Assembly: GCA_050013255.1 (NCBI GenBank)
Contig: JBEKFP010000003.1
Coordinates: 32,001-96,000, forward strand
From: Candidatus Bathyarchaeia archaeon
GTDB taxonomy: Archaea; Thermoproteota; Bathyarchaeia; 40CM-2-53-6
Direction: 5' to 3'
Length of the DNA: 64,000 nucleotides
This document shows, piece by piece, positions 1-64,000 of this stretch. The notes under the pieces were generated by a model. It ran no database searches, was not told the DNA's origin, and saw only the letters and a list, made by a program, of their open reading frames with translations. A program made the position numbers and the translations under genes. The stretch's first letter is position 1. Every line of letters starts with the position of its first letter.

Positions 1-226
1 TCCAAATCCTGACTCTAATCGCAAGCCTCGCAACAGTATGCTTAAACGTATACAGTTACCGACATGATGAGACGTCATCCTAGAATATCCAACCTTCTTG
101 AACTGCCTTAATCCGCACTCCTCAAGACTTTACCTAACCCATGACCGCCTCTATAATTTTCGAAGAGTTTAACCTAGTCAGTTTTGGTTACGACAACTCG
201 CCATTGACCGCAGAGGCCACTGACAG

Positions 227-895
227 TTATCTTCTAACCTTACCGAATTTAATGTAAACCAATAATCCAGCAACCGCTGCCGCCAAAACAGCGGCAACAA
301 CCCAACCACTATAACTTTCGTAGAATGGTACTTCCATTACTGTTGTCATCGTAATACTCGATTCTGGATAGGCAGAAACTGATGATGATGTGTAACCTTG
401 CGTGGTGGGTTGACTTGACATTGTTGTCGAAGCGGTCGAAGTGGCCTCTATAACTGAGATGGTGAATTTAGCTGAAGCATACGCAGTTGGGGTGTTGCCA
501 GCAAACATCCATACTCCCACATTGAAGTCGTGTCTTCCCGTAGAGTTCATGCTGAAAGTGAAGCCGATGGTTTGCGTTCCTTCGCTCCAACTTCCATTAG
601 TCTCACCTTGAAAAACACAGAAAGTTCTTCCGGCAAAAGGCCAGTATGTTAAGCAGTTAGTCAGCGAACCAACAGGGGATGTATTGGTTTTTGCGTCCGC
701 AATCCACACCTGAACGGTTCCGCCGATGAAATAGTCAAGTGTCAGCCACACCGTTACCGGACTATTCAGAAGGGCTGTTGATGGGTAGGACATGTTTGTT
801 ATCTTAATTTGCGGGTTCTGTGCATGCACAGGAAGCGTCAAGCTGAGTATTCCAACGGAAAGGAGTAGAGCAAGTAAGAAGGAGGATGTTTGCAA
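227..895 (-). CDS. Secreted/cell-surface protein with C-terminal membrane anchor
   Basis: Signal peptide (VHA-Q), beta-rich domain, Ser/Thr linker, C-terminal TM helix plus basic tail. Confidence 0.75.
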   Translation of the reverse strand: MQTSSFLLALLLSVGILSLTLPVHAQNPQIKITNMSYPSTALLNSPVTVWLTLDYFIGGTVQVWIADAKTNTSPVGSLTNCLTYWPFAGRTFCVFQGETNGSWSEGTQTIGFTFSMNSTGRHDFNVGVWMFAGNTPTAYASAKFTISVIEATSTASTTMSSQPTTQGYTSSSVSAYPESSITMTTVMEVPFYESYSGWVVAAVLAAAVAGLLVYIKFGKVRR

Positions 896-1242
896 GCTAA
901 TTAACGACTCGAAACAGGTCGTCGAGAGTCATCTATTAAGACTTAGCATGACGTAAACCATAACCGGCAACTAGTAAAGAAAACGATGAAACGTTTCTTT
1001 AATGGCCGGTTTTGGTATCACTGGATTTAACCAGCCAACTATAATGCAATCGAGACTGCGAGCGTTTGGAATTAATTCTTTTCTATATGTGCTAATCATG
1101 CATTACTTGCAACCAGCGGCAATTAGCTTCATTCTTCTCTCCCTTGCCTACGATTCTACTTTCACAATTCACTGACCGTTAGACTACACTATCATGTCTG
1201 GTTATCTGTTTGCATGGTTCACGGCAAGAACCGTGAAAGAAA

Positions 1243-1389
1243 TTGAAGTGTCCGATTTGTGACCTGGAACTTCTCGGCCAAGATAACTACCTGTTGAAAC
1301 GTTGCGACCGATGCAGCTTATGGTTTGAGTTGCAAGAGGACGGCAAGCTCATTCCCCTACGAGTTGAAAATCTAGCAAAATATCTCTAG
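1243..1389 (+). CDS. 48-aa Zn-ribbon microprotein (not in ORF track)
   Basis: Manual translation MKCPICDLELLGQDNYLLKRCDRCSLWFELQEDGKLIPLRVENLAKYL; CxxC..CxxC; GTGA SD-like before TTG. Confidence 0.65.
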   Translation: MKCPICDLELLGQDNYLLKRCDRCSLWFELQEDGKLIPLRVENLAKYL

Positions 1390-1401
1390 AGCTGCTCCAA
1401 A

Positions 1402-1635
1402 ATGCACTTCGAGAACCAGTCCACTAAATGCCCCAAATGCAAGAATGACCTAACCTGGAAAAGCCACGAGAAAATCTGGACGAAGGAAAGAGAAGTTCAT
1501 CAGTTCACTTTTCGATGCAGTTCATGCAACCTAGGATATTTGTTCAAAGACGATAAAACCTTCGAGAAAATACTTATTTCGAAAGCCCCTGAACCTTTGC
1601 CAACGAAAACGCTAAGGGAGTATGCTAATGCTTAG
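1402..1635 (+). CDS. Zn-ribbon protein
   Basis: CPKC...CSSC motifs. Confidence 0.65.
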   Translation: MHFENQSTKCPKCKNDLTWKSHEKIWTKEREVHQFTFRCSSCNLGYLFKDDKTFEKILISKAPEPLPTKTLREYANA

Positions 1636-1667
1636 TCTAGTGCTCATCTTTTGAGGGAATTGGTCAA

Positions 1668-2240
1668 TTGGTCAAACCGAAGCGTAAGAATGGTAGAGGA
1701 CGTAAGACGCTCTGGTACCGGATTACAAGTAATAGAACCCTGGGCGCTTTGACTCTGATGTGCACGGTCGCTCTAGGAATCGGAAACGTGTATCTTGGCT
1801 ATCAAACAAGTCAACTTGACAATCAACTGCACAACTATCCGACCAGAGTGTTCGGATTCGCAAACGAGTGGTTAGTTCTGAACACTGGCAAGCCTCTTCC
1901 AAACGGACACGGTAATGTGACAGTAGTCATCGTCAGCCCTGACGAGGGCTATTTCTCTCTAACGCGAGCTGGTTTCTACCCTAGCGACGCTGCCTTCCTC
2001 GACCGTCGGTTATTACAAAACGACGATGTTGAACTAATGGGAACTTACGTCTTTCCCGTCAAGTCTGGGGTCACGAGCACATCTGTCAATCTAAGCGTCT
2101 TTGGACGTGCCGCCGTGAACTCTACGTTCGCCCCCATTGGACACTTAGGCACACTTGTGCTAGAAATCACATTCCATGATGTTCAGAGGGATAGAGATTA
2201 TTCGAATTCAACATCTGTGGAGGTGCTGCTTGTGGGCTGA
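1668..2240 (+). CDS. Membrane-anchored hypothetical protein
   Basis: Basic N-terminus, single TM, beta-rich ectodomain. Confidence 0.65.
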   Translation: MVKPKRKNGRGRKTLWYRITSNRTLGALTLMCTVALGIGNVYLGYQTSQLDNQLHNYPTRVFGFANEWLVLNTGKPLPNGHGNVTVVIVSPDEGYFSLTRAGFYPSDAAFLDRRLLQNDDVELMGTYVFPVKSGVTSTSVNLSVFGRAAVNSTFAPIGHLGTLVLEITFHDVQRDRDYSNSTSVEVLLVG

Positions 2241-2285
2241 TTAGGTTCTCCTTTCCACATATCGCTTGGCAATTCATTCGGAAGC

Positions 2286-3200
2286 CTACAAACATCCTCC
2301 TTCTGCAAAATGTTTTATTGCAAGTTCAAGGCACTTTTTCTCAAATTCAGCTTTCTCTTTTCCCTCAATTAACTTGTGCAGGAGTTGAGACTCATCGTTT
2401 GTAATCATACCCAACTTTGTTTCCATGAGAGTTAACAATTTAGGAAGTGAGAATCGGGGAGTGGCCGGGTCATCGTGGGGCAAACCCATGTACCAAAAGA
2501 GCATACCAGCGATTCTGTGCCTCACATCAGGGCTATCTTGCATATCGAGTCTGATAATCATCCCGAGTTGAAGTGACAAGTCAGGTGAGCGATTCAAATC
2601 AACTGAGACCATGAAATAGTCAATCAGTAGCCAAAACACCAATTGTCTGACGTATTTCCCAAAAAGATTCCATGGTTCACTTAGCAACAGACTCGCCTTC
2701 GATTCGGACACTTCACTAGTCCCGTTCAATGGCAAGTTTAGGGATTGGCGCAACTGTTTGGAGCCGTAGAGTGTTACTCCTACCGGGCCCGGCGGCGGCA
2801 TATACTCAAACAATGGGTCAAGCTCATCGCCAACTTCACGATGAGTAAAAGCCTCTAGCTGTTTGTCGATGGGCGCGCGAATGTCTCTAGGCAGGGAATC
2901 GGCAAATCTTGGCTCGATTGTGGAACGCAATAGGACGTCCTTGTAAGCGACCAAATCGTTATCATGAATCTGGGTCATTACCAGGCGTCCCTTCGGAGTA
3001 ACTCGATATTGCCCGGTAGGAGTCTTCTTGACAAGGCCAGAATGCCTAAGCTTCCTAAGAAATTCACAGAGAGAAGGGTCAGAGAGGCTTTTTTCCTTGG
3101 GCTTTCTGGCTTTTTCTTTAAGTTGAGTATAACGTAACTCTGAGTTCTCTTCCAAAGCTTCTAAGATACGTCGCATCCCTCGACTGATTTTCAACTTCAT
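2286..3200 (-). CDS. Winged-HTH transcriptional regulator (ArsR/HxlR-like N-terminus)
   Basis: ILEAL..LRYTQL..LSDPSL..LRKL..GLVKK..YRVTPKG wHTH signature. Confidence 0.75.
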   Translation of the reverse strand: MKLKISRGMRRILEALEENSELRYTQLKEKARKPKEKSLSDPSLCEFLRKLRHSGLVKKTPTGQYRVTPKGRLVMTQIHDNDLVAYKDVLLRSTIEPRFADSLPRDIRAPIDKQLEAFTHREVGDELDPLFEYMPPPGPVGVTLYGSKQLRQSLNLPLNGTSEVSESKASLLLSEPWNLFGKYVRQLVFWLLIDYFMVSVDLNRSPDLSLQLGMIIRLDMQDSPDVRHRIAGMLFWYMGLPHDDPATPRFSLPKLLTLMETKLGMITNDESQLLHKLIEGKEKAEFEKKCLELAIKHFAEGGCL

Positions 3201-3288
3201 GCTCTCAACGCAACTTGCTTAGGTTTACTTAGGTAATGGCTAAGTTAAATGGCTTCTATAATGGTATTTCTGGTAGGAGAGTAAACAT

Positions 3289-3549
3289 ATGAAGAATGAT
3301 AGGACACTGTTCTTGACTGTCAAAGCCAAAGGCCGACTAGAAGCTGTCGATAGGTTTCTGGATATTCTAGAGCAGCTTCCCAACGTAGAATTGCACGGCG
3401 ACTACAAGCGGATAAGAGCCGATGACACTAAGGGCGTGAATTACCACACTTTGGTTAACGTCCTCATCAGGGATGGGCGCTCTCCACCCTCTTCTTTGAC
3501 GATAACACGGCTGTTGCCAGAAACGAACCCGCATTATGGGAGTAGGTGA
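3289..3549 (+). CDS. Small hypothetical protein, divergent from wHTH regulator
   Basis: SD GGAG upstream; beta-alpha-beta pattern. Confidence 0.6.
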   Translation: MKNDRTLFLTVKAKGRLEAVDRFLDILEQLPNVELHGDYKRIRADDTKGVNYHTLVNVLIRDGRSPPSSLTITRLLPETNPHYGSR

Positions 3550-3560
3550 CAAAATAGATT

Positions 3561-4331
3561 ATGACGACTGAAGAAGAAGCTAGAAAATATTCTACGGACA
3601 GGGACACGGAGAAAATTCTGGAATTAGCTAAGGCTCATGGCATTTCAGCCGCTGAATTCTTCCGTAGTTATGAGGCGCTTGTTGAGCGGGGGAACATACC
3701 TGCGGATGCAGGTGCTATGCCTCAACACATCGAAGAGTCAGAGTGGAAGCAAATTATCGATGAAGTCAGAAGAACCAGTAATGAGAACTTAATGAGTGCT
3801 ATCGATGATAGTGTGCACCAAAAACAGCTTACACAGGACCTTGAACCAAGAAGCGGTCAAACGAGGGCCGTAGGTAGAGCTGCAAGTGACGGCGACCGCT
3901 ATCCGGGATTAGCTAAACAATATCCTACCGGTGTCGGTTCAGGTTATCAAGCCGAAGAACCCGGAGCAGGAGGACAGAAAGTTCCACCGGGGCAAGAGGG
4001 AGGAACTTCACCTATGCCCGATGTGGACCGAAGCACCGGTGGCAGAACCGGATGCATGTATTTCAGTTTTGAATCAGAAGAAGACTTCAACAAATGGAAG
4101 TCCATGAACTCGAACCTCCCAATTCAAAGTCAATTTTGGGACACTCGGACGCACCGCTTGGTTGCTAAAGTTTCCATTAACGACTTGGATAACGGAGTCA
4201 TCAATAATTATCAAGGCTACATGGCAGACGTGCGTACCCCAATAGGCACTGAACCTGAAGACTTTCCATCAGACAAGTATACGGGTCGGAAAGCTGCCCG
4301 AACAGCAACAGAGAAGCACTTCAAAGACTGA
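3561..4331 (+). CDS. Hypothetical protein
   Basis: 256-aa ORF with AGGTGA SD; Gly/Pro-rich linker. Confidence 0.65.
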   Translation: MTTEEEARKYSTDRDTEKILELAKAHGISAAEFFRSYEALVERGNIPADAGAMPQHIEESEWKQIIDEVRRTSNENLMSAIDDSVHQKQLTQDLEPRSGQTRAVGRAASDGDRYPGLAKQYPTGVGSGYQAEEPGAGGQKVPPGQEGGTSPMPDVDRSTGGRTGCMYFSFESEEDFNKWKSMNSNLPIQSQFWDTRTHRLVAKVSINDLDNGVINNYQGYMADVRTPIGTEPEDFPSDKYTGRKAARTATEKHFKD

Positions 4332-4355
4332 GCAAGCTAACCTAGGCCAACATAG

Positions 4356-5534
4356 TTGGCTACGCCACCCCTTCCCTATCTCTTGTTTCCTGAACTAACG
4401 GACGCTAACGAACGAATTGGAAGTGAAAGAAGAATGACATACAAAGTAGGCATGAGTAATCTGGTTACGCAATGGTTCTGTAGACGTTGCGCCAAATCTC
4501 TCTTTGCCCCAGAGATTGTCACGACTCATGATGCTATTAGCGGAGTACGAAAATGGTGTGGGGTTTGCCATGCTGAATTGGTTAAGAACAAATACTATTC
4601 AGACGAATCGAAAACGCTTAGGCATTGGCAGCCGCAGGCAGCATCCGTTCCTGAGAGGTCGGATTCTGTCCCCATACAACATGTTGACCGAGTGAAGGGA
4701 TTCAGATGGGAAGACCATGAAGGAAAGACAGTTAATCGCATGCTTAACGGACTCAGTGAACAGCAACAAAGCAGGATTAGACGGGAATTAGGAATTCCGG
4801 AAGACATGCCTTTACTGAAACATAATCCTAGAACCCATTTCCACATCCCGGACTATGAAAGCGGATACTTCGCATGGGATAGTAAGGTTCGTTCAGGTCA
4901 ACTTTGGAGGCAGGACGCCCACCGCACAGCAACTAAATTCCAAAGCACCCACACGAAAAGAGCCGTCAGCTCACCCATACCGTTACAGTTACAGGAAGAA
5001 AGCATGGTTGAATGGACCAAATTGGGCATAGAAAACCTACCTTTACTCGGAATAATGAACGTCTACCGTGATAAAGCCGGAGTTCCCCCCATTACGTCTT
5101 GTGACTGTGTGGGTGTAGATGCTTCTTTCTGTGCTTCTACGTCTTACGGGGTACCTTACGGTAATAGCCCTAACGAGTTGAACTATCCTGTTAGGGAGGA
5201 TTATGACAGTATAGAATATTGTTTGCCGCCTAAGCCTCCAAGTGAGGAATTTTTACGGTCAATCCATGAGTATGATTTGAGATTGCAATTTGAGGAAGCT
5301 GTTTTAGAAGATTATGAGTATGCGGAAGGAAGAATTTGTTCATGCCTACGTTCAAGCTCTTTGCGGGTACGGGAACTTCCTACAGGTAGTTCCTTTACTA
5401 GTGCTGGGCTCCGGACCTGTCCGTGTTCGTCGCTGGGCACGGATAAGAAGAGAAAGCGTCCGGTTCCACGGAGAAATCCAACATCATTTGGATTCGGGAC
5501 GGTCAACCTTCCCAGCACTCCAAATTACTATTGA
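4356..5534 (+). CDS. Hypothetical protein with N-terminal Zn finger
   Basis: CRRC...CGVC; Cys-rich basic C-terminus. Confidence 0.6.
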   Translation: MATPPLPYLLFPELTDANERIGSERRMTYKVGMSNLVTQWFCRRCAKSLFAPEIVTTHDAISGVRKWCGVCHAELVKNKYYSDESKTLRHWQPQAASVPERSDSVPIQHVDRVKGFRWEDHEGKTVNRMLNGLSEQQQSRIRRELGIPEDMPLLKHNPRTHFHIPDYESGYFAWDSKVRSGQLWRQDAHRTATKFQSTHTKRAVSSPIPLQLQEESMVEWTKLGIENLPLLGIMNVYRDKAGVPPITSCDCVGVDASFCASTSYGVPYGNSPNELNYPVREDYDSIEYCLPPKPPSEEFLRSIHEYDLRLQFEEAVLEDYEYAEGRICSCLRSSSLRVRELPTGSSFTSAGLRTCPCSSLGTDKKRKRPVPRRNPTSFGFGTVNLPSTPNYY

Positions 5535-5907
5535 TGGATGATTTTGATATTGTCGAATAATCGGAGACAATCAACGACGGTAGGATTTTGCTCTCTATCA
5601 TTCTATTCTAGTTGCAAGCTGTTTTTCTTTAGAGGGTTACGGCCTGCGGCTGGTTGGCCTGTCATGCTGCTTGTGGGTGAATCGTTACGTTGCTGAAGGT
5701 GTCGGTACGGCTGATTCGTTACGATTCAAGCACAACGCATCGGGCACTTGTTCATAAGGCAATTTTCGTTGCGATTCCCATTAGATGGTCACAAAGTGCA
5801 TGTTAGATGGTTTTCCCTGTTTCCTCTTTTCTTCCGTCCTCCATGCCTGCTAGTGGGGTTCATCATAACAGGTTAGTTTACTGGTTTGTAATGGGGGTGA
5901 ATTTGTT

Positions 5908-6456
5908 ATGAGTGAAAATAATAGCGCAGCTACTAGTGGTGAATGGCCTGAACTGTTAACGGCCTACATGCGGATTCAGGAACATTGCAGACGTGACCCT
6001 GAGAACTTCAAGCTAATTCGGGTTAACGTAACGTTACCGGACGGTGCCAGCAAGGAAGTGGAATTCATTGTGCCCGTTGACTATTATCCGGGTACTTCAA
6101 GTATTGACGTGGGTTTCTTTGGTCGAGCCGCAGCCGGGGCCGCATGCATGAACGAAGGCCGTTGGGACGTGTTCGCTCATGAGGTCCGAACCTACGTTCA
6201 AGTTAACAGACTTGACGATGACAATGAGGAACCATCTAAGAATTCCTCTAAATCGGTTAGTGCCTACGTTAAGCCTGCTAAACTCCTGAAGCGATTTGAG
6301 TCCAAGGCCAGTTTGAAGGGTGGTTCATATCGCATGCAACTGCCCCGGAAGCTTGTCCGATATCTACAGCTTAATCATGGCATGCCCATTAGTGAAGAGT
6401 ACAAGGTTACATTCACAGTTTACAGCAACAAAACAATCAAGGCCTCCGTTAGTTAG
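5908..6456 (+). CDS. Hypothetical protein with C-terminal AbrB/SpoVT-like DNA-binding domain
   Basis: SLKGGSYRMQLPRKLVRYLQL..VTFTV swapped-hairpin pattern; GGGGTGA SD. Confidence 0.6.
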   Translation: MSENNSAATSGEWPELLTAYMRIQEHCRRDPENFKLIRVNVTLPDGASKEVEFIVPVDYYPGTSSIDVGFFGRAAAGAACMNEGRWDVFAHEVRTYVQVNRLDDDNEEPSKNSSKSVSAYVKPAKLLKRFESKASLKGGSYRMQLPRKLVRYLQLNHGMPISEEYKVTFTVYSNKTIKASVS

Positions 6457-6530
6457 CTCGACTTTCCTAAGAAAGAGAGGGAAATGGGCGGCGATTCGCT
6501 ATTTGGTTAGCTTTCGCTACCCATCATATG

Positions 6531-7073
6531 TCATAGCGTCGTCTGCACTGTAAGTTTCTGTATTGCCCTCTTAGCTGCAGTACGTGATGTGGTTGTGAGC
6601 CACCAGTGGTAACTCCCACTTGCGATGTCGTAGATGGGCAACCCGTTGTGGCCCGCTCCGGCAAGAGCCTTAACAATTGAATTGAAAAAGTTGCGCTCCT
6701 CCATGTTCCTCTTCACATCGAGTTCACTTAGGTTCGTTCGTCCGAGTAGTGATTTTGCCTTGTCATCAGACTGTGCTAGTTCCTGGACAATTGCAGCGTC
6801 GTATAGATACTGGTCTTTCTTGTACGGAGTGCTTGGCTTTCCTGTAACCTTTCTGACTACCCAAATCGCTCTTCGGAGCGTCTGGGTAGTTCCGACTAGT
6901 CCTGCCTTTGCAAGACGCTTGAGCGTTTCTATGGCCGTCTTTGTATGTAGGTGGCTTTCATCGGCAACTAACTTAGTTGGCTTCTTACGCTTACGGTCAA
7001 AAGCTTGCAGAGAGAACAATGCCCGAACGACAGCTGAATAAGCTGCAATTGGTAACGTTTTGCTCACGCTCAT
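6531..7073 (-). CDS. Putative wHTH DNA-binding protein
   Basis: TKLVADESHLHTKTAIETLKRLAKAGLV; strong GGAGGTGA SD. Confidence 0.65.
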   Translation of the reverse strand: MSVSKTLPIAAYSAVVRALFSLQAFDRKRKKPTKLVADESHLHTKTAIETLKRLAKAGLVGTTQTLRRAIWVVRKVTGKPSTPYKKDQYLYDAAIVQELAQSDDKAKSLLGRTNLSELDVKRNMEERNFFNSIVKALAGAGHNGLPIYDIASGSYHWWLTTTSRTAAKRAIQKLTVQTTL

Positions 7074-7646
7074 ATCTCACCTCCATGATGGCCTCGGCCG
7101 GATGAAAGTCAAAGCGTTAAATAGACAGACATCATCAAAGGAAAAGATGTCAGTCCGAAGGGGAGCTCTCTTAGGGGCCGCTTAAACCACCTTCGAGAGT
7201 TCTCCTTCCACGACGCTTCTACTATCATTCGCCTAGAGTCTTAACCAATCACCTTGAAGTCCTCGCATTTCATCCTTTGCTCCTCTTAGAAAGTGGAAGC
7301 TCTTGTTAGTAGCCTTGATGCACTTTAATAGTTTTCGACAGAATTGTATAAAATATTATTCTTTATTGTGCCGAGATTCACCGCAGTTTCAAAGTTCTTT
7401 TACGAATTTCGACCAGAATTCGAGCGATGACTCGGCAGCCCATCAACGAAGTTTGATATCTTGATATACGAATTCCTTAGACGGGCTCGGTAGTTCGGTA
7501 GTCGCCACCGACAATTCTGCGAAGAAAAGCCGAAATGAAAGGTGAGTCGATATCTTCAGTTGATTGGTTTTGGTTTGAAAGCACATGCCGTGTTTTTATC
7601 GCAAAGGCGCACTAGATTGTACATTCTTTGTTGAGCGTGAAAGCGA

Positions 7647-8543
7647 TTGGCTCAGGAAGCAGTGACGATACTACAATTCTTGGCGTATCTTGCAATTGGC
7701 TTAATCTCAGTAACAATTCCTACTTACGCTATATCCATTACATATCTCGGACGAGAAACAGAAGGGACGCTAAAAGAGCTTGAACGAAGAAGAGGACGTT
7801 TTTCCGACAAGCTCGACGAGCTGAGAAACCGAATTCAACATGAAACAAGTACCACGGCCATTCAAGCGCTCAAAGAAGAGATATCACTATTCGAGAAAGA
7901 GGAGGAAAGGCTCAAGAACAGACTCTTTTTCCTTTCGGCTAAAGGAGCAGTATTCTTTCCAGTCGTATTTTACATCATGTCGCTGGGTGCGTCCTTGTAC
8001 GGAATTGTGTATGCGACTAATGAGCAGGTCTTTCCCACCTTACTCGGCGCAGCATTTTCTCTATTTGTGGGGTTAGCGCTGTTATGGGGCACTTTGCATG
8101 GGGTGGAGGAAGCTGCTCTTAGACCTGAGGATAAGTTGCTGCCAGCGTTCACGGTAACCTTCATTGACGGAACCACGACCTGCAGTTTTCCCGCCGATAC
8201 CCTTCAAATTTTTCAGATACTGGTAAGGAATAACGGCGAGGTTATGGCCAAGTGCGTAGAGGCTCTCATAGCCTTTCCTCCAGACTTTGAAGTTCCATCC
8301 GTTAGCCAACCTGAGGCCAGACTTAGCACTCAACCAGCTGATAGAGTCATTCACGGTATATCGACAAGGGGGTATGATACCCTTTGGGTAAAACTCAACG
8401 AAATCCATTCAACTATCATGAAATCAATCCCACTTTCGGATGTGAAAATTCCAGCGAGACAAGGAGCGTACAAAATACCAGTTCTCATTTTCTCAGAGCA
8501 GACAAAACCGTCAGAGCACGTATTGACAATCGAAGCAAATTGA
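7647..8543 (+). CDS. Membrane protein with coiled coil and C-terminal Ig-like domain
   Basis: TM, coiled coil, 2 TM, beta domain with VRNNG motif. Confidence 0.7.
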   Translation: MAQEAVTILQFLAYLAIGLISVTIPTYAISITYLGRETEGTLKELERRRGRFSDKLDELRNRIQHETSTTAIQALKEEISLFEKEEERLKNRLFFLSAKGAVFFPVVFYIMSLGASLYGIVYATNEQVFPTLLGAAFSLFVGLALLWGTLHGVEEAALRPEDKLLPAFTVTFIDGTTTCSFPADTLQIFQILVRNNGEVMAKCVEALIAFPPDFEVPSVSQPEARLSTQPADRVIHGISTRGYDTLWVKLNEIHSTIMKSIPLSDVKIPARQGAYKIPVLIFSEQTKPSEHVLTIEAN

Positions 8544-8627
8544 GATGGAAGTCAATGGGTGGGATTTTCAGAAAATGAATGGGCCTATGATGAGTCTCGT
8601 TACTAGATTCCCCTAAGACGCCTGACG

Positions 8628-8688
8628 TGCTACAGGTGTAGCAAATCTTAATACGCAACTCTTAACTATATTCTGCTACAGGTGTAGC
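8628..8688. promoter_or_regulatory. Two copies of palindrome TGCTACAGGTGTAGC flanking a TATA-like element
   Basis: Exact 15-bp copies at 8628-8642 and 8674-8688; 31-bp AT-rich spacer containing CTTAATA. Confidence 0.75.
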
Positions 8689-8690
8689 GA

Positions 8691-8933
8691 TTGGGGTTAG
8701 CTAACGTGGTCTATGTAGTTGACTATGATATTCCTACATCTAATCCAACTAGGCGGGTTGACTTCTACCGTAAGGTTCACAGACTTCTAGGAGAACATTA
8801 TGGCAAAGAAGTGAAATTCTCCACTCAATCATGTTACTTTACAGAGGACGAGGCATTAGCCAAAAAATTCTTAGAGTTAGCAGGTCACTATAGTAAGAGA
8901 TGTAACCTCTACAAGGCGGTGAAGATGCAATGA
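8691..8933 (+). CDS. Solo Cas2/VapD-like ferredoxin-fold protein
   Basis: YVVDYDIP, RR..F.RK, STQSCY match Cas2 YDI / RR / QxSVF motifs; 80 aa. Confidence 0.65.
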   Translation: MGLANVVYVVDYDIPTSNPTRRVDFYRKVHRLLGEHYGKEVKFSTQSCYFTEDEALAKKFLELAGHYSKRCNLYKAVKMQ

Positions 8934-9595
8934 AGAATATTGGAATTCTCTTAATCATCGTATCTCTCGCGAGTCTTGGAGGCTTGGAGTATCCTACGGT
9001 TCCTATCAATCGAACGTCCACTTCGACCCAGTATCGGTTAACAAGCCTACTGGTTCAGAGCACTGAGACAGTTGATGTAATGCAGGGTTCCGTCACGTTG
9101 AAGCTTTGCTTCCTCGCCGTGACGAACTACTTCACGGCTAATGCAGGCGACATTTTCATTATTACTTCGCCTCCACCTGGTGTGACCGTCGGAGTTCTCG
9201 ACCTGGGTGTCGGAGAAGTAATTCATGAGGCATTCCTTATGGCAAAGACGTACGACGATTATCAACTCGAATGTGGTGTAGCTTATGGACTAAGAGGGGC
9301 CGTAGTGAACAATACGTGGACGGCTACATACAGTAGCGTTTACTACCTTGTTTTCTTTCAGCCCCCTGATTCGCCGTCGATGCCTAACATCGAGTTTATT
9401 CTATCAAAAATAACGGTATCTGCGAATTCGTTGGCGACCACTCTGCCTTACAGCACTACTGTGACTAATCCCACAAAAATTCCGTATGCGACCTCAGGAA
9501 TAAGCGGCATAATGAGCTTGCTCTTGGTTGCCGCATTGTTCCTAGCAGGAGTTGGCTTGTTATTTAGAGCAAGAAAGATATCTACAAAGTTGTGA
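8930..9595 (+). CDS. Secreted/membrane protein (cargo)
   Basis: N-terminal hydrophobic segment and C-terminal TM with basic tail. Confidence 0.7.
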   Translation: MKNIGILLIIVSLASLGGLEYPTVPINRTSTSTQYRLTSLLVQSTETVDVMQGSVTLKLCFLAVTNYFTANAGDIFIITSPPPGVTVGVLDLGVGEVIHEAFLMAKTYDDYQLECGVAYGLRGAVVNNTWTATYSSVYYLVFFQPPDSPSMPNIEFILSKITVSANSLATTLPYSTTVTNPTKIPYATSGISGIMSLLLVAALFLAGVGLLFRARKISTKL

Positions 9596-9602
9596 AGATG
9601 CA

Positions 9603-9722
9603 ATGACAGATGGCAAAAACGTCCCGCAGGGGCGTCCGAAGGACGTTTCAGTTAAGGGGGTTCAACTTACCCCTAGACCTCATTACATAGTCCACACTAT
9701 CTCCAAGATGGTTAGGCTGTGA
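9603..9722 (+). CDS. 39-aa ORF bounded by repeats 2 and 3
   Basis: MTDGKNVPQGRPKDVSVKGVQLTPRPHYIVHTISKMVRL; ATG in repeat 2, TGA in repeat 3. Confidence 0.35.
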   Translation: MTDGKNVPQGRPKDVSVKGVQLTPRPHYIVHTISKMVRL

Positions 9723-9729
9723 AGGTGCA

Positions 9730-9825
9730 ATGACCGAAAATAATTCTGGAAAATCGCCGGTTCAAATCCGGTCCGGCCCACCACTAAACTACTCGGGCGG
9801 AATTTCTGAGAAAATCTGTGCATAG
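9730..9825 (+). pseudogene. Putative integrase N-terminal fragment int(N) split by att
   Basis: ATG in repeat 3; MTENNSGKSPVQIRSGPP reads through the tRNA 3' half, as in SSV-type split integrases. Confidence 0.45.
9750..9783 (+). other. att site: 3' half of a tRNA (T-arm, acceptor 3' strand, ACCA)
   Basis: GCCGG-TTCAAAT-CCGGT CCGGCCC A CCA with no 5' half upstream. Confidence 0.85.
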
Positions 9826-11525
9826 TCAACTTGTTTCTTTCGTGGTCCCCACTTGTAGTAGGTGTAGATCGCTGCTCCGATCAGGACGAATAGAAGATTG
9901 AATCCTAAGGCTAGCCAGTTGTAATAACCTGGAGCTAGCATATTGTCGTCAAAGATCGAGGTAAGGACCTCCCACCCGATGACCAAATTAGCCACGAGAC
10001 CCGCGAGGCCAATTGCTGCAACCCCAAGTTTCCCGCCTGGTTTGAAATATGCACTATCATAGAAGCGCCGTTGTCTGAACGGGAAGAGTAGGACTGCAAA
10101 CGAAAAGAGGCTGAGAAAAATCACAGTTAGAAGGTCTACGTAGGTGACGCCATACGAAAAGAAGGCGTCCATGATAGAACCTATGAGCCCGCCTGGGTTC
10201 CAACTGCCGCCAAGGGCAGCGACGCAAACTCCTCCACAACCTAACCCTGCTAATCCGCCAAGAATCGCGACGAGGACGACTGCGACAAAGGGAACGTGGA
10301 ATCTGTTAAGCTTGGCGAAAGTCTCAGGGAGGACTCTGTCGAATGACATGGCGAAAATCAGTCTTGAACCGGCCAACATCAATGCTGGAATTTCGTTAGC
10401 CGCCAACAGTAAGGGAAATAGGAACAAGATGACATTGAACGAGCCTAGTCCCAAGCCTTGAGCACTCATCATGGCCAATATTTGAACAAACATCCGGATT
10501 GGAGGAAGATGCGCCTGTGTGAGGCTCGTCGAAAATGTGAGGAAAGAGTAGGCTCCAAGGAAGCTCCACCTATCACCGTTGGGCAATATCGTTTGCCCTA
10601 CCGATGCAGCGGCGTCAGCTGAGATCCACGCCACGCCTACGAGAACCACGATAGCGACGAGCGCGCCGATTATTAGAACCTTAGGGAGATTCCTCTTAGG
10701 ATCCTTCACTTCTCCTAGAACAAATGTGGTTGAGGCGACTGCACCCCAGACAAGGAAAAAGCCAAAGTAAGACCAGACTGCCCAAATGAAACTGGCTGAA
10801 ACCGCTGTCCAATAGTCTCCGACGTTTGCTGAGTCAAGCCCCTGAGCGAGAGCAGCTTTTACGTATGTGTCTGCGGTCACTCCGGGTACTCCTTGTGTCT
10901 GCGCCCACATTGAAATTCCTCGCTCTAGCACGGCAGGGTTCATTATTGTGATGGCGAACAAACATAGAACGTAAGCAGTAATTATGACAGAAACCCAGAA
11001 GAGTACTTGCATCAAATACCCCGATACTCTCGTGCCAAACGCCGAGATCACTGCAAAAACGACTATGAGTATTAATCCGCCGACGGTTGGGTCGACGTCG
11101 TTAAGAATCGGACTTGCCGGGAAATAGAAATGCTGAGCGAGGCTCACGGCAATTGCGCCTAAATAGAAAGAAATCGTTAGGAATACAAGCCAACCCGCGA
11201 TGAAGCCCATGAATGGGTTGATAATCCTTGAAATCGCAAGATATCCTCCGCCAGATCGAGGCATTGCGCTACCTAAGATCGAATACCCAACCACCATTGA
11301 TAAGGCCAGAATTCCCACTATGATGAGGGCCATCACGGAAGGTGGAATTCCAGCGAACCATAAGTTCTCAGGCAAGGGGATGTTGCCCGTAGCAGAGAAG
11401 CCTCTCGCGAACGGCCAGAAGGCCCAACCCGTAACTGCGAGAATAATTACGACTGCAGTTAACGGACCAATTTCTCTAACTAGTCCCGTAGTTTCTCTTA
11501 CAAACGACTTCTTTCCATCAAGCAA
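9789..11525 (-). CDS. APC family amino acid permease
   Basis: FVRETTGLVREI start, AMPRSGGGY, GEVKDPKR, RLIFAMSFDRVLP, EIPPE end; ~12 TM. Confidence 0.9.
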   Translation of the reverse strand: MLDGKKSFVRETTGLVREIGPLTAVVIILAVTGWAFWPFARGFSATGNIPLPENLWFAGIPPSVMALIIVGILALSMVVGYSILGSAMPRSGGGYLAISRIINPFMGFIAGWLVFLTISFYLGAIAVSLAQHFYFPASPILNDVDPTVGGLILIVVFAVISAFGTRVSGYLMQVLFWVSVIITAYVLCLFAITIMNPAVLERGISMWAQTQGVPGVTADTYVKAALAQGLDSANVGDYWTAVSASFIWAVWSYFGFFLVWGAVASTTFVLGEVKDPKRNLPKVLIIGALVAIVVLVGVAWISADAAASVGQTILPNGDRWSFLGAYSFLTFSTSLTQAHLPPIRMFVQILAMMSAQGLGLGSFNVILFLFPLLLAANEIPALMLAGSRLIFAMSFDRVLPETFAKLNRFHVPFVAVVLVAILGGLAGLGCGGVCVAALGGSWNPGGLIGSIMDAFFSYGVTYVDLLTVIFLSLFSFAVLLFPFRQRRFYDSAYFKPGGKLGVAAIGLAGLVANLVIGWEVLTSIFDDNMLAPGYYNWLALGFNLLFVLIGAAIYTYYKWGPRKKQVDYAQIFSEIPPE

Positions 11526-11661
11526 AGCTTGTCACGCAAAAAAGGTGCTGACGGACGTCAAGGCTGTTTTCTAAATATCGTGGGTCCACATACTTAACAT
11601 ATGCTTACAGTGATATGTTTGCGCAGTCGCAAGAAACACTAATGCGCTCAGGAATTTCTCT

Positions 11662-12588
11662 GTGATGTCGAGACTGAACCGACGAAATAAGTGCACGTGT
11701 CTGATATTCCTCTTTGTCCTTAGCGTGTTGTTCGTTCCTACCCTGGTACACGGCACTAGGACTACACAGCCTTTCGAAGCGAGAGTCTTGGGCAATCCAA
11801 TGCACCAATCCGTCCCACAACAGGCAGACCCGGTTCAGGTACTCCATACCTTTGAAGTCCAACTCAACGCCCACAACGTCAATGCTGCTCTTGCACTTTT
11901 CACTGACAATGCGGTTGTTTACGATCCGACAACCATCTCCTGTTACGGCGGAACAGGGTCCTCTTGTGAACCCGGGAATATCATCATCTCCTATACTTCC
12001 AAGACGCAGATTCGAGGCTGGCTCCAATATCTCGCGCAGGTGGATATTGAAGTAAAAGAGGCCGGAGTCCCCCAAATCGCAGGAAGCAATGTGACTTGGA
12101 CTTGGCAGGTTTCCAACAACGGATACCGTACCCTGAACATCGCTCCGCTTGTGGGTGCCGGTGAAGCCATCCTTCAGGGTAACTTGATCAAGTACTTCAG
12201 CTTTCGACTTAGCGCAGATTCTATAGGAAAACTTACAGCCGCACTCGCGGCCTCCAGTCGGTCTCCATACTCCGTCGCTGGTGTGAGTATTGCGTTCAGT
12301 CTTGTTGCTCTCGGCATGGTTTTCCCCGGGGTAGCGGTGTATTATGTTTCGAGAGTCAAGCGACTCTTTGCTAGTGTGCCGAAGCTTGACAAACCTTGGA
12401 TATTGTTGGGCGCGGGCGTAGGGGTCTTATTTGTTTCAGTGCTGCTCGTGGCCTTGAGAGAAGTCGCCGCAATCTCGACAAGTGTTGCAGATCCACTCTT
12501 TGATGTGATATTGGCAGTCTGCGCTTTCTTTGTAATGTCGGCAATGATACTTATGAAACGGGTTATGATCAGTGAGCCCGATGAATAG
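11662..12588 (+). CDS. Membrane sensor: signal peptide, NTF2/SnoaL-like ectodomain, 3 TM
   Basis: DPVQVLHTF..LNAHNVNAALALFTDNAVV is SnoaL-like; C-terminal 3-TM module. Confidence 0.7.
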   Translation: MMSRLNRRNKCTCLIFLFVLSVLFVPTLVHGTRTTQPFEARVLGNPMHQSVPQQADPVQVLHTFEVQLNAHNVNAALALFTDNAVVYDPTTISCYGGTGSSCEPGNIIISYTSKTQIRGWLQYLAQVDIEVKEAGVPQIAGSNVTWTWQVSNNGYRTLNIAPLVGAGEAILQGNLIKYFSFRLSADSIGKLTAALAASSRSPYSVAGVSIAFSLVALGMVFPGVAVYYVSRVKRLFASVPKLDKPWILLGAGVGVLFVSVLLVALREVAAISTSVADPLFDVILAVCAFFVMSAMILMKRVMISEPDE

Positions 12589-12889
12589 CCCACTTCTATT
12601 CGCCATAGCTGCTATCGGGCTCGTCTGCTCGGCGGTCGCGACATATTATGTCATCCGCGTGAAAAGCGCCTTCGCTGGTCTCCCGCGCCTTGAAAGGCCT
12701 TGGCTCCTGCTTGGGCTTGGGGTCGCGTCTTTGTTTGTTGCGGCTTCGACGATTCCGATGGGCGAACTATCACTTTCTGTGGGAATCCTACATTTTATTC
12801 AGATCGCGGCTGTGGTTTCGGCTGCTTTCTTCATCTTGACTGCGATGGTGACGATGAAGCAGGCCTGGACAATTAGGGAGAGCGACTAG
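12572..12889 (+). CDS. 3-TM membrane protein, paralog of the C-terminus of the upstream gene
   Basis: YYVIRVKSAFAGLPRLERPWLLLG vs YYVSRVKRLFASVPKLDKPWILLG. Confidence 0.8.
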   Translation: MSPMNSPLLFAIAAIGLVCSAVATYYVIRVKSAFAGLPRLERPWLLLGLGVASLFVAASTIPMGELSLSVGILHFIQIAAVVSAAFFILTAMVTMKQAWTIRESD

Positions 12890-12890
12890 C

Positions 12891-14111
12891 ATGCAAGCTA
12901 CCGTCCCAGGTTTCAAGATGCAGATTCCAGGCTTAGAGGACCGCATCTTCCCGCCTGGAACTATCGTGCTACTGACGGCACGTCCTGGAACAGGAAAATC
13001 AGCCTTCGCCAAACAGTTCTGCCTAGAAGGATTGAAGAGGAGTGAGCGAGTAGTTGCAGCTTTGACTGACATTACAGCAGATAGCTTCCGCAAGAAGATC
13101 GGCGTCGAAACATCAAATCTAGACGTACTTGACTTCCTACTCGAGAAGCCAAACGGAGTTAATGAGATCTCAATCAAGATGCACCAACTAATATCGAAGA
13201 CGCCCGGCCGACAGGTTCGACTGATTTTCGATTCACTGTCAACACTCGGCACGATGTTCAACCCGGAGTTGCTCTCACCTTGGCTCCTAGATCAACGTGC
13301 AAAGTTGTCGAAGACCTCCGCCATGGTATTGGCGTTGGTCATTTACGCAACTGGCATCAACCCACCAGCTGTCACCCGAAGCCTCCACACATTCGCTGAT
13401 GTCGTCCTAGAGATGAAGACCGATGAGACGAAAGAGGAGCCCGAGAGGCAATTCAGGGTCCTCAAAGCTAGGGACATCAGCCACAGCTCTAGGTGGGTGC
13501 CTTTCAAGATTACTGATTCGGGAATCGAGTTTAACGCTGTGCCTGCCAACTTAGACCAGTTGCTGCTCAACGTAGACCAACGAATCTCTGAACGTGACCG
13601 AGTGTTGGCCACGGTTATGTTCGTAGACATTGTTGGATCAACAGAAAGGGCAACGCAGCTTGGTGATCGCCAATGGCAGGGCATTCTAAGAGGCTACTTT
13701 GGCTTGTTGCGCAAGGAGCTCAACCAATTTCGAGGTCGAGAGATCAGTACCACGGGGGATGGCATGCTCGCGATTTTCGATCGGCCTGAGAGTGCGGTTC
13801 GATGTGCCTGCGCAGCTAGAAACGCAGTTCGTTCCTTAGGCCTCGAAGTGCGCGTCGGCCTCCACACTGGAGAAGTGCAGCTTGCAGAAGGCAACATCGG
13901 AGGGATAGGCGTCCACATCGGCGCCAGGGTCGCCTCGCAGGCGAGTCCCGGCGAAGTATTAGTGTCCAGCACCGTCAAGGACTTAGTTTCAGGATCAGGC
14001 ATCGTATTCGATGATCGCGGTTTGCGAGCACTGAAGGGTGTTTCGGAGGAATGGCACTTATTCGCAGTTGTGTCCGATGAAACTCGGAAAGATGACACTG
14101 ACGCCCGCTGA
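12891..14111 (+). CDS. KaiC/RAD55-like ATPase fused to class III nucleotidyl cyclase
   Basis: Walker A ARPGTGKS, Walker B LIFDSLS, RVLKAR; cyclase motifs TVMFVDIVGST, TGDG, RVGLHTGE, GIGVHIGARV. Confidence 0.9.
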   Translation: MQATVPGFKMQIPGLEDRIFPPGTIVLLTARPGTGKSAFAKQFCLEGLKRSERVVAALTDITADSFRKKIGVETSNLDVLDFLLEKPNGVNEISIKMHQLISKTPGRQVRLIFDSLSTLGTMFNPELLSPWLLDQRAKLSKTSAMVLALVIYATGINPPAVTRSLHTFADVVLEMKTDETKEEPERQFRVLKARDISHSSRWVPFKITDSGIEFNAVPANLDQLLLNVDQRISERDRVLATVMFVDIVGSTERATQLGDRQWQGILRGYFGLLRKELNQFRGREISTTGDGMLAIFDRPESAVRCACAARNAVRSLGLEVRVGLHTGEVQLAEGNIGGIGVHIGARVASQASPGEVLVSSTVKDLVSGSGIVFDDRGLRALKGVSEEWHLFAVVSDETRKDDTDAR

Positions 14112-14157
14112 TTAGAGTAGAGTCTAGACTGGCGTGATCAGGCTTTCAACCAGTTCG

Positions 14158-14712
14158 CTAAGTTTCTTTGGCATATCGTTCGGAGAATTTGATGAAGACT
14201 GAATTGTTGGTCACTTCAATTTTAGGCTCAGTTCCGAGAGCCGTGCGTATGCCTGCTTCGTAGACTCGTTTCAAATGATTCGAATATTTGGAGCCCAGCC
14301 CATGTTGCAAGGTTATGCTGTAGTTGCCACCGATTCTCTCGACCTCGCACTGGGTAGTGCCAACATATTTGGAGAGTCTTTCACAAAAGGCGCAGACAGT
14401 TTCTGCATCTATCCGTTTATGCCAGAACCTCACCATCTCAAGGAATGTCGACGGGGCCTCTTCTGTCGCGGCCAAATATGTTTGCTCATCCATCGCCTCT
14501 ATCATTCGCTCGTAGTTGTTTCGTGGTATCGTGACGAAACCAAACTTTCGTGTGAAACGATCCCATTCAGCGTATTTGGTTAAGATCGATACAACTAGTG
14601 CGCTCACCGTTCGGTTCTCAGCGTTCGCATCTCTTTGTAGGAGTGCGTTCAACTCTTTGGGAATACGTACGTTTCTCAGTACGGTCTGGGTTTTTCGGTC
14701 GGCCAAACTCAA
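14158..14712 (-). CDS. Ribbon-helix-helix regulator with C-terminal ligand-binding-like domain
   Basis: RNVRIPKELNALLQRDA..TVSALVVSILTKYAEW RHH pattern. Confidence 0.75.
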   Translation of the reverse strand: MSLADRKTQTVLRNVRIPKELNALLQRDANAENRTVSALVVSILTKYAEWDRFTRKFGFVTIPRNNYERMIEAMDEQTYLAATEEAPSTFLEMVRFWHKRIDAETVCAFCERLSKYVGTTQCEVERIGGNYSITLQHGLGSKYSNHLKRVYEAGIRTALGTEPKIEVTNNSVFIKFSERYAKET

Positions 14713-14810
14713 TCATTATGTTTCACTCTGTTTTACTTTGTAACATTTGTGGTTACGTTGTGAGCCTATCACCTAAGTTCTCCCACTTAGAAATACGGGT
14801 TCGAAGACTC

Positions 14811-15263
14811 TTGAAAACTAAACTCGTCTTGGCCAGTATTCTTGTCGTTGTTATCGTAGTTGTCGCTGGTGTGTGGTTAATCTCTGGTCACTCCGGGGCA
14901 TCTACTAACGAGAAGATTCAGATTCCTTCTGGAGGGATAGTTGTCAATACCATAGCGGATCCGGCCGCTGGCGCAGGCATGGTGACTTGGACTACAGCCA
15001 CTCTAACTGTAGATAACATAGGATCGGTGCCTGTTACTATCTCAAGAATCTACGTGCAGGGCGCCGCTTACAGTTACAGTTCGACCGCGGCTCCCGGCAC
15101 ATTCTCCGCAGCCTCTAACCAAATTCAACCCGGACAAAGCCTAACCTTCACGATAACGGACTCCTCGCCAACTCCACTCACTATCGCCAACGAGAATGCG
15201 TGGAATTTCAAAGCAGTTACTTCCAACGGCACTGAAGCAAGCACCGCATATAGTTGGGGGTAA
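14811..15263 (+). CDS. Membrane-anchored secreted protein (pilin/Ig-like)
   Basis: N-terminal TM; LTVDNIGSVPVTISRIYV and IQPGQSLTFT motifs; start moved to TTG 14811. Confidence 0.7.
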   Translation: MKTKLVLASILVVVIVVVAGVWLISGHSGASTNEKIQIPSGGIVVNTIADPAAGAGMVTWTTATLTVDNIGSVPVTISRIYVQGAAYSYSSTAAPGTFSAASNQIQPGQSLTFTITDSSPTPLTIANENAWNFKAVTSNGTEASTAYSWG

Positions 15264-15298
15264 CTGAGGGATGCGAGACACTTTCGTGGCTCTCAGTT
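15262..15298 (+). terminator. Hairpin after pilin-like gene
   Basis: AACTGAG...CTCAGTT arms with inner pairing. Confidence 0.4.
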
Positions 15299-15319
15299 CA
15301 AAGCTGTGCAACAAATGCC

Positions 15320-15445
15320 ACGTTCACTGTGACCCCCGCAACGACGGTATCCACGGAAGTCGAAGTCTTTCAGGCACCTCCTCTCCATTTCAACGCAGTA
15401 ACTGCGGGTGGTGCCGAAGCTAATGCAGACGTTAGTCAAATCTAA
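15320..15445 (+). pseudogene. Fragment homologous to the C-terminus of the pilin-like gene
   Basis: TFTVT..HFNAVTAGGAEANA vs TFTIT..NFKAVTSNGTEAST. Confidence 0.55.
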
Positions 15446-15592
15446 GCTTAAGCTCCAGCAAACAGGGCAAGATCGAAGATCCTAGAACGCAGTGAGTCAG
15501 TGGTCCAACACAGTTGAAAGTAGACGTTTTGACACACAAAGATGTTTGAATTATGAACCGCTGGGTTGGACGTAACAAAGCGCACGGGTGAG

Positions 15593-15695
15593 TCCGGTCC
15601 GGCTCACCACTGAACTAGTCGGGCGGAATTTCCGACGAGCTCCGTGTGTAGCTATTTTGTCTTCCCGAAGGACCTCATCTAGAATATACGTAGAT
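15593..15695. pseudogene. Decayed tRNA 3' end plus C-terminal remnant of APC permease
   Basis: TCCGGTCCGGCTCACCACT; minus strand IYVYSR*GPSGRQNSYTRSSSEIPPD* vs IYTYYKWGPRKKQVDYAQIFSEIPPE*. Confidence 0.8.
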
Positions 15696-15727
15696 CCAAT
15701 TATGACAAGTACGATTCTAGGGCGCAG

Positions 15728-17356
15728 TTAGGTTTGGATGTTCTGGAGTAAGAGCCTGATTTGGCTGTTCGCTAGCTTTGATGCTACAACGATTACTGCG
15801 AATGCGAATATGAAGCCAAGAATCGCTAGTTGTGGTAGAATCGTGCTGTATACCATAACCGAGATTATGATCGGCGCGGCGGTTAACATCGCTGAAACGA
15901 TCCCGACGAGCATTCCCGTGAGGGAACCCCAGACACTGACGTAACGGCTGCGTATCATTTCACGAAAGTCGGGAAACCTAGTCCCGAAACACATTCCAAT
16001 CGCTGACTCCTCAAACACAACTGCTACTCCCAGCGCAAGAACAAGCCAGAAGTAGGTTGCAAGGGATCTTAGCAGAAAACTCAGCACCGCCAGCATGCCC
16101 ACGCCAAACAATATGCCTAGGAGTATTGCAAACAGCATTTTCGCCATCAGAAGCCTACTTGGTTTTATCGGCGCGGCGTAAAGGTTCCACACGGCGTATC
16201 CCTCCTGCCCTATGCTTGTCATTGAGAGGAGTCCAACGAAAATCGCTATGGGGAGTAAGTACAGAGGGATGATGACCAACAATCCAGGCGCATCGGGCAT
16301 CGATTGGCCCCCCATGGGGAAGAATGAGATGCCCATCGAGATGGCTAGGACGAAGGGAATCGCCAAGAACCTAGCCATCTCCCTCCTCCTCGCGAGCGAA
16401 CGCAGGTCCTTCCGAAGAATTGCCGATTCAGCTACCCCAATCAAAGGTAACCGGAAACCTATGTCGCGATTGTGATAGGTCTGGGGAGAGAGCTTGATTG
16501 AGACGGGAATTGGAACCCAGAACTTCGCGCGCAATCTCGTTGCCACCGCGAATAACGCCAGCGTGAAGAGTGCTGAGAGGCTTGCAAATTCAAGAAATGT
16601 GAATATGTTGCCTTGGGAGACGCCGAGGACTGCAACTGAAGGCCACACTACGGGAACGAACCATGCAACCCTCACCGTTTGAACCACGCTCTGGAGAAGG
16701 TACCCGATTATTTGTCCGCTGAAGAGCAACTGAACGAAGACAAGCATGATTATCGTCAAGGCGAGGCGGAAGAATATTCCAGAGCGTCCGCTCTTCTTGT
16801 AGAAACTTGATGAGATACGGTTGGTTATTGTGTCCAGCACTTCAACGACGCAGGATCCAATTGCTAGGGCGATAGTCGCCATCAGGGCTGCAGCAAGCCA
16901 AGAAGGAGCCATCCCGAGGATTAGTGCCGGTCCAAGCAACAACCCCAGAAGGAGGCTGAGCATGAATGAGTAAATGTAGGATTCAGATAATGTGGAGGCC
17001 GCAACATACTCTGTGGGTGAGATTGGAAGCCAATTCACGATATCGGTATTCAGCGATTGGATTGGTTGGCTAATTTCGTACAGAACTCCGAAAAGGATGA
17101 CGGCGGAGGCAATACCCACGGGTACCCCTGCCAAAGCGCTTGCTTCGATACCGGCGATGGCTTCTAGAAAGAATGGGGGGCCCCTTGAGAGCAGTAAATA
17201 GCCGGCTAGGCCGAGACCAACAAGCAGTACCAAGTCTACTGCTAGGATGATTCGGGGTTCTCCGAATATTCGGGCCAAGATTTTGTTTCGTTGAGTTCCC
17301 CGAATTTGAGAGCGCGTCAAGACGACGGCAAGCTTGTACACCGTCTTGATTCTCAT
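15728..17356 (-). CDS. ABC exporter membrane subunit
   Basis: Multi-TM; SIGQEG..LYAAPI motif; coupled to ABC ATPase. Confidence 0.8.
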   Translation of the reverse strand: MRIKTVYKLAVVLTRSQIRGTQRNKILARIFGEPRIILAVDLVLLVGLGLAGYLLLSRGPPFFLEAIAGIEASALAGVPVGIASAVILFGVLYEISQPIQSLNTDIVNWLPISPTEYVAASTLSESYIYSFMLSLLLGLLLGPALILGMAPSWLAAALMATIALAIGSCVVEVLDTITNRISSSFYKKSGRSGIFFRLALTIIMLVFVQLLFSGQIIGYLLQSVVQTVRVAWFVPVVWPSVAVLGVSQGNIFTFLEFASLSALFTLALFAVATRLRAKFWVPIPVSIKLSPQTYHNRDIGFRLPLIGVAESAILRKDLRSLARRREMARFLAIPFVLAISMGISFFPMGGQSMPDAPGLLVIIPLYLLPIAIFVGLLSMTSIGQEGYAVWNLYAAPIKPSRLLMAKMLFAILLGILFGVGMLAVLSFLLRSLATYFWLVLALGVAVVFEESAIGMCFGTRFPDFREMIRSRYVSVWGSLTGMLVGIVSAMLTAAPIIISVMVYSTILPQLAILGFIFAFAVIVVASKLANSQIRLLLQNIQT

Positions 17357-18126
17357 CGGGTAAGTGCCTCGACGATATCGCGGGTATCAGAGGTTCCTGT
17401 CAGCTTCAGGAATATTTCTTCAAGCGTTGAGCCAGATGCACCTCCTTTTGCCCTCAGTTCCTCCGAAGTCCCTTCGGCCAAGACCTTCCCGTCATACATG
17501 ATTACGATTCGGTCGCAAATAGCATCGGCTATTTCGAGAACATGCGTACTGAAGATGGTTGGAATGCCATCATCCCTCAGCTTATGGATCAAGTCCTTGA
17601 CTATACGTGCGCTGCGTGGGTCCAAGGCATTGAGGGGTTCATCCAGAACCAGAATTTGTGGGCGATGGAGTAGGCCCGCTATAATTGCCAGTTTCTGTTT
17701 CATCCCCTGTGAATATCCATGAATCAGCTCGTTTTCTCGGCCTTCCAAGTCTAAGGCCTTCAGGAACTCCGAGGTCCGCTCTTGCTTTACCTTGGCCTCA
17801 AGTCCGTGGACATCCGCAACGAAGTCAAGGTACTCTATCCCCGTCAAAAACTCGTACAGCCTAGGGCTTTCGGGAACGAAGCCAACAATTTTCTTGACCG
17901 CGATCGGGTCTTCAGCAACATTCACCCCTTGAACTAGAATGCTGCCAGCGTCAGGTTTCATGATCCCTACGATGATTTTCATTAACGTAGATTTGCCGGA
18001 GCCGTTTGGGCCTAACAACCCAAGAACTTGGCCGGTATCCACGGCGAAACTGACACCTTTGACGGCCCTTATCGTGCCGAAACTCTTGGCTACGCTGTCA
18101 ACCTGAAGTGCTTTCACTAATGCCAC
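17353..18126 (-). CDS. ABC transporter ATP-binding protein
   Basis: GPNGSGKST, YSQGMKQK, LDEP, STH; start revised. Confidence 0.95.
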   Translation of the reverse strand: MALVKALQVDSVAKSFGTIRAVKGVSFAVDTGQVLGLLGPNGSGKSTLMKIIVGIMKPDAGSILVQGVNVAEDPIAVKKIVGFVPESPRLYEFLTGIEYLDFVADVHGLEAKVKQERTSEFLKALDLEGRENELIHGYSQGMKQKLAIIAGLLHRPQILVLDEPLNALDPRSARIVKDLIHKLRDDGIPTIFSTHVLEIADAICDRIVIMYDGKVLAEGTSEELRAKGGASGSTLEEIFLKLTGTSDTRDIVEALTR

Positions 18127-18213
18127 CAATCCTCCGCAACCATACGATCTATCCATTCCGGTGAAACCGAAAGAGCTTAGAAAAACCTCGCGTTCCACCC
18201 TCCCGACCCAACA

Positions 18214-18390
18214 ATGAGCACCGCAGCGGCGCAGAATTCGGAAACCAAACCATTATGCAACATACCGTTATGCGGCAGGGAAGCTGATTGGCAGGTCGAA
18301 ATGTTCGGTAAACTCGAATATTATTGTGAGAGGCACCGGCCAGGCGTCCCCGAGAAATTCATGAACCGCCTCAAAATCCAAAGTTCCTAA
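18214..18390 (+). CDS. 58-aa Zn-finger microprotein (not in ORF track)
   Basis: MSTAAAQNSETKPLCNIPLCGREADWQVEMFGKLEYYCERHRP...; Cx4C..Cx2H; fills intergenic gap. Confidence 0.6.
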   Translation: MSTAAAQNSETKPLCNIPLCGREADWQVEMFGKLEYYCERHRPGVPEKFMNRLKIQSS

Positions 18391-18402
18391 TCCGTTTCCT
18401 GG

Positions 18403-19557
18403 TCAAAGTTTTTCGAGAAACGTATCGACTTCGCGGTCGGTGTTGTAAAAGTGTGGTGAGACCCTTAACGTGTTCACTCTAGGCGCGACAACAACGTGCT
18501 CCTGTAGAAGCTTCCTCGAAACTTGGGCCGCATTTTCGACTTCGAATGTAACGATTCCACTTCTGCGGCCTGCTTCCAGCGGGGAAGTGATCTTCTTTCC
18601 CTTCTTTTCCAGCCCCTCAACGAGTCGTTTGTTCAAGTGTTCTACGAGGGGCTCACGTTCTTGTGGGGTATACTTGAGGGTGAATTCCAACGCGGCCTTC
18701 GCGCCGATGACAGCTATGACTGCCCATGTTCCCCATTCGAATCGGGTGGCATCCTCCGCTGGGGTGACGCTACTAATATCGAAGGGACGTTCGAAAGTTT
18801 CTTGTTTGGAAAGAACCCTGGCCACGACGGAGTCGGAGATCCCGTGCCATCCAACTATCCCAGGGAGAAGCCGTTGCAGGGCTTTGCGGCTTACGTAGAG
18901 AAACGCTGTCCCATGTGGGCCCATCAACCACTTGTATGTCCCACAGGTAAGCACATCGACGCCCAGCTTGCGGACATCTACTGGTATGACTCCAACGGCG
19001 TGAAACGCGTCCACCAGCATTAGGGCGTCGTGAGAATGCGCGATCTGAGTAACCGCCCGTATGTCTTCTTTGCAGCCGTTTATCCAAGAGACATAATCAA
19101 GTGAGACTGCGACCGTCTTGTCATCGATCGCTTTCTCAAAGTCTGAGGTGGGGACTTGACCGTTCTTCGCCTTTAGGACTCTTACCTCAGAAAGCAAGCC
19201 CTTCTGCTTCAAGGCGTGCCAAAGGTACACGTTGGTGGGGAAATTCAATTCGCTCACAACAACGTTCTGTCCAGGCTTCAGGGGAAGGGCGTTGCCGATC
19301 GCTGCTAGGCCGGATGAAACGTTCGGAACGCAGGCGACCTCATCCAAAGTGGCATTGATGAGGCGGCCGAAGAGTTCGCGTGTTTTCACGATCTCTAGAA
19401 GCCAAGCTTCCCATTTTTCCCCATAATCTCTCCACTCATCCAGAAACGACCGCATAGCCGCGTGTACGCTTACGGGTGGGGGGCCCGCTCCCGCATTATC
19501 AAGGTACACGTTGCCGGCGAGCAACGGAATCTGTTGCCTAACCTCTTCCACATTCAA
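18403..19557 (-). CDS. Aminotransferase class V / cysteine desulfurase-like PLP enzyme
   Basis: YLDNAG, VDAFH, GTYKWLMGPHG, RVSPHFYNT. Confidence 0.9.
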   Translation of the reverse strand: MNVEEVRQQIPLLAGNVYLDNAGAGPPPVSVHAAMRSFLDEWRDYGEKWEAWLLEIVKTRELFGRLINATLDEVACVPNVSSGLAAIGNALPLKPGQNVVVSELNFPTNVYLWHALKQKGLLSEVRVLKAKNGQVPTSDFEKAIDDKTVAVSLDYVSWINGCKEDIRAVTQIAHSHDALMLVDAFHAVGVIPVDVRKLGVDVLTCGTYKWLMGPHGTAFLYVSRKALQRLLPGIVGWHGISDSVVARVLSKQETFERPFDISSVTPAEDATRFEWGTWAVIAVIGAKAALEFTLKYTPQEREPLVEHLNKRLVEGLEKKGKKITSPLEAGRRSGIVTFEVENAAQVSRKLLQEHVVVAPRVNTLRVSPHFYNTDREVDTFLEKL

Positions 19558-19638
19558 GACTAGGCCATCCCGCGGTCCACGTGGAGGTGGGGCCGGGTAT
19601 TAGAGCTTCCAGTAGGAAGTAGGCTGATGTGTTCAGCT

Positions 19639-20814
19639 TCAGTTCGAGTCAGTCTTTTTTGTTTCTTCTTCTGTTTTCTTCTTGGTGTGGTTGGGATGGG
19701 AAGTGTGGGTCTCTGAAGTTTTTGTCTTGGTCTCTGAAGTATGTTCTGCGCGGCCGCGGCCGACAACGGCGAAGGCGATGATTGCTGCAGCCACGAGTAT
19801 TGCGATTACTCCTGCAGCAATTGTCAGGTAGAGGACCGTGGAGTCTGTGCGCCACGAAGCAATAGCCGTCATAGGCCGATTCATTTGTACGCTGGTCGTT
19901 TGGCTGTTGGATTGAACGTCACCCTGCCAGCCATTGAAGACTATGCTGACGCCATAGGACGTGCTGATGGGTGTTGAAACGGAGATTTGGGCTGTGCTAC
20001 CTGCGTCGTACCAACCTTGCCCGTAGGGAACACCTTGGTCGCTCTGCACGGTGAGGTAGTACTGTTGCTTGTAATCCGCGGTCACACTGTGGGGCGCATT
20101 CATATTGACTGATAACGAAGAACCGGATTGGTTGCTTTGTCCGTCAACGCTCCATCCTTGGAATACGATTCTACTTGAACTGTCTCCGACGGGCTGGCTT
20201 GCGCTATTTAGCGTCGCGGTGTCGCCTGCGTTGTACCATCCTGCACCTTGAGGTACTGGTGCGCTTTGGGGTTGAGTTTGTACGCTGAGATAGTACTGCG
20301 ACTGGTAGACGGCGGTGACCTTCATCGCTCCATTCACAGTCACTGTCCCGCTGCTTCCGACACCGGAATAATCTCCGCCCCAATGGGAGAAGACATACCG
20401 CGTGTTCGCGGATGACTGAATGGTGGTTTGAGTAACTGAGAACGACGCTGAACTTCCTTGGTTGTATGTTCCGCCGCCAGTCACTGTTGCAAGATTGGCT
20501 GGATCAGTTGCGACGGTCAATGTGTACTGGGACGGGGTGTTATAGTAGCTGTAATAGTACGGGTAGCCATAGTCATAGCACCCGTAATTGCCATAGTAAT
20601 AATCATAGTACTGGCAGTTGTAGCTGTAAGAGTACGGGTAGTAGTAGTAGCTGTAAGAGTACGGGTACCAGGAATAGTCGTTGCAATGATGATGATGTGA
20701 CCCGCAATTAGGAGTATAAGCCGCTACTTGAGCTGCCTGCCCTGACAATAGAACAACAGCAGCAGCCAACACGAGAACCGCAAGGGCGAATTTAGGTAAG
20801 TAACTCGCTCGCAT
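19639..20814 (-). CDS. Cell-surface protein with Tyr-rich N-region and InlB B-repeat-like domains
   Basis: Signal peptide; repeats G.GWY.AG..A..F.GW; C-terminal TM. Confidence 0.8.
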   Translation of the reverse strand: MRASYLPKFALAVLVLAAAVVLLSGQAAQVAAYTPNCGSHHHHCNDYSWYPYSYSYYYYPYSYSYNCQYYDYYYGNYGCYDYGYPYYYSYYNTPSQYTLTVATDPANLATVTGGGTYNQGSSASFSVTQTTIQSSANTRYVFSHWGGDYSGVGSSGTVTVNGAMKVTAVYQSQYYLSVQTQPQSAPVPQGAGWYNAGDTATLNSASQPVGDSSSRIVFQGWSVDGQSNQSGSSLSVNMNAPHSVTADYKQQYYLTVQSDQGVPYGQGWYDAGSTAQISVSTPISTSYGVSIVFNGWQGDVQSNSQTTSVQMNRPMTAIASWRTDSTVLYLTIAAGVIAILVAAAIIAFAVVGRGRAEHTSETKTKTSETHTSHPNHTKKKTEEETKKTDSN

Positions 20815-21040
20815 TCTAATCCCATAGGAGAAGCGGGCTATCCCTATTTGGGGTTTACTGATTTGCTGCCCAACTACGAACTGTAGTACGCGTAGCGAAA
20901 AACAGCGAAACCCCCCTAACTCAGAGGATCACTACACTCTCTAGGGGGTACCTCCGAGCGTACGCGCCGCTAAACAGCGACTGTCGATACTTCAACTCCT
21001 TTTAAGTATGGGTAGTGGCCTCCTTGCTTTGGTGTTTTGC

Positions 21041-21271
21041 TTGGTTGTCAAGGCATACGTGTTGGTTCAAGCCCAGTTGGGGCGGGCTCGGTATGTTTCC
21101 AAAGCGGTAGCTAAGGTTCGGGGTGTGAAGATGGTTCATGCGGTAACCGGCATATATGACATCATCGCATACCTCGAAATGCGTGACATGAATACTCTCT
21201 CCGAATTAGTGATAAAGAAGATTCAATCCGTGAAGGGCGTTGAGCGTACTCACACGGCCATTGTCGTGTGA
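21041..21271 (+). CDS. Lrp/AsnC ligand-binding domain protein
   Basis: KAYVLV..VTGIYDII..GVERTHT. Confidence 0.9.
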   Translation: MVVKAYVLVQAQLGRARYVSKAVAKVRGVKMVHAVTGIYDIIAYLEMRDMNTLSELVIKKIQSVKGVERTHTAIVV

Positions 21272-21272
21272 G

Positions 21273-22085
21273 CTAATCACTACTTTCTTCAAATTCCTCG
21301 TATTCTCCGTTACTGTTCCAATTAGGCGAGGAATACTTCCGAGCGTATAAGCTCGTAAACCATCTCTCTTCATCAGCTCGCAGCCCATCTGGTTCCAGCT
21401 TTGCGCTTAGAATTTCTTGAGCAGATTCCGTGAGCTTTGACTGAACCTCTTCTACGCTTACCTTCCTTCCTACGGCTGCTTCCAGAGTGGTTACCGGATG
21501 CCATCGGCTGCGCACATAATGGGTCGTATGCTTCTGCCTGCTCGGAGCAAGAACCGATTCCAGAGTGTCAACATTAGTGGAAACCAAGAGTGAGCCATGC
21601 CAAAGTGCAAAACCTCTTCCAGAAGCAGCAGCTGCCCCCGAGATTTTTCTCTCTCCGAGCATAATTGAATTGGGCGCAAGAAAACTGCCTTTCAACCCGA
21701 AACTGCGAAGAGCATCGAGGACAATGGCGGATGCAGTTTCACTAAGCCTGGGTTGCGTGTGTCTTTCTCCTTGTTGAATAACGAGTGTGAGATTGAGGTT
21801 TCCTTCATCTTGGTAAACGGCGCCTCCGCCTGTAAATCGGCGAGCGATTTGGATGCCGCTTTGCTGGCAGAGAGAAGTGTCAACTTCTGTTGATGCCTTT
21901 TGAAATCGGCCGAGAATCACACTTTGTGGGTTAACCCACAGTCGTATCGTTGGTCTGAAGGTAGGAGAAAGCGCGCTGCGAGCCAATGCTTCCTCAATGG
22001 CTAAGTTCTGGAACACCGAGCCGTAGCTCTGTTCCAGCAGCCTCCAACGATCTGAAGCCGTTGGTCCACCTACCAGGGACGGCAT
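21273..22085 (-). CDS. lplA: Lipoate-protein ligase A family
   Basis: NLAIEEAL, RRFTGGGAVYQD, RKISGAA, HGSLL; start revised. Confidence 0.85.
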   Translation of the reverse strand: MPSLVGGPTASDRWRLLEQSYGSVFQNLAIEEALARSALSPTFRPTIRLWVNPQSVILGRFQKASTEVDTSLCQQSGIQIARRFTGGGAVYQDEGNLNLTLVIQQGERHTQPRLSETASAIVLDALRSFGLKGSFLAPNSIMLGERKISGAAAASGRGFALWHGSLLVSTNVDTLESVLAPSRQKHTTHYVRSRWHPVTTLEAAVGRKVSVEEVQSKLTESAQEILSAKLEPDGLRADEERWFTSLYARKYSSPNWNSNGEYEEFEESSD

Positions 22086-22837
22086 CGCGTTAGGATCCTT
22101 CTTGGAATGAAGGGGTCCAGCTTTCGGTTTCTTAGGATTTTTCCTAGCTTCGGAATCAGCCCTACTGCGTCGGTACCGAGCTTGCACACAATGGACTGCG
22201 TGATCAATGTCTCCGATTCTATAGTAACCGTGTCTCTCTCAATCCTCGATTTTTTCACGGCATTTTCAACTTCCTGGCGAAAACAGTCGGTAATTTGAAT
22301 GCGGTCTAAGCCGGTTGCAATCAAGGATGAAAACCGTTCGATTTGGGAGTCTGCAAGCCAACCCTCAACCGTTTGTGTGTTGGGTTCTAGTCTCGTGAGT
22401 CGAACCGTTGTTCGGCTGCCTGGGACAAGGCAATATTGGTGTATGATCTCGTCACTTCGTAGGGGTTGTCCGTCTCCGAGTTGTGCTCGGAGGGCGGCGA
22501 GTCCTATTTTGACGTTCATGGGCCTTGGTGTTTCAATGCCGATGTCGATCTCGAGGGAATTATCTGCCTCTCCGCTGACGATTCCTTGGTAAATTCCTTG
22601 CGCCTCTAGATTGGCGGCGTTTGTGTGGGCCTGGCCAAGGTCACGAGCTACTAGCTCCCTGAGAACGTCCGAATCTTCCCCTTCTAAGTCCAACCTTGCC
22701 CAACCCTTCCGCGTGAATCCATCAAGTTTGATGGAACCCCCCAGTTCACCCTTAACAGAACGGAGAGCTTTATCCAATTCCGACTGGAAATCTTTCGTGG
22801 TGAATTGGCCTGGTCTTTGCAGGATTATGAGTTTCAT
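22070..22837 (-). CDS. DUF2110 family protein
   Basis: CKLGTDAVGLIPKLG motif; conserved position next to tfe. Confidence 0.75.
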   Translation of the reverse strand: MKLIILQRPGQFTTKDFQSELDKALRSVKGELGGSIKLDGFTRKGWARLDLEGEDSDVLRELVARDLGQAHTNAANLEAQGIYQGIVSGEADNSLEIDIGIETPRPMNVKIGLAALRAQLGDGQPLRSDEIIHQYCLVPGSRTTVRLTRLEPNTQTVEGWLADSQIERFSSLIATGLDRIQITDCFRQEVENAVKKSRIERDTVTIESETLITQSIVCKLGTDAVGLIPKLGKILRNRKLDPFIPRRILTRCRPW

Positions 22838-22852
22838 TGGGGACAGCGTTTC

Positions 22853-23392
22853 TTATCTGCTGAGTTCAGCCTCCAGCCTTCCGATCTTCGATTCTAGGAC
22901 AATAACCATATCTGCGTTCTCGGAGCTTTCCAACTGGTTCCCGCATTTTGTGCACTTGAAAGAAGTCTCCATCGCATCTTCAAAGGTGACGCGGACGTCG
23001 CTGTCGGTCTTACATATGAAGAATGTGTGAGCTCGTTCGAAGTCAAGCCTTTGCTTTAACTTGTCCAACGCCCGTTTCTTCCGGCTTCGGATAAACGCAT
23101 CTAATTGGTCGGGCTGAAGCCTCCAATAGAAAATGAACCAACCAGTCTTCTCATCTCTCACGCGTGTGCATGAAACCAGGCCGTGGTCGTAAAGCTTGTA
23201 GAGAATTTTTCTAACCGTATTCAGCCTAACTTCTTTGTTGAAACGGGTCTTACAGTCATTGGTAATTATTTCATCAGTTCCCTCGCCGACTGCCTTTAGG
23301 CTGTTGACAACGGTAACAGCTTCCTCGCCTCCGAAGAGGTTTGCGACCTTAATGAGTTCCTCATCCAAGACTGACAATGACATGACCGCCAA
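22853..23392 (-). CDS. tfe: Transcription factor E (TFE alpha)
   Basis: LNTVRKILYKL, RDEKTGWFIFYW, FEDAME..FKC..CG. Confidence 0.95.
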   Translation of the reverse strand: MAVMSLSVLDEELIKVANLFGGEEAVTVVNSLKAVGEGTDEIITNDCKTRFNKEVRLNTVRKILYKLYDHGLVSCTRVRDEKTGWFIFYWRLQPDQLDAFIRSRKKRALDKLKQRLDFERAHTFFICKTDSDVRVTFEDAMETSFKCTKCGNQLESSENADMVIVLESKIGRLEAELSR

Positions 23393-23508
23393 GTGAATGT
23401 TTATGTTTCTAACGTTTTACTTCGCATTAACTCTTTGTCGCGGGCGTCTGACGCGTGGGCAACTTTTTATACGAACCTACCTCGTCTAGCGTTCGCGGGC
23501 CGTTTAAG

Positions 23509-23697
23509 ATGAAGGAAACGGTTGCCACCTTGGGCTTCATTCTGTTTTTCGTAGGCTCAATGATGGATATCGCGGGCTCAACCTCAGTAACACAAGGTGG
23601 AACCCCTGCAGCGCTTTATTTTAGAGTAGGCATAATCGAACTATTCGGGTCGATTATTTTTCTAGCCGGAATCTACCTCATTATAAAGACTCGGTAA
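23509..23697 (+). CDS. Small 2-TM membrane protein
   Basis: Two hydrophobic helices. Confidence 0.5.
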   Translation: MKETVATLGFILFFVGSMMDIAGSTSVTQGGTPAALYFRVGIIELFGSIIFLAGIYLIIKTR

Positions 23698-23708
23698 GTC
23701 GGGTCGAA

Positions 23709-24263
23709 ATGGCCACGAAGAGGTCTCGACGGAAATTCCGTGTGATGGTCCTCCGACTTGGACATAGAATTCCAAGAGACGCCAGAGTGACCACCCACGT
23801 GTGTTTGACCGCCCGCGCCCTGGGCGCGGATGGCATCTACATCTCCGATGTTCATGATAGGGAGCTTGTTGAAGGAGTAAACAGAGTCGTCGAAGGTTTC
23901 GGAGGACGCTTCATCATCGAGGCTGGGAAGCCATGGCGGTCAACCGTTAACGAGTGGCGGCGCATGGGCGGGAGGATTATCCATTTAACCGCTTACGGTA
24001 TGCCGCTACCTAAAGTCGTGGCGAAGATCAGGCGTTCTAATGCGGACAAATTGGTCATAGTTGGGGCAGAAAAAGTGCCTGGCGAAATTTACGGTTTAGC
24101 AGACTGGAACGTCGCGGTGACAAATCAACCGATTAGCGAAGTCAGTGCCTTGGGCATTTTCCTGGACTGGTTGTTCGGGCACCGTCGGCTTGAGGATCGG
24201 TACACAGACGCAAGGATTCAGATAATTCCCACTGCACATGGAAAAACTGTCGTTGGGAATTAG
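23709..24263 (+). CDS. tRNA (cytidine(56)-2'-O)-methyltransferase aTrm56
   Basis: LRLGHR..RD.RVTTHV.LTARALGA, VGAEKVP, VTNQP.SEV. Confidence 0.95.
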   Translation: MATKRSRRKFRVMVLRLGHRIPRDARVTTHVCLTARALGADGIYISDVHDRELVEGVNRVVEGFGGRFIIEAGKPWRSTVNEWRRMGGRIIHLTAYGMPLPKVVAKIRRSNADKLVIVGAEKVPGEIYGLADWNVAVTNQPISEVSALGIFLDWLFGHRRLEDRYTDARIQIIPTAHGKTVVGN

Positions 24264-24787
24264 GCGGCATCTGTAGGCTTCTGTTTTTCTTTCACCCTGA
24301 TTATGTCCCCAAGGGTGACCTCCGCGGGGGCAGCCATCTTCGGAGCAGGGATGGCTTTGCGTGGAACCAACAGCTTGATCCTAAGCTCATGCTCCAACTC
24401 TCTACACAACTTTGAGTCAGGGGCGATTTTGCCGGTCTCTATCTTCTGTATTACAGTCAGTCTTTCCTTAACTCGTTTGGCAAGTTCCTCTTGGGACAAT
24501 CCCATCTTCATGCGATGGCTCCTTACCAGGTTTGAGTAGTCCTCGGCAACGTCCGACTCTTCCATCCCCCTTGGCAATTCGGGTGCTCTTCGATGAATAG
24601 CCTTGGGCATTCGAAGCGTGCTGGGCGCGTATGGCCGCGTGGGAACGGATCGCTCTTCCTGGTATGGTTTGCCTAGATGCTGGCAACTTGAGCAAACAAG
24701 CATCTTTGCTCCTTCAACACGTACCCTGAAAGCAGGGCCAACAATCACCCTTCCGCAAATATCGCAGTTCAATAGGCCCGCTACCAC
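24260..24787 (-). CDS. Multiprotein bridging factor aMBF1 (Zn ribbon + HTH)
   Basis: CDICG..VEGAKMLVCSSC; LSQEELA..IETG; TLGD. Confidence 0.9.
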   Translation of the reverse strand: MVAGLLNCDICGRVIVGPAFRVRVEGAKMLVCSSCQHLGKPYQEERSVPTRPYAPSTLRMPKAIHRRAPELPRGMEESDVAEDYSNLVRSHRMKMGLSQEELAKRVKERLTVIQKIETGKIAPDSKLCRELEHELRIKLLVPRKAIPAPKMAAPAEVTLGDIIRVKEKQKPTDAA

Positions 24788-24848
24788 CGCCGGTTGCGCG
24801 AACTAGAAATTTAAATTGGCTTATTTATGTAACGTTAGACCAGAGAAC

Positions 24849-25364
24849 ATGGACCGTCCGACCTTAGCTGAGCTTCGCAAATTGGTGGGTGTAGCAAACT
24901 ACCAGTTCGGAGCGGGAGTAGGCTACGCCCTGTTCAATAATCAGGTTCGGATCGAACGCTCGAGGCGGACTGGAAGGATTCGACACATCTATCGAGATGC
25001 GCATTTGATCGCAACCCTGCGCCCTACGGACGGCTACCTCGCCTTAACCCCCAATGGCGCACACATCCTGTTATCAAAAATCAAGAACCTAAGAAACCTA
25101 GTCGTAGTCCAAACCGACGTCTCCGAGGTTGTTAGAGGTGGTGGGGACGTCTTTGCAAAACATGTTGCGCGTAGTGATTCGAGCATTAGACCAGCGGAAG
25201 AGGTTATCGTCACTGACGAGCAAGAAGCGTTGGTTGGAGTCGGAAGCGCTGTTCTGAGTGGGCATGAGATGATGAATCTTAGGAGGGGAGTTGCTGTGAA
25301 GCTGCGAAAAGGAGTTGACGAATCTTCCGAGAGCCAGGCGACCAAGGACTCAGGGTTCGACTAG
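24849..25364 (+). CDS. PUA domain protein (archaeosine TGT C-terminal-like)
   Basis: ANYQFG, SRRTGRIRHI, VFAKHV, RGVAVKLRKG. Confidence 0.85.
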   Translation: MDRPTLAELRKLVGVANYQFGAGVGYALFNNQVRIERSRRTGRIRHIYRDAHLIATLRPTDGYLALTPNGAHILLSKIKNLRNLVVVQTDVSEVVRGGGDVFAKHVARSDSSIRPAEEVIVTDEQEALVGVGSAVLSGHEMMNLRRGVAVKLRKGVDESSESQATKDSGFD

Positions 25365-28337
25365 CTTTCGCTTACGGGTATTGTACCGGACAATGAGGAC
25401 AACTGCAATCGAAAAAATTATCGCCAATAGAAATCCCGCAACGTTCGCAACATTGTAAGCTCCTTGCGTTGACCTCCACGTGGCAGTCATTTCCTTACTG
25501 GAATCCACCTTCACCTCAACAACTGGCGAGTTTGAGATCACATCGCCAATCCATCCCCGAAATTCATGCCCCGCTGTCTGGCTGGGAGTAACGCTCACTA
25601 TCACGGTTGAATTTGCATCATACCATCCTGTCCCGGTTGCGTAGCCATATGCGGAGGTCGCCTGTATGTGGAACTGTTGCGTGTAGTGGAATTGTTTTGA
25701 ACCCCCTGTTGAGAAAATCCAGGTTGGTTCCATCAATAAATATCGGCTTCCAGGTTGTGCCTGAATAAGGGAAGTTAGTTGGATAGTGTGGTTTCCGCCA
25801 CGCTGAAACTCATAGATTATAGTTCTCGCTTGATCCAGACTGACTTCTGAGGCCTCCTGCCCATCAAGTGATACATTTGTTTCCAGTGGTACACCAATGG
25901 AGTCTACCTCTACCCTAGCCGCGTAAACTTTCGCCGCATCAAGTGTCGAGTTCAATGCGTTCACCTTTCCCCATCCCCAGGTCGGCGAACCTGACTGACT
26001 GTTTATTTCCCCAGTAAACGCATCTTGCCTTGCGTCCTGAGTGAGAATATTTCTAATTTGATTGGGACTTAGGTAATGGTTCATTTGAAGCATGAGCGCA
26101 ATCACACCTGTTACATGCGCCGCCGAGAAACTTGTTCCTATAACTATCCGGTGATAGTCGTCGGGATCCGAGAAAAGTAGGCATGAGGTCCCACCACCAC
26201 ATTGCGGCTTGCTAGATGCTCTTGCTGCGGCTATGTTGGCGCTCGGTGCAACAATTTCAGGCTTTGTTCTGCCATCTCTTGTCGGGCCCATGGCGCTATC
26301 ATCAGTGATGCTACCAACGCTTGGAGCATATGAATCATGAATGATTCCGTGTACTAGGTAATTTTGTTGTTGGGAGTAGTCAACCCAGTGTTCGATGCAC
26401 ATAGTGCATCCCGACCACCAAAAGTACTTCGTCATGTAGCCTCCCACGGTTATGACACCTTTCGCCGTTCCTGGATAATCAATTGTGTCGGAAGGGTCGA
26501 GTTTGTATGGGCCGGTTAAGAGGGTAGGCGCTTCGAACACGCCGCTGTCACTTTCTCCCTCCGTCCATGCATCCCATTTTCCATCAATAGCACTTGACGC
26601 TGTTAGAGTGAAGTGCCAACGAAGTGAATTGACTGCTGCAACTGTGATAAACCATTCCTTGCCGCTGGAACGCTGGTCTGGGAGTATCGTGACGTTTCCA
26701 GATGGGGTGGTTACTCCGTATTCAGATGTTGGCCCTGAAACAACGGTGTCATCAGGTGTTGTCACTGTGATTTTGAGAACGTCACTGACTGGATACCAAA
26801 TGTCGATGTAATTCGGGCTGTTAATTGGGTTGTTTGTCCAAGTCACCACCGTTGATTCCCCGGCCGTAAGCGTCCCATCCACATGTTGGTTCGCGTTCCT
26901 CGAGTTTCCAGCCGAAACCACTATCGGTACTCCTTGTGATGCAAGGTCTGCAAATGCAGTCTCCAATGGTTCAGATCCGTCATGTGATCCCAGTGAATCA
27001 CCCAAGCTGAAATTCACCACAAATGGAAGGCCAAGCTCCCGAGCTTTTTTCATGATATAGTTGACACCGTCAAGTGCGGTCGCGTCTGTCCCTTCCGACA
27101 GACTCCCGCCTCGACCATTGGTCGGCGTCACTTTCACAGCTATAATCAGGGCCTCGGGGGCAACTCCCTTGTAGGGTGGGCTTGCTTGGATGCGCCGGAC
27201 CAATGCAGGTTTTCCCACATACGTGGCCTTAAGCCGAATCCAGTATTGGTCAGCGTTCCCGCCAACTGAATCTTTCGACCAATCCAATGGAGGGGTGAAG
27301 AAGATGGTTCCGCTTCGAGTGAGACGCAGCGTATCATTGTCGGAGAATCCCGGGCCAGTAAGTGCAAGGTCCCTGTTTTCGGGGAGTCGGGGAAGTGGCC
27401 CCCAGCTACCCATGCCCTGTGAATACTCCCATGTGAAACCCTCATACGCCCCCGCCGATTGTGTGTCGAAGAATAGTTGGTTGAATTTTTGCGAGTCTCC
27501 GAAGTAAAGGTAGTCAGAAGAGCTACTTAGGAGCGGGAATGGACCGCTAAGGCCTTGACATTGCGTGTGTTCGTCATGCCATCCTGATTCGTCATACAGT
27601 ATGCAGCTCTGAAGTTGCATCGCCGCTTGTCCAGTGCTGGCGGCCACTGCTGCCACAGCGGTCCCGTGGCCAGCAGGTAAGCTTTCAGAGCCGTCAAGTT
27701 CACCGCAAGTTTCCTGCTCAATCTGCTGCCTCGTGCATTCATTTCCGTAATCGAAACCGTCGGGAGGCTTACCTGCGCCAGTCTGGTCCCACAAGGACAT
27801 GATTTTGCTAGTTCCATTCGGAAAGAAGAAATCCTTGTGAGTGAGGTCTATCCCACTATCAACTATTCCAACTACGACCCCGGTTCCATTCACGAGGTTA
27901 CCGTTAGCATCTCGCACCGTGCTCCAAACCTGATCGGCAAGGATATCGGGAACGCTTTTGTCAAGGCTAGGGCTGAGCATTCGCGGGTATGAGATGTGGC
28001 TAACAAAATCAAGAGACGCAACTTGCGGAAGAACGCTCATGGGCAGACGCATGCTCGCCACATGGCCAGTGAACGTTTCCAATTTTCCGAACTCCGCTAG
28101 CTGTCTCATTTGCTCAGGCGAAGGGATATCGGAGAAAACAAGAAGAACACTAACGCGAGAATTCGTCTGGACCAAAGGTTCAGCGAGAAATACGCGCAGC
28201 CCAGGAGCGGCTTTGAGACGAAGTGATACCTGGGGGTCGAAAAAGTAGATCGCACCAACTGCTTGGATTAACGTGGAAATCGCCACGAGAATTAAGAGCG
28301 CAGCAACGGTTTTTCTCGCAACTCTCGCAGAAACCAC
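25350..28337 (-). CDS. S8 subtilase, membrane-anchored, with inserted domains
   Basis: Catalytic motifs IVDSG, HGTAVA, SAGN, GTSFSA; C-terminal TM. Confidence 0.9.
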   Translation of the reverse strand: MVSARVARKTVAALLILVAISTLIQAVGAIYFFDPQVSLRLKAAPGLRVFLAEPLVQTNSRVSVLLVFSDIPSPEQMRQLAEFGKLETFTGHVASMRLPMSVLPQVASLDFVSHISYPRMLSPSLDKSVPDILADQVWSTVRDANGNLVNGTGVVVGIVDSGIDLTHKDFFFPNGTSKIMSLWDQTGAGKPPDGFDYGNECTRQQIEQETCGELDGSESLPAGHGTAVAAVAASTGQAAMQLQSCILYDESGWHDEHTQCQGLSGPFPLLSSSSDYLYFGDSQKFNQLFFDTQSAGAYEGFTWEYSQGMGSWGPLPRLPENRDLALTGPGFSDNDTLRLTRSGTIFFTPPLDWSKDSVGGNADQYWIRLKATYVGKPALVRRIQASPPYKGVAPEALIIAVKVTPTNGRGGSLSEGTDATALDGVNYIMKKARELGLPFVVNFSLGDSLGSHDGSEPLETAFADLASQGVPIVVSAGNSRNANQHVDGTLTAGESTVVTWTNNPINSPNYIDIWYPVSDVLKITVTTPDDTVVSGPTSEYGVTTPSGNVTILPDQRSSGKEWFITVAAVNSLRWHFTLTASSAIDGKWDAWTEGESDSGVFEAPTLLTGPYKLDPSDTIDYPGTAKGVITVGGYMTKYFWWSGCTMCIEHWVDYSQQQNYLVHGIIHDSYAPSVGSITDDSAMGPTRDGRTKPEIVAPSANIAAARASSKPQCGGGTSCLLFSDPDDYHRIVIGTSFSAAHVTGVIALMLQMNHYLSPNQIRNILTQDARQDAFTGEINSQSGSPTWGWGKVNALNSTLDAAKVYAARVEVDSIGVPLETNVSLDGQEASEVSLDQARTIIYEFQRGGNHTIQLTSLIQAQPGSRYLLMEPTWIFSTGGSKQFHYTQQFHIQATSAYGYATGTGWYDANSTVIVSVTPSQTAGHEFRGWIGDVISNSPVVEVKVDSSKEMTATWRSTQGAYNVANVAGFLLAIIFSIAVVLIVRYNTRKRKLVEP

Positions 28338-28692
28338 GTGCCATATCCTTCTATGAAGATGGAGTCGCCATTAATTTGGCACGTCCGAATTCCGTGCGGT
28401 TATGACTGCCGTTATATAAGTAATTTCACGAACGCGCTGAATGTCGCTCAGGAAATTCTTGGCCTCGTAAGGATATTTTTCCGCACACTAGGCCTTAACC
28501 CTCAATTCTATGTCGATTTAAGCGCTTAAACTGATACAGCTGATCTGTGGTCTTAGTGTTGCGCCTGAGGGTGATATGACCAGTATCCAAGAAAGGGTCG
28601 GTCGACGAACACAACATGTTCATCTTTGCTACCGCTGGCTTTAGAGCTATCAAGAGGGGATAGGGAGAGGCGGGACTCGAATTCACGTCGAA

Positions 28693-29853
28693 CTACTGAT
28701 GGAAGTGTTCTAGTCCTTCTTGGAGTCGTTTCAGACCTTCTCTGATCTCAGGCAAAGAAACGGAATAGGACAATCTAAGATGTCCTCCGCCCGCTCTGCC
28801 AAACCCTGATCCGGGAACTGTCGCCACGGAGAATTCTCGAATCAGAGTCTCCGCCACAGCTTCATCGTTCTTGCTGAATTTCGAGATGTTTGGGAAAACG
28901 TAGAAGGCACCTTTCGGCGGTACATAGGAGATTCCATCAATTTCTTTTAATGCCTGCAGGACAACCCCTCTTCTTCTGGCGTATTCTTGAAGCATCTCTC
29001 TGACGCAGTCTTGTGAGCCGTTCAGTGCAGCGTAAGCAGCTTTTTGTGCAATTGTGCTAGCGCAGAGAACTGTATAGTAGTGGAGTTTGCTCATCTGACT
29101 GATCAATCTCCTTTCTGCCGCGACATACCCAATGCGCCAACCAGTCATCGCGTAGCTCTTCGAGAAACCGTTAGCAGTAATGACTCGGTCCGCCATACCG
29201 GGAAGGGAGCCTATACTTGTGTGCTCAGCGCCATCGTAAACAAGTTTCTCGTAGATCTCGTCCGCAAAAACTAAGAGGTCGTTCCTTTCAGCGACCGCAG
29301 CTACTTCTTCCAAATCCTTCTTCGAAAAGAGATGACCCGTGGGATTGACGGGGGAGCCCAGCCACACCATTTTCGTTCTTGGCGTAACATACTGTTCAAG
29401 GTGTTTGGCCTCAATTCGATAGGAAGTTTCCTCGCTGAGAGGAACCGTCACTGGCTTTGCGCCCGCGATCAATGTTTCCTCGAAATAGGCCGGATAATAA
29501 GGATCCAAAACTAGGGCTTCGTCACCACTTCCAAGAAAGGCTAGAGCCGTCAAGAACATAGCCTCCTGTGTGCCTGACACTACCAGAATTCCTTCAGCTC
29601 CGTCGACGGGGAGTTTGTTTTCTCGTGCGAGTTTCTCCGATATTGCCTTCCTCAACTCAGGCAATCCTGGGGTGGGTCCGTAATGTGTGAATCCGTCCTT
29701 CATGGCCTTGCTAGCGGCTTCAACTATATGCTGAGGTGTTGGAAAGTCGGGTTCTCCATGTTCAAAATGCATGACATCTTTCGACTGGGATGCTAGCTCA
29801 ATGAATCTTCTTATCGCCGACTCCTTGACATACTTGAGTCTGCTAGATAGCAC
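28693..29853 (-). CDS. Aminotransferase class I/II (aspartate aminotransferase-like)
   Basis: GEPDFPTP, NPTG, DEIY, FSKSYAMTGWRIG; start revised to GTG 29853. Confidence 0.95.
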   Translation of the reverse strand: MLSSRLKYVKESAIRRFIELASQSKDVMHFEHGEPDFPTPQHIVEAASKAMKDGFTHYGPTPGLPELRKAISEKLARENKLPVDGAEGILVVSGTQEAMFLTALAFLGSGDEALVLDPYYPAYFEETLIAGAKPVTVPLSEETSYRIEAKHLEQYVTPRTKMVWLGSPVNPTGHLFSKKDLEEVAAVAERNDLLVFADEIYEKLVYDGAEHTSIGSLPGMADRVITANGFSKSYAMTGWRIGYVAAERRLISQMSKLHYYTVLCASTIAQKAAYAALNGSQDCVREMLQEYARRRGVVLQALKEIDGISYVPPKGAFYVFPNISKFSKNDEAVAETLIREFSVATVPGSGFGRAGGGHLRLSYSVSLPEIREGLKRLQEGLEHFHQ

Positions 29854-29858
29854 ATCTC

Positions 29859-30149
29859 TCACGAATTGAGTCTCCCCATCATGAAGCCCCACGCTAAGGT
29901 AACACAACGTCGCGCCAGTGTCTCGGTGGGATCTATGATGCCTATACCCACGCCAAGCCCAACGGCAAATGGTAACTCTGCGCACGCCAGAACTACGGCT
30001 CGCGCTCCTCTCATCATCAAATTGCCTATCAATCCCTTCAGTCGCGCTCCAAGCTAAGATTCTGCTGGTGCTATCACCCCGATTCGTTTCTTTCTAAATT
30101 CTTCCTCGTAGACCCGCGTTTGGAATGTGGCTCTTGACCTGCTTAACCC
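29859..30149 (-). pseudogene. Aspartate/glutamate racemase pseudogene (C-terminal half)
   Basis: GLSRSRATFQTRVYEEEFRKKRIGVIAPAES*...GARAVVLACAELP..IIDPTETLARRCV; in-frame TAG at 30054-30056. Confidence 0.7.
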
Positions 30150-30359
30150 AAGCAGATGCGACGCGGGAGCAAGAGCCGCCTACAGAAAAATCCGTGAGAA
30201 AGTCCCCATGGTAAAGGAAGACCGCTGCTGATGTTGTAGTCGCGACGATGATTTCTGATGGAAGTTTGCTAGAGGCCGTTGAGTCTTCAGTCGGCAAGCT
30301 CGACTGATTCGCGATACTCTTATTGTGTTGCGCTACCCAAGCTTTAGCGATGAGAAAAA

Positions 30360-30749
30360 TTGGCGTATAAAGCGCTGAAAGCAGCTCGCGGTGCCCCGAG
30401 CGGCCGTAATGCAATGCGTATGATGCAGAAAATGGGAATGAAAGTCGACGAGGTTCCAGCAGTCTCTAAAGTCATCATAAAGACAGCTGGGAAGGACATC
30501 GTAATCGAGGAGCCCAACGTAACCCTGGTTACCGTCCAGGGGCAAGCAATGTATCAGATAGCAGGTGGCCGAGTGTCAGAATCCTCGACCGAAACGCCCA
30601 TTCAAACTGCTCCCTTGGAGTCGGACGTTCAGCTAGTGGCACAGCAGACAGGGAGGTCTTTGGAAGAAGCGAGGAAGGCTTTAGCAGAAGCTAGCGGGGA
30701 CCTAGCGAAGGCAATATTGACTCTTAAGGGTCAGACATCTACGGGCTAG
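30360..30749 (+). CDS. nac: Nascent polypeptide-associated complex protein
   Basis: MMQKMG, QGQAMYQI, DVQLVAQQTG..GDLAKAIL. Confidence 0.95.
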   Translation: MAYKALKAARGAPSGRNAMRMMQKMGMKVDEVPAVSKVIIKTAGKDIVIEEPNVTLVTVQGQAMYQIAGGRVSESSTETPIQTAPLESDVQLVAQQTGRSLEEARKALAEASGDLAKAILTLKGQTSTG

Positions 30750-31417
30750 GGCGCAAGTATTGGCGCTTCGATTACTTCGACTTTAGCCATTCTACTCTTA
30801 ATTCGTTTCAATCTGAAGAAGTCTTCGCGTTCCGCTTCTTCAAGGTGCATTTCAATATACCGTATCGTACCCAGCATTCGAGGGATTACAACGTATTCCA
30901 ATGAATTTACGCGTCTCTTAGTGGCCGCTATCGCTTCGGCTAGCTTCTTGACTGCGGCTTCGGCACTGGATAGTTCCGCTATTGCTTTGATAGCCTCAGC
31001 CATTCTCAGCGTTGCTTCATCAAGTTTAACTGATGTGTCATAGACATTGTACGGGAACCCGTTCAGGGGCTTTACATTCACTTGGATGTAGGGGATTGTA
31101 ACGCCAATCACATTTCTTGTCTTTGTCTCAATTGAAAACCTATCATCAACGCCAATTGAAGTCTGCTGAAGTCTCGTGTAACCCATTGCCATTTGGGCTC
31201 CAACGAAATCGTCGTAGGCCTCGGCCAACAAGTTTTGTGCTTTGCTTCTGAGGGCAGTTATCTCGCGGACGAATTGAAAGAATTCGATCATTAGCGCGTC
31301 GAGCTTCTCTCTAAGAAGGTCGCGTCCCCTTTCTGCAATTCTCCGTCTCTTCCGTAACGTGAGGAGTTCCATTCGGGTTGGGTGGACGCCAGCAATCAGT
31401 TCGGGGATCACTTTCAC
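30746..31417 (-). CDS. atpD: A/V-type ATP synthase subunit D
   Basis: [30 protein letters not shown]. Confidence 0.97.
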
Positions 31418-32808
31418 GCCCCAGTCCGGTATTTGGGATGATACTGTTTGATTGTTGCTGGGTCTACGCGTTTAAGCTCATTTTCAGGAAGCGCGGCTAG
31501 AAGGTTCCATCCTATCTCTAGCGTTTTCTCAATGTCGCGGTTCTCGTATTCACCTTGCCCAATAAAGCGCCGCTCGAAATCGTCAGCAAACTTCAGGTAT
31601 ATCTTATCCCTAGCTGAGAGTGCTTCTTCTCCCACTACGGCCACTAGGTCTCTGAAGGCTCTGCCCTCGGCGTATGCGTAGTAGAGCTGGTCGGAAACTT
31701 CCCTGTGGTCCTGCCGTGTCCTTTCCTTACCAATGCCTTCGCGCATAAGCCGGGAGAGGGACGGAGATACGTCGATTGGTGGGTAGATACCTTTTCTGTG
31801 TAAGCCCCTGTCCACGATCAATTGGCCTTCGGTGATATAGCCCGTGAGGTTGGGGATGGGATGCGTGATGTCGTCGTGGGGCATTGTCAGAATGGGCATT
31901 TGAGTTATTGATCCCTTCGCACCCCGGATTCTTCCGGCGCGTTCGTATATCGTGGATAGGTCAGTGTAAAGGTAGCCTGGGTAACCTCTTCGTCCGGGGA
32001 CTTCTTCCCTGGCCGCCGAAATTTCCCGTAAGGCTTCAGCGTAATTAGTCATGTCAGTGATGATGACGAGTACATGCATGTCTAGTTTGAATGCGAAGAA
32101 CTCTGCCGCGGTTAAGGCCATGCGTGGGGTGAGAATTCTTTCTATCGCTGGGTCGTCGGCTAGGTTGACGAACATTGTAACGTGTTCGAAGGCGCCTTGC
32201 TTTTCGAAGTCTTCCCTGAAGAATCTTGCTTCATCTGCAGTGATCCCGATTGCCGCGAATACGGTTGAGAACGGTTCGCCTGTCCCCCGAACGCTTGCTT
32301 GCCGTGCGACCTGAGCAGCAACGCGATTGTGGGGGAGCCCCGCGCCAGAGAACAATGGGAGTTTCTGTCCCCTAACGAGAGTATTCATTCCATCTATAGC
32401 CGAAATACCGGTCTGAATGAACTCCCGGGGGTAGGTCCTTGCGTAAGGGTTAATGGGCGAACCGTGGACGTCCCAGTAATCCTCTGGAATAATCCGAGGG
32501 CCGCCATCTATCGGGTTACCGCTTCCGTCAAGAATTCTGCCTAACAGGTCGCTTGATACGGGCAGCTTGACGGTTTCACCTAGGAATCGGACGCTTGTGG
32601 AAGGGATGTCGAGGCCAGATGTTCCCTCGAAGACTTGCACAACTGCTAGGTCACGGCGAACTTCGAGAACTTGGCCGCGTCTTTCTTCGCCTGTGGGTGT
32701 GCGAATTCTAACTAGTTCGCCGTACCCAACGCCCTTGACGTTTTTGACGAAGAGAAGTGGGCCTGAAATTTCATTAACCGTTGAATATTCGCGAACGATA
32801 ACGGACAT
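31414..32808 (-). CDS. atpB: A/V-type ATP synthase subunit B
   Basis: [26 protein letters not shown]. Confidence 0.98.
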
Positions 32809-32817
32809 TTTCTCGCC

Positions 32818-34608
32818 TCATTTTGCGGCTTCAAGAAGTTCGCTGCTTAGTTTCTCGAATTCGTGGCCCATCCTGGCCGTAAGTTCTTTGGCGAAGACGT
32901 CAAAGGTTTGGGATGGTTGAATCTTGGCTCTTGCAATTTCATCTTTGACTGGGATTTCAAGGGTTCTTTGAAGTGGAACGCCCTTTTCCGTGGATTCCTT
33001 CATCTTCTCATAGAACTTCAAGATGAGAGACATTAAGCTGAAGGTCTTTTCGGGAGAGCAGTAGCTGTCGACTGGGTGCAGGGCGCTCTGAATGAGGAAA
33101 TCTTCCTTAATCATACGGGCCGCCTCCAGGACTACTCGTTGGCTCTCAGAGAGCGCGTCAGGCCCGACGAGCATCACGATTTCTCGAAGTTCCTCATCTC
33201 GCTGAAGCAGTGCCATGCCATCCTTTCGAAGATTGGACCATTCCGGACTAATTTCTGTCCGGTACCAGTTTTCTAGTGAATCCAAGTAAAGGGAGTAGCT
33301 GGTCAACCAGTCAATCGCGGGGAAGTGTCTTCGCTCGGCTAATGGTTTGCTTAACGCCCAGAATACCTTCACGATCCTAAGCGTATTCTGAGTGACTGGT
33401 TCTGAAAAGTCACCTCCCGACGGGGATACCGCGCCTACGAGAGAGACTGAACCAAGCTTGTTCGAGTCGCTACCGATCACTTTGACCCTGCCGGCCCTCT
33501 CGTAGATTTGAGCTAATCTGGACGCCAAGTAGGCAGGATAGCCTTCCTCGCCAGGCATTTCCTCCAGGCGGCCGGAGACTTCTCGTAAAGCCTCAGCCCA
33601 TCGTGAAGTAGAATCAGCCATCAATGCCACATTGTAGCCCATGTCTCTGAAGTATTCTGCCAGTGTCACGCCCGTGTACATACTCGCCTCGCGGGCGGCG
33701 ATGGGCATGTTTGATGTGTTCGCCACTAGGATTGTCCGTTCCATCAAAGGTTGGCCGGAACGCGGGTCCTTGAGCTCTGGAAATGTTTCCAGAACTTCGG
33801 TCATCTCATTTCCACGTTCACCGCAGCCGACGTAAACGATCACATCAGCATCGGCCCACTTGGCCAGCTGGTGTTGCGTTATCGTTTTCCCGGTCCCGAA
33901 ATCTCCGGGAATCGCGGCTGTACCACCTTTTGCGATTGGAAAGAAGAAGTCGATAATTCGTTGGCCAGTTATGAGGGGTGTGTCGGAGGGAACCTTTTCG
34001 CGGTTGGGACGTGGGATGCGGACTGGCCACGAATGCATCAAGTACAGCTTGATTACACCATGGCTTGTTTCAACTTCAGCAATCGGATCTTCAACGGTGT
34101 AAGATCCTTTCGAGACAATTGACTTGAGGGTCCCGTTCACGTCTGGGGGAACCAAAATCCTATGCTTCACCAGAACAGTTTCGGGAACTTCACCAAGGAC
34201 ATCTCCGCCGGTAGCTTTGTCTCCCTTTTTCATAGCCGGAGTAAATTCCCATTTCTTCTTTCGATCAAGTGCTGGGGCTGTTATGCCTCTTCGAATGAAA
34301 GGCCCTCCCTTTTCGAGGAGAAAAGGCAAGGGTCTTTGTGTTCCGTCGAAAAACTGATTCACCAATCCAGGCCCGAGTTCAACTGAAAGGGGTTTGCCTG
34401 TTCGCTCTACGATTTCGCCCGGTTTAATTCCCGTAGTCTCTTCATAGACTTGGATTGTGGCGGTGTCGGCTTCGACCCGGATAATTTCACCAATAAGTCC
34501 TGAGCCGCCCACTTTGACAAGCTCGTACATGCGGGACCCAAGCATGCTTGATGCTACGACGACTGGTCCGGCAACCCGTTCAATTTTCCCGGGTTTGAAG
34601 CCTGACAA
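32818..34608 (-). CDS. atpA: A/V-type ATP synthase subunit A
   Basis: PGDFGTGKT, GCGERGNEM, EEGYPAYL. Confidence 0.98.
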   Translation of the reverse strand: MSGFKPGKIERVAGPVVVASSMLGSRMYELVKVGGSGLIGEIIRVEADTATIQVYEETTGIKPGEIVERTGKPLSVELGPGLVNQFFDGTQRPLPFLLEKGGPFIRRGITAPALDRKKKWEFTPAMKKGDKATGGDVLGEVPETVLVKHRILVPPDVNGTLKSIVSKGSYTVEDPIAEVETSHGVIKLYLMHSWPVRIPRPNREKVPSDTPLITGQRIIDFFFPIAKGGTAAIPGDFGTGKTITQHQLAKWADADVIVYVGCGERGNEMTEVLETFPELKDPRSGQPLMERTILVANTSNMPIAAREASMYTGVTLAEYFRDMGYNVALMADSTSRWAEALREVSGRLEEMPGEEGYPAYLASRLAQIYERAGRVKVIGSDSNKLGSVSLVGAVSPSGGDFSEPVTQNTLRIVKVFWALSKPLAERRHFPAIDWLTSYSLYLDSLENWYRTEISPEWSNLRKDGMALLQRDEELREIVMLVGPDALSESQRVVLEAARMIKEDFLIQSALHPVDSYCSPEKTFSLMSLILKFYEKMKESTEKGVPLQRTLEIPVKDEIARAKIQPSQTFDVFAKELTARMGHEFEKLSSELLEAAK

Positions 34609-34683
34609 ATTAGTTTCCTCTAACTGAGAGCCGCTGTCATATTGAAGGTTCGTACTTATTGCTTTCGTTACAAGTACGTCGGA

Positions 34684-35703
34684 CTAGTCCGGTGAGCTGA
34701 TTAGGTGTTTTCCCTCTTCCATTATCTGCTTGTCGTCAATCCAGATACTGCACTTCAGCATTATGCCGTCAACATGCGTCTTCGCACTCCAATCGGCACC
34801 TGTCTCTTCAGCGTAGGGGTCGCCGAACGCACAATGAACTGAAGGGAATTTTTCATCTTGTAGCAAATTCCCGGTCAGCCGTTCCAGGAATGTGTTTGTA
34901 CCAATTGCGAATTCTCCTAGTCGTGTCCCGTTGGGATCCTCGCTAAGATATCCTTGAAATTCGAGACGTAGTTGCTCGTTTGCGCATGTGATTGAGCCGA
35001 GGTCAACACGCGAATCTTTCACATGCAGTGTTACAGGGGTTTTTGAGAGGACACCATACTTCGGGCTGAACCAGTCTCCGAGTTCATCGATCACCATCTT
35101 GCCATTTGCTTTGTAGGCTGCGGTGAATATCTCACCGTCCGGAAGGTTCCCCCACATACCCTTTTCAGGGTAAAGCCCGTCGGACACTTTCCATCTCCAT
35201 GAGGGATGAAACTCGACGTTAAGTTCAGTTCCTGCCTTGTTAACGACCCTTGCCTTCTTACAACCCTTCACGACTTGATCTACTTTCTTTGTGAGCTCAG
35301 AGATCTTTCTGTAGTCAGCACACATTCCAGTTTCCATGAGTTCCCTTGTAATCCCGGGCATGTGTGCGTGCCTAGCGTACTTTATCGCTGTCCGGATGAA
35401 AGGCCCTCTAACTGAAAGCTCTCCCTTTTGACTAGCCGCCGCATAGAACGTAACATCTGCCCATGGAACTAGGTCAAGTATGGGTTTCGGTAATTTCTTC
35501 GCAGGGCGCTCTGTATAGTCTTCGAGGATCAGCAGTTTTACGTTCCCTTTTGATCTCTTGTCGGCAGCCTTGGAAATGGCATCGCCAACCTCGAACGTAG
35601 CACGGTCTGTCAAAATCAATACGTGTTCCCCATTCTTTACGGCCATACAGGCGTCTACAGCGTTTTTCGCGCCTTCTGCTAAGGTTCCCATTGCTTGTAT
35701 CAC
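34684..35703 (-). CDS. Aminopeptidase (M29-like)
   Basis: NLPDGE, GEFAIGTN, QDEK..HCAFG, HVDG. Confidence 0.85.
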   Translation of the reverse strand: MIQAMGTLAEGAKNAVDACMAVKNGEHVLILTDRATFEVGDAISKAADKRSKGNVKLLILEDYTERPAKKLPKPILDLVPWADVTFYAAASQKGELSVRGPFIRTAIKYARHAHMPGITRELMETGMCADYRKISELTKKVDQVVKGCKKARVVNKAGTELNVEFHPSWRWKVSDGLYPEKGMWGNLPDGEIFTAAYKANGKMVIDELGDWFSPKYGVLSKTPVTLHVKDSRVDLGSITCANEQLRLEFQGYLSEDPNGTRLGEFAIGTNTFLERLTGNLLQDEKFPSVHCAFGDPYAEETGADWSAKTHVDGIMLKCSIWIDDKQIMEEGKHLISSPD

Positions 35704-36446
35704 TTCGAACTCTTTGACGTGTTAATTCTCATTCGAGTTATGACAATGATAAAGAACCCTTCTGCGATTAATACGATGCCGAATATTGCCAGATTTAGTG
35801 GGAGCACATAGGTTACTACTAGTCTGGGGTAGTAGTTTTCACTCGGAACTTGGTCATGCGTGAAGAATTGGGTGGTATAGAGGCTGGTTGCATATTCTTG
35901 TGTGTCTTTCACCACGAGCCCATAGTTACTCACGCCTGATTGCCAGTCTCTCATTATGTTGGTTATGTCCCAATTCACCCATAGCAAAGGCCCGTACCAG
36001 CCACCTTGGCCTGGCGGAACTGCAGCTATGGCGTGATGTTCTTCGGTGAAGTTGGGTTGATTAACCCAGTTAACCCCCGTTTCACTCCAAGGCTGTTTGA
36101 GGCGGTAAACTCCGTATATTCTGCCCGTTGAATCTTCAGTGCCCAAAGCTGGGTCGCCTTTGGACCACAACCGTAGGCGAAACTCGGCTGAAACAACCCA
36201 AGCCTCTGATGGAATCGAGCTCACATCGAATTCTATCCAACCTCTCATGTTGTATGGCGGCTTGTTGTAAGAGGTGATTTCAAAATTATCAGAGTGGCCG
36301 TTATTGGCCTTTGGAACTGATTGCCAACTATAACTATCCTTATCCGGATAGATTGTTGTGGTCTTGACCGATGTCATCCAAAAGATCCCAGCCGTGGAAA
36401 CGGCGAGAATGAGGATTAGTAGGAGGCTGCGTTTCATTGAAGGCAA
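35700..36446 (-). CDS. DNRLRE-domain membrane/secreted protein
   Basis: FDVSSIP, WSETGVNWVNQP, WDIT..W..NYGL, PRLVVTY. Confidence 0.8.
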   Translation of the reverse strand: MPSMKRSLLLILILAVSTAGIFWMTSVKTTTIYPDKDSYSWQSVPKANNGHSDNFEITSYNKPPYNMRGWIEFDVSSIPSEAWVVSAEFRLRLWSKGDPALGTEDSTGRIYGVYRLKQPWSETGVNWVNQPNFTEEHHAIAAVPPGQGGWYGPLLWVNWDITNIMRDWQSGVSNYGLVVKDTQEYATSLYTTQFFTHDQVPSENYYPRLVVTYVLPLNLAIFGIVLIAEGFFIIVITRMRINTSKSSK

Positions 36447-36535
36447 CCTATTGGGTAAGCGAAGAACAAATGGTCAAAGCCATAACTCTTGTTGTTACCA
36501 GGTAACTTGAGGAGGCGAAAACCATCTTAAGATTC

Positions 36536-37117
36536 GTGCTTAGCTTGGCGAGAATGAAGTCGATTCCAAGAAGCGGGTGGATTACCCACGGAGTATCACT
36601 GCAGGATGTTGAATCAGTTGCAGATCATTCATTTTCAACTTGTTCGCTCGCGCTCCTCATCTCAGATCTCGAAGCGCAGCGAGGAGAACATGTGAACATA
36701 GAGCGCGTATTGCGATTAGCCCTCCTGCACGATTTGTCCGAATCCTTAACCTTCGATATTAGCAAGGCGTACTTAGAATACTTAGGTCCGAGGGGTGCGG
36801 CGATCAAAAGGGATCTGGAGCACTCAGCTTGGAAATACATAGTCGACGGTTTGCACAATCCGAAGCTCCATCGAAGCTATTCGGCCCTTCAGAAGGAATT
36901 CGACGCGGAAAAAACCTTTGAATCTAGAATTGTCCGCGCCGCCGACAGGTTGGACATACTCCTACAGGTAATTGAATACCGCCGAAGAGGCTACCCAGAA
37001 TACATGTTAGCAGACCTTTGGAGCGGAACGATCAAGAAGCTCCGTTCCTGTAGGATCCAGTCAGCCCTAAAGATTCAAAGGATCCTAATCCACGAAGCCA
37101 GAAAGAAGCGGACTTGA
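36536..37117 (+). CDS. HD-domain hydrolase (YfbR-like)
   Basis: PRSGW, ESVADHS, LLHDLSE, ADRLD. Confidence 0.9.
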   Translation: MLSLARMKSIPRSGWITHGVSLQDVESVADHSFSTCSLALLISDLEAQRGEHVNIERVLRLALLHDLSESLTFDISKAYLEYLGPRGAAIKRDLEHSAWKYIVDGLHNPKLHRSYSALQKEFDAEKTFESRIVRAADRLDILLQVIEYRRRGYPEYMLADLWSGTIKKLRSCRIQSALKIQRILIHEARKKRT

Positions 37118-37130
37118 AAATACCAAGGTC

Positions 37131-37562
37131 TCAAATGATGTGAATGTAGCTAATAGGTAGCTGCAGCACGCCTACTCCGTTCTCATATATCCAAATGCCA
37201 AACTCCCCAGAACTTGGTTCTGCAACTAGGGACAACGCGTAGGGGGAGAACTGGTAGAAGCCCATGTGAGTTTGGAGGTCCGTCTGTGAGAGGAAGAGGC
37301 CGTGACCCGGATGGGAATGGTACCATCCCACAATGCGTCCCTCTATTTTTCCTTCAACGATATCGTTTGCGACCTGTGCAAGGCGCTGGGCCGGAAAAAC
37401 GCAGGAAACCTCATTTGTTTCGTTCCCTCCGGCTATGATGTCATTGACCCAAAGCGATTCGTCCTCTAAGGCCCCCATTAGCAGGCCTATTCGCTCAAAG
37501 GGCCGGTTCACGTCCCGTGCAATTCGCTCAATTACACGGTTCGTTATGAATACCTTAAACAA
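37131..37562 (-). CDS. JAB/MPN (Mov34) metalloprotease
   Basis: E.IGLLMG; GWYHSHPG..FLS.TD. Confidence 0.9.
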   Translation of the reverse strand: MFKVFITNRVIERIARDVNRPFERIGLLMGALEDESLWVNDIIAGGNETNEVSCVFPAQRLAQVANDIVEGKIEGRIVGWYHSHPGHGLFLSQTDLQTHMGFYQFSPYALSLVAEPSSGEFGIWIYENGVGVLQLPISYIHII

Positions 37563-37789
37563 CTTCGGTCACGGAACTAGGGGCAACCTCGCCGGCGTCA
37601 AGATAAGATTTCAACCCTAAACTCCAAAGAATGCAGCCTCCCACGAAGGCTTATTCACCATGAATCTGTCCATTAAAGACGGGACGGCAGAGTGCACCTG
37701 AACTCTGTTCTAAACTGTGAACGGCCTGTTCAAAAGCGCGGGATTAATGCGAGGGTGCTCATCATGCAGCTGAGTTAGACAAGCAGGAG

Positions 37790-38533
37790 GTGCAATGCAT
37801 GAGTGAAATTGCGAGTAGAAGGCTCTTCTATCTAGCTGCTATCGCCATGGTGGCGATTGTGCTCATTAGTGCTATAGCCCTGATTAAACCCACAACTACC
37901 CTTCAAACCCCCGGTCAGAACGCGAATCCAAAGACTATCCAAGTTACAGGTACAGCGATCGTAAATGCAGCCCCCGATAAGGCGATCTTGGTATTGGCCG
38001 TCCAGACACAAGCCGCTAGCGCAACACAGGCTGCTGCTGACAACGCGGCAACCATGACAAATGTTCTTGCCGCGCTGAGCAATTTGGGAATAGACAAGAG
38101 CTCGATTGAAACTGCGTTTTACACTTTATCGCCGGTCTACGATCAAACGACGCCCTCCAAGTTAATTGGATACTCCGTGCGGAACGCGATTCAAGTGACC
38201 TTGAAGGACTTTAGCTTGGTCGGCAAGGCGCTGGACGCGGCGGTCACGGCCGGGGTAAACGAAGTACAGGGAATCACATTCACCCTTTCGGACACCGCCC
38301 TAGCGACTCTTCAGAAACAGGCACTAGGCCAGGCGCTCCAGGATGCAAATGCTCAAGCGCGTGCAGCCGCTTCGAATCTAGGAGTCAGCATTGTCGGTCC
38401 AATATCGGTGTCGCCCGGATACGTTTTCCAACCAACCTACCGAACCTACAGTGCAGCTGCGGAACCAACTCCAATACAACCCGGTACGTTACAGGTAACA
38501 GTCACAGTGCAAGTAACTTACCAGTTCGCGTAG
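37790..38533 (+). CDS. SIMPL (DUF541) domain protein
   Basis: IQVTG..APD.A, GVNEVQGITF, PG.LQV. Confidence 0.9.
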   Translation: MQCMSEIASRRLFYLAAIAMVAIVLISAIALIKPTTTLQTPGQNANPKTIQVTGTAIVNAAPDKAILVLAVQTQAASATQAAADNAATMTNVLAALSNLGIDKSSIETAFYTLSPVYDQTTPSKLIGYSVRNAIQVTLKDFSLVGKALDAAVTAGVNEVQGITFTLSDTALATLQKQALGQALQDANAQARAAASNLGVSIVGPISVSPGYVFQPTYRTYSAAAEPTPIQPGTLQVTVTVQVTYQFA

Positions 38534-38540
38534 ACTTAGA

Positions 38541-39173
38541 CTAGAGGCCCAGGAAACGTGGCGTGACGTACGATTCGAAGTAGGCGGCGATGGCGAACAG
38601 ACCTACTGACAACAATGAGAGCAATAGCGTGTCGCTAACTCCCTCCTTTAGAAGCGGCCGGTCGACGTTACGGCCGCTTAACTTTTCGTATAACGCCCGC
38701 GTAGTCGTAATGTGCCACCGTGCAAGTCCAGCAAACTCCAGTATGAACGCCGGGATCTCGAAGACCCCGTGAGGCGTCAAACCAGCAATCGTGTACATTG
38801 CACCCTTCGTGAGATCCGCAAAAGAGATAACCGCACCTATCACGACAGCATTTAGAAGCAGTTCATAACCCAAACTAAAGGCGCCAATGAAAGGAGCCCA
38901 AACCCATATTCTGAGAGGATTCCAGAAGTGTCCGATGTTGCTCAGGAAAATCAAAACGTAAAGGCCCTTCGTATAAGGTGGGGGTATTGCAACATAAGTC
39001 CTAGTCGAGCCGACTAGATTTTCGAAGCTTTTCATCAGTTCAGGAGATGTCAAGAGAACGGCGTATGCAATTACCGCCGTCAGAATGATTATCGCGAAGA
39101 ACGTTATCGCGACTACTGAGATCAGAAGCTTGTTTCGAACGAGGGCCCCGCGTATGGCTGCGGTAATTGGCAT
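38541..39173 (-). CDS. SpoIIM/DUF95 family membrane protein
   Basis: PHGVFEIPA; AAYFESYVTP. Confidence 0.85.
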   Translation of the reverse strand: MPITAAIRGALVRNKLLISVVAITFFAIIILTAVIAYAVLLTSPELMKSFENLVGSTRTYVAIPPPYTKGLYVLIFLSNIGHFWNPLRIWVWAPFIGAFSLGYELLLNAVVIGAVISFADLTKGAMYTIAGLTPHGVFEIPAFILEFAGLARWHITTTRALYEKLSGRNVDRPLLKEGVSDTLLLSLLSVGLFAIAAYFESYVTPRFLGL

Positions 39174-39181
39174 TGAAGGCA

Positions 39182-39988
39182 CTAGCTCGCTTGCTGCGTC
39201 CTGCAGTGAGGGCAGAACTTCGCGCTTTCCGGTACAGCCCCGCCGCAAGTTACACATTTTCTAGTTGGTGACTGGGGCTTCAGAAGGGCAAGAATCTGGT
39301 CTTCATATTGTGCTTGGTCTTGGAAATGTTGATTGTAATCTTTCAACAATGTGTAGAACCAATATGTCCAGAAAAGCCCCCCTGTTATCGCGGTCAGTAT
39401 AATGAAAAGTAACGGGTCTCTCTTGTGAGGCCTAGACGGAGGAAGAGTTGGAGGTACGATGCCTGCCTCGTTTAGGGCTCCGAGTATGGTTGTTTGGTAG
39501 TTGGCCTGAAGTTCCTCGTGTCCGCGCAAGTCCTGGGTAAGGTTGAAGGCCACAATCAGGCCGACAATTGGTGTCACAAACAGGTACAGTACAGACCAAA
39601 GACCTGCTGGCCGATCGCGTTCTTCTAATATTGATTCCTCTGACGATTGCCAGAGGCGGAAGGCATTTTCGTTCCCGGGTACCCCTGTTTTCGAAGTTAA
39701 GTATTTTTGAAGAGTCGAAAAGAGCCGTTGCTGTCTCCTGAAATGGCCGTTTCTTCTTTCAATCATGTAGTAGATAGCGAAAGCTCCAAACGCGAGTATG
39801 ATGTAAAATGATACAATTGCGAAACCGTATATCGCAAGAATCTCGCCCGCTGCGGGAATGGCACTTTCAGGCTGCTGAAGGCTGCCAATTCTCGAGACCA
39901 CCGAGACAAGGATTCCGATCAATGAAACTGCGAGGCCAATTCCGACTAAAATCGGTAGTAAGGGCACAACCATCCATATGTAGCCCAT
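39182..39988 (-). CDS. DUF4234-like membrane protein with C-terminal zinc ribbon
   Basis: ITGGLF..YW; CVTCG..AKFCPHC; frame open upstream to CTG 40042. Confidence 0.75.
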   Translation of the reverse strand: MGYIWMVVPLLPILVGIGLAVSLIGILVSVVSRIGSLQQPESAIPAAGEILAIYGFAIVSFYIILAFGAFAIYYMIERRNGHFRRQQRLFSTLQKYLTSKTGVPGNENAFRLWQSSEESILEERDRPAGLWSVLYLFVTPIVGLIVAFNLTQDLRGHEELQANYQTTILGALNEAGIVPPTLPPSRPHKRDPLLFIILTAITGGLFWTYWFYTLLKDYNQHFQDQAQYEDQILALLKPQSPTRKCVTCGGAVPESAKFCPHCRTQQAS

Positions 39989-40148
39989 CCTTCGATCGGT
40001 CGAAGAACGCCTCCGTATCAGTTCTTCTACCTGTTGAATCAGTAATTGGGGCTGGATTGACGTCTTTATACCCCCAACCTTGACCGTGATACCTCTAGGG
40101 ATAATCTCATAATGCTCATCGGTACTATTCTTGGTGGGGTTTAAGTCA

Positions 40149-40385
40149 TTGCCGAAGGCTTTCGTCTTTATGAATATTGACGCTGGCTCAGAGAATGAGA
40201 TTCTAAAGGACCTACGTCAAGTTCCCGAGGTTAAGGAATCCTATTTCGTATACGGCGTCTACGACATAGTGGCAAAGATTGAAACAGATTCAATGGATCG
40301 CCTGAAAGAAGTCATCACCTGGAAAGTCCGCAGGCTGGACAAGATTCGATCCACCCTGACTACCATTGTCAGCGAAGGCAAATAG
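40149..40385 (+). CDS. Lrp/AsnC ligand-binding domain protein
   Basis: AFVFMN, VYGVYDIVAK, STLT. Confidence 0.9.
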   Translation: MPKAFVFMNIDAGSENEILKDLRQVPEVKESYFVYGVYDIVAKIETDSMDRLKEVITWKVRRLDKIRSTLTTIVSEGK

Positions 40386-40431
40386 TACTCCTAGTTCCGC
40401 CTTGGACCGATTCTAGGCGGGGGGCTTAGAG

Positions 40432-41589
40432 TCAACGGTAGGGGAGGAACTCTTTGCCAAGCAATTCGCGGGCGACAACGATTTTGTTAATGTCCGTTGT
40501 TCCGTCCCCGATCATTGCCCCACGTATTTCTCTCAATCTGTATTCGTCCAGGCATTGAGTCGTGAAACCGATTGCGCCTCGATTTTGTAGGCAGTCGTTT
40601 ACGATTTCGAAGCATAGTTGCGGCACGTACCATTTGATCATGGCTGAGTACTTCGTTATCTTCTCACCCTTGTCCTTAGACCAAAGCGTCCTGTAACAGA
40701 GCAGCTTGGCGGCTTCAAGCTTTGTGTAACCTTCAACAATTCGGGATTGGACTGATTCATATTTCCCGATAGGTCGCCCGAAGGCTGTACGTTGCTTCAC
40801 GTACTCGATATTTTCGTCTATGGCCGCTTCGGTCATGCCAACGCACCATACTGCTATCAGCGATCGCATGAGGTCGAAAGTTTCCATCACGTAATAGAAT
40901 CCTTTGCCTTCCTCCCCAATCAAGTTGGCAACTGGAATCGCTACGTCCTTCAACACGAAACCTCCGAAGGAGAACAACTTCCACCCGAGTGCTTCAAGGT
41001 CATACCTTTCGATTCCCGGCCTGTTCATCTCAACGAAAAACATGCTAACGCCCTTTGCTCCACCCTCTGGGTCCGTCTTAGCGAGAACACAATAAGCTCC
41101 ACATTCGTTTATGCCAGTGATGCACTGTTTCTCACCATTCAGCACATAGTTATCCCCTTTCCGAATTGCACGCGTGGTAATGGAAGCAGCATCTGACCCC
41201 GCGGAGGGTTCCGTGTTCGCGATTCCAAGCATTCTTTCACCCTTCGCCATCGCTGGCAGCCACTCCCGTTTCAAGTTCTCCGGTCCATGCAACGACAAAA
41301 TCTCCCCCATGATATCGCCCAGCGGAATCTGCCATCCTGCACGAGCGAGTTCCTCCACGAGAATTCCCATAGTGACTGCGTCAGCTTCCTGCCCGCCATA
41401 CTGCTTGGGAAACCTCAAGCCCAAGAGGCCATTCTGGCCCATTTTACGGTAGAGTTCCCAAGGAAATTCGCCCTTTCGTTCCGCATCTCTAATTTTCGGT
41501 GCGACCTCCTTCTTGGCAAACTCTCGAACAGTTCTACGGAAAAGTTCCTGCTCTTCGCTAAAGTCAAAATCGAGAGGCATTTCGCTCAC
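40432..41589 (-). CDS. Acyl-CoA dehydrogenase
   Basis: TEPSAGSD, LNGEK, R.AFGRPI, IGDGT. Confidence 0.95.
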   Translation of the reverse strand: MSEMPLDFDFSEEQELFRRTVREFAKKEVAPKIRDAERKGEFPWELYRKMGQNGLLGLRFPKQYGGQEADAVTMGILVEELARAGWQIPLGDIMGEILSLHGPENLKREWLPAMAKGERMLGIANTEPSAGSDAASITTRAIRKGDNYVLNGEKQCITGINECGAYCVLAKTDPEGGAKGVSMFFVEMNRPGIERYDLEALGWKLFSFGGFVLKDVAIPVANLIGEEGKGFYYVMETFDLMRSLIAVWCVGMTEAAIDENIEYVKQRTAFGRPIGKYESVQSRIVEGYTKLEAAKLLCYRTLWSKDKGEKITKYSAMIKWYVPQLCFEIVNDCLQNRGAIGFTTQCLDEYRLREIRGAMIGDGTTDINKIVVARELLGKEFLPYR

Positions 41590-41820
41590 GGTTTCAGTTC
41601 TGGTTTACCATGCGTTGGCCTCTTAAGGTTGACTAGCAAACGGGTGAGCTCAAAGAGATGGCCTTCAGACAGTGCGATGCCGTTCCCCTCGGTGGGGTCA
41701 ACCGTCCACTAACTTTTCAGCCAGTCTTGTTCTTGAATCACAAGGACTCGAAAGGTATCAACTGAATTGGTTAGTTACAGGGTAGATTTATAACGAAAGA
41801 GAACTTGTTGGCTCTCGCTC

Positions 41821-42228
41821 GTGCAAGAGGTCCGAATTTTGGACGAGCTTGAGCAAATACGCGAAAAGAAATTACGTGAGCTGATTGGGCAAATGTCAAC
41901 ACCGAACATAGACAAACCGATTGTTGTTAGTGACAGGAACTTTGACCAAACGGTCAAGAATTACCCTCTAATTGTAGTTGATTGCTGGGCGGCCTGGTGT
42001 GCTCCATGCCGCGCAATCGCACCCGTGGTGGAGGAGCTTGCGAAGGAGTACAGCGGGAAGGTCGTGTTCGGGAAGCTGAATGTTGACGACAACCCAGAGA
42101 CTGCTGAAAAGTTTAGCATTAGGGCGATACCCACACTGCTTGTGATGAAGAACGGCAGTGAAGCGGACCGCATAGTTGGCGTACTACCTAAGAACCAACT
42201 TGAAGCGCGGATAGGGGCAGTCGCTTAG
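41821..42228 (+). CDS. trxA: Thioredoxin
   Basis: WCAPC, IPTL. Confidence 0.92.
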   Translation: MQEVRILDELEQIREKKLRELIGQMSTPNIDKPIVVSDRNFDQTVKNYPLIVVDCWAAWCAPCRAIAPVVEELAKEYSGKVVFGKLNVDDNPETAEKFSIRAIPTLLVMKNGSEADRIVGVLPKNQLEARIGAVA

Positions 42229-42345
42229 AGTTAACTGAAAACAAACTCTCTTACAATTCGTTCCGCGCCAGGCTAATTTCCTAGCAGGTCACCCAAAGCG
42301 CATCTTAAGAGCGGCCGTTCAAAATGGTGTGTTAAGGTGCCTTAG

Positions 42346-42870
42346 GTGGGAATATACGAATTTGAAGGGCGTATTCCGAAAATAGCACCCAACGCATACG
42401 TCGATGAAGACGCAAAGGTTCTGGGCGATGTTACAATAGGGCCGCAATGCTACGTTGGTCCAGGCGCTAGAATCAGGGGAGATTACGGGACGATTACAAT
42501 AGGTGAAAAAACGAGCATACAAGAAAACTGTGTCCTCCACGCAAGGATTAATGAAAAATGTGAAGTCGGCAACCACGTTCAAATCGGGCACGGGGCGCTT
42601 CTTCACAACTGCACAATCAAGGACTATGCTGTGATTGGCGTTGGCGCAATCGTGAGCGATTACGGGACCGTTGGAGTCTGGAGCATCGTAGGTGAGGGGG
42701 CAGTAGTAACTAGCAATCAAACGATTCCTGATGGTAAAGTTGCCGTCGGGGTTCCCGCGAAAGTTATTCGAGACGTTGTAGACGCGGATAAACAACTTTG
42801 GACTAAGTACAAGGAAGCGTATGCTGACCTCGCATTGCGATATCCTAAAGGCCTGAGGCGGATAAGGTAG
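42346..42870 (+). CDS. Gamma carbonic anhydrase family protein
   Basis: Hexapeptide repeats, RGD, QENCVLH, GH..LH. Confidence 0.92.
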   Translation: MGIYEFEGRIPKIAPNAYVDEDAKVLGDVTIGPQCYVGPGARIRGDYGTITIGEKTSIQENCVLHARINEKCEVGNHVQIGHGALLHNCTIKDYAVIGVGAIVSDYGTVGVWSIVGEGAVVTSNQTIPDGKVAVGVPAKVIRDVVDADKQLWTKYKEAYADLALRYPKGLRRIR

Positions 42871-42931
42871 AAACGAATCAGGTCTTCGGCAATCTTAATG
42901 TTGGAATTCCACTAAGACTACCTGATGGGCG

Positions 42932-44470
42932 ATGCCCAAAGATCTGATAGCGGTTCTTGATTTCGGAGGCCAATATTCTCACCTCATAACTCGCCGTGTA
43001 AGAGAATGTGAAGTCTATTCAGAACTACTGCCATACACAATGACATCGCAAGACATCCTGAAACTGAAAACGAAGGGCATCATTCTCTCCGGCGGTCCGG
43101 CCAGCGTATACGACGAGAATGCTCCCAAGTGTGACCCCGGGATTTTTCGGTTAGGTGTACCTGTACTGGGGATCTGCTACGGCCTGCAAGTCATGGTTCA
43201 AATGTTGGGCGGCCGTGTGAAGGCGACAAAGCGCCGAGAGTATGGAAAAACACAGCTGAACATAATTGACCACTCGGACCTGTTCCAAGGAATCAATAGC
43301 CCCATAACTTCATGGATGAGCCATGGGGATTACGCGGAAACTCTACCTGACGGCTTCGAGGTTATAGCCAGTTCAGAAAATTGCAAAACTGCCGCCATAC
43401 GGGATCCTTCACGCCGACTATACGGGGTCCAGTTTCATCCGGAGGTCGCACACACAGAGAACGGCTTGGAAATCATAAGGAATTTTGCGACGAAAACAAG
43501 CGCTTGTTCCCAAAGCTGGAATCCAAAGTCGATAATCGAAACCGCAGTTCAACAAATTCGATCCGAAGTTGGAGATGGCGACGTCCTATCGGCTGTAAGC
43601 GGAGGAGTTGACTCAACGACGACCGCAGTGCTCGTACAGAGGGCCGTCGGCAAACGGCTGACGAGTATTTTCGTAAATCACGGCCTCTTGAGAAAAGATG
43701 AAGAGAAAGTAGTCCTAAGGACTTTGGAGGACACACTCAAACTTAATGTACATTACGTGGACGCTTCCGAAAGATTTCTCAAACGTCTCAAAGGTGTGAC
43801 TGACCCTGAACAGAAGCGGAAGATTATAGGTGAAGAATTCATCAAAGTCTTTGACGAAGAGAGTTCAAAAATCGGAACCTTTCGATGGCTAGCTCAAGGA
43901 ACGCTCTACCCAGATGTCATCGAAAGCGCGGGGACTGGTAGCATCGCGGCGCGAATCAAAACTCATCACAATGTTGGAGGAATTCCAGAGTGGTCGAGGT
44001 TCAGGATTCTCGAACCACTAAGGTTTCTGTACAAGGACGAAGTTCGCAAAATTGCACGAGAACTTGGTGTCCCTGAGGCGATTGTGAACACACACCCATT
44101 TCCAGGTCCTGGTCTAGCGGTTCGGATTGTTGGTGATGTAACGGAGGAGAAGATTCGCATATGTAGAGACGCCAGCGCAATAGTGGAGGAAGTTCTAGCC
44201 AGCCATGGCCTTTACGACTCGGTCTGGCAAGCGTTCGCTATCGTGGGCGATGATCTAGTGGTCGGAGTGCTTGGCGATCAACGCCAATTAGCGCATATTG
44301 TAACTGTCCGTATCGTCAAATCATTGGACGGTATGACCGCAGACTGGGCTAGAATTTCGCCTGATGTCCTAGAGGAGCTCAGCAGCCGAATTACGGGCGA
44401 AGTGCCTGGCGTAACTTGGGTGACATACGCCATAACTTCGAAACCGCCCTCCACGATTGAGCCGGGGTAA
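42932..44470 (+). CDS. guaA: GMP synthase (glutamine-hydrolysing), fused form
   Basis: DFGGQY, GICYG, QFHPE, SGGVDS, IKTHHNVGG, KPPSTIE. Confidence 0.98.
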   Translation: MPKDLIAVLDFGGQYSHLITRRVRECEVYSELLPYTMTSQDILKLKTKGIILSGGPASVYDENAPKCDPGIFRLGVPVLGICYGLQVMVQMLGGRVKATKRREYGKTQLNIIDHSDLFQGINSPITSWMSHGDYAETLPDGFEVIASSENCKTAAIRDPSRRLYGVQFHPEVAHTENGLEIIRNFATKTSACSQSWNPKSIIETAVQQIRSEVGDGDVLSAVSGGVDSTTTAVLVQRAVGKRLTSIFVNHGLLRKDEEKVVLRTLEDTLKLNVHYVDASERFLKRLKGVTDPEQKRKIIGEEFIKVFDEESSKIGTFRWLAQGTLYPDVIESAGTGSIAARIKTHHNVGGIPEWSRFRILEPLRFLYKDEVRKIARELGVPEAIVNTHPFPGPGLAVRIVGDVTEEKIRICRDASAIVEEVLASHGLYDSVWQAFAIVGDDLVVGVLGDQRQLAHIVTVRIVKSLDGMTADWARISPDVLEELSSRITGEVPGVTWVTYAITSKPPSTIEPG

Positions 44471-44559
44471 CGATCAGAAAATCTGGCGAATAGACATAAG
44501 CCTCGCTCAAGTCAGGAGCAAAGAAAAAGAATCGGTGAAAAAAAGTTACGGTTTGTGGA

Positions 44560-44907
44560 TTACTTTGGTTTGAATGAGTGGCCGCAACCACACGTCTCGA
44601 TTGCATTCGGGTTGTTTACCCTGAAGCCTTCACCCATGACTGATTCAACATAGTCGACTTCAGATCCATCCACGTATTGCGCGCTTTGTTCGTCAACTAG
44701 AAGTTTTACTCCGTGAGCTTCAATGACATTGTCTCCGTCGGTCTGGTTGTCGAAGGCCAAACCGTACTGGAAGCCGCTGCAGCCACCGCCCGAAACATAA
44801 AGGCGCAGCCCGACGTTCTCTTTACCTTGCTTCTCTATCGCCGCTTTGACTTTCTCAGCAGCCTTCTCAGTCAACGAAATCTTCAAGGTGCTTGGGGAGT
44901 GTAGCAT
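44560..44907 (-). CDS. Fe-S cluster A-type carrier (IscA/ErpA/HesB)
   Basis: GGGCSGFQY, NPNA..TCGCGHSF. Confidence 0.95.
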   Translation of the reverse strand: MLHSPSTLKISLTEKAAEKVKAAIEKQGKENVGLRLYVSGGGCSGFQYGLAFDNQTDGDNVIEAHGVKLLVDEQSAQYVDGSEVDYVESVMGEGFRVNNPNAIETCGCGHSFKPK

Positions 44908-45039
44908 TCTAATGCACTAGGTTGCGGGTATTACGTATGGATTATTTAAGTTTAGGTCAATGAAAAACAAGACCCAAACGCATAACAAACGCCCCGCCTC
45001 CAAAGTGGGTGTTAAGCGCTTTTCGGGAGGTTTTCTTCA

Positions 45040-46176
45040 TTGACGCAGACGCTCGGCATCGTTTACAGCGACGCCTTCCAGCAGTACAATTTTGGGCCGA
45101 CCCATCCACTGAAACCTACTAGGCTGAAGTTGACCTTCGAGCTAATGAGATCAGCCAAATTACTTGCTTCGCCAAACGTGATGGTTTGCGAACCACGTGA
45201 GGCGACCTCTAATGAACTTACGCTCTTCCATGATGAAGAATATGTCAACCTAATCCATGAAGCTAGCAAGTCGGGGGAAGGGTTTCTCGATTTAGGAGAC
45301 ACTCCCGTGTTCAAAGGTTGCTACGAGGCATCAGCACTCGCGGTAGGCGCATCTCTGAAGGCGGTTGATATGGTAATGTCCGGTCAGGTAACTCATGCGA
45401 TGAACATTTCCGGTGGGCTACACCATGCTCATCCAAGCCGAGCCTCAGGTTTCTGCATCTTTAACGATCCTGCTATCTCAATCGCTTACCTGAAGAAAAA
45501 ATACTCCCTGGAGAAGATCCTCTACTTGGACGTGGATGCGCATCATGGAGATGGAGTAATGTATGGATTCTATTCAGACGCTGGTGTCTTGGACATAGAC
45601 TTCCACGAAGATGGCCACCATCTTTTTCCTGGTACTGGCTTCACGGACGAAATAGGGGAAGGTAATGCCTCCGGACTTAAGATCAATATACCCTTATCCC
45701 CCTTAACGGGCGACGAGCCGTACATGGAGTTGTTCCGGGAGATTGTTCCCGCCGCGGTAAGGAGGTATAAGCCGCAAATTCTGCTACTCCAATGTGGAGC
45801 GGATGCGCACGCAAACGACCTTCTTGCTCACTTGCAGCTCACCACCAAGGCGTACGGAGATGTCGCGAAAATCGTTCATGAATTAGCTCATGAGGTTGCT
45901 GGCGGCCGCCTCGTAGTTTTTGGCGGCGGCGGATACAACGTAGCCAATGTTGTGAGAACGTGGACGTTCGTTGCTTCTGCTCTGATTCAGTACGCGCCTC
46001 CGAGAGAGATCCCAAAGGTTTGGCAGAAGATGTTTGAAGCTCTGGTCGGGGAAAAGGCTCCGGAATGTATCAGCAGTGAGGGAGAGGCGAAGCACGTACT
46101 TTCGTCCGACGTAATCCAGAAGCAACAAGCCGAGATCCTAAAGGACCTGAAACGAAGAATACCATGTCTATCGTAG
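45040..46176 (+). CDS. AcuC/histone deacetylase family protein
   Basis: GGLHHA, GFCIFND, DVDAHHGDG, GGGGY. Confidence 0.95.
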   Translation: MTQTLGIVYSDAFQQYNFGPTHPLKPTRLKLTFELMRSAKLLASPNVMVCEPREATSNELTLFHDEEYVNLIHEASKSGEGFLDLGDTPVFKGCYEASALAVGASLKAVDMVMSGQVTHAMNISGGLHHAHPSRASGFCIFNDPAISIAYLKKKYSLEKILYLDVDAHHGDGVMYGFYSDAGVLDIDFHEDGHHLFPGTGFTDEIGEGNASGLKINIPLSPLTGDEPYMELFREIVPAAVRRYKPQILLLQCGADAHANDLLAHLQLTTKAYGDVAKIVHELAHEVAGGRLVVFGGGGYNVANVVRTWTFVASALIQYAPPREIPKVWQKMFEALVGEKAPECISSEGEAKHVLSSDVIQKQQAEILKDLKRRIPCLS

Positions 46177-46197
46177 CCTTTCATAGCAAGAGGAGTT

Positions 46198-47076
46198 TCA
46201 GGCATTCTCTGGCATTGATTCCTGCGGCTTCAGGACTCCTGTGAGGAGGTCTTTTTGAACTCGCAGATAATCCTCGGGTGTCCCAACGTCCGCCCAGTAG
46301 CCCTCATGTTTGTACCCGAAGATTGTGCCTTCCCGCATGAGCTTGGGAAACACATCCAACTCGAGCGAGGTTCGCCTTCCCTTTGGGATCTTCGCGAAGA
46401 CGGATGGGCGAATTACGTAGACGCCAGCATTTACCCAAACTTCACCAGCTGGTTGTTTTCGCGGTTTCTCAACGAAGCTTACAACTCTGTTATCATTATC
46501 GAGTTCTACGGCGCCGAACCTTGTTGGTGTCTTCGTCTTCGCTAAGACAACTGTGGCGAGCGAGTTGGACTTCTTATGCGCGTATATTAATTTGTCAAGG
46601 TCGAGTCCTGAAAAAATCACGTCGCCATTGAGGGCTAGGAAATCGGAGCTTAGCATCTGCTCAGCATTCTTGATAGCGCCTCCCGTGTCCAGTGGTTCCT
46701 TCTCGAAGCTGAAACGCAATCGTACCCCAAGCCGGTGCTCGTCCAAGTATCGCACAATTTGTTCCTGAAGGTAACCTACTGCCAATACGATCCTGTCAAA
46801 TTCGTATCGTTTCAGGTACTCAATTTGGTACTCAATCAACGCTTGGTATCCTATCGGCAGAAGAGCTTTGGGTGTTGAGAAGGAAGTCGGCCTGACCCGG
46901 GTTTCAAGCCCGCCGCACAGGATTAATGCTGTCCTTTCCGGGCGAAATTGTTCCATTCCAAGTTTCAAAAGGAATTCTGCTGTCTGGGATCGGTTGGTAA
47001 AGCGTGTACCGTCCACGAGTAAGTCCACTTTATGCATGAGCGATGGGTCTATGGTCATACTGAAACGGCGTTTCAT
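46198..47076 (-). CDS. RHH-fused NDP-sugar nucleotidyltransferase-like protein
   Basis: N-terminal KRRFSMTID..NRSQ RHH; LCGGLETR, PKALLP, EKP, WADVGTP. Confidence 0.85.
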   Translation of the reverse strand: MKRRFSMTIDPSLMHKVDLLVDGTRFTNRSQTAEFLLKLGMEQFRPERTALILCGGLETRVRPTSFSTPKALLPIGYQALIEYQIEYLKRYEFDRIVLAVGYLQEQIVRYLDEHRLGVRLRFSFEKEPLDTGGAIKNAEQMLSSDFLALNGDVIFSGLDLDKLIYAHKKSNSLATVVLAKTKTPTRFGAVELDNDNRVVSFVEKPRKQPAGEVWVNAGVYVIRPSVFAKIPKGRRTSLELDVFPKLMREGTIFGYKHEGYWADVGTPEDYLRVQKDLLTGVLKPQESMPENA

Positions 47077-47098
47077 GGCTAGCTTAGTAATACATCAT

Positions 47099-47439
47099 AG
47101 CCTTTAATTGTATTACGGTTGATTCTTGTTCGGTGTATTCTCATTGGATACATGCCCGGCTTGCGGAAGCAGGGACTTGGAATTCCTCATGTCTCACGAG
47201 CAAGCAGCTCAGATCAAATGCACGAACTGCGTAAACATTTGGTGGGGCCAAAGCTAGTCCAGAGAACAATCCGCAGCAAACTTAGCGTGCACTCTTGCCA
47301 CGAAGAATACTGGGGAAACTGCTCAATAGCAGAGAGTAACATTTTCACAGTCCTGCGGATAGGTGATACGCCGAAGGTCATACGGCGACGACTAATATTC
47401 AGTAGAGAAGTATTACCAGAAAGCCTTTAATTGTATTAC
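47099..47439. promoter_or_regulatory. Exact 18-bp direct repeat AGCCTTTAATTGTATTAC with GTAATAC boxes
   Basis: Copies at 47099-47116 and 47422-47439. Confidence 0.75.
47144..47257 (+). CDS. 37-aa CPxCG Zn-ribbon microprotein
   Basis: MDTCPACGSRDLEFLMSHEQAAQIKCTNCVNIWWGQS; paralog at 47470. Confidence 0.65.
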   Translation: MDTCPACGSRDLEFLMSHEQAAQIKCTNCVNIWWGQS

Positions 47440-47469
47440 ATTATTGTATAAAGGCTGGCGGTCATCTAC

Positions 47470-47622
47470 ATGATGCGTGTTTGTCCGGCCTGTGGGAGTC
47501 GGCGAATAGGATTGAGGCAGAGAAACACTTCGGAAGTACGAATTGAATATTTGCCTGCGTTTGAGGAGTTCACCCAAGTTGTATGCGCTAGCTGCCACAA
47601 CCTGTGGTGGGATCGCAGCTAA
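47470..47622 (+). CDS. 50-aa CPxCG Zn-ribbon microprotein
   Basis: MMRVCPACGSRRIG...VVCASCHNLWWDRS; TATAAAG ~20 bp upstream. Confidence 0.7.
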   Translation: MMRVCPACGSRRIGLRQRNTSEVRIEYLPAFEEFTQVVCASCHNLWWDRS

Positions 47623-47666
47623 GCTGGGGACGCGTGAGAGCCCACATCGCTGTGGGATATGAAGTC

Positions 47667-50027
47667 TTAACTCTTCTTTTCTGCGCATTGCTTTCTTGCA
47701 GCGTCTAGAACGACTCTCTGTTCGACTTGGGCAACCATCCTTCGTGTGTGGACTATGACATCTGGGTTCACTGAGATGCTATCTATGCCGGATTCAACAA
47801 GAAACTTCGCGAATTCAGGATAGACGCTTGGCGCTTGGCCGCAGATGCTTACGGTTTTGCCGTAGCTGTGGGCTGTCTCGATAAGTTCCTTGATTGCCCG
47901 TTTGACAGCGAGGTTTCTTTCGTCAAACAATGGCGCCAAAACTTCATTGTCCCTGTCGGCCCCGAGTATCAGCATTGTTAGGTCATTGCTGCCAATTGAG
48001 AAACCGTCCGCACCAGCTTTGCAGAATTCATCCGCCAATATTATGTTGCTGGGAATTTCTGCCATAATCCAGAGTTTGAAATCCTCTGACTGCACCAAGC
48101 CTTCCTGTCGGAGGAGCTCACGGATTTTCACGAATTCGTCTACCGTGCGGTTGAAGGGGATCATGCACCAAAGGTTTCTCATACCCATCTCGTTTCTGAC
48201 TTTCTTGACCGCAGCAATCTCAAGCTTGAATGCGGGCTGGAACCGCGGGTCAGTGTACCGGCTCGCACCTCTCCAACCGATCAGCGGGTTCGCTTCTTTG
48301 ATGGCACCCTCATATTTTTCTCCACCTTCGAGTTTAGCGTATTCGTTCGTTTTGAAGTCACTGAAGCGCAAAACGACCGTTCTCGGATAGAATGCTCTAC
48401 AGATCGTTTCAAGTCCTGCTGACAACTTGTCAACGAATTCTTCAGGGTGCTTTTGCTCAATGAGCATCATGGGATGTTTCTTGACGTGGTCGCTTACGAT
48501 GAATTCCATCCGCAGTAGGCCCACGCCGTCGACCGGTAACTGCGAGATTCTGTTGGCTAACTCTGGTTCACCAAGGTTGACGAAGATCTTTGTCCCGGTA
48601 ACAGTAGGGTCCTTGAAAGCCGCCAATCCATCTGCTGCTGGTTGAGGTCTCGTGTCGAGCTCGGGGGTTTCTAGCACTATTCCCTTGTACACGATACCCA
48701 TCTTTGCGTCAACTGTAACCTCTTCCCCGGTCTGTATTGTGTGAGTTCCAACTTTGGTTCCCGTTATGCACGGTATTCCTAATTCGCGACTTACAATGGC
48801 GGCATGGCATGTCATACCGCCGGCATCGGTGACGATTGCCCTTGACTTCTTCATTGTCGGCACCCAGTCGGGTGTAGTCATTTCGGTGACGAGGACTTCG
48901 CCGTTCTGAAACTCGCTTACGCGATCTGCCGTTAGGATAACGTGTGCCTTACCCGCTCCGACGCCAGGCGATGATGGCAGCCCTTTAAGGATAATTTTCT
49001 TCTCCGCCGCAACGAGAGGCGTGGGTTTCTTAATTGGACTTTTCTTGAGTGACCAAACTGTTTCGGGTCTTGCTTGTAGTATTAGTAGTTTCCCGGTCTG
49101 TGAGTCAACGCCCCATTCAATGTCCATTGCGTGCCCGTAGTGTTGTTCAATAGTCAACGCATATTTGGCCAGTTCAATTACTTCTTCATCTGTGATTACT
49201 TGCCGGTCCTTGAGATCGTCTGGAACCTTCTTCTCCTCTGTTCCCCCGGTCTTATTTCTCACAAGCATGATCGTCTTCGTGGGTATTTCCTTTCGGATGA
49301 TTTTCATGCTCCCCTTATCTACGTAGTAGTCATCGGGAGTGACAGTCCCCTTCACGACGTACTCTCCTAACCCATAAGATGCCTCAACCAGGATTAAGGA
49401 TTCATCGCCATTTGTTGGATCCATGGTGAACATAACGCCGCTGGATTCGGAGTAGCACATCATTTGCACTATTGCAGAAAGTGCGACGTCTTCGTGGTTG
49501 AAGCCTTTCTCAACTCGGTAGAAGATCGCGCGGTCTGTGAACAGACTCGCATAGCATTCCTTTACGCTCTCAATCACATTGCCTACTCCAGTAACGTTAA
49601 GGTAGCTTTCCTGTTGACCTGCGAAGCTGGCGTCGGGTAGGTCTTCAGCAGTTGCAGAGCTTCTAATGGCGACGAACGGGTTCTTGACTTTCTCTCGTTC
49701 GGCGAGTTTCTCATAGCCCTCGGCTATGACTCGTTCAAGTTCCTTCGGCATCGCCGCGGAACCAATCATCCCCCTGATTTCAGCACCAACCTTCTGGAGT
49801 GTGATCGTGTCGTTTGGGTCCAGCAAGGCCTTCAGGGCAGTAGCGATCTTGGATTCCAGCCCATTCCTTGCGAGGAACAACCTGAACGCGTCAGCAGTCA
49901 GGGCGAAGCCATAAGGTACCGGAACCTTCGTCTTGGAGGTCATTTCGCCCAGGCTTGCTGATTTTCCGCCAACGAGTGGCACATCTTGCTTACTGATTTG
50001 TTCGAACCAAAGTAGAAGGGGACCCAT
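47667..50027 (-). CDS. ppsA: Phosphoenolpyruvate synthase
   Basis: VGGKSASLGEM, SSATAEDLPDASFAGQQ, GGMTCHAAI, CGQAPS. Confidence 0.97.
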   Translation of the reverse strand: MGPLLLWFEQISKQDVPLVGGKSASLGEMTSKTKVPVPYGFALTADAFRLFLARNGLESKIATALKALLDPNDTITLQKVGAEIRGMIGSAAMPKELERVIAEGYEKLAEREKVKNPFVAIRSSATAEDLPDASFAGQQESYLNVTGVGNVIESVKECYASLFTDRAIFYRVEKGFNHEDVALSAIVQMMCYSESSGVMFTMDPTNGDESLILVEASYGLGEYVVKGTVTPDDYYVDKGSMKIIRKEIPTKTIMLVRNKTGGTEEKKVPDDLKDRQVITDEEVIELAKYALTIEQHYGHAMDIEWGVDSQTGKLLILQARPETVWSLKKSPIKKPTPLVAAEKKIILKGLPSSPGVGAGKAHVILTADRVSEFQNGEVLVTEMTTPDWVPTMKKSRAIVTDAGGMTCHAAIVSRELGIPCITGTKVGTHTIQTGEEVTVDAKMGIVYKGIVLETPELDTRPQPAADGLAAFKDPTVTGTKIFVNLGEPELANRISQLPVDGVGLLRMEFIVSDHVKKHPMMLIEQKHPEEFVDKLSAGLETICRAFYPRTVVLRFSDFKTNEYAKLEGGEKYEGAIKEANPLIGWRGASRYTDPRFQPAFKLEIAAVKKVRNEMGMRNLWCMIPFNRTVDEFVKIRELLRQEGLVQSEDFKLWIMAEIPSNIILADEFCKAGADGFSIGSNDLTMLILGADRDNEVLAPLFDERNLAVKRAIKELIETAHSYGKTVSICGQAPSVYPEFAKFLVESGIDSISVNPDVIVHTRRMVAQVEQRVVLDAARKQCAEKKS

Positions 50028-50213
50028 GTTTCAATTCCTCTGTCAGTCTCTTTGAAAGGTAACACTTCTGGGCGGAAGCCTTCAGAATAAGTAATATCTA
50101 CGTACGGTAAATACGGGAACTTACATTGACAGGCGGCCTTCAAATCGAGCCCGATTACGACAACCCCATCGCCACTTCTCCGAGATACACGCTGTAACTC
50201 AGGATAGAAGTTC

Positions 50214-52883
50214 TTGAGGAGATACGGTTTGTACGTCTACTTGTTTGAAGAAGGCACCACGAGGCTCCGGAACCTCCTTGGCGGCAAGGGGGCAGATTTA
50301 GCGGAGATGACAGGCCTCGGCCTCCCTGTCCCCCCTGGCATGACCATAACAACCGAGGCATGCAACTACTACAATTCTCACGGGTCAAAGTTCCCAGATG
50401 GGCTTGAAGACGAAATCCGCGTGAAAATAAAAGCCCTCGAATCGAGAACTCAAAAAACCTTCGGAGACGCTGCAAATCCGCTGCTAGTTTCCGTTCGGTC
50501 CGGTGCACCAATCTCAATGCCGGGAATGATGGATACTGTACTCAACCTTGGCTTGAACGACAAAACAGTGAAAGGTGTCATCCGACAGACGAGCAACGAA
50601 CGATTTGCGTACGACGACTACAGACGTTTCGTTCAGATGTTCGGTAAAGTGGTGCTCGGGGTCAAGGGCGACGGCTTCGAGTTAATCATTCGGCAACACA
50701 AAGAAAAGTTGGGTGTGAAATCCGATGTTGAGGTCGATGCGACAACTTGGGCGTCACTGGTTCAAGAATTCAAAGGTCTCATCAAAAAAGAGACGGGACA
50801 GGACTATCCCGAGGATCCGTGGACTCAACTGCAGATGGCGGTTGCGGCGGTCTTCCGATCATGGAATGGTCAAAGGGCTGTCTTCTACCGCTTGACCAAC
50901 AAGATTCCTGAAACGCTAGGGACGGCCGTCAACGTTCAGACCATGGTCTTCGGAAACATGGGGGCTGATTCAGGGACCGGCGTTTGTTTTACGAGAAACC
51001 CTTCATCGGGGGAACCAAAGCTGTTTGGCGAGTTTCTCATGAACGCACAGGGCGAGGATGTGGTTGCCGGAATCAGAACGCCTAAGCCAATAGCCCAACT
51101 AGCCGATGAAATGCCCACTGTCTATAGCCAATTGCTTGACGTGTGCAAACTCCTCGAACGCCATTTCAGGGAAATGCAAGATATCGAATTCACAGTTGAA
51201 AGAGGAAAACTATTCATTCTTCAAACCCGCTCAGGGAAGCGAACCGCCCCCGCCGCCATTCGAATTGCTGTTGATATGGTCAAAGAAAGGCTGCTTACCA
51301 AGCAACAGGCACTGCTTCGGATTCTACCCTCGCACCTCGAACACATTGTGCACAAGCAGATTGATCCAGGATTCAACGCTAAACCAATAGCAACTGGTCT
51401 ACCCGCGTCGCCTGGGGCTGCAACTGGGAAAGTGATTTTCGATACTGACGAAGCTCACTCTTTGGGCTCCAGCGGGGAGGACGTCATACTCGTTAGGGAG
51501 GAGACCACGCCAGAGGACATCCACGGGATGGTTGCTGCTAAGGGCGTGCTCACGAGCAGGGGAGGGATGACCTCTCATGCGGCGGTCGTAGCCCGCGGGA
51601 TGGGAAAGCCCGCCGTTGTTGGTTGCGAACAGATAAGAATTGATCTGGCCACTGATTCTATGCAGACGCGCAAGGTTACGGTAAAGAAGAATGACATAAT
51701 CACAATCGATGGGACGACTGGTAATGTGCTGCTCGGTACTGTGCCCACAATTGAACCGAGGCTGAGTGCTGAAGCTCAGCAGTTGTTAAGCTGGGCAGAT
51801 GAGACTCGAAAACTCGGAGTCAGGGGGAACGCTGACACTCCAGAAGGGGCTGCGTTGGCCAGGGAGTTTGGGGCAGGCGGGATTGGCCTTTGCAGAACCG
51901 AACGAATGTTCAACGAACAGGACCGGCTTCCACTCGTCCAAGAGATGATACTCTCCACAACCGAAGAGGACCGTTTCCGCGCCTTAGAGAAGTTGAGGCC
52001 TCTACAGAAAGAGGATTTCAAACAAATACTCCGCAATATGCATGACCTACCGGTTACGATCCGATTACTGGACCTTCCACTCCACGAGTTTCTACCCAAA
52101 TACGAAGAATTGGCAGCCGAAGTTGCCTCGCTGAAGGCGACAGGCGGTGACGCGGAATTGCTGGATTCAAAGGAACGAATGCTCAGGAAAGTCATGACGT
52201 TGGCTGAACATAATCCCATGCTAGGCCATAGGGGCTGCAGACTAGCGATAAGCCACCCTGAAATTTACGAGATGCAAACTCGTGCAATCTTCGAAGCCGC
52301 GGGCGAATTGCAAAGCGAAGGAGTTAGAGTTCGAGTGGAAATCATGCTCCCCCTAGTTGGAGCCGCCAATGAGATTCGGTTCCTGCGCGAAAAGATAACC
52401 TCCGTGGCCTCTAAGGTAATGGAGGAGAAGCGCATCAGTATCGACTACAAGATCGGGACCATGATAGAAGTTCCTAGAGCTGCATTGACGGCGGACGAGA
52501 TAGCCCGCTATGCTGATTTCTTCTCCTTCGGGACAAACGATCTCACGCAGGCGACATTTGCATTCAGCAGGGATGATGCAGAAGCGAAGTTCTTCAAGGA
52601 CTATTTCGACAAGAAGATCCTGAACTTCAACCCATTCGAGGTTCTTGACAGAGAAGGCGTTGGTAGGTTAATGCGCCTGGCAGTGGAGGCGGGTAGGAAG
52701 AGCAATCCGCAGCTAAAGGTTGGCATTTGTGGTGAACACGGCGGGGAGCCAAGCTCAGTTGAATTCTGCCATCAACTGCACCTCGACTATGTTAGTTGTT
52801 CCCCCTACAGAGTCCCCGTTGCACGCCTCGTCGCAGCCCAAGCAGAAGCCAGGGAGAGAGTGATTTCAACCAGCGAAAACTGA
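50214..52883 (+). CDS. ppdK: Pyruvate, phosphate dikinase
   Basis: SMPGMMDTVLNLG, GGMTSHAAV, GIGLCRTE, CGEHGG. Confidence 0.97.
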   Translation: MRRYGLYVYLFEEGTTRLRNLLGGKGADLAEMTGLGLPVPPGMTITTEACNYYNSHGSKFPDGLEDEIRVKIKALESRTQKTFGDAANPLLVSVRSGAPISMPGMMDTVLNLGLNDKTVKGVIRQTSNERFAYDDYRRFVQMFGKVVLGVKGDGFELIIRQHKEKLGVKSDVEVDATTWASLVQEFKGLIKKETGQDYPEDPWTQLQMAVAAVFRSWNGQRAVFYRLTNKIPETLGTAVNVQTMVFGNMGADSGTGVCFTRNPSSGEPKLFGEFLMNAQGEDVVAGIRTPKPIAQLADEMPTVYSQLLDVCKLLERHFREMQDIEFTVERGKLFILQTRSGKRTAPAAIRIAVDMVKERLLTKQQALLRILPSHLEHIVHKQIDPGFNAKPIATGLPASPGAATGKVIFDTDEAHSLGSSGEDVILVREETTPEDIHGMVAAKGVLTSRGGMTSHAAVVARGMGKPAVVGCEQIRIDLATDSMQTRKVTVKKNDIITIDGTTGNVLLGTVPTIEPRLSAEAQQLLSWADETRKLGVRGNADTPEGAALAREFGAGGIGLCRTERMFNEQDRLPLVQEMILSTTEEDRFRALEKLRPLQKEDFKQILRNMHDLPVTIRLLDLPLHEFLPKYEELAAEVASLKATGGDAELLDSKERMLRKVMTLAEHNPMLGHRGCRLAISHPEIYEMQTRAIFEAAGELQSEGVRVRVEIMLPLVGAANEIRFLREKITSVASKVMEEKRISIDYKIGTMIEVPRAALTADEIARYADFFSFGTNDLTQATFAFSRDDAEAKFFKDYFDKKILNFNPFEVLDREGVGRLMRLAVEAGRKSNPQLKVGICGEHGGEPSSVEFCHQLHLDYVSCSPYRVPVARLVAAQAEARERVISTSEN

Positions 52884-52950
52884 TTACGGCCATCAAAAGC
52901 GATCTGTTCAATATCACAACAGCATAAGTTGCGATTTCAGGTAGAAATCG

Positions 52951-54672
52951 TTGTCTGAGACCCGACCAACCGTCATGGGTACACGTGGTGCCATTACTAC
53001 CTCAAACTACATGGCTACATCGGCCGGATTCGAAATCCTTCTAGCCGGGGGAAACGCAATCGACGCTTCCATTGCTGCAGGATTGGCGCTGCATGTCGTC
53101 GAACCACATATGAATGGGATCGGCGGCGAAACCCCAATACTTCTGTACTCTGCTAGAAAGCGTAGAATCTTTGCCATATCAGGGCAAGGGCCTGCCCCAA
53201 AGGCTGCGACTCTCGAATTCTTCCAAGGAAACGGAATCAGGTTAATCCCAGGGGACGGGCTTCTTCCCGCAACGGTCCCCGCGTCCTTCGACGCTTGGAT
53301 TACTTGCCTAAGGTTTTTTGGAACGATGACTCTCGGGGAAGTAATTGCCCCCGCCATTAGACTGGCCGAGGAAGGTTTTCCGGTGTATGCCGCGCTTCAT
53401 CAGAATGTGACGCGACACGCCAAGCGTTTTCTCAGCGAATGGCCTACAACTGCAAGAATCTATCTTCCGCGCGGCAGAGCCCCTCGAATTGGCGAGGTTC
53501 TGAGACAAAAAGAACTGGCAAAGACTCTTCGCAACCTAGCGGAGGCGGAGCGGCGCGCTGGGAAGGACAGAGAGAAGGGGCTCGAAGCAGCGAAACGCTG
53601 TTTCTACGAAGGGCCCATCGCGCGAAAGATAGCGCAGTTCGCGGCAAAACGATCATTCAAGGATGCAACCGGAAAGTATCACAACGGGTTAATCACCCTG
53701 GAAGATCTTGCCGACTACAAGACGAGACTAGAGAAAACTGTGAACATAGTCTACAAGGGCGTAACCGTGCATAAGTGTGGACCCTGGAGCCAAGGACCTG
53801 TTCTCCTCCAACAGTTACGCTTGCTCGAAGGCTATGATCTAAGAAGGCTTCGACACAACTCAGCCGATTATATTCATCTAATCACGGAAGCGTCTAAGCT
53901 TGCTTTCGCGGATCGGGAGGCTTTCTACGGTGACCCGCTCTACACCGACGTCCCTCTCACAAGACTGCTTTCGCGTGGCTATTCTAGGAAGAGGAAGGAG
54001 CTCATCGACATGAGAAAGGCGTCACTAACGCTCCGGCCAGGCAGCGAATCTCACATCCCCGTTGCAGAGGGTACTACGTTCTATGCCGGTGACACAACCC
54101 ACCTTGATGCCGTCGACTCAGATGGTAACATGGTTTCTGCAACTCCTAGCGGGGGGTGGATTTGGGGTTCTCCAGTGATCGAGGGTCTGGGGTTCCCGCT
54201 TGGAACGCGAGGCCAAATGTTCTCATTGGACGCCGCTCACCCGAATTGTATCGCGCCAGGGAAACGCCCGCGAACAACGTTAACTCCAAGCCTCATCACT
54301 TCGAAAAGGCGACCTGTTCTGGCCTTTGGGACGCCTGGCGGGGACCAACAAGACCAGTGGGCACTTCAATTCTTTCTCAATTTCGTGGAGTTCGGCATGG
54401 GTCTCCAGGGAGCCATTGATGCCCCATCATTCCATAATCAGCATTTTCCAAGCTCCTTCTATCCCAGAAAGGCAGAACTTGGCAGCCTGTACTTGGAAGG
54501 GCGAATACCCACAGGGATCGTGAACGAATTGAGGAGCCGAGGTCATAACGTGATTGTCCAAGGTGATTGGGTGAACGGCCGTATGACAGCAGTACATTAT
54601 GATTGGGAGAATCATGTGGTGAGCGCTGCGGCCTCGTCGCGATATCAGACGGCCTACGCATTAGCACACTAA
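52951..54672 (+). CDS. ggt: Gamma-glutamyltransferase family protein
   Basis: GGNAIDA, DTTH nucleophile, PGKRPRTTLTP, GTPGGD. Confidence 0.92.
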   Translation: MSETRPTVMGTRGAITTSNYMATSAGFEILLAGGNAIDASIAAGLALHVVEPHMNGIGGETPILLYSARKRRIFAISGQGPAPKAATLEFFQGNGIRLIPGDGLLPATVPASFDAWITCLRFFGTMTLGEVIAPAIRLAEEGFPVYAALHQNVTRHAKRFLSEWPTTARIYLPRGRAPRIGEVLRQKELAKTLRNLAEAERRAGKDREKGLEAAKRCFYEGPIARKIAQFAAKRSFKDATGKYHNGLITLEDLADYKTRLEKTVNIVYKGVTVHKCGPWSQGPVLLQQLRLLEGYDLRRLRHNSADYIHLITEASKLAFADREAFYGDPLYTDVPLTRLLSRGYSRKRKELIDMRKASLTLRPGSESHIPVAEGTTFYAGDTTHLDAVDSDGNMVSATPSGGWIWGSPVIEGLGFPLGTRGQMFSLDAAHPNCIAPGKRPRTTLTPSLITSKRRPVLAFGTPGGDQQDQWALQFFLNFVEFGMGLQGAIDAPSFHNQHFPSSFYPRKAELGSLYLEGRIPTGIVNELRSRGHNVIVQGDWVNGRMTAVHYDWENHVVSAAASSRYQTAYALAH

Positions 54673-54740
54673 CACGAATGACTCTCGACGCGGCATGGAA
54701 AGACAAGAGCACGCGGGTTAGATACCGACTACAGTCGTAG

Positions 54741-54772
54741 TGGTGCGCCGGGAGAGATTTGAACTCTCGACC
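54741..54772 (-). other. Orphan tRNA 3' half
   Basis: GGTC GAGAG-TTCAAAT-CTCTC CCGGCGC A CCA; no matching 5' half seen nearby. Confidence 0.75.
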
Positions 54773-54878
54773 GCCTTTCGCTGCCAATGACCGAGTCTCA
54801 CATGACCTTCAACCAGAATCCATGATTGGACCTTTATCGGCGGAGAGAGGCTTGGACACTGCAGGCAATGAATCGTGG

Positions 54879-55823
54879 GTGGGACTTCTAACGGACAGCT
54901 CAAATTACCCAGTGGTTGAGGCGAAAGGCCTACAGAAAAGCTTCGACGGAGTCGAAGCGGTTCGGGGCATTAGCTTTGCAGTCCCTAAAGGCGAATGCTT
55001 TGGTTTCCTCGGCCCCAACGGGGCAGGGAAAACGACGACTATGAGGATTATAGGATGCGTTTCGCCATCAACCGCTGGTTCGTTTCACGTCTTCGGTTTG
55101 GATCCGAGTCGATCTCTAAGGGAAATCAAGAGACGGATTGGAGTCGTACCTCAGGAATCAAATTTAGACGAGGCATTGCCGGTTGAGGAGAACCTGACTG
55201 TCTACGCTCGATTCTTCAACGTGCCGTCACAATTAGCCAATCGACGGGCTAAGGAGCTGCTCAGCTTCATGGAGTTGACGGAGAAGAGGAATGCAAAGGT
55301 CGCCGACCTATCGGGAGGCATGAAGAGACGACTACTCATTTCTAGGGCACTAATGAGCGACCCTGAATTGTTGATTCTTGATGAGCCGACAACCGGGCTC
55401 GACCCCCAGGCGCGGCATCTCGTCTGGGACAAATTATTTGAGTTAAAAGGGCGTGGGGTCACGCAGATAATCACGACACACTACATGGACGAAGCTCAAC
55501 AGCTGTGTGATAGGATCGTTATCATGGATCGAGGGTTGATAATGGAAGAGGGCAGGCCGAACGAACTGGTGGAGAAGCACATTGGCCGAGAAGTCCTCGA
55601 GATGAGATTGCCTGAGAAGCTCATTTCTGAAATACCGAAGGATGATCCTTTGATTCGAGGGTTTGATACCGCCAAGGATCTATTGATCCTATATTCGAAC
55701 AAAGCTGATGCGCTATTAGACAAGATTCAGGCGATGGGTGTCAAAGCAGATTACGCGATTGTCCGGAGAAGCACATTAGAAGATGTTTTTCTAAAGCTAA
55801 CAGGTAGGCGTTTGACCGAATGA
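54879..55823 (+). CDS. ABC transporter ATP-binding protein (NodI/DrrA-like)
   Basis: GPNGAGKTT, LSGGMKRR, LDEPTTGLDPQAR; start revised. Confidence 0.95.
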   Translation: MGLLTDSSNYPVVEAKGLQKSFDGVEAVRGISFAVPKGECFGFLGPNGAGKTTTMRIIGCVSPSTAGSFHVFGLDPSRSLREIKRRIGVVPQESNLDEALPVEENLTVYARFFNVPSQLANRRAKELLSFMELTEKRNAKVADLSGGMKRRLLISRALMSDPELLILDEPTTGLDPQARHLVWDKLFELKGRGVTQIITTHYMDEAQQLCDRIVIMDRGLIMEEGRPNELVEKHIGREVLEMRLPEKLISEIPKDDPLIRGFDTAKDLLILYSNKADALLDKIQAMGVKADYAIVRRSTLEDVFLKLTGRRLTE

Positions 55824-56602
55824 ACCCATTCAAGCCCGTGAGGTTCTCGCCACGTCAGGCGTTTAGGGTCTGGCAGCGGGAGGTCAGCGTCTACAGACAT
55901 GTCTACAAGTCGACTATAATTTCGAATCTTATGGATCCGTTGGTGTATCTGCTCGCCTTAGGTTTTGGCTTGGGTGCGTACGTTACGCGAATTGAGGGGT
56001 TGTCCTACATTCAGTTCATTGCGCCTGGGCTAATTGCTTCATCGATAATGACGGCTGCGTCGTTCGAGACAACCATAAACACGTTCGTTCGAATCAATTT
56101 CGACAAAGTGTATGAAGCCATGATGGCGACCCCCGTAACTGTGGAAGACATCGTCGTGGGCGAATTGTTTTGGGCCACAACGAGGAGCACAATTTACGCA
56201 ACCGTGATGCTTGTTGTTGTCGTCGCCCTCGGGCTCGTGCATTCTTGGTTTGCGATATTCGTGCCTTTCATGGGCGTACTAGGAGGTTTAATGTTCGCAG
56301 TTATCGGCTTAACCTATACTTCATTCTTGAAGAGCATATATCACGTGAACTACTTCTTCACCCTCTTTGTCACCCCGCTCTTCCTTTTCTCGGGAGTTTT
56401 CTATCCGTTGGATCCGCTACCGCAAATTGTGAAGGACATAGCATTCTTCAGTCCACTGTACCACCTTGTTAGCGTAGTTCGACCGTTGGTTCTCGGAAAT
56501 GTCGGTATGCCCGTCCTGTTTGATCTCGCTTGGATTCTTGTGTTCCTCGCAATATTCACAGCAGTCCCAGTGAATTTGCTCCGAAGAAAACTAGTCAAGT
56601 AA
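55820..56602 (+). CDS. ABC-2 permease (NodJ-like)
   Basis: YIQFIAPG, PLFLFSGVFYP. Confidence 0.92.
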   Translation: MNPFKPVRFSPRQAFRVWQREVSVYRHVYKSTIISNLMDPLVYLLALGFGLGAYVTRIEGLSYIQFIAPGLIASSIMTAASFETTINTFVRINFDKVYEAMMATPVTVEDIVVGELFWATTRSTIYATVMLVVVVALGLVHSWFAIFVPFMGVLGGLMFAVIGLTYTSFLKSIYHVNYFFTLFVTPLFLFSGVFYPLDPLPQIVKDIAFFSPLYHLVSVVRPLVLGNVGMPVLFDLAWILVFLAIFTAVPVNLLRRKLVK

Positions 56603-56607
56603 CTTAG

Positions 56608-56703
56608 TGGGCCGGGCCGGACTTGAACCGGCGACCATCTGCGCTCGGAACATTTGGTGGTGTTTGTCAGGCAGATATCCTAACCAGGCTAGACGACCGG
56701 CCC
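56608..56703 (-). tRNA. tRNA-Val(GAC) with 21-nt intron at 37/38 (56644-56664)
   Basis: Acceptor GGGCCGG/CCGGCCC, anticodon stem TCTGC/GCAGA, loop CT-GAC-A^C, T-arm GCCGG TTCAAGT CCGGC. Confidence 0.93.
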
Positions 56704-56852
56704 AAAGTGGCGCTGAATGAAGGACGCAGAGAAATAAAGACTACCCAATAGGTTGCAATGGTTCCGAGAATCCGGTGAGCCTAAGGTTAACTCGAAGCGC
56801 CCTTAGGGTGCCTTCGTTAAGAAATCGAAAGGTCTTTTTGTGAAGAAGAGAA

Positions 56853-57227
56853 TTGTGGAAGGAGCTGGTAAGGTTGCCTAGACTTTACGACCAGATAATG
56901 CGTTTTGATAAACAGGTCCGCTTCGCCGCCATCGTAGATGGCCACGGCCGAATCTTGGAAGGGGGCATGCGTGAGGGCGTTCAGCCAATCGAACCCCTCG
57001 AAAAGACACCACACCTAATTGCGATGTTGGTCTCATTTCAGAAAGCTGAAGACCTGGCAGATTTCTTCGGCAGACCCGAGTATTCAATCCTGGTTCATGA
57101 GAAAATAATGGCCCTGCTCTTTCGTTCGGAGAAGAAGTTCGTGCTTGTCACGGCGGACAGGAAATTCGGCGTGAACAAGATTGCAAAGTTACGGAACTTG
57201 ATTGTGAAAAAGCGCCAAAAGCGCTGA
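56853..57227 (+). CDS. Roadblock/profilin-like (DUF6659-like) protein
   Basis: VRFAAIVD..GRILEGGMREG pattern. Confidence 0.65.
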   Translation: MWKELVRLPRLYDQIMRFDKQVRFAAIVDGHGRILEGGMREGVQPIEPLEKTPHLIAMLVSFQKAEDLADFFGRPEYSILVHEKIMALLFRSEKKFVLVTADRKFGVNKIAKLRNLIVKKRQKR

Positions 57228-57244
57228 ACATGTCCAGGATGCTG

Positions 57245-58438
57245 TCAGCTCGCTTGGTCACTCGAAGCGGCGACTGTTAAGGGCAGAGCTGTTTGTGATT
57301 CCGCTGGCTCCTGAACTGTGGTCGGCCGACCCCTATCAAAGATCCCACGAAGCCATTGTTTCACGTATGTTGATGGTAACTCCCAGAGCATGACCCTCTT
57401 GCTGTGCCGCATCGAATCATACATGAAACAGATGTGTGTGCAAAAACATTGATCAAGCTCAACCTGACGCACTTCCATCTTCCTTTCCAGTGAACCCCAA
57501 AACTCCTTGAAATTCATACCATAACGTCTTAGGTTTCCGATGGGTTTGCGGAGTTCGCAGACCCTTACATCCCCATTGTAATCAATAACGACTGAGGTTT
57601 GACCTGCTGTGCAGGGCATCTTCCACTTTGCGCGCTCAACATAATTCCGGTACTGTGTCTCATAGCTGAAAGCGTATCCCGCCTTCCAATACGCCCTCAT
57701 CAAGGGCTCCAGCAATGATTTCTTCCGCGAGGGTTTCGAGAGGTATCGGAAATTAATCGGTAATACTTCTCGATAGATGCGCCCGAGCTTCTGTGGTTCT
57801 ACGGCTTGAAGTGCTGGGTCTTTTGGGTCTCCGCGTATGACTTGGAAGTAGTGCCCATCGAGGTCGGCTTTCTCCTGGAAAAAGCGCCCCATCATTGTGA
57901 TTTCGTTTTGATTTTCCTGTGTTATGACTGAATTTATGTAGAGTGTGAAGTTGGGCCAATCGGCTCGCAGAGCTTGAAGTTCAGCGATTGTGGCGAGGGC
58001 TTTCTCAAAGTTGCCTGCGACTCCCCTAATCTTGTCATGCGTCTCGCCGAGACCATCTATCGAAACGTCGATTTCAAGGTGAAGTTCGGGGCATGTATGT
58101 AGAACTTCTTTCACGACCTGAACAGTTTGAGCGGCGGGGATCCCATTGGTCGGGATGCGTACGTCGCGAATTTTGTTGTTCCGGTAGAATAGTTGTATTA
58201 TTGCCGCAAGGTCCTTTCTAAGGAAAGGTTCACCGCCGGATACCCAAAGGTCGTGAAATTCAGGCATGGTTGATGATAGTTTGGTTAATTCTTCAAATGT
58301 GAGGTCGCCCTTGCGGTTTAGTTCAAGCCAGTAGAAGCATGTTCGGCATCTGGCGTTGCAGATTGAGGTTACAAAGAGGATGACTAGGTCAAGCTGTTTT
58401 ACGAAGAGGGGTTTTGCGAAAGCTTCACGGTGAGGCAA
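57245..58438 (-). CDS. Radical SAM protein with SPASM/Twitch domain
   Basis: CNARCRTC, SGGEPFLR, CTAG..GDVRVCE, CFCTHIC. Confidence 0.92.
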   Translation of the reverse strand: MPHREAFAKPLFVKQLDLVILFVTSICNARCRTCFYWLELNRKGDLTFEELTKLSSTMPEFHDLWVSGGEPFLRKDLAAIIQLFYRNNKIRDVRIPTNGIPAAQTVQVVKEVLHTCPELHLEIDVSIDGLGETHDKIRGVAGNFEKALATIAELQALRADWPNFTLYINSVITQENQNEITMMGRFFQEKADLDGHYFQVIRGDPKDPALQAVEPQKLGRIYREVLPINFRYLSKPSRKKSLLEPLMRAYWKAGYAFSYETQYRNYVERAKWKMPCTAGQTSVVIDYNGDVRVCELRKPIGNLRRYGMNFKEFWGSLERKMEVRQVELDQCFCTHICFMYDSMRHSKRVMLWELPSTYVKQWLRGIFDRGRPTTVQEPAESQTALPLTVAASSDQAS

Positions 58439-59633
58439 GCGGGTTCATTTCCGTCAGCTTGTAAATTCGACCGCGCCATTCGATTTCACGGGTCCGGGTC
58501 GAATTAATTATGCAGTATGTCATAACCCAAGGAACAATAAGGCTTGCGATTGCTTCCTTAAATTTCGCTCTCCGGAATTCTTCTTTGAATTGGGGCATGG
58601 CTCGACTGAAGGTCGAGTTGCGCTGGATGCTTCGCAATATGCCTAGGAGGGATGGCGTGAAAAGCAAGGCTGATGGCACCAACCACAATGGGGCCACCGT
58701 CACCCCACATACCAAGCTAATGAGGCCCAGCAGAAACACGAAATCGAAGAATGCGTAAGCTCCCGCCGCATAATTCCAGAGGCCACGGTTGTAGACTTTA
58801 GTTAGGGCAGTTTGACGGGTCGCCCATCTAAGAAATTTGTGCCGGTCAGTTTGATTGAAAGTGGCGACGGTGCATTGGGGAAGAAATGTTGTTCGGTAAC
58901 CATGTTTTCTTAATGCGGCGTTCAGGGCCAAATCGTCGCTAATCGCAGTAGGCCATAGCCGCCGAATGCCAATTTTATCAAGGGTTTCCGCCCTTACCGC
59001 CATCGCTCCACCCCAAGGGAAATTGTACCGGTCGTTGAAGAGCAGGTTCGTTCCGGAAGCGTTCCACGCAGACTCTGCGTAGGACCAAAATCCGCCCCGA
59101 GAAGGGAAGAGCCAACGGAAGCCAGTCGTAGCTCCCACGGACCCATCCTTGAGTGGATCAACTAGATTTCCAAGCCAAGTGGGCGTTACTCGTGCATCGC
59201 TGTCTACGATGGCGTAGACCTGCGCTTGTCCCCTATCTCGCGCCAAAGCGGTTAGGAGCGCTGCAACCTTCCCGCTAGCGGAGGCCGCGGGATCTGAAGT
59301 GTAAATCTGAGAATTTTCTTCCGAGCAGCGTGACAATACAGACTTGGCCACGGTGTAAGCTGGGTCTTCAGTTGAATCAACAACAATGGCGGTGTGGTAG
59401 TTATCGTACTTTTGATGCAACACGGCGGCCAGGTTTCCTTCCAGACCTGGTTCTTCTCCTTTACACGCCATGATTAGGCAGACTCGGGGGCGAAAACCTA
59501 GCTGCGGCCTCGCAAGCGCTTCTGAAGCTTTACGGTCAAATTCCAAACCCAAGTACAAAGAGTACAAAGAGGCTGCGACGGCAAGAAAACCAACTATGAG
59601 GAGGGAAACGTAAAGGGTCTCTCCGGGGAACAG
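58425..59633 (-). CDS. GT2/GT21 glycosyltransferase (ceramide glucosyltransferase/HpnI-like)
   Basis: CKG, SGKV, DSD, WGGAMA, SDD, W..RQ; probable CTG start at 59633 (track start 59567). Confidence 0.85.
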   Translation of the reverse strand: MFPGETLYVSLLIVGFLAVAASLYSLYLGLEFDRKASEALARPQLGFRPRVCLIMACKGEEPGLEGNLAAVLHQKYDNYHTAIVVDSTEDPAYTVAKSVLSRCSEENSQIYTSDPAASASGKVAALLTALARDRGQAQVYAIVDSDARVTPTWLGNLVDPLKDGSVGATTGFRWLFPSRGGFWSYAESAWNASGTNLLFNDRYNFPWGGAMAVRAETLDKIGIRRLWPTAISDDLALNAALRKHGYRTTFLPQCTVATFNQTDRHKFLRWATRQTALTKVYNRGLWNYAAGAYAFFDFVFLLGLISLVCGVTVAPLWLVPSALLFTPSLLGILRSIQRNSTFSRAMPQFKEEFRRAKFKEAIASLIVPWVMTYCIINSTRTREIEWRGRIYKLTEMNPLASP

Positions 59634-59673
59634 AGGATATCCTCACTAGAAGCAGGATGCAGGATATATGTAA

Positions 59674-59868
59674 CTAAGCTTCGATAACTTCGCATCTAAT
59701 CTGTTTCAGCAACACGGCTGCTTGTTCCGGATCGATCTTGATTGTGTACAGTTGACTTGCAGTCCTAAGCTTCAGTTTTACGATATCCTTCAGCCGTTTC
59801 ACGCGGCATTCTGTGGCCCGCTCTGAAATCTTCAGGAATTGTTCGGTGTCGGAAATCTCAGTCGGCAT
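59674..59868 (-). CDS. rpl38e: Ribosomal protein L38e
   Basis: MPTEI.D..FL, RVKR..VKLKLRT..LYT. Confidence 0.9.
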   Translation of the reverse strand: MPTEISDTEQFLKISERATECRVKRLKDIVKLKLRTASQLYTIKIDPEQAAVLLKQIRCEVIEA

Positions 59869-59926
59869 TCTAGCTCGGCTCTCTAATCGCTAAGAAAGGT
59901 TGGGAGAATATAAACCTGAACAGAAT

Positions 59927-60772
59927 TCAAGGCGTGAAAATCAGTAGCTCTTCTTCGTATCGCCTTCCATCAACTATCGAACCGGGCGGTTTTCGCTCAA
60001 CATGCCTTTGCGCAAGAAGCTCACCGAGTTTTCTGTCAGCTTCCTCACGCGAAATCGTGGGGTCTGTGAGCATCTTGAGTGGAACATCTACTCTGAGAGG
60101 GCGAGAAGGCATCACATGGCGTGTGATTTTGTGAGGCAGGAGGTGCCCCGTGATGCCGAATTCGCGAATTTGCTGTTTGCTGAAAATTGGTACAGAAATG
60201 ATGAGATTCAGTTCGTTTGACTGGAGTTTTTGCAGGGCAGTAGTTTCCGGCGAGTAGGTCACAGCGTGCCCTTTCTTGACCATCGTTTTTTCGAGGCTTA
60301 CCGCTGTTCTTGCGAGTTGAATTGGGTCTATTGATTCAGGCAATGAGAACTCCGCGTTGGTTCTGGTTATCATAATAGTTTGAGAATTGTTGCTCATTTT
60401 CGCCGGCTCAACCTTTCGCAATGAGTAGTGTAGCCCGGCGTCTATTAGCAGCCTTTCCGCGACTGTTTCAGCTTCGTCTACCGCGAAAAGCCTGAACCAT
60501 GCTCCCACCTTGATCAGAGGGTTGTCGTAGTCGACCAAGCAGCAAGGAACAAAACGACACTTTAGCAGCCTCAATGAGTTGAAGCGGTGCATTCCATCTA
60601 GAATCACATAGTCCTCCTGATCGACGACCAGTGGATCTCGGAGTTCTCCCTCTCCTAGAACTTCATTCGCGAGCGATCCAACAACAGGGTCTATGACTTC
60701 TTCGTGCGGCTTGAGTTCGTCAAGGTTGACCATGGAAATTCTGAAACTCAGCTTTGACGAGCTAATTTCCAT
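59927..60772 (-). CDS. ParB/Srx-domain protein, SerK/SbnI-like
   Basis: LKPHEE, ILDGMHR, LPHKITRH. Confidence 0.75.
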   Translation of the reverse strand: MEISSSKLSFRISMVNLDELKPHEEVIDPVVGSLANEVLGEGELRDPLVVDQEDYVILDGMHRFNSLRLLKCRFVPCCLVDYDNPLIKVGAWFRLFAVDEAETVAERLLIDAGLHYSLRKVEPAKMSNNSQTIMITRTNAEFSLPESIDPIQLARTAVSLEKTMVKKGHAVTYSPETTALQKLQSNELNLIISVPIFSKQQIREFGITGHLLPHKITRHVMPSRPLRVDVPLKMLTDPTISREEADRKLGELLAQRHVERKPPGSIVDGRRYEEELLIFTP

Positions 60773-60919
60773 TCTTCAACCCTCGAGACGGAAGAAGGTG
60801 GGATTGGAGTGGGCTCTAAGGGTTACTGACAAGTGTTCGGTTTGAAAAGGGCGGTAGGTCAGCGGAAGAAAGATAGGGGAAACCGTTCGAACTGTCCCAA
60901 ACGTGTCCTAAGATGAATT

Positions 60920-61066
60920 CTATTTCGTGAACTTCGTCATCTTAGTGCCGCAAGTCGGGCACGTCGCACGCATCATGTTACGACCCTTGGCAGTCTTCTC
61001 CATCGTGGTCTGATCGTCGGGCACAGTCTTCTTCTCCTTGCATTTCACGCAAAACATTTCGGCCAA
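60920..61066 (-). CDS. 48-aa DUF5679-like Zn-binding microprotein (not in ORF track)
   Basis: MAEMFCVKCKEKK..GRNMMRATCPTCGTKMTKF; GGAGGG SD. Confidence 0.8.
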   Translation of the reverse strand: MAEMFCVKCKEKKTVPDDQTTMEKTAKGRNMMRATCPTCGTKMTKFTK

Positions 61067-61272
61067 TGAACATTCCCTCCCCTTTCTGAATTGACTTGGT
61101 GTTAGCGGATGGCGAAGCCATAAAAGGCTTTGCTAATCAATCCTGAAGGTCGCAGCATTTCTTAACGAACTATGTAAGTTTTGATAAGTCAAAAGCAATC
61201 CTGGAATTGGGTCGCTCCAGAAACGATGGAACCATAAGCAAGTTAAGTGAAAACAGCGCGTTGGTTGATTGA

Positions 61273-62208
61273 ATGCCAGCTCGAAAGCTAATATCAATTA
61301 TCGGTACCGGAAAGTTGGGAAGCGCCGTCGCCCTGCAAGTGGCGCAGAGAGAACTAGGCGACCTGAGACTTGTTGACATAATTCAGGGCCTTCCACAAGG
61401 CGAAGCCCTCGACCTTGGGCAGATGGCAGCAGAACAGGGCGTGGACGTTGATATTGTTGGGTCAAATGATTACAAAGACATCGCGGGCTCAGACCTCGTT
61501 GTCGTCATTGGCGGTTTAGGTAGAAAACCTGGGATGACGAGGCTCGACCTGCAAGAAAAGAACGAAGCGATCATCCGAGGCATTGCCGAGAAGATCGTGG
61601 AATACGCTCCCAAAACATTAGTCTTGATGGTGACCAATCCGCTCGACGTGATGACCTACCTCGCTTGGAAGGTCACAGGATTCGAGCCCTCTCGAGTCTT
61701 TGGCCAGAGCGGAATGTTGGACACGATGCGTTTCAAGTACTTCATCGCGAAAGCGCTGAGAGTGTCGACGAGTTCGGTTCAAGCCGTAGTCATCGGTGAG
61801 CATGGGGATTCCATGGTTCCGTTGCCAAGGTTTTCAACTGTGAACGGTGTCCCGATAACCGAGTTGCTCTCAGCCGCGGAGGTCAATGATGCCGTTGACC
61901 ATACCCGAAAGATTGCTGCTGAAGTCATTGCTCTGAAGGGAGCGACGATATACGCGCCCGCGCACGGAATTGCGCGAATGGTTGAGACCATCATCAAGGA
62001 CAAGAAGATGGCGTTGTGCATGACGGCTCACTTGAACGGTCAATACGGACTCAAGGATGTGTATGTTGATGTTCCAGCGATTCTGGGCGCACAGGGTGTC
62101 GAGCGCGTAATTGAACTGAAGTTGAACCCTGAGGAATCTGCAGCCTTTCAGAAGTCCGTGGAAATTGTGAAGGCAGCCTGCGGTCATTTGAAAACGGTCA
62201 AGGCTTAA
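61273..62208 (+). CDS. mdh: Malate dehydrogenase (LDH-like)
   Basis: GTGKLG, GRKPGMTR, VTNPLD, GEHGDSM. Confidence 0.93.
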   Translation: MPARKLISIIGTGKLGSAVALQVAQRELGDLRLVDIIQGLPQGEALDLGQMAAEQGVDVDIVGSNDYKDIAGSDLVVVIGGLGRKPGMTRLDLQEKNEAIIRGIAEKIVEYAPKTLVLMVTNPLDVMTYLAWKVTGFEPSRVFGQSGMLDTMRFKYFIAKALRVSTSSVQAVVIGEHGDSMVPLPRFSTVNGVPITELLSAAEVNDAVDHTRKIAAEVIALKGATIYAPAHGIARMVETIIKDKKMALCMTAHLNGQYGLKDVYVDVPAILGAQGVERVIELKLNPEESAAFQKSVEIVKAACGHLKTVKA

Positions 62209-62986
62209 GCTTGTTCCCGGTACGCGCTCTAGCTACTCGGTTTGCTATTTGCGCGGCGACAACGCCTGCGGCTATACCTGAATCAATGTTTACAACCGAT
62301 AGCCCAAGGGAGCAGGCCTGAAGCATGGCCATTAACGCCGCTTGCCCTTTCCCACCATAACCGTAGCCCGACGAACTAGGGACAGCAATAATAGGTATGT
62401 CGACTAGGCCTGCCACTACTGTCGGTAACGCTCCTTCGCGGCCCGCTACGACGATAAGGCAGTCAACGTTGTTCTTCACCATACCCGTCAATGGTTCGAC
62501 CAATCGGTGGATGCCAGCGACTCCCGCGTCTGCTTCCAGAAAAGTTTCGCAACCCATTTCTTCTGCAATCATTGCTGCTTCTTCAGCGACTGGCAGATCA
62601 ACCGTTCCGGCAGTTATGATGCCAACCCGACCGCCAGTCTCGACCTTTTTGTGACCAGTGTCACTGATTACGATGGTTGCAGCGTGCGGAGGTTTTTTCA
62701 CTTCATAACCAACGAAGTGTTCTTTTAATTTCTGTAATTGCTGTTCGCTCACTCGGCTAACGATCGCTCGTCCATTCCTCGTAACCATCAAGTCGCAAAT
62801 TTGAAGTAGGTCTCCGCTTGATTTTCCTTCGGCGAATATTATCTCAGGGACCCCGCGTCGAATCGTCCTTCCAATATCCAGCCGAGCTATCTTGGCAACA
62901 TTCTCGATAGTGTTGATTTTCAACGCCCTCTCAGCATCATCGACAGAAATTTCGCCCTTGCGTAGTTTCTCAAGAATCTCTCGCAA
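62198..62986 (-). CDS. larB: Nickel pincer cofactor biosynthesis protein LarB
   Basis: GVPEIIFAEGK, AGT.DLPVAEEA, GVAGIHRL, VVNIDSG. Confidence 0.93.
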   Translation of the reverse strand: MREILEKLRKGEISVDDAERALKINTIENVAKIARLDIGRTIRRGVPEIIFAEGKSSGDLLQICDLMVTRNGRAIVSRVSEQQLQKLKEHFVGYEVKKPPHAATIVISDTGHKKVETGGRVGIITAGTVDLPVAEEAAMIAEEMGCETFLEADAGVAGIHRLVEPLTGMVKNNVDCLIVVAGREGALPTVVAGLVDIPIIAVPSSSGYGYGGKGQAALMAMLQACSLGLSVVNIDSGIAAGVVAAQIANRVARARTGNKLKP

Positions 62987-63043
62987 GAAATTTCGCCAGC
63001 GTGGAAACGCCTAAGTACGAAGAGCTATAAGACCTACCATAAA

Positions 63044-64000
63044 ATGTTACCAGCAATAGCGTCCGAACAATCGATGCAAGTCACGCTTCGAAATGTGCCC
63101 CCTGCTCTCCGCGAGAAGACTTCGAAGGCCCTGACTATGTTCAGTGGATATGGTAAGGTCATCGTAGCGTTCTCCGGGGGAATAGATAGCACCCTCGTAG
63201 CCCTCTTTGCGAAACTCGCACTTGGCGAGAATGCGATCGCGGTAACCGCGGACTCCCCTAGCCTTCCGTCGTCCGAATTGAAAGAGGCCGAGCAACTGGC
63301 TGAGGTGATAGGCATCAGGCACATGGTCATTCGAACCGAGGAATTAGATGATCCGAGGTATGCGGTTAACCCTGCTAACCGGTGCTATTTCTGCAAAAAA
63401 GAGTTGAGCCTTAAACTGAAAGAGCTGGCCTCCAACCTTGGGATTTCGATCATTGCGGATGGAACTAACCTAGACGACCTACAGGGGCACAGACCCGGAG
63501 CGGCAGCCCTCGCGCAAGAAGCCGTGAAGAGGCCGCTAGCCGAAGTTGGATTCACAAAGGGTGAGGTCAGAGAGTTAGCTAGGTTGTTCGGGCTTCCGAA
63601 CTTCGACAAGCCGTCGATGCCATGCCTCTCCTCACGAATTCAGTACGGTCAAGCAATATCCCCGGAACGGCTGCAACGAGTTGAGAAATCGGAGAACTTC
63701 ATTCGCTCGCTAATAGGGGTAAAAGAGTTACGTGTTAGAGATCACGGAAACTTAGCAAGAATCGAGGTGGGGAAAGATGAGCGGAAGCTCTTCTTCAACG
63801 AGTACCTACTTGATACAATTGGGAAGAAGTTGCGGGATTTCGGATTCATGTACGTCTCTTTCGACCTATTCGGTTACAGGACCGGAAGCATGAATGAAAC
63901 ATTAATTTCCAGCATAAGATCAGAGCCAGAATCGCTCATGGACTCTAGAGCCTCAAGGCCTAGCCACCGTGGGCAACAGGCAGCAATGCCAACTCATCGC
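63044..64000 (+). CDS. larE: ATP-dependent sacrificial sulfur transferase LarE (runs off window end)
   Basis: AFSGGIDS, NRCYFCK, DGTNLDD..HRPG, CLSSRI, LRVRDHG, GYRTGSMN. Confidence 0.92.
   Translation, partial: MLPAIASEQSMQVTLRNVPPALREKTSKALTMFSGYGKVIVAFSGGIDSTLVALFAKLALGENAIAVTADSPSLPSSELKEAEQLAEVIGIRHMVIRTEELDDPRYAVNPANRCYFCKKELSLKLKELASNLGISIIADGTNLDDLQGHRPGAAALAQEAVKRPLAEVGFTKGEVRELARLFGLPNFDKPSMPCLSSRIQYGQAISPERLQRVEKSENFIRSLIGVKELRVRDHGNLARIEVGKDERKLFFNEYLLDTIGKKLRDFGFMYVSFDLFGYRTGSMNETLISSIRSEPESLMDSRASRPSHRGQQAAMPTHR

Follow-up and report, generated by a model that had tools for sequence, protein, structure and literature searches.

The window, a stretch of 64,000 nucleotides (C3:32001-96000) from an archaeal assembly of 2.46 Mb in 3 contigs, includes three copies of the 15-mer GTGAAGRTGCAATGA, located at positions 8919-8933, 9592-9606 and 9719-9733, all on the + strand, at each of which one ORF ends and another one starts. 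The copies lie between a gene that resembles cas2 and the start of an integrase gene. The first-pass annotation had read this arrangement as a train of cassettes, each consisting of one ORF plus one repeat, and as a gene-capture site that might belong to an undescribed archaeal cassette system. The question raised by this locus is whether the repeat, here named J, is a site at which genes are captured or a piece of coding sequence that was multiplied in some other way. The features on which the answer depends are listed below.

attL, C3:28335-28364, outside the window and 13,419 bp upstream of attR: 3′ end of tRNA-Val(UAC)
int(C), L005:2365-3360, where the frame resumes after attL: 327-aa tyrosine recombinase (Pfam Phage_integrase, E=6e-20)
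Cas2-like gene, 8691-8933, +: 80 aa, with the GTG at 8706 as a possible alternative start and a putative Cas2/VapD fold; its last codons, VKMQ and the stop, are copy 1
J1, 8908-8933, +: tail of the Cas2-like gene, overlapping the ORF221 start by ATGA
ORF221, 8930-9595, +: 221 aa, signal peptide at the N-terminus and TM anchor at the C-terminus; located where the Cas2-like gene otherwise meets int; ends at the TGA of copy 2
J2, 9581-9606, +: terminates ORF221 (TGA 9593-9595) and heads the probable fossil int(N)′; translation in the Cas2 frame gives DIYKVVKMQ-stop
ORF39, probable fossil int(N)′, 9603-9722, +: MTDGKNVPQGRPKDVSVKG.., with a frame that crosses att′ (approximately 9620-9680, the decayed 3′ portion of a class II tRNA) and then enters a conserved block
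Conserved block, 9656-9740, +: from the fossil T-arm through J3 to the int start
J3, 9713-9733, +: junction copy bearing the live integrase start codon
int(N), 9730-9783, +: first 18 codons of the split integrase, with its ATG in J3 and its frame running through attR
attR, 9754-9783, +: 30-bp direct repeat of the tRNA-Val(UAC) 3′ end

The repeated 15-mer and the element that carries it

The three positions given for the 15-mer by the first-pass annotation were reproduced on the + strand, and no further match was found in the window at up to 2 mismatches. Copy 1 is indeed the 3′ end of the Cas2-like gene, and the three ORFs (8930-9595, 9603-9722 and an att-spanning ORF that starts in copy 3) have the boundaries that had been described. 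None of 100 dinucleotide shuffles of the window included three or more matches. In the whole assembly the exact 15-mer is confined to the three copies in the window, and allowing 1 mismatch adds a single site, C2:250709 on the − strand, located ahead of int(N) in another, related element. A 23-nt weight matrix derived from 27 related junctions gave scores of 37.6, 30.3 and 21.4 at the three J copies, and of at most 21.0 at a handful of other genome sites. The rarity of the 15-mer together with these scores indicates that J is not a common genome-wide ribosome-binding motif, an explanation that the first-pass annotation had itself set against its proposal.

Copies 1 and 2 can be extended to 26 nt (8908-8933 and 9581-9606) with identity at 23 of them, copy 3 has approximately 21 nt in common with copy 1, and the length of J overall is approximately 20-26 bp. 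The 15-mer includes a TGA at its positions 2-4 and another one at positions 13-15, in different frames; the ATG downstream is read in the remaining one. A frame that is open up to J either terminates inside it or fuses with the next ORF; since J has stops in two of the three frames, the exactness with which the ORFs entering it are bounded is partly automatic. J1 also includes the sequence GGTGA 7 nt before the ATG, which is at Shine-Dalgarno distance and which we take, on general grounds, to be a probable Shine-Dalgarno sequence, the assembly including no 16S rRNA. An inverted-repeat scan of positions 8850-9800 revealed no pair at or spanning any of the J copies, and J showed no likeness to the 30-bp att core.

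The similarity within the 80 nt upstream of the 15-mers was not above that of shuffled sequences for J2/J1, J3/J1 and J3/J2, nor for the pairs of copies in two related loci, L083 and L100. That each J copy is an extended fossil of the Cas2-like 3′ end was considered and rejected, the repeat being just approximately 21-26 nt long; with no similarity upstream beyond approximately 26 nt, the copies are not long gene remnants of variable length. A scan of viral contigs with the 21-mer of the int start gave no match, and five matches of viral contigs to the J 18-mer were to unrelated phage contigs that lack an upstream Cas2-like gene and were taken as due to chance.

The J copies are part of a 13.4-kb element integrated in tRNA-Val(UAC), the attL of which is located 3.6 kb upstream of the window. 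This att partner was found only through a whole-genome search. The tRNA-Val(UAC) at attL scores 61 bits and has a 27-nt insertion in the D region; near the J region no tRNA was detected by ARAGORN or by Rfam at the gathering threshold. When the ATG at 9730 and the following 24 nt are joined to the 30-bp att and to the sequence from C3:28365 onward, they form a single open frame that leads into the Phage_integrase domain. Both hallmarks for which the element was tested, an att inside a split int and a direct repeat of a tRNA, were found, and it is an SSV-type (type I) split-integrase element. After excision, the circle would carry the Cas2-like gene, ORF221, ORF39 and int in this order, all on one strand.

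The G+C content of the element is below that of the flank, and it encodes a wHTH protein, a thioredoxin-like protein and several proteins with signal peptides and TM anchors. Pfam and PHROGs scans, which covered 14 element ORFs (those of ≥180 aa together with the Cas2-like gene and ORF39), revealed no viral hallmark genes and no Cas1, casposase or transposase. The same databases assigned no function to ORF221, to ORF39 or to ORF68, a small ORF of another locus that is described below.

The block at 9656-9740 shares 85% identity, across 85 nt, with the sequence preceding int(N) in the C2 element, and a match in genome G046 reaches 84%. The C2 element is integrated in tRNA-Arg, lacks the Cas2-like gene, has an integrase 48% identical to that of the window, and carries J before its int(N). 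The block is either functional, in which case we suspect it to contain promoter and leader of int, or it was exchanged between these elements by a recent conversion.

The Cas2-like gene, the junction and its occupants

Of the 58 further genomes in the family, 12 contain homologs of the Cas2-like gene, and nearly all of these belong to the same genus; 29 further loci came from metagenomes of peat and wetland. The comparisons below cover approximately 40 related loci (same genus plus peat and wetland metagenomes). The AF2 model of the protein has a pLDDT of 90.9 and the order beta-alpha-beta-alpha-beta, as compared with beta-alpha-beta-beta-alpha-beta in the ferredoxin-like fold of Cas2. The comparison with Pfam PF09827 gave E=0.058 and 14.0 bits, under the cutoff of 23.8, and a PDB profile search gave E=0.6-1.2 to Cas2 chains (0.64 and 1.2). 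The top-ranking Foldseek matches included several Cas2 structures and VapD at E=0.018-0.07, with TM scores of 0.37-0.56, beside further ferredoxin-like folds. These profile and model comparisons are below family thresholds, and the label "Cas2-like" is weakly supported.

In most of the approximately 40 related loci there is a single J and the Cas2-like gene runs straight into int. At L013 and 12 metagenome loci the stop of the Cas2-like gene overlaps, as ATGA, an ORF that enters a fragment of a tRNA T-arm and acceptor within approximately 120 nt, which identifies this ORF as int(N). The ORF that follows J in other loci opens with the same MT(E/D)-type start, and in further loci it enters an antisense tRNA or, by way of an RHH-type N-terminus, the RNase P RNA gene. 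J is therefore almost certainly the tail of the Cas2-like gene (Y-K-A-V-K-M-Q-stop) overlapping the start of the integrase gene. Across 27 junctions its changes are mostly at third codon positions or conservative within the tail V-K-(M/V/I/T)-(Q/K/E), a pattern indicating that J drifts as coding sequence. The Cas2-like gene and the SSV-type tyrosine integrase gene are a conserved two-gene module joined at J, which is carried by a family of integrative elements within a single Nitrososphaeraceae genus. J also precedes int behind a non-Cas2 upstream gene, in which it is read in a different frame (L032, L033 and L052), and in a few loci (L066, L057) it precedes genes other than int.

The first-pass annotation had suggested comparing homologous loci for variable cargo, and the content of the position between the Cas2-like gene and int, here called the slot, turned out not to be fixed. 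The slot is empty in most loci and carries an insert in only about 5 of the approximately 40; the insert is a member of the ORF221 family (L100, L099), a 129-aa ORF (L083, L102) or a 68-aa ORF (L027), and a second J is found after each of them. These three families (ORF221, ORF129 and ORF68) are mutually unrelated.

Members of the ORF221 family are found in the slot of no fewer than three elements, whose integrases differ. The order in L100 is Cas2-like gene, J1, ORF164 (a member of the family), J2, int(N) and a tRNA fragment, and in L099 another member, ORF166, is followed by J and a different int(N). L098 has a 95% variant of ORF221, the 3′ end of which turns to other sequence within the TM anchor. 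Only the termini are conserved in the family, with 63% and 52% identity, and a search for ORF221 across the genomes of the taxonomic family gave one weak match only. These sequences show ORF221 to be a real accessory gene of a fast-evolving family, the products of which are predicted to be membrane-anchored. In L100, ORF164 ends in KISKAVKVQ-stop, with J2 in the Cas2 frame; this J2, GGCGGTTAAAGTTCAATGA, is the variant of the Cas2 tail found in L072 and L077 and differs from the J1 of the same locus at 5 of 15 positions. The presence of a variant from another lineage indicates that the int side of L100 was imported from that lineage.

The 129-aa ORF, which encodes a TM/zinc-ribbon protein (L083, L102-L105), is located between two J copies that are identical at 19 of 21 positions. 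In L083 the copies agree at all 15 positions of the 15-mer, both with a locus-specific A at position 6, and a 53% homolog of this ORF in L101 is likewise found behind a J. L027 includes a 68-aa TM protein in the slot, followed by two copies of the int start that are 51 nt apart and share ATGCAATGACAGAA. The flanking J copies of L100 and those of L027 are each alike at 10 of 15 positions. The occurrence of the unrelated 129-aa and 68-aa ORFs between J copies indicates that the junction is a real, recurrent insertion hot spot. Small genes for membrane proteins thus recur at this position, each accompanied by a duplicate of the junction.

The second unit of the window is of another kind. ORF39 terminates at the TGA of copy 3 equivalent to the one that closes ORF221 in copy 2, and its own frame, which opens in copy 2 (MTDGKNVPQGRPKDVSVKGVQLTPRP), matches the live int(N)-attR ends of elements that integrate in class II tRNA genes, e.g. 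MTEKESVPQGRPKDASVQGFESPPP in L032. The alignment at the DNA level spans the variable arm (CGTCCGAAGGACG) and continues into a decayed T-arm. Local alignments to live int(N)-attR ends scored 69 (L032) and 67 (L033), with shuffles giving a mean of 13.2, standard deviations of 2.3-2.4 and maxima of 23 and 26. The inverted repeat I3 (9617-9648), the sole pair near the J copies, is the stem of the fossil tRNA. Unit 2 is thus very probably a fossil int(N)/att, consisting of the first 26 codons of an integrase gene and a decayed att, and not cargo. Since copy 2 heads a dead integrase start and a class II att′, an earlier int/att module was replaced by the tRNA-Val module, and the present tRNA-Val module came with its own upstream block and J3. 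Of the two units that had been described as an ORF plus a repeat, unit 1 is an accessory gene in a recurrent slot, and for unit 2 (127 bp) the reading as a cassette is not supported.

Origin of the extra copies

Related elements are mosaics, and J is one of their boundaries. Among the 15 listed pairs that are at least 80% identical in the final 100 nt of the Cas2-like gene, 12 drop to 47-58% identity directly after the ATGA. The exceptions are two pairs at 68%, one of which (L072-L075) has a single int type, and the pair formed by the window and L100, at 85%, which has the slot gene in common. L095 and the window are alike at 43 of the 45 nt before the ATGA, and their sequences diverge upstream and downstream. 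The arrangement of the window was found unchanged in contigs of four peat runs. These runs also include a variant of the L095 type, which agrees with the window in the 3′ end of the Cas2-like gene, in J and in the tRNA-Val att but has 38 nt from a different int(N) between J and the att; further segments are replaced at several places along the element. Such sequence comparisons show J to be one of several boundaries of module exchange between related elements. The survey of the four peat runs used Logan contigs, which drop rare variants, so that the finding of no J-J joint or circle in them carries no weight either way. A possible empty-site joint, from 2354 to 15764 of L005, was seen in one run with a side of 20, too short for reliance.

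The account that we regard as probable, with limited confidence, is mosaic recombination combined with selection on the junction and no dedicated cassette recombination. The extra J copies would be scars of short-homology or illegitimate recombination, at or next to J, among related elements that co-circulate or reside in the same cell. One event would have brought in the slot gene, behind the Cas2-like gene and ahead of int, and a separate one would have swapped the integrase module. Selection would then retain J, with its stops in two frames, its probable Shine-Dalgarno sequence and its ATG, ahead of every ORF; only recombinants with J before each gene would keep the operon, and above all int, translatable. 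The extra copies may thus persist because each of them supplies stops, a probable Shine-Dalgarno sequence and an ATG for the next ORF. As the evidence stands, the locus is a well-documented case of gene-boundary mosaic evolution. Some observations fit this account less well. Three unrelated ORF families occupy the same slot, and each abuts a J duplicate of approximately 20-26 bp with no spacer, which is tidier than random illegitimate recombination predicts. The near-identical flanking copies (15/15 both in the window and in L083) fit in-situ duplication or site-directed insertion. Homologous exchange alone leaves the first J-ORF-J unit unexplained.

Under another reading J itself would be the crossover site, with J-bounded ORFs leaving as circles that carry one J and re-entering at the J before int. 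Such exchange would be catalyzed by homologous recombination of the host acting on short homology, as in the PeSL system discussed below, or by the integrase or the Cas2-like protein. The three unrelated families with J on their flanks, the consistent length of the duplicates, the tight ORF boundaries set by the stop and start of J itself, the near-identical copies in the window and in L083, and the presence of J ahead of non-int genes (L066, L057) all agree with a cassette platform of this kind. We nevertheless consider it unlikely: unit 2 is a fossil int(N)/att, J has neither dyad symmetry nor likeness to the 30-bp att core and drifts like coding sequence, the flanking copies in L100 and L027 agree at just 10 of 15 positions, the ORF221 family diverges within one slot instead of shuffling, and only about 5 of the approximately 40 loci have an insert. 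It is likewise doubtful that J is a minimal recombination site, part of a gene-capture platform other than an integron, that captures promoterless ORFs upstream of a tyrosine integrase gene and behind a putative Cas2-fold gene in ammonia-oxidising archaea, with the Cas2-like protein as a possible accessory factor of the integrase. If J were an active recombination site, it would represent a new and very compact mechanism of gene capture. Of the proposed gene-capture site, the variable content of the slot and the recurrence of insertions hold. An integron-type recombination does not agree with the lack of inverted repeats and of att likeness, the coding-type drift, and the dissimilar copies in L100 and L027.

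Target-site duplication is a further mechanism; it would account for duplicates on the flanks that are short and alike in length, two of the pairs being almost identical. The ORFs would then have been inserted by an enzyme of the transposase, casposase or Cas1 type that makes staggered cuts, with doubling of approximately 20-26 bp of the junction, as in the duplication of CRISPR repeats, and a putative Cas2-fold gene is indeed adjacent. This is very improbable, considering that the scanned ORFs of the element (the 14 mentioned above) include no Cas1, casposase or transposase, that the inserts showed no terminal inverted repeats, that J1 and J2 are dissimilar in L100 and L027, and that unit 2 is otherwise explained. 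Nearly as improbable is a local tandem duplication of the int start followed by divergence, so that the ORFs would have arisen on site, by growth or overprinting, and not by capture. L027, with its two adjacent copies of the int start 51 nt apart, and the window, where the ORF39 headed by J2 opens with MTD as int(N) does, could be taken as examples of it. However, the att′ of ORF39 and the live att differ in tRNA class, so that ORF39 was not copied from the live int(N), and a frame of 221 codons with a signal peptide, a TM anchor and homologs is a real gene, imported or old. The least credible explanation, to which we assign practically no weight, is convergence or chance, i.e. unrelated genes that share an optimal ribosome-binding sequence. 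The GGTGA-type motif of J1 at Shine-Dalgarno distance agrees with it, but the identities of 15/15 and 14/15 extend to 21-26 nt, other genome sites reach at most 21.0 on the weight matrix, and the result with the shuffles (three or more matches in 0/100) combined with the genome-wide rarity effectively refutes it.

Relation to known systems

The closest known relatives of the element are SSV1-type elements. NitEve-E3 of Ca. Nitrososphaera evergladensis is a cryptic integrated element with an SSV1-type split int (PMC6563490; reviewed in PMC8371274 and PMC7253208). The element of the window shares with SSV1-type elements the location of att inside the int ORF, the split of int into int(N) and int(C), the tRNA 3′ end as target and the flanking direct repeats. 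Like NitEve-E3, it is small and cryptic and lacks viral hallmark genes. It differs from them in that a putative Cas2-fold gene is translationally overlapped with int, in that copies of the junction are repeated, and in that a fossil int(N)/att of another specificity is located directly upstream of the live int. The words Cas2 and VapD are absent from the text of PMC6563490. The fixed overlap of the putative Cas2-fold gene with the integrase gene, the duplications of the junction and the fossil int(N)/att, in which a replacement of the integrase is recorded, appear to be undescribed.

Integrons, consisting of IntI, attI and attC cassettes, have been reported in Archaea too (PMC9668308; bioRxiv 10.1101/2022.02.06.479319). 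As in these, a tyrosine recombinase gene adjoins a slot of varying, promoterless ORFs in like orientation with a repeat after each of them, and the variable cassette content known among related arrays was found at the slot between the Cas2-like gene and int. The differences are several. The slot is located upstream of int, co-directional with it and in one operon, whereas IntI is usually divergent from the array. The enzyme is an SSV-type split integrase with its own tRNA att, one of the "cassettes" is a dead integrase start, and no more than 1-2 inserts are found per element. The attC sites of integrons are 57-141 bp in size. J is approximately 20-26 bp and, unlike attC, has no hairpin symmetry. 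Hairpins of the attC type and an IntI/attI arrangement were looked for and neither was found, and the element is therefore not an integron.

A functional parallel is found in bacteriophages. In the PeSL mobile regulatory cassettes of T4-type phages and in the morons of lambdoid phages, small optional ORFs at fixed slots are flanked by short repeated expression signals; exchange is thought to occur by recombination at the short repeats, and related genomes are polymorphic for the presence or absence of the ORFs. Here too the optional ORFs are flanked by J, and homology between elements breaks at J. J differs in that it consists of a coding tail with a stop/start overlap rather than a promoter with a stem-loop, in that neither circles nor deletion products were observed, and in that it belongs to an archaeal integrative element. 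By analogy, the slot may be regarded as functionally behaving like a PeSL- or moron-type site of optional-gene insertion.

The product of the gene upstream of J resembles Cas2 and VapD in its size of approximately 80 aa, in an N-terminal VVDYDIP similar to beta1 of Cas2 with its Asp, and perhaps in its fold, which is predicted to be ferredoxin-like. It differs from them in that the element includes no cas1, CRISPR array or cognate antitoxin, and in the gene's fixed place ahead of a tyrosine integrase gene. A thaumarchaeal mobilome survey is silent on this pairing, in which a putative Cas2-fold gene is in fixed translational overlap with SSV-type integrase genes of many target specificities. 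The window also illustrates that a swap of the int/att module can leave the old N-terminal exon and an att scar behind, which serve as a record of a changed integration target.

Variants and flanking sequences of the element

Over window positions 7547-8577 (13547-14577 of locus L005) one peat run contained a far more abundant relative (depth 278 vs 38), which carries 14 nt in place of ORF298 (7647-8543). Depth peaks at positions 6874-7390, which suggests that this segment is common to several elements. A 95%-identical variant of ORF221, the gene located between the Cas2-like gene and the integrase gene int, was found in locus L098 (Ga0116115_1035714), where the sequence becomes unrelated from inside the C-terminal transmembrane anchor, after ..ALFLAGVG. 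The anchor, which is conserved, may represent a further recombination patch.

Immediately before the Cas2-like gene, the palindrome CTACAGGTGTAGC occurs twice in the region 8628-8687, the copies lying 47 bp apart on either side of an A+T-rich stretch. Both copies probably serve as operators flanking the promoter of the operon that extends from the Cas2-like gene to int.

The target gene, tRNA-Val(UAC), is located at C3:28267-28364 (L005:2267-2364), and its D-arm region is interrupted by a 27-nt insertion; the gene scored 61 bits with Rfam, and ARAGORN gave it no name. The tRNA 3' end and the last codons of a convergent permease gene recur in decayed form at 15593-15660, 5826 bp downstream of the sequence at 9767-9834; the two stretches are 78% identical over 68 nt. 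This second copy may be the product of an older integration or a duplication at the same hot spot.

Other integrases in the same genome

The genome includes a second related element at C2:250600-260080 (loci L028, L035 and L008), with the following tRNA gene:

C2:260000-260077, tRNA-Arg of the second element

The C-terminal integrase half of this element is 48% identical, and upstream of the N-terminal half are the 85-nt block also seen in the window and a copy of the stop/start junction with one mismatch. Upstream of the block lies a degenerate remnant (GTTGTGAAAATGC) resembling the second window copy of the junction. The Cas2-like gene is absent from C2:250600-260080. A third integrase homologue (38% identity), a 370-amino acid open frame adjoined by a short duplicated C-terminal fragment, is located outside the window at C3:131115-132157 (L009, L011).

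Probable integration targets in relatives

In L015 (129-740), L017, L022 and L097 the Cas2-like gene and the junction are followed by an ORF with an RHH/CcdA-like start (Pfam CcdA, E=6.5e-7), which runs into an oppositely oriented archaeal RNase P RNA gene (169-181 bits with Rfam). This ORF is probably an N-terminal integrase half with an RHH N-terminus, the integration target being the RNase P RNA gene. The ORF following the junction in L074, L090, L078, L094 and L053 runs into a tRNA gene on the opposite strand, and these integrases are therefore antisense to their tRNA target.

Follow-up and report, generated by a model that had tools for sequence, protein, structure and literature searches.

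A locus in a peat-dwelling Bathyarchaeia archaeon raises the question of whether a membrane sensor, a KaiC-like ATPase and a nucleotidyl cyclase could act together in signaling, and which of these parts form a conserved core. We analyzed a stretch of 64,000 nucleotides of this genome (the window), for which an earlier note had claimed a SnoaL/NTF2-like ectodomain protein with three transmembrane (TM) helices, a stand-alone paralog of its 3-TM unit, a KaiC-like ATPase fused to a class III cyclase, an RHH regulator and a secreted protein. All five open reading frames (ORFs) are present where it had placed them (Table 1).

Table 1. Features of the module and its flanks, in window coordinates.
Feature	Coordinates	Strand	Description or basis
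APC-superfamily amino-acid permease, 578 aa	9789..11525	(-)	Pfam AA_permease_2, E 3.6e-21; divergent from operon
Receptor subunit A, 308 aa	11662..12588	(+)	Signal/TM + NTF2-like ectodomain + 3 TM
Receptor subunit B, 105 aa	12572..12889	(+)	3-TM paralog of subunit A membrane part
406-aa protein (KaiC-like ATPase + class III cyclase domain)	12891-14111	(+)	Pfam KaiC + Guanylate_cyc
KaiC/RecA-like P-loop ATPase domain, single	12891..13565	(+)	Residues 1-225 of 406-aa protein; PF06745
Class III nucleotidyl cyclase homology domain, Rv1900c/LipJ type	13590..14111	(+)	Residues ~234-406; PF00211
One-component RHH regulator, 184 aa, TTG start	14158..14712	(-)	Structure model
Intergenic region 5' of RHH gene, candidate promoter + operator	14713..14810		Cross-ortholog alignment
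Last ORF	14598-15263	(+)	Probable 150-aa anchored beta-rich protein from 14811
Direct repeat, 68 nt, left copy	9767..9834		Permease 3' end + adjoining sequence
Direct repeat, 68 nt, right copy, decayed	15593..15660

Two paralogous membrane proteins accompany the ATPase

The conserved core consists of the NTF2-ectodomain 3-TM protein (subunit A), usually its 105-aa 3-TM paralog (subunit B), and the single-domain KaiC-like ATPase. When we searched 401 Bathyarchaeia species genomes with a 3-TM profile, matches were found in three, the same three that contain an ATPase ortholog. The 3-TM genes lie immediately 5' of the ATPase gene in all of the 30-odd metagenome loci with upstream DNA, and the subunit B gene is present in every main-clade locus with such DNA. 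The earlier note had held that a lack of any linkage between fusion homologs and 3-TM genes would speak against the module; the 3-TM genes precede every fusion homolog for which upstream DNA is available.

Subunit A, for which ATG 11665 is a likelier start than 11662, contains a signal/TM segment (residues 11–29), an ectodomain (~55–200), and TM helices at residues 208–226, 247–265, and 279–297. Its match to Pfam SnoaL_2 is weak (E 0.018; 16 bits compared to a cut-off of 27), but the AlphaFold model of the ectodomain (pLDDT ~90) has a clear NTF2/ketosteroid-isomerase/SnoaL fold, with a Foldseek probability of 1.0, a target TM score of ~0.8, and 480 PDB matches at E<0.001, bearing out the assignment of this domain. 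Proteins of the NTF2 fold typically bind small hydrophobic molecules. The cytoplasmic loop (227–246) carries the motif YYxSRVKxLFAxVPxLxKPW, and a cytoplasmic tail spans residues 298–308; the invariant residues P222, Y227, Y228, V232, L235, F236, P240, L242, P245, W246, and M298 are grouped in this loop and tail. Subunit B, whose start overlaps the subunit A gene by 17 nt, has no ectodomain and aligns with residues 212–307 of subunit A at 44% identity over 99 aa (E 2e-20), as expected of the proposed paralog. Its invariant residues are F34, R39, L40, P43, W44, M95, K96, W99, T100, and E103.

The ATPase domain matches Pfam PF06745 at 63.8 bits (cut-off 26.6) and has intact Walker A (GTGKS, 33–37) and Walker B (RLIFD, 110–114) motifs. 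In alignments to PH0284 and KaiC, T59-D60 occupies the position of the KaiC catalytic Glu-Glu, and the invariant D60 aligns with a catalytic Glu. Matches to this domain are rare, with 31 proteins out of 5.8 billion at E<1e-5, and NCBIfam KaiC-type models all score 50 bits or less (cut-offs 215–546). Like ArlH/FlaH, PH0284, and SSO2452, it is one RecA-like domain of ~225 aa with Walker A and B motifs; unlike them, it is partnered by a new 3-TM family and has Thr-Asp in place of the catalytic Glu-Glu. It also shares with single-domain archaeal KaiC-like ATPases an operon link to sensor and output parts, and the joining of a bacterial-type output domain to archaeal KaiC machinery, a pattern given in general terms by Galperin et al. 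Such ATPases have been proposed as signaling hubs (Makarova, Galperin, and Koonin, 2017, as cited in PMC5847659).

A complex model places both membrane proteins on the ATPase

We modeled both membrane proteins with the ATPase as a three-chain complex, which gave ipSAE values of 0.74–0.75 in three runs, compared to a best value of 0.00 for the controls (n = 3). Among solved complexes, 58 of 80 attain the ipSAE mark applied here, against 2 of 110 among mismatched pairs; these counts hold only roughly for a model built from our own alignments with three chains. The runs had at least 88% of contacts in common, and partner pLDDT was at least 83. In the model, residues 235–240 and 301–304 of subunit A and residues 33–40 and 98–105 of subunit B contact the family-specific ATPase motifs PWLLDxR (130–136) and TRSLHxF (162–168). 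These contacts coincide with the most conserved motifs of each family, namely the invariant loops and tails of the membrane proteins and the motifs of the ATPase. Both small membrane proteins thus appear to dock on the KaiC-like ATPase; the earlier note had suggested a heterodimeric receptor and multimer modeling, and the controlled model favors a two-subunit receptor that touches the ATPase.

The cyclase domain is an accessory of the core

The fusion of the ATPase to a class III cyclase is confirmed by a second Pfam match, to PF00211 at 43.4 bits (cut-off 21.9). The NCBIfam LipJ model matches at 192.7 bits (cut-off 800), with the match confined to the cyclase part, and PDB entry 1ybt (Rv1900c) matches with E 2e-44 over 164 residues. 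The domain is ~60% identical to that of Mycobacterium tuberculosis adenylyl cyclase Rv1900c (LipJ) and 60–69% identical to its bacterial relatives, levels of identity at which the archaeal domain was probably acquired from bacteria. In both the window protein and Rv1900c (1ybt, 1ybu), a non-canonical His in a common VHIGARV motif takes the catalytic Asn position and the substrate-specifying position is not Lys, whereas the N-terminal partner is an alpha/beta-hydrolase in Rv1900c and a KaiC-like ATPase in the window. Rv1900c is reportedly an active adenylyl cyclase. The window domain, the sole PF00211 match and class III cyclase in a genome rated 100% complete, keeps both metal-binding Asp residues (D246 and D290) as well as R346 and K382. 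Because S286, N335, and H342 replace the substrate-specifying Lys and Asp and the catalytic Asn, respectively, sequence cannot tell whether the domain is active or what its product would be.

Among 24 fused clusters, 12 no longer have one or both of the metal-binding Asp residues, yet their domains are still 58–66% identical to the window protein; across all 24, H342 and R346 do not vary, and K382 is retained in 22. In the subclade formed by the window protein and P0001–P0010, both Asp residues and a GST motif after the first of them are kept without exception, suggesting selection for catalysis in that lineage. Of the 35 relatives placed closest in the tree, 26 have no cyclase domain, nor does any member of the outgroup clade, and the window's nearest relatives, with ATPase identity up to 92%, are without it. 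The KaiC-domain tree requires at least 4–5 changes of fused state; among close relatives, the domain has been lost at least four times. The cyclase domain is accessory and dispensable, and is not part of the conserved core. As most relatives have no cyclase and half of the fused clusters lack a metal-binding Asp, cyclic-nucleotide (cNMP) output is not the general function of the family; the direct output that the earlier note had proposed is plausible for the window but does not extend to the family.

An RHH regulator tracks the cyclase domain

The RHH protein has a sub-threshold match to Pfam RHH, but its model (pLDDT 82) has an RHH fold at residues 7–60, which VIA recovers with Z 5–6.4 and rmsd 1.7–2.3 Å over 44–51 aa, in agreement with the earlier assignment. 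The C-terminal domain (60–184) is alpha/beta and resembles V4R/Bet3/H-NOX/DmpR-type sensor folds, with VIA scores of Z 6–8, middling for this tool, to VirS-N, Bet3, DmpR, PoxR, and H-NOX. All 8 fused loci whose sequence continues beyond the stop codon have this gene next after the operon, compared to 0 of 15 unfused main-clade loci. Four loci with this arrangement encode a cyclase that lacks a metal-binding Asp (L075, L076, L077, L078), so the link cannot require catalysis everywhere and may reflect inherited synteny or a protein–protein link. Close RHH orthologs occur in three other genomes, two of another genus and one of the same genus; an MBL hydrolase lies beside all three and a PF00027 cNMP-binding protein (E 2e-22) beside two. 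No PF00027 domain was found in the window's genome. Upstream of the RHH gene, conserved blocks including GTTAC-N7-GTAAC align across eight orthologs, one of them from another genus with different neighbors, which makes the region a candidate promoter with a putative operator.

The last ORF probably starts at TTG 14811, immediately followed by a hydrophobic segment, and would encode a protein with one N-terminal hydrophobic anchor. Its match to UpsA-pilin is weak and sub-threshold (E 4e-4; 20.5 bits, cut-off 130). At this position, L072 and L075 have a weakly similar gene (33% over 140 aa in L072), and L074, L076, L077, and L078 have an unrelated gene of 258–286 aa. A secreted or surface protein as part of the module, as had been proposed, is not conserved: it has diverged or been replaced in related loci.

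These patterns bear on the strongest alternative, in which the cyclase domain serves mainly in dimerization or in binding nucleotide or partners, and the RHH protein is reached by direct contact and not by a diffusible cNMP, even in the window lineage. The preservation of Asp-deficient domains with their H342, R346, and K382 residues, the RHH genes beside four of them, and the failure to find a PF00027 receptor domain in the genome fit this account. However, the consistent retention of both Asp residues and the GST motif in the window subclade suggests selection for catalysis, the cNMP-binding protein and hydrolase beside RHH orthologs point to a diffusible nucleotide, and Rv1900c, with the same His, is said to be active. 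We regard a non-catalytic role in the window as improbable, although it is the alternative that fares best.

A permease is the most constant neighbor

The module's most constant neighbor in the main clade is a permease that the earlier note did not mention. A homolog (45–90% identity) lies divergently upstream in 18 main-clade loci and convergently downstream in 5, and the tree-placed main-clade loci without one all extend no more than 352 nt upstream. The membrane pair and ATPase could be a regulatory or accessory subunit of the APC permease for substrate sensing and transport gating, with the cyclase and RHH gene a later, incidental insertion. Adjacency in two arrangements across 23 main-clade loci and the lack of cyclase and RHH genes in most relatives favor this possibility, and a decayed permease 3' end beyond the RHH and beta-protein genes is consistent with an insertion that separated the ATPase gene from a permease formerly downstream of it. 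In the outgroup clade (L053, L054, L108–L115), however, a permease is nearby in only 1 of 10 loci, and we consider this account somewhat less probable than a non-catalytic cyclase. For the unfused relatives, it is compatible with our main explanation.

The two repeat copies in Table 1 are 78% identical, lie 5826 nt apart, and bracket the permease gene, the beta-rich protein gene, and all that lies between them; an integrated element adjoins the module. Pycsar-like anti-virus defense, with a cyclase and membrane effector, would fit these features, the very patchy distribution (3 of 401 genomes), a class III-type cyclase gene beside small membrane proteins, and weak PycC matches, but it is highly improbable: PycC models score ~20 bits, roughly a tenth of the 193 bits for the LipJ-type match; the membrane genes lie upstream and encode ectodomain sensors without a cNMP-binding domain or PADLOC match, whereas Pycsar effectors are cNMP-activated; most family members have no cyclase; and the constant neighbor is a permease, not a defense gene.

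Relation to other cyclases

Nitrososphaerales-like genomes (P0290, P0292; two copies in G732) encode a separate KaiC-cyclase family with the same domain order in another archaeal class. These proteins are only 23% identical overall to the window protein, have a Cys-rich zinc-ribbon linker and a divergent cyclase not of the LipJ type, and have a ParA/MinD-like ATPase and a multi-TM protein as neighbors but neither NTF2/3-TM nor RHH genes; they are most likely an independent fusion. The combination of KaiC and class III cyclase is thus not unique, and members of the window's family had already been labeled automatically by JGI; we found no experimental characterization, and the earlier note had likewise not recognized the architecture as characterized. 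Bacterial receptor-type class III adenylyl cyclases such as mycobacterial Cya/Rv1625c (PMC5699072) likewise couple a membrane or extracytoplasmic sensor to a dimerizing catalytic domain, but their anchors or sensors are covalent, whereas in the window the sensor is on separate polypeptides and the link between membrane and cyclase is a P-loop ATPase domain, not a helical, HAMP, or cyclase-transducer element.

Proposed mechanism

We favor, at a probability of roughly 0.55 for the explanation as a whole, a lineage-specific transmembrane signaling module of one Bathyarchaeia genus. The NTF2-fold ectodomain, outside the membrane on its 3-TM bundle, would act as the sensor, paired with the paralogous 3-TM subunit, and the conserved cytoplasmic loops and C-terminal tails would, according to the complex model, keep the single-domain ATPase at the membrane. 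We infer a direction of signal flow in which ligand-dependent changes in the membrane pair would alter the nucleotide or oligomeric state of the ATPase. In the window lineage, that state may control cyclase dimerization and synthesis of cAMP or another cNMP, for which the RHH regulator, with its ligand-binding-type C-terminal domain, would be the most likely reader; in relatives without a cyclase, the APC permease is the best candidate for the output target. The KaiC-cyclase with its membrane pair is a testable candidate for cyclic-nucleotide signal production in some archaea.

Organisation of the locus

The whole of this analysis, which followed up an earlier note on the region, rests on sequence comparison and predicted models. 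The five open reading frames (ORFs) lie exactly where that note had placed them. They encode a 308-aa protein with an NTF2-like ectodomain and three transmembrane (TM) helices (subunit A), a 105-aa 3-TM paralogue without the ectodomain (subunit B), a 406-aa protein that joins a KaiC-like ATPase domain (residues 1-225) to a class III cyclase domain (residues ~234-406), an RHH protein, and a last gene on the plus strand. The genome, from a member of Bathyarchaeia, comprises 2.46 Mb in 3 contigs and its completeness is rated 100%. A scan of the region for sigma-70 promoters and terminators gave nothing above shuffled sequences, the sigma-70 model not being meaningful for an archaeon.

Features of the window locus and related loci, with conserved residues of the 406-aa protein (coordinates refer to the window unless a related locus, L-number, is named; fractions are clusters of fused relatives)
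Feature	Position	Strand	Remarks
APC-type amino-acid permease gene	9789-11525	-	divergent, upstream; Pfam AA_permease_2, E 3.6e-21
Subunit A gene, 308 aa	11662-12588	+	ORF
Subunit B gene, 105 aa	12572-12889	+	ORF; 17-nt overlap with subunit A gene
KaiC-cyclase gene, 406 aa	12891-14111	+	starts 2 nt past the preceding stop
RHH gene, 184 aa	14158-14712	-	convergent on the three-gene plus-strand operon
Palindrome GTAAC-ATTTGTG-GTTAC	14735-14760		candidate operator; lies in the conserved stretch 5′ of the RHH gene
Last ORF	ends 15263	+	ORF
68-nt direct repeat	9767-9834 and 15593-15660		78% identity; 5826 nt apart
542-aa multi-TM protein	15728-18198	-	no Pfam match; 4-nt overlap with an ABC-transporter ATPase gene (PF00005, E 1e-29)
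258-286-aa protein	L074:6848-7621, L076:4547-5404, L077:6898-7674, L078:6529-7371		no Pfam match; adjoins the RHH gene
D246 and D290	406-aa protein		metal binding; both retained in 12/24, including the window and all of clusters P0002-P0010
H342	406-aa protein		at the catalytic Asn position; 24/24
R346	406-aa protein		transition-state Arg; 24/24
K382	406-aa protein		conserved Lys; 22/24

The 68-nt repeat consists of the permease 3′ end and adjoining sequence, and its copies flank the block that runs from the permease to the beta-rich product of the last gene. Its origin may be a second permease copy downstream, such as loci L087, L088, L090 and L097 have, or else the arrival of the cyclase and the RHH gene by insertion. 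Together with the ABC-transporter ATPase encoded by the overlapping gene, the 542-aa membrane protein probably makes up an ABC-2-type exporter pair; L081, L084 and L101 also have a homologue of this membrane protein downstream.

For the last gene, the TTG at 14811 is the most likely start, which would yield a 150-aa anchored, beta-rich protein. The earlier note had counted this product as a surface protein belonging to the module, a claim that did not hold up: the corresponding position is taken by a weakly similar gene in L072 (33% identity) and L075, and by an unrelated gene for a 258-286-aa protein in L074, L076, L077 and L078. This latter protein has the N-terminus MSFxNFxELExEIGRI, and L078 encodes a 36%-identical paralogue elsewhere in the locus. 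A pilin reading of the last gene was rejected, as its UpsA match was far under the cut-off and it has no typical class III signal-peptide cleavage motif.

A probable sensor–ATPase unit is the conserved core

The ATPase domain matched PF06745 at 63.8 bits (Pfam cut-off 26.6). Walker A and B motifs are present, with G35, K36, S37 and D114 invariant, and at the site of the catalytic glutamates after strand 2 the invariant T59-D60 pair aligns with the Glu-Glu of KaiC CII, so that one carboxylate is kept. The protein is not a circadian KaiC: it has a single domain of this kind and scored 13.3 bits against 546 for TIGR02655 and 47.7 against 408 for NF006799. The domain is also isolated within the superfamily. 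A word-indexed search retrieved 31 proteins at E<1e-5, and in an exhaustive HMMER search scores fell after six proteins from 328 bits to generic KaiC-like matches below 85 bits.

In a 5.8-billion-protein collection, full-length relatives of the fusion form about 24 clusters, alongside close ATPase-only proteins of ~225 aa. A metagenome scan yielded 49 loci, most of them found in samples of peat and wetland; we annotated these loci by BLAST with the window's proteins. Their conserved gene order is permease, NTF2-3TM gene, small 3-TM gene, and ATPase with or without a cyclase domain (fused or unfused). One or more membrane genes directly precede the ATPase gene in every locus that has upstream DNA, which bears out the proposed linkage of the fusion to the 3-TM genes. 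Simpler versions exist: the outgroup clade has only a single NTF2-3TM gene and the ATPase, and in genome G011 a gene for the 3-TM part alone accompanies the ATPase. Of the species-representative genomes of relatives, 3/61 encode a close ATPase orthologue, and a profile of the 3-TM family matched exactly the same three among 401 Bathyarchaeia genomes. The permease adjoins the module, in two arrangements, in 23 loci of the main clade (relatives outside the outgroup), and all tree-placed main-clade loci lacking it have ≤352 nt of upstream DNA.

We built a maximum-likelihood tree from 73 ATPase domains. It divides into an outgroup of 11 unfused domains, a subclade A of 27 in which essentially all are fused, and a subclade B of 35, of which 26 are unfused and 9, the window's among them, are fused. 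The fused state changes 5 times on this tree, with the starred branches forcing at least 4 changes. Because the domain junction is identical in subclades A and B, the most parsimonious history is a single gain of the cyclase with several later losses. The cyclase is missing from the closest relatives of the window's protein, whose ATPase domains are up to 92% identical to its own. The interpretation in the earlier note is thus partly supported: the module is real and appears to be a sensor–ATPase unit, to which the cyclase is a dispensable and often degenerate add-on. In locus L106 (3-3592), the end of a KaiC-cyclase gene is followed by an opposite-strand permease gene and, immediately past the permease and without intervening membrane genes, by a second, shorter KaiC-cyclase-like ORF; this locus may be a duplicated or rearranged module.

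Predicted docking of the membrane pair on the ATPase

Subunit A has an N-terminal hydrophobic signal or anchor, an ectodomain of ~150 residues and then three TM helices, with the TM1-TM2 loop and the C-terminal tail cytoplasmic by the positive-inside rule. The Pfam SnoaL_2 profile scored below threshold (16 bits against a cut-off of 27, E 0.018), and the fold assignment comes from an AlphaFold model built from 27 homologues, in which the ectodomain has a pLDDT of ~90. Foldseek returned 480 PDB matches to this model at E<0.001, and the ectodomain shows the cone-shaped alpha+beta fold of NTF2-like proteins. The best matches were ketosteroid isomerases, SnoaL-like cyclases and other NTF2-like proteins (target TM ~0.8, rmsd 2.4-3 Å). 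Subunit B is a paralogue of the membrane part of subunit A (44% identity, E 2e-20). Conservation in both proteins peaks in the cytoplasmic loop (YYxSRVKxLFAxVPxLxKPW) and tail (MKxxW/M...) rather than in the ectodomain or helices.

The modelled complex had three chains, each with a separate alignment: subunit A (residues 200-308), subunit B, and the ATPase domain. Three runs gave ipSAE values of 0.75, 0.74 and 0.75, compared with 0.00 for the best of 3 controls; contacts agreed between runs at ≥88%, and partner pLDDT was ≥83. The ipSAE mark applied was reached by 58/80 solved complexes and 2/110 mismatched pairs, a calibration that is rough for a three-chain model with its own alignments. On subunit A, the predicted contacts involve residues 235-240 in the loop and 301-304 in the tail; on subunit B they involve residues 33-40 (loop) and 98-105 (tail). 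The ATPase contributes residues 89-94, 123-140, 158-168 and 194-195, which include the family-invariant PWLLDxR and TRSLHxF motifs. To our knowledge, there is no solved complex between a membrane pair and a KaiC-like ATPase, and the score is therefore unlikely to reflect recall of a known structure. The model supports, as a prediction, binding of both membrane proteins to the ATPase, and with it a two-subunit receptor such as the heterodimer suggested in the earlier note.

A bacterial-type cyclase domain, with both metal-binding Asp residues in half of the fused clusters

The cyclase domain matched PF00211 at 43.4 bits (cut-off 21.9). It is remarkably similar to the Rv1900c/LipJ type, with a match to PDB 1ybt (Rv1900c) at E 2e-44. 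It is 60-69% identical to alpha/beta-hydrolase-cyclase proteins across many bacterial phyla, and a genome-contig scan with the single protein recovered only relatives of this domain, mostly bacterial. This closeness of an archaeal domain to bacterial proteins suggests that it was acquired from bacteria. The 406-aa protein is not itself a LipJ: the NCBIfam LipJ model (NF058673) scored 192.7 bits against a cut-off of 800 and covered only the cyclase part (profile positions 289-448), with neither the N-terminal alpha/beta-hydrolase nor a full-length match.

Both metal-binding aspartates are present in the window copy, D246 within FVDIVGST and D290 within TGDG, and the enzyme is probably active. 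One or both are missing from 12/24 related fused clusters, with substitutes that include Y, N, A, H and R. As H342 and R346 are kept in every cluster and K382 in nearly all, the cyclase domain is still under constraint where catalysis has probably been lost. The substrate-specifying positions hold S286 and N335, neither the Lys/Asp pair of adenylyl cyclases nor the Glu/Cys pair of guanylyl cyclases, so the product is not predictable from them. The alignment with PDB 1ybt shows that Rv1900c, too, departs from the canonical residue at the Lys position and shares the VHIGARV motif, with His at the catalytic Asn position; Sinha et al. 2005 reportedly found the corresponding non-canonical residues of Rv1900c to be dispensable for adenylyl cyclase activity.

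The window cyclase is the sole PF00211 domain, and the one class III cyclase, in its genome. Seven genomes of the same family (G022, G025, G026, G029, G030, G033 and G035), from sister genera plus one from the same genus, encode up to 7 cyclase-domain proteins each, of 640-1100 aa.

The RHH regulator as a candidate reader of the cyclic nucleotide

The RHH protein scored below the Pfam threshold (14.8 against 26 bits). In its model (pLDDT 82), residues 7-60 align to the RHH domains of TacA1, CopA, PutA and NikR (Z 5-6.4, rmsd 1.7-2.3 Å), giving a strand-helix-helix fold at the N-terminus in which DSSP assigns no strand for the monomer. The C-terminal ~120-125 residues resemble the ligand-binding folds of VirS-N, Bet3, DmpR, PoxR and H-NOX (V4R/XylR-N type) at Z 6-8, a middling similarity that de novo designs equal, and most Foldseek matches to the model were de novo designed proteins.

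The RHH gene follows the operon in 8/8 fused loci with any downstream DNA (the window and L072-L078) and in 0/15 unfused main-clade loci with ≥700 nt downstream. Eight loci, among them one whose neighbouring genes differ, share conserved sequence upstream of the gene, including GTTAC-N7-GTAAC, which fits putative autoregulation. Bathyarchaeia encode a large family of paralogues of the RHH protein. Its own close orthologues (65-74% identity) occur in G029 and G026 (both of another genus) and in G012 (same genus), none beside a KaiC gene. All three adjoin an MBL-fold hydrolase that weakly matches the anti-Pycsar Apyc1 type (L122:824-2951, L129:126-1353, L127:289-846), and those of G029 and G026 also adjoin a stand-alone cNMP-binding protein (PF00027, E 2e-22). 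This neighbourhood looks like a small cluster for sensing and degrading cyclic nucleotides, and for the RHH gene there are thus two independent neighbourhoods pointing to cyclic-nucleotide signalling. Because the window genome has this single PF00211 domain and no PF00027 domain, there is room for the RHH C-terminal domain as a putative cNMP receptor. Against a simple chain from cyclic nucleotide to RHH protein, the RHH gene stays adjacent in L075-L078, where the cyclase has lost a metal Asp.

Comparison with known systems

Other archaeal proteins combine KaiC and class III cyclase domains. Two ESM Atlas clusters carry both Pfam families, confirmed by Pfam for P0290 and P0292. A Nitrososphaerales-like genome (G732) has two full-length copies of a separate KaiC-cyclase family, detected solely by the exhaustive HMMER search. 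One of these copies (L181:1495-3858) shares an operon with the gene of a ParA/MinD-like ATPase, which precedes the fusion without a gap; on its other side is a multi-TM protein of >455 aa, and close by there is also a receiver-domain gene. This fusion is probably independent, because it is only 23% identical to the present family and has a Cys-rich zinc-ribbon linker and a different cyclase type. A phylum-level search did not find the present fusion in 400 other genomes (E≤1e-15), and seven Nitrososphaeria-type cyclases picked by length as fusion candidates proved to have no KaiC domain. The earlier note did not recognise such an architecture as characterised, and a literature search found no paper characterising either KaiC-cyclase family. 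KaiC plus class III cyclase is not unique to the present family, whose proteins already carry the automatic JGI name "class 3 adenylate cyclase/KaiC..." in some cases. A Pycsar defence system found no support: PycC models scored ≤20 bits, the membrane proteins had no PADLOC match and the genome has no PF00027 domain. PADLOC gave only weak, generic cyclase matches.

Discussion

The new elements are the receptor family (3-TM/NTF2), the docking modelled for it on a KaiC-like ATPase, and a natural series of variants: fused with an intact cyclase, fused with a degenerate one, and unfused. A bolder reading, to which we assign a probability of about one in five, is an ATPase-gated receptor cyclase: the NTF2-receptor pair and the KaiC-like ATPase, associated non-covalently, would switch the fused cyclase, and its cyclic nucleotide would be read by the RHH regulator through a new type of cNMP-binding domain.

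The general reach of the finding is limited by a narrow distribution, in one uncultured genus. The module is nonetheless a compact, testable case, with a defined sensor fold, a modelled docking surface and a candidate downstream regulator, and close relatives supply natural variants of the output enzyme, "on" with both Asp residues versus "off" with an Asp or the whole domain lost. It also illustrates how a bacterial output domain can be grafted onto archaeal machinery. According to a 2023 review, cAMP occurs in archaea, yet no protein for its synthesis, degradation or binding has been characterised (PMC10249747). KaiC-like ATPases have been proposed to be central hubs of archaeal signalling, of which few examples have been worked out (PMC5847659). 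If true, the ATPase-gated receptor cyclase would be a mechanistic example of such a hub and the first defined path from synthase to receptor for a 3′,5′-cyclic nucleotide in archaea.
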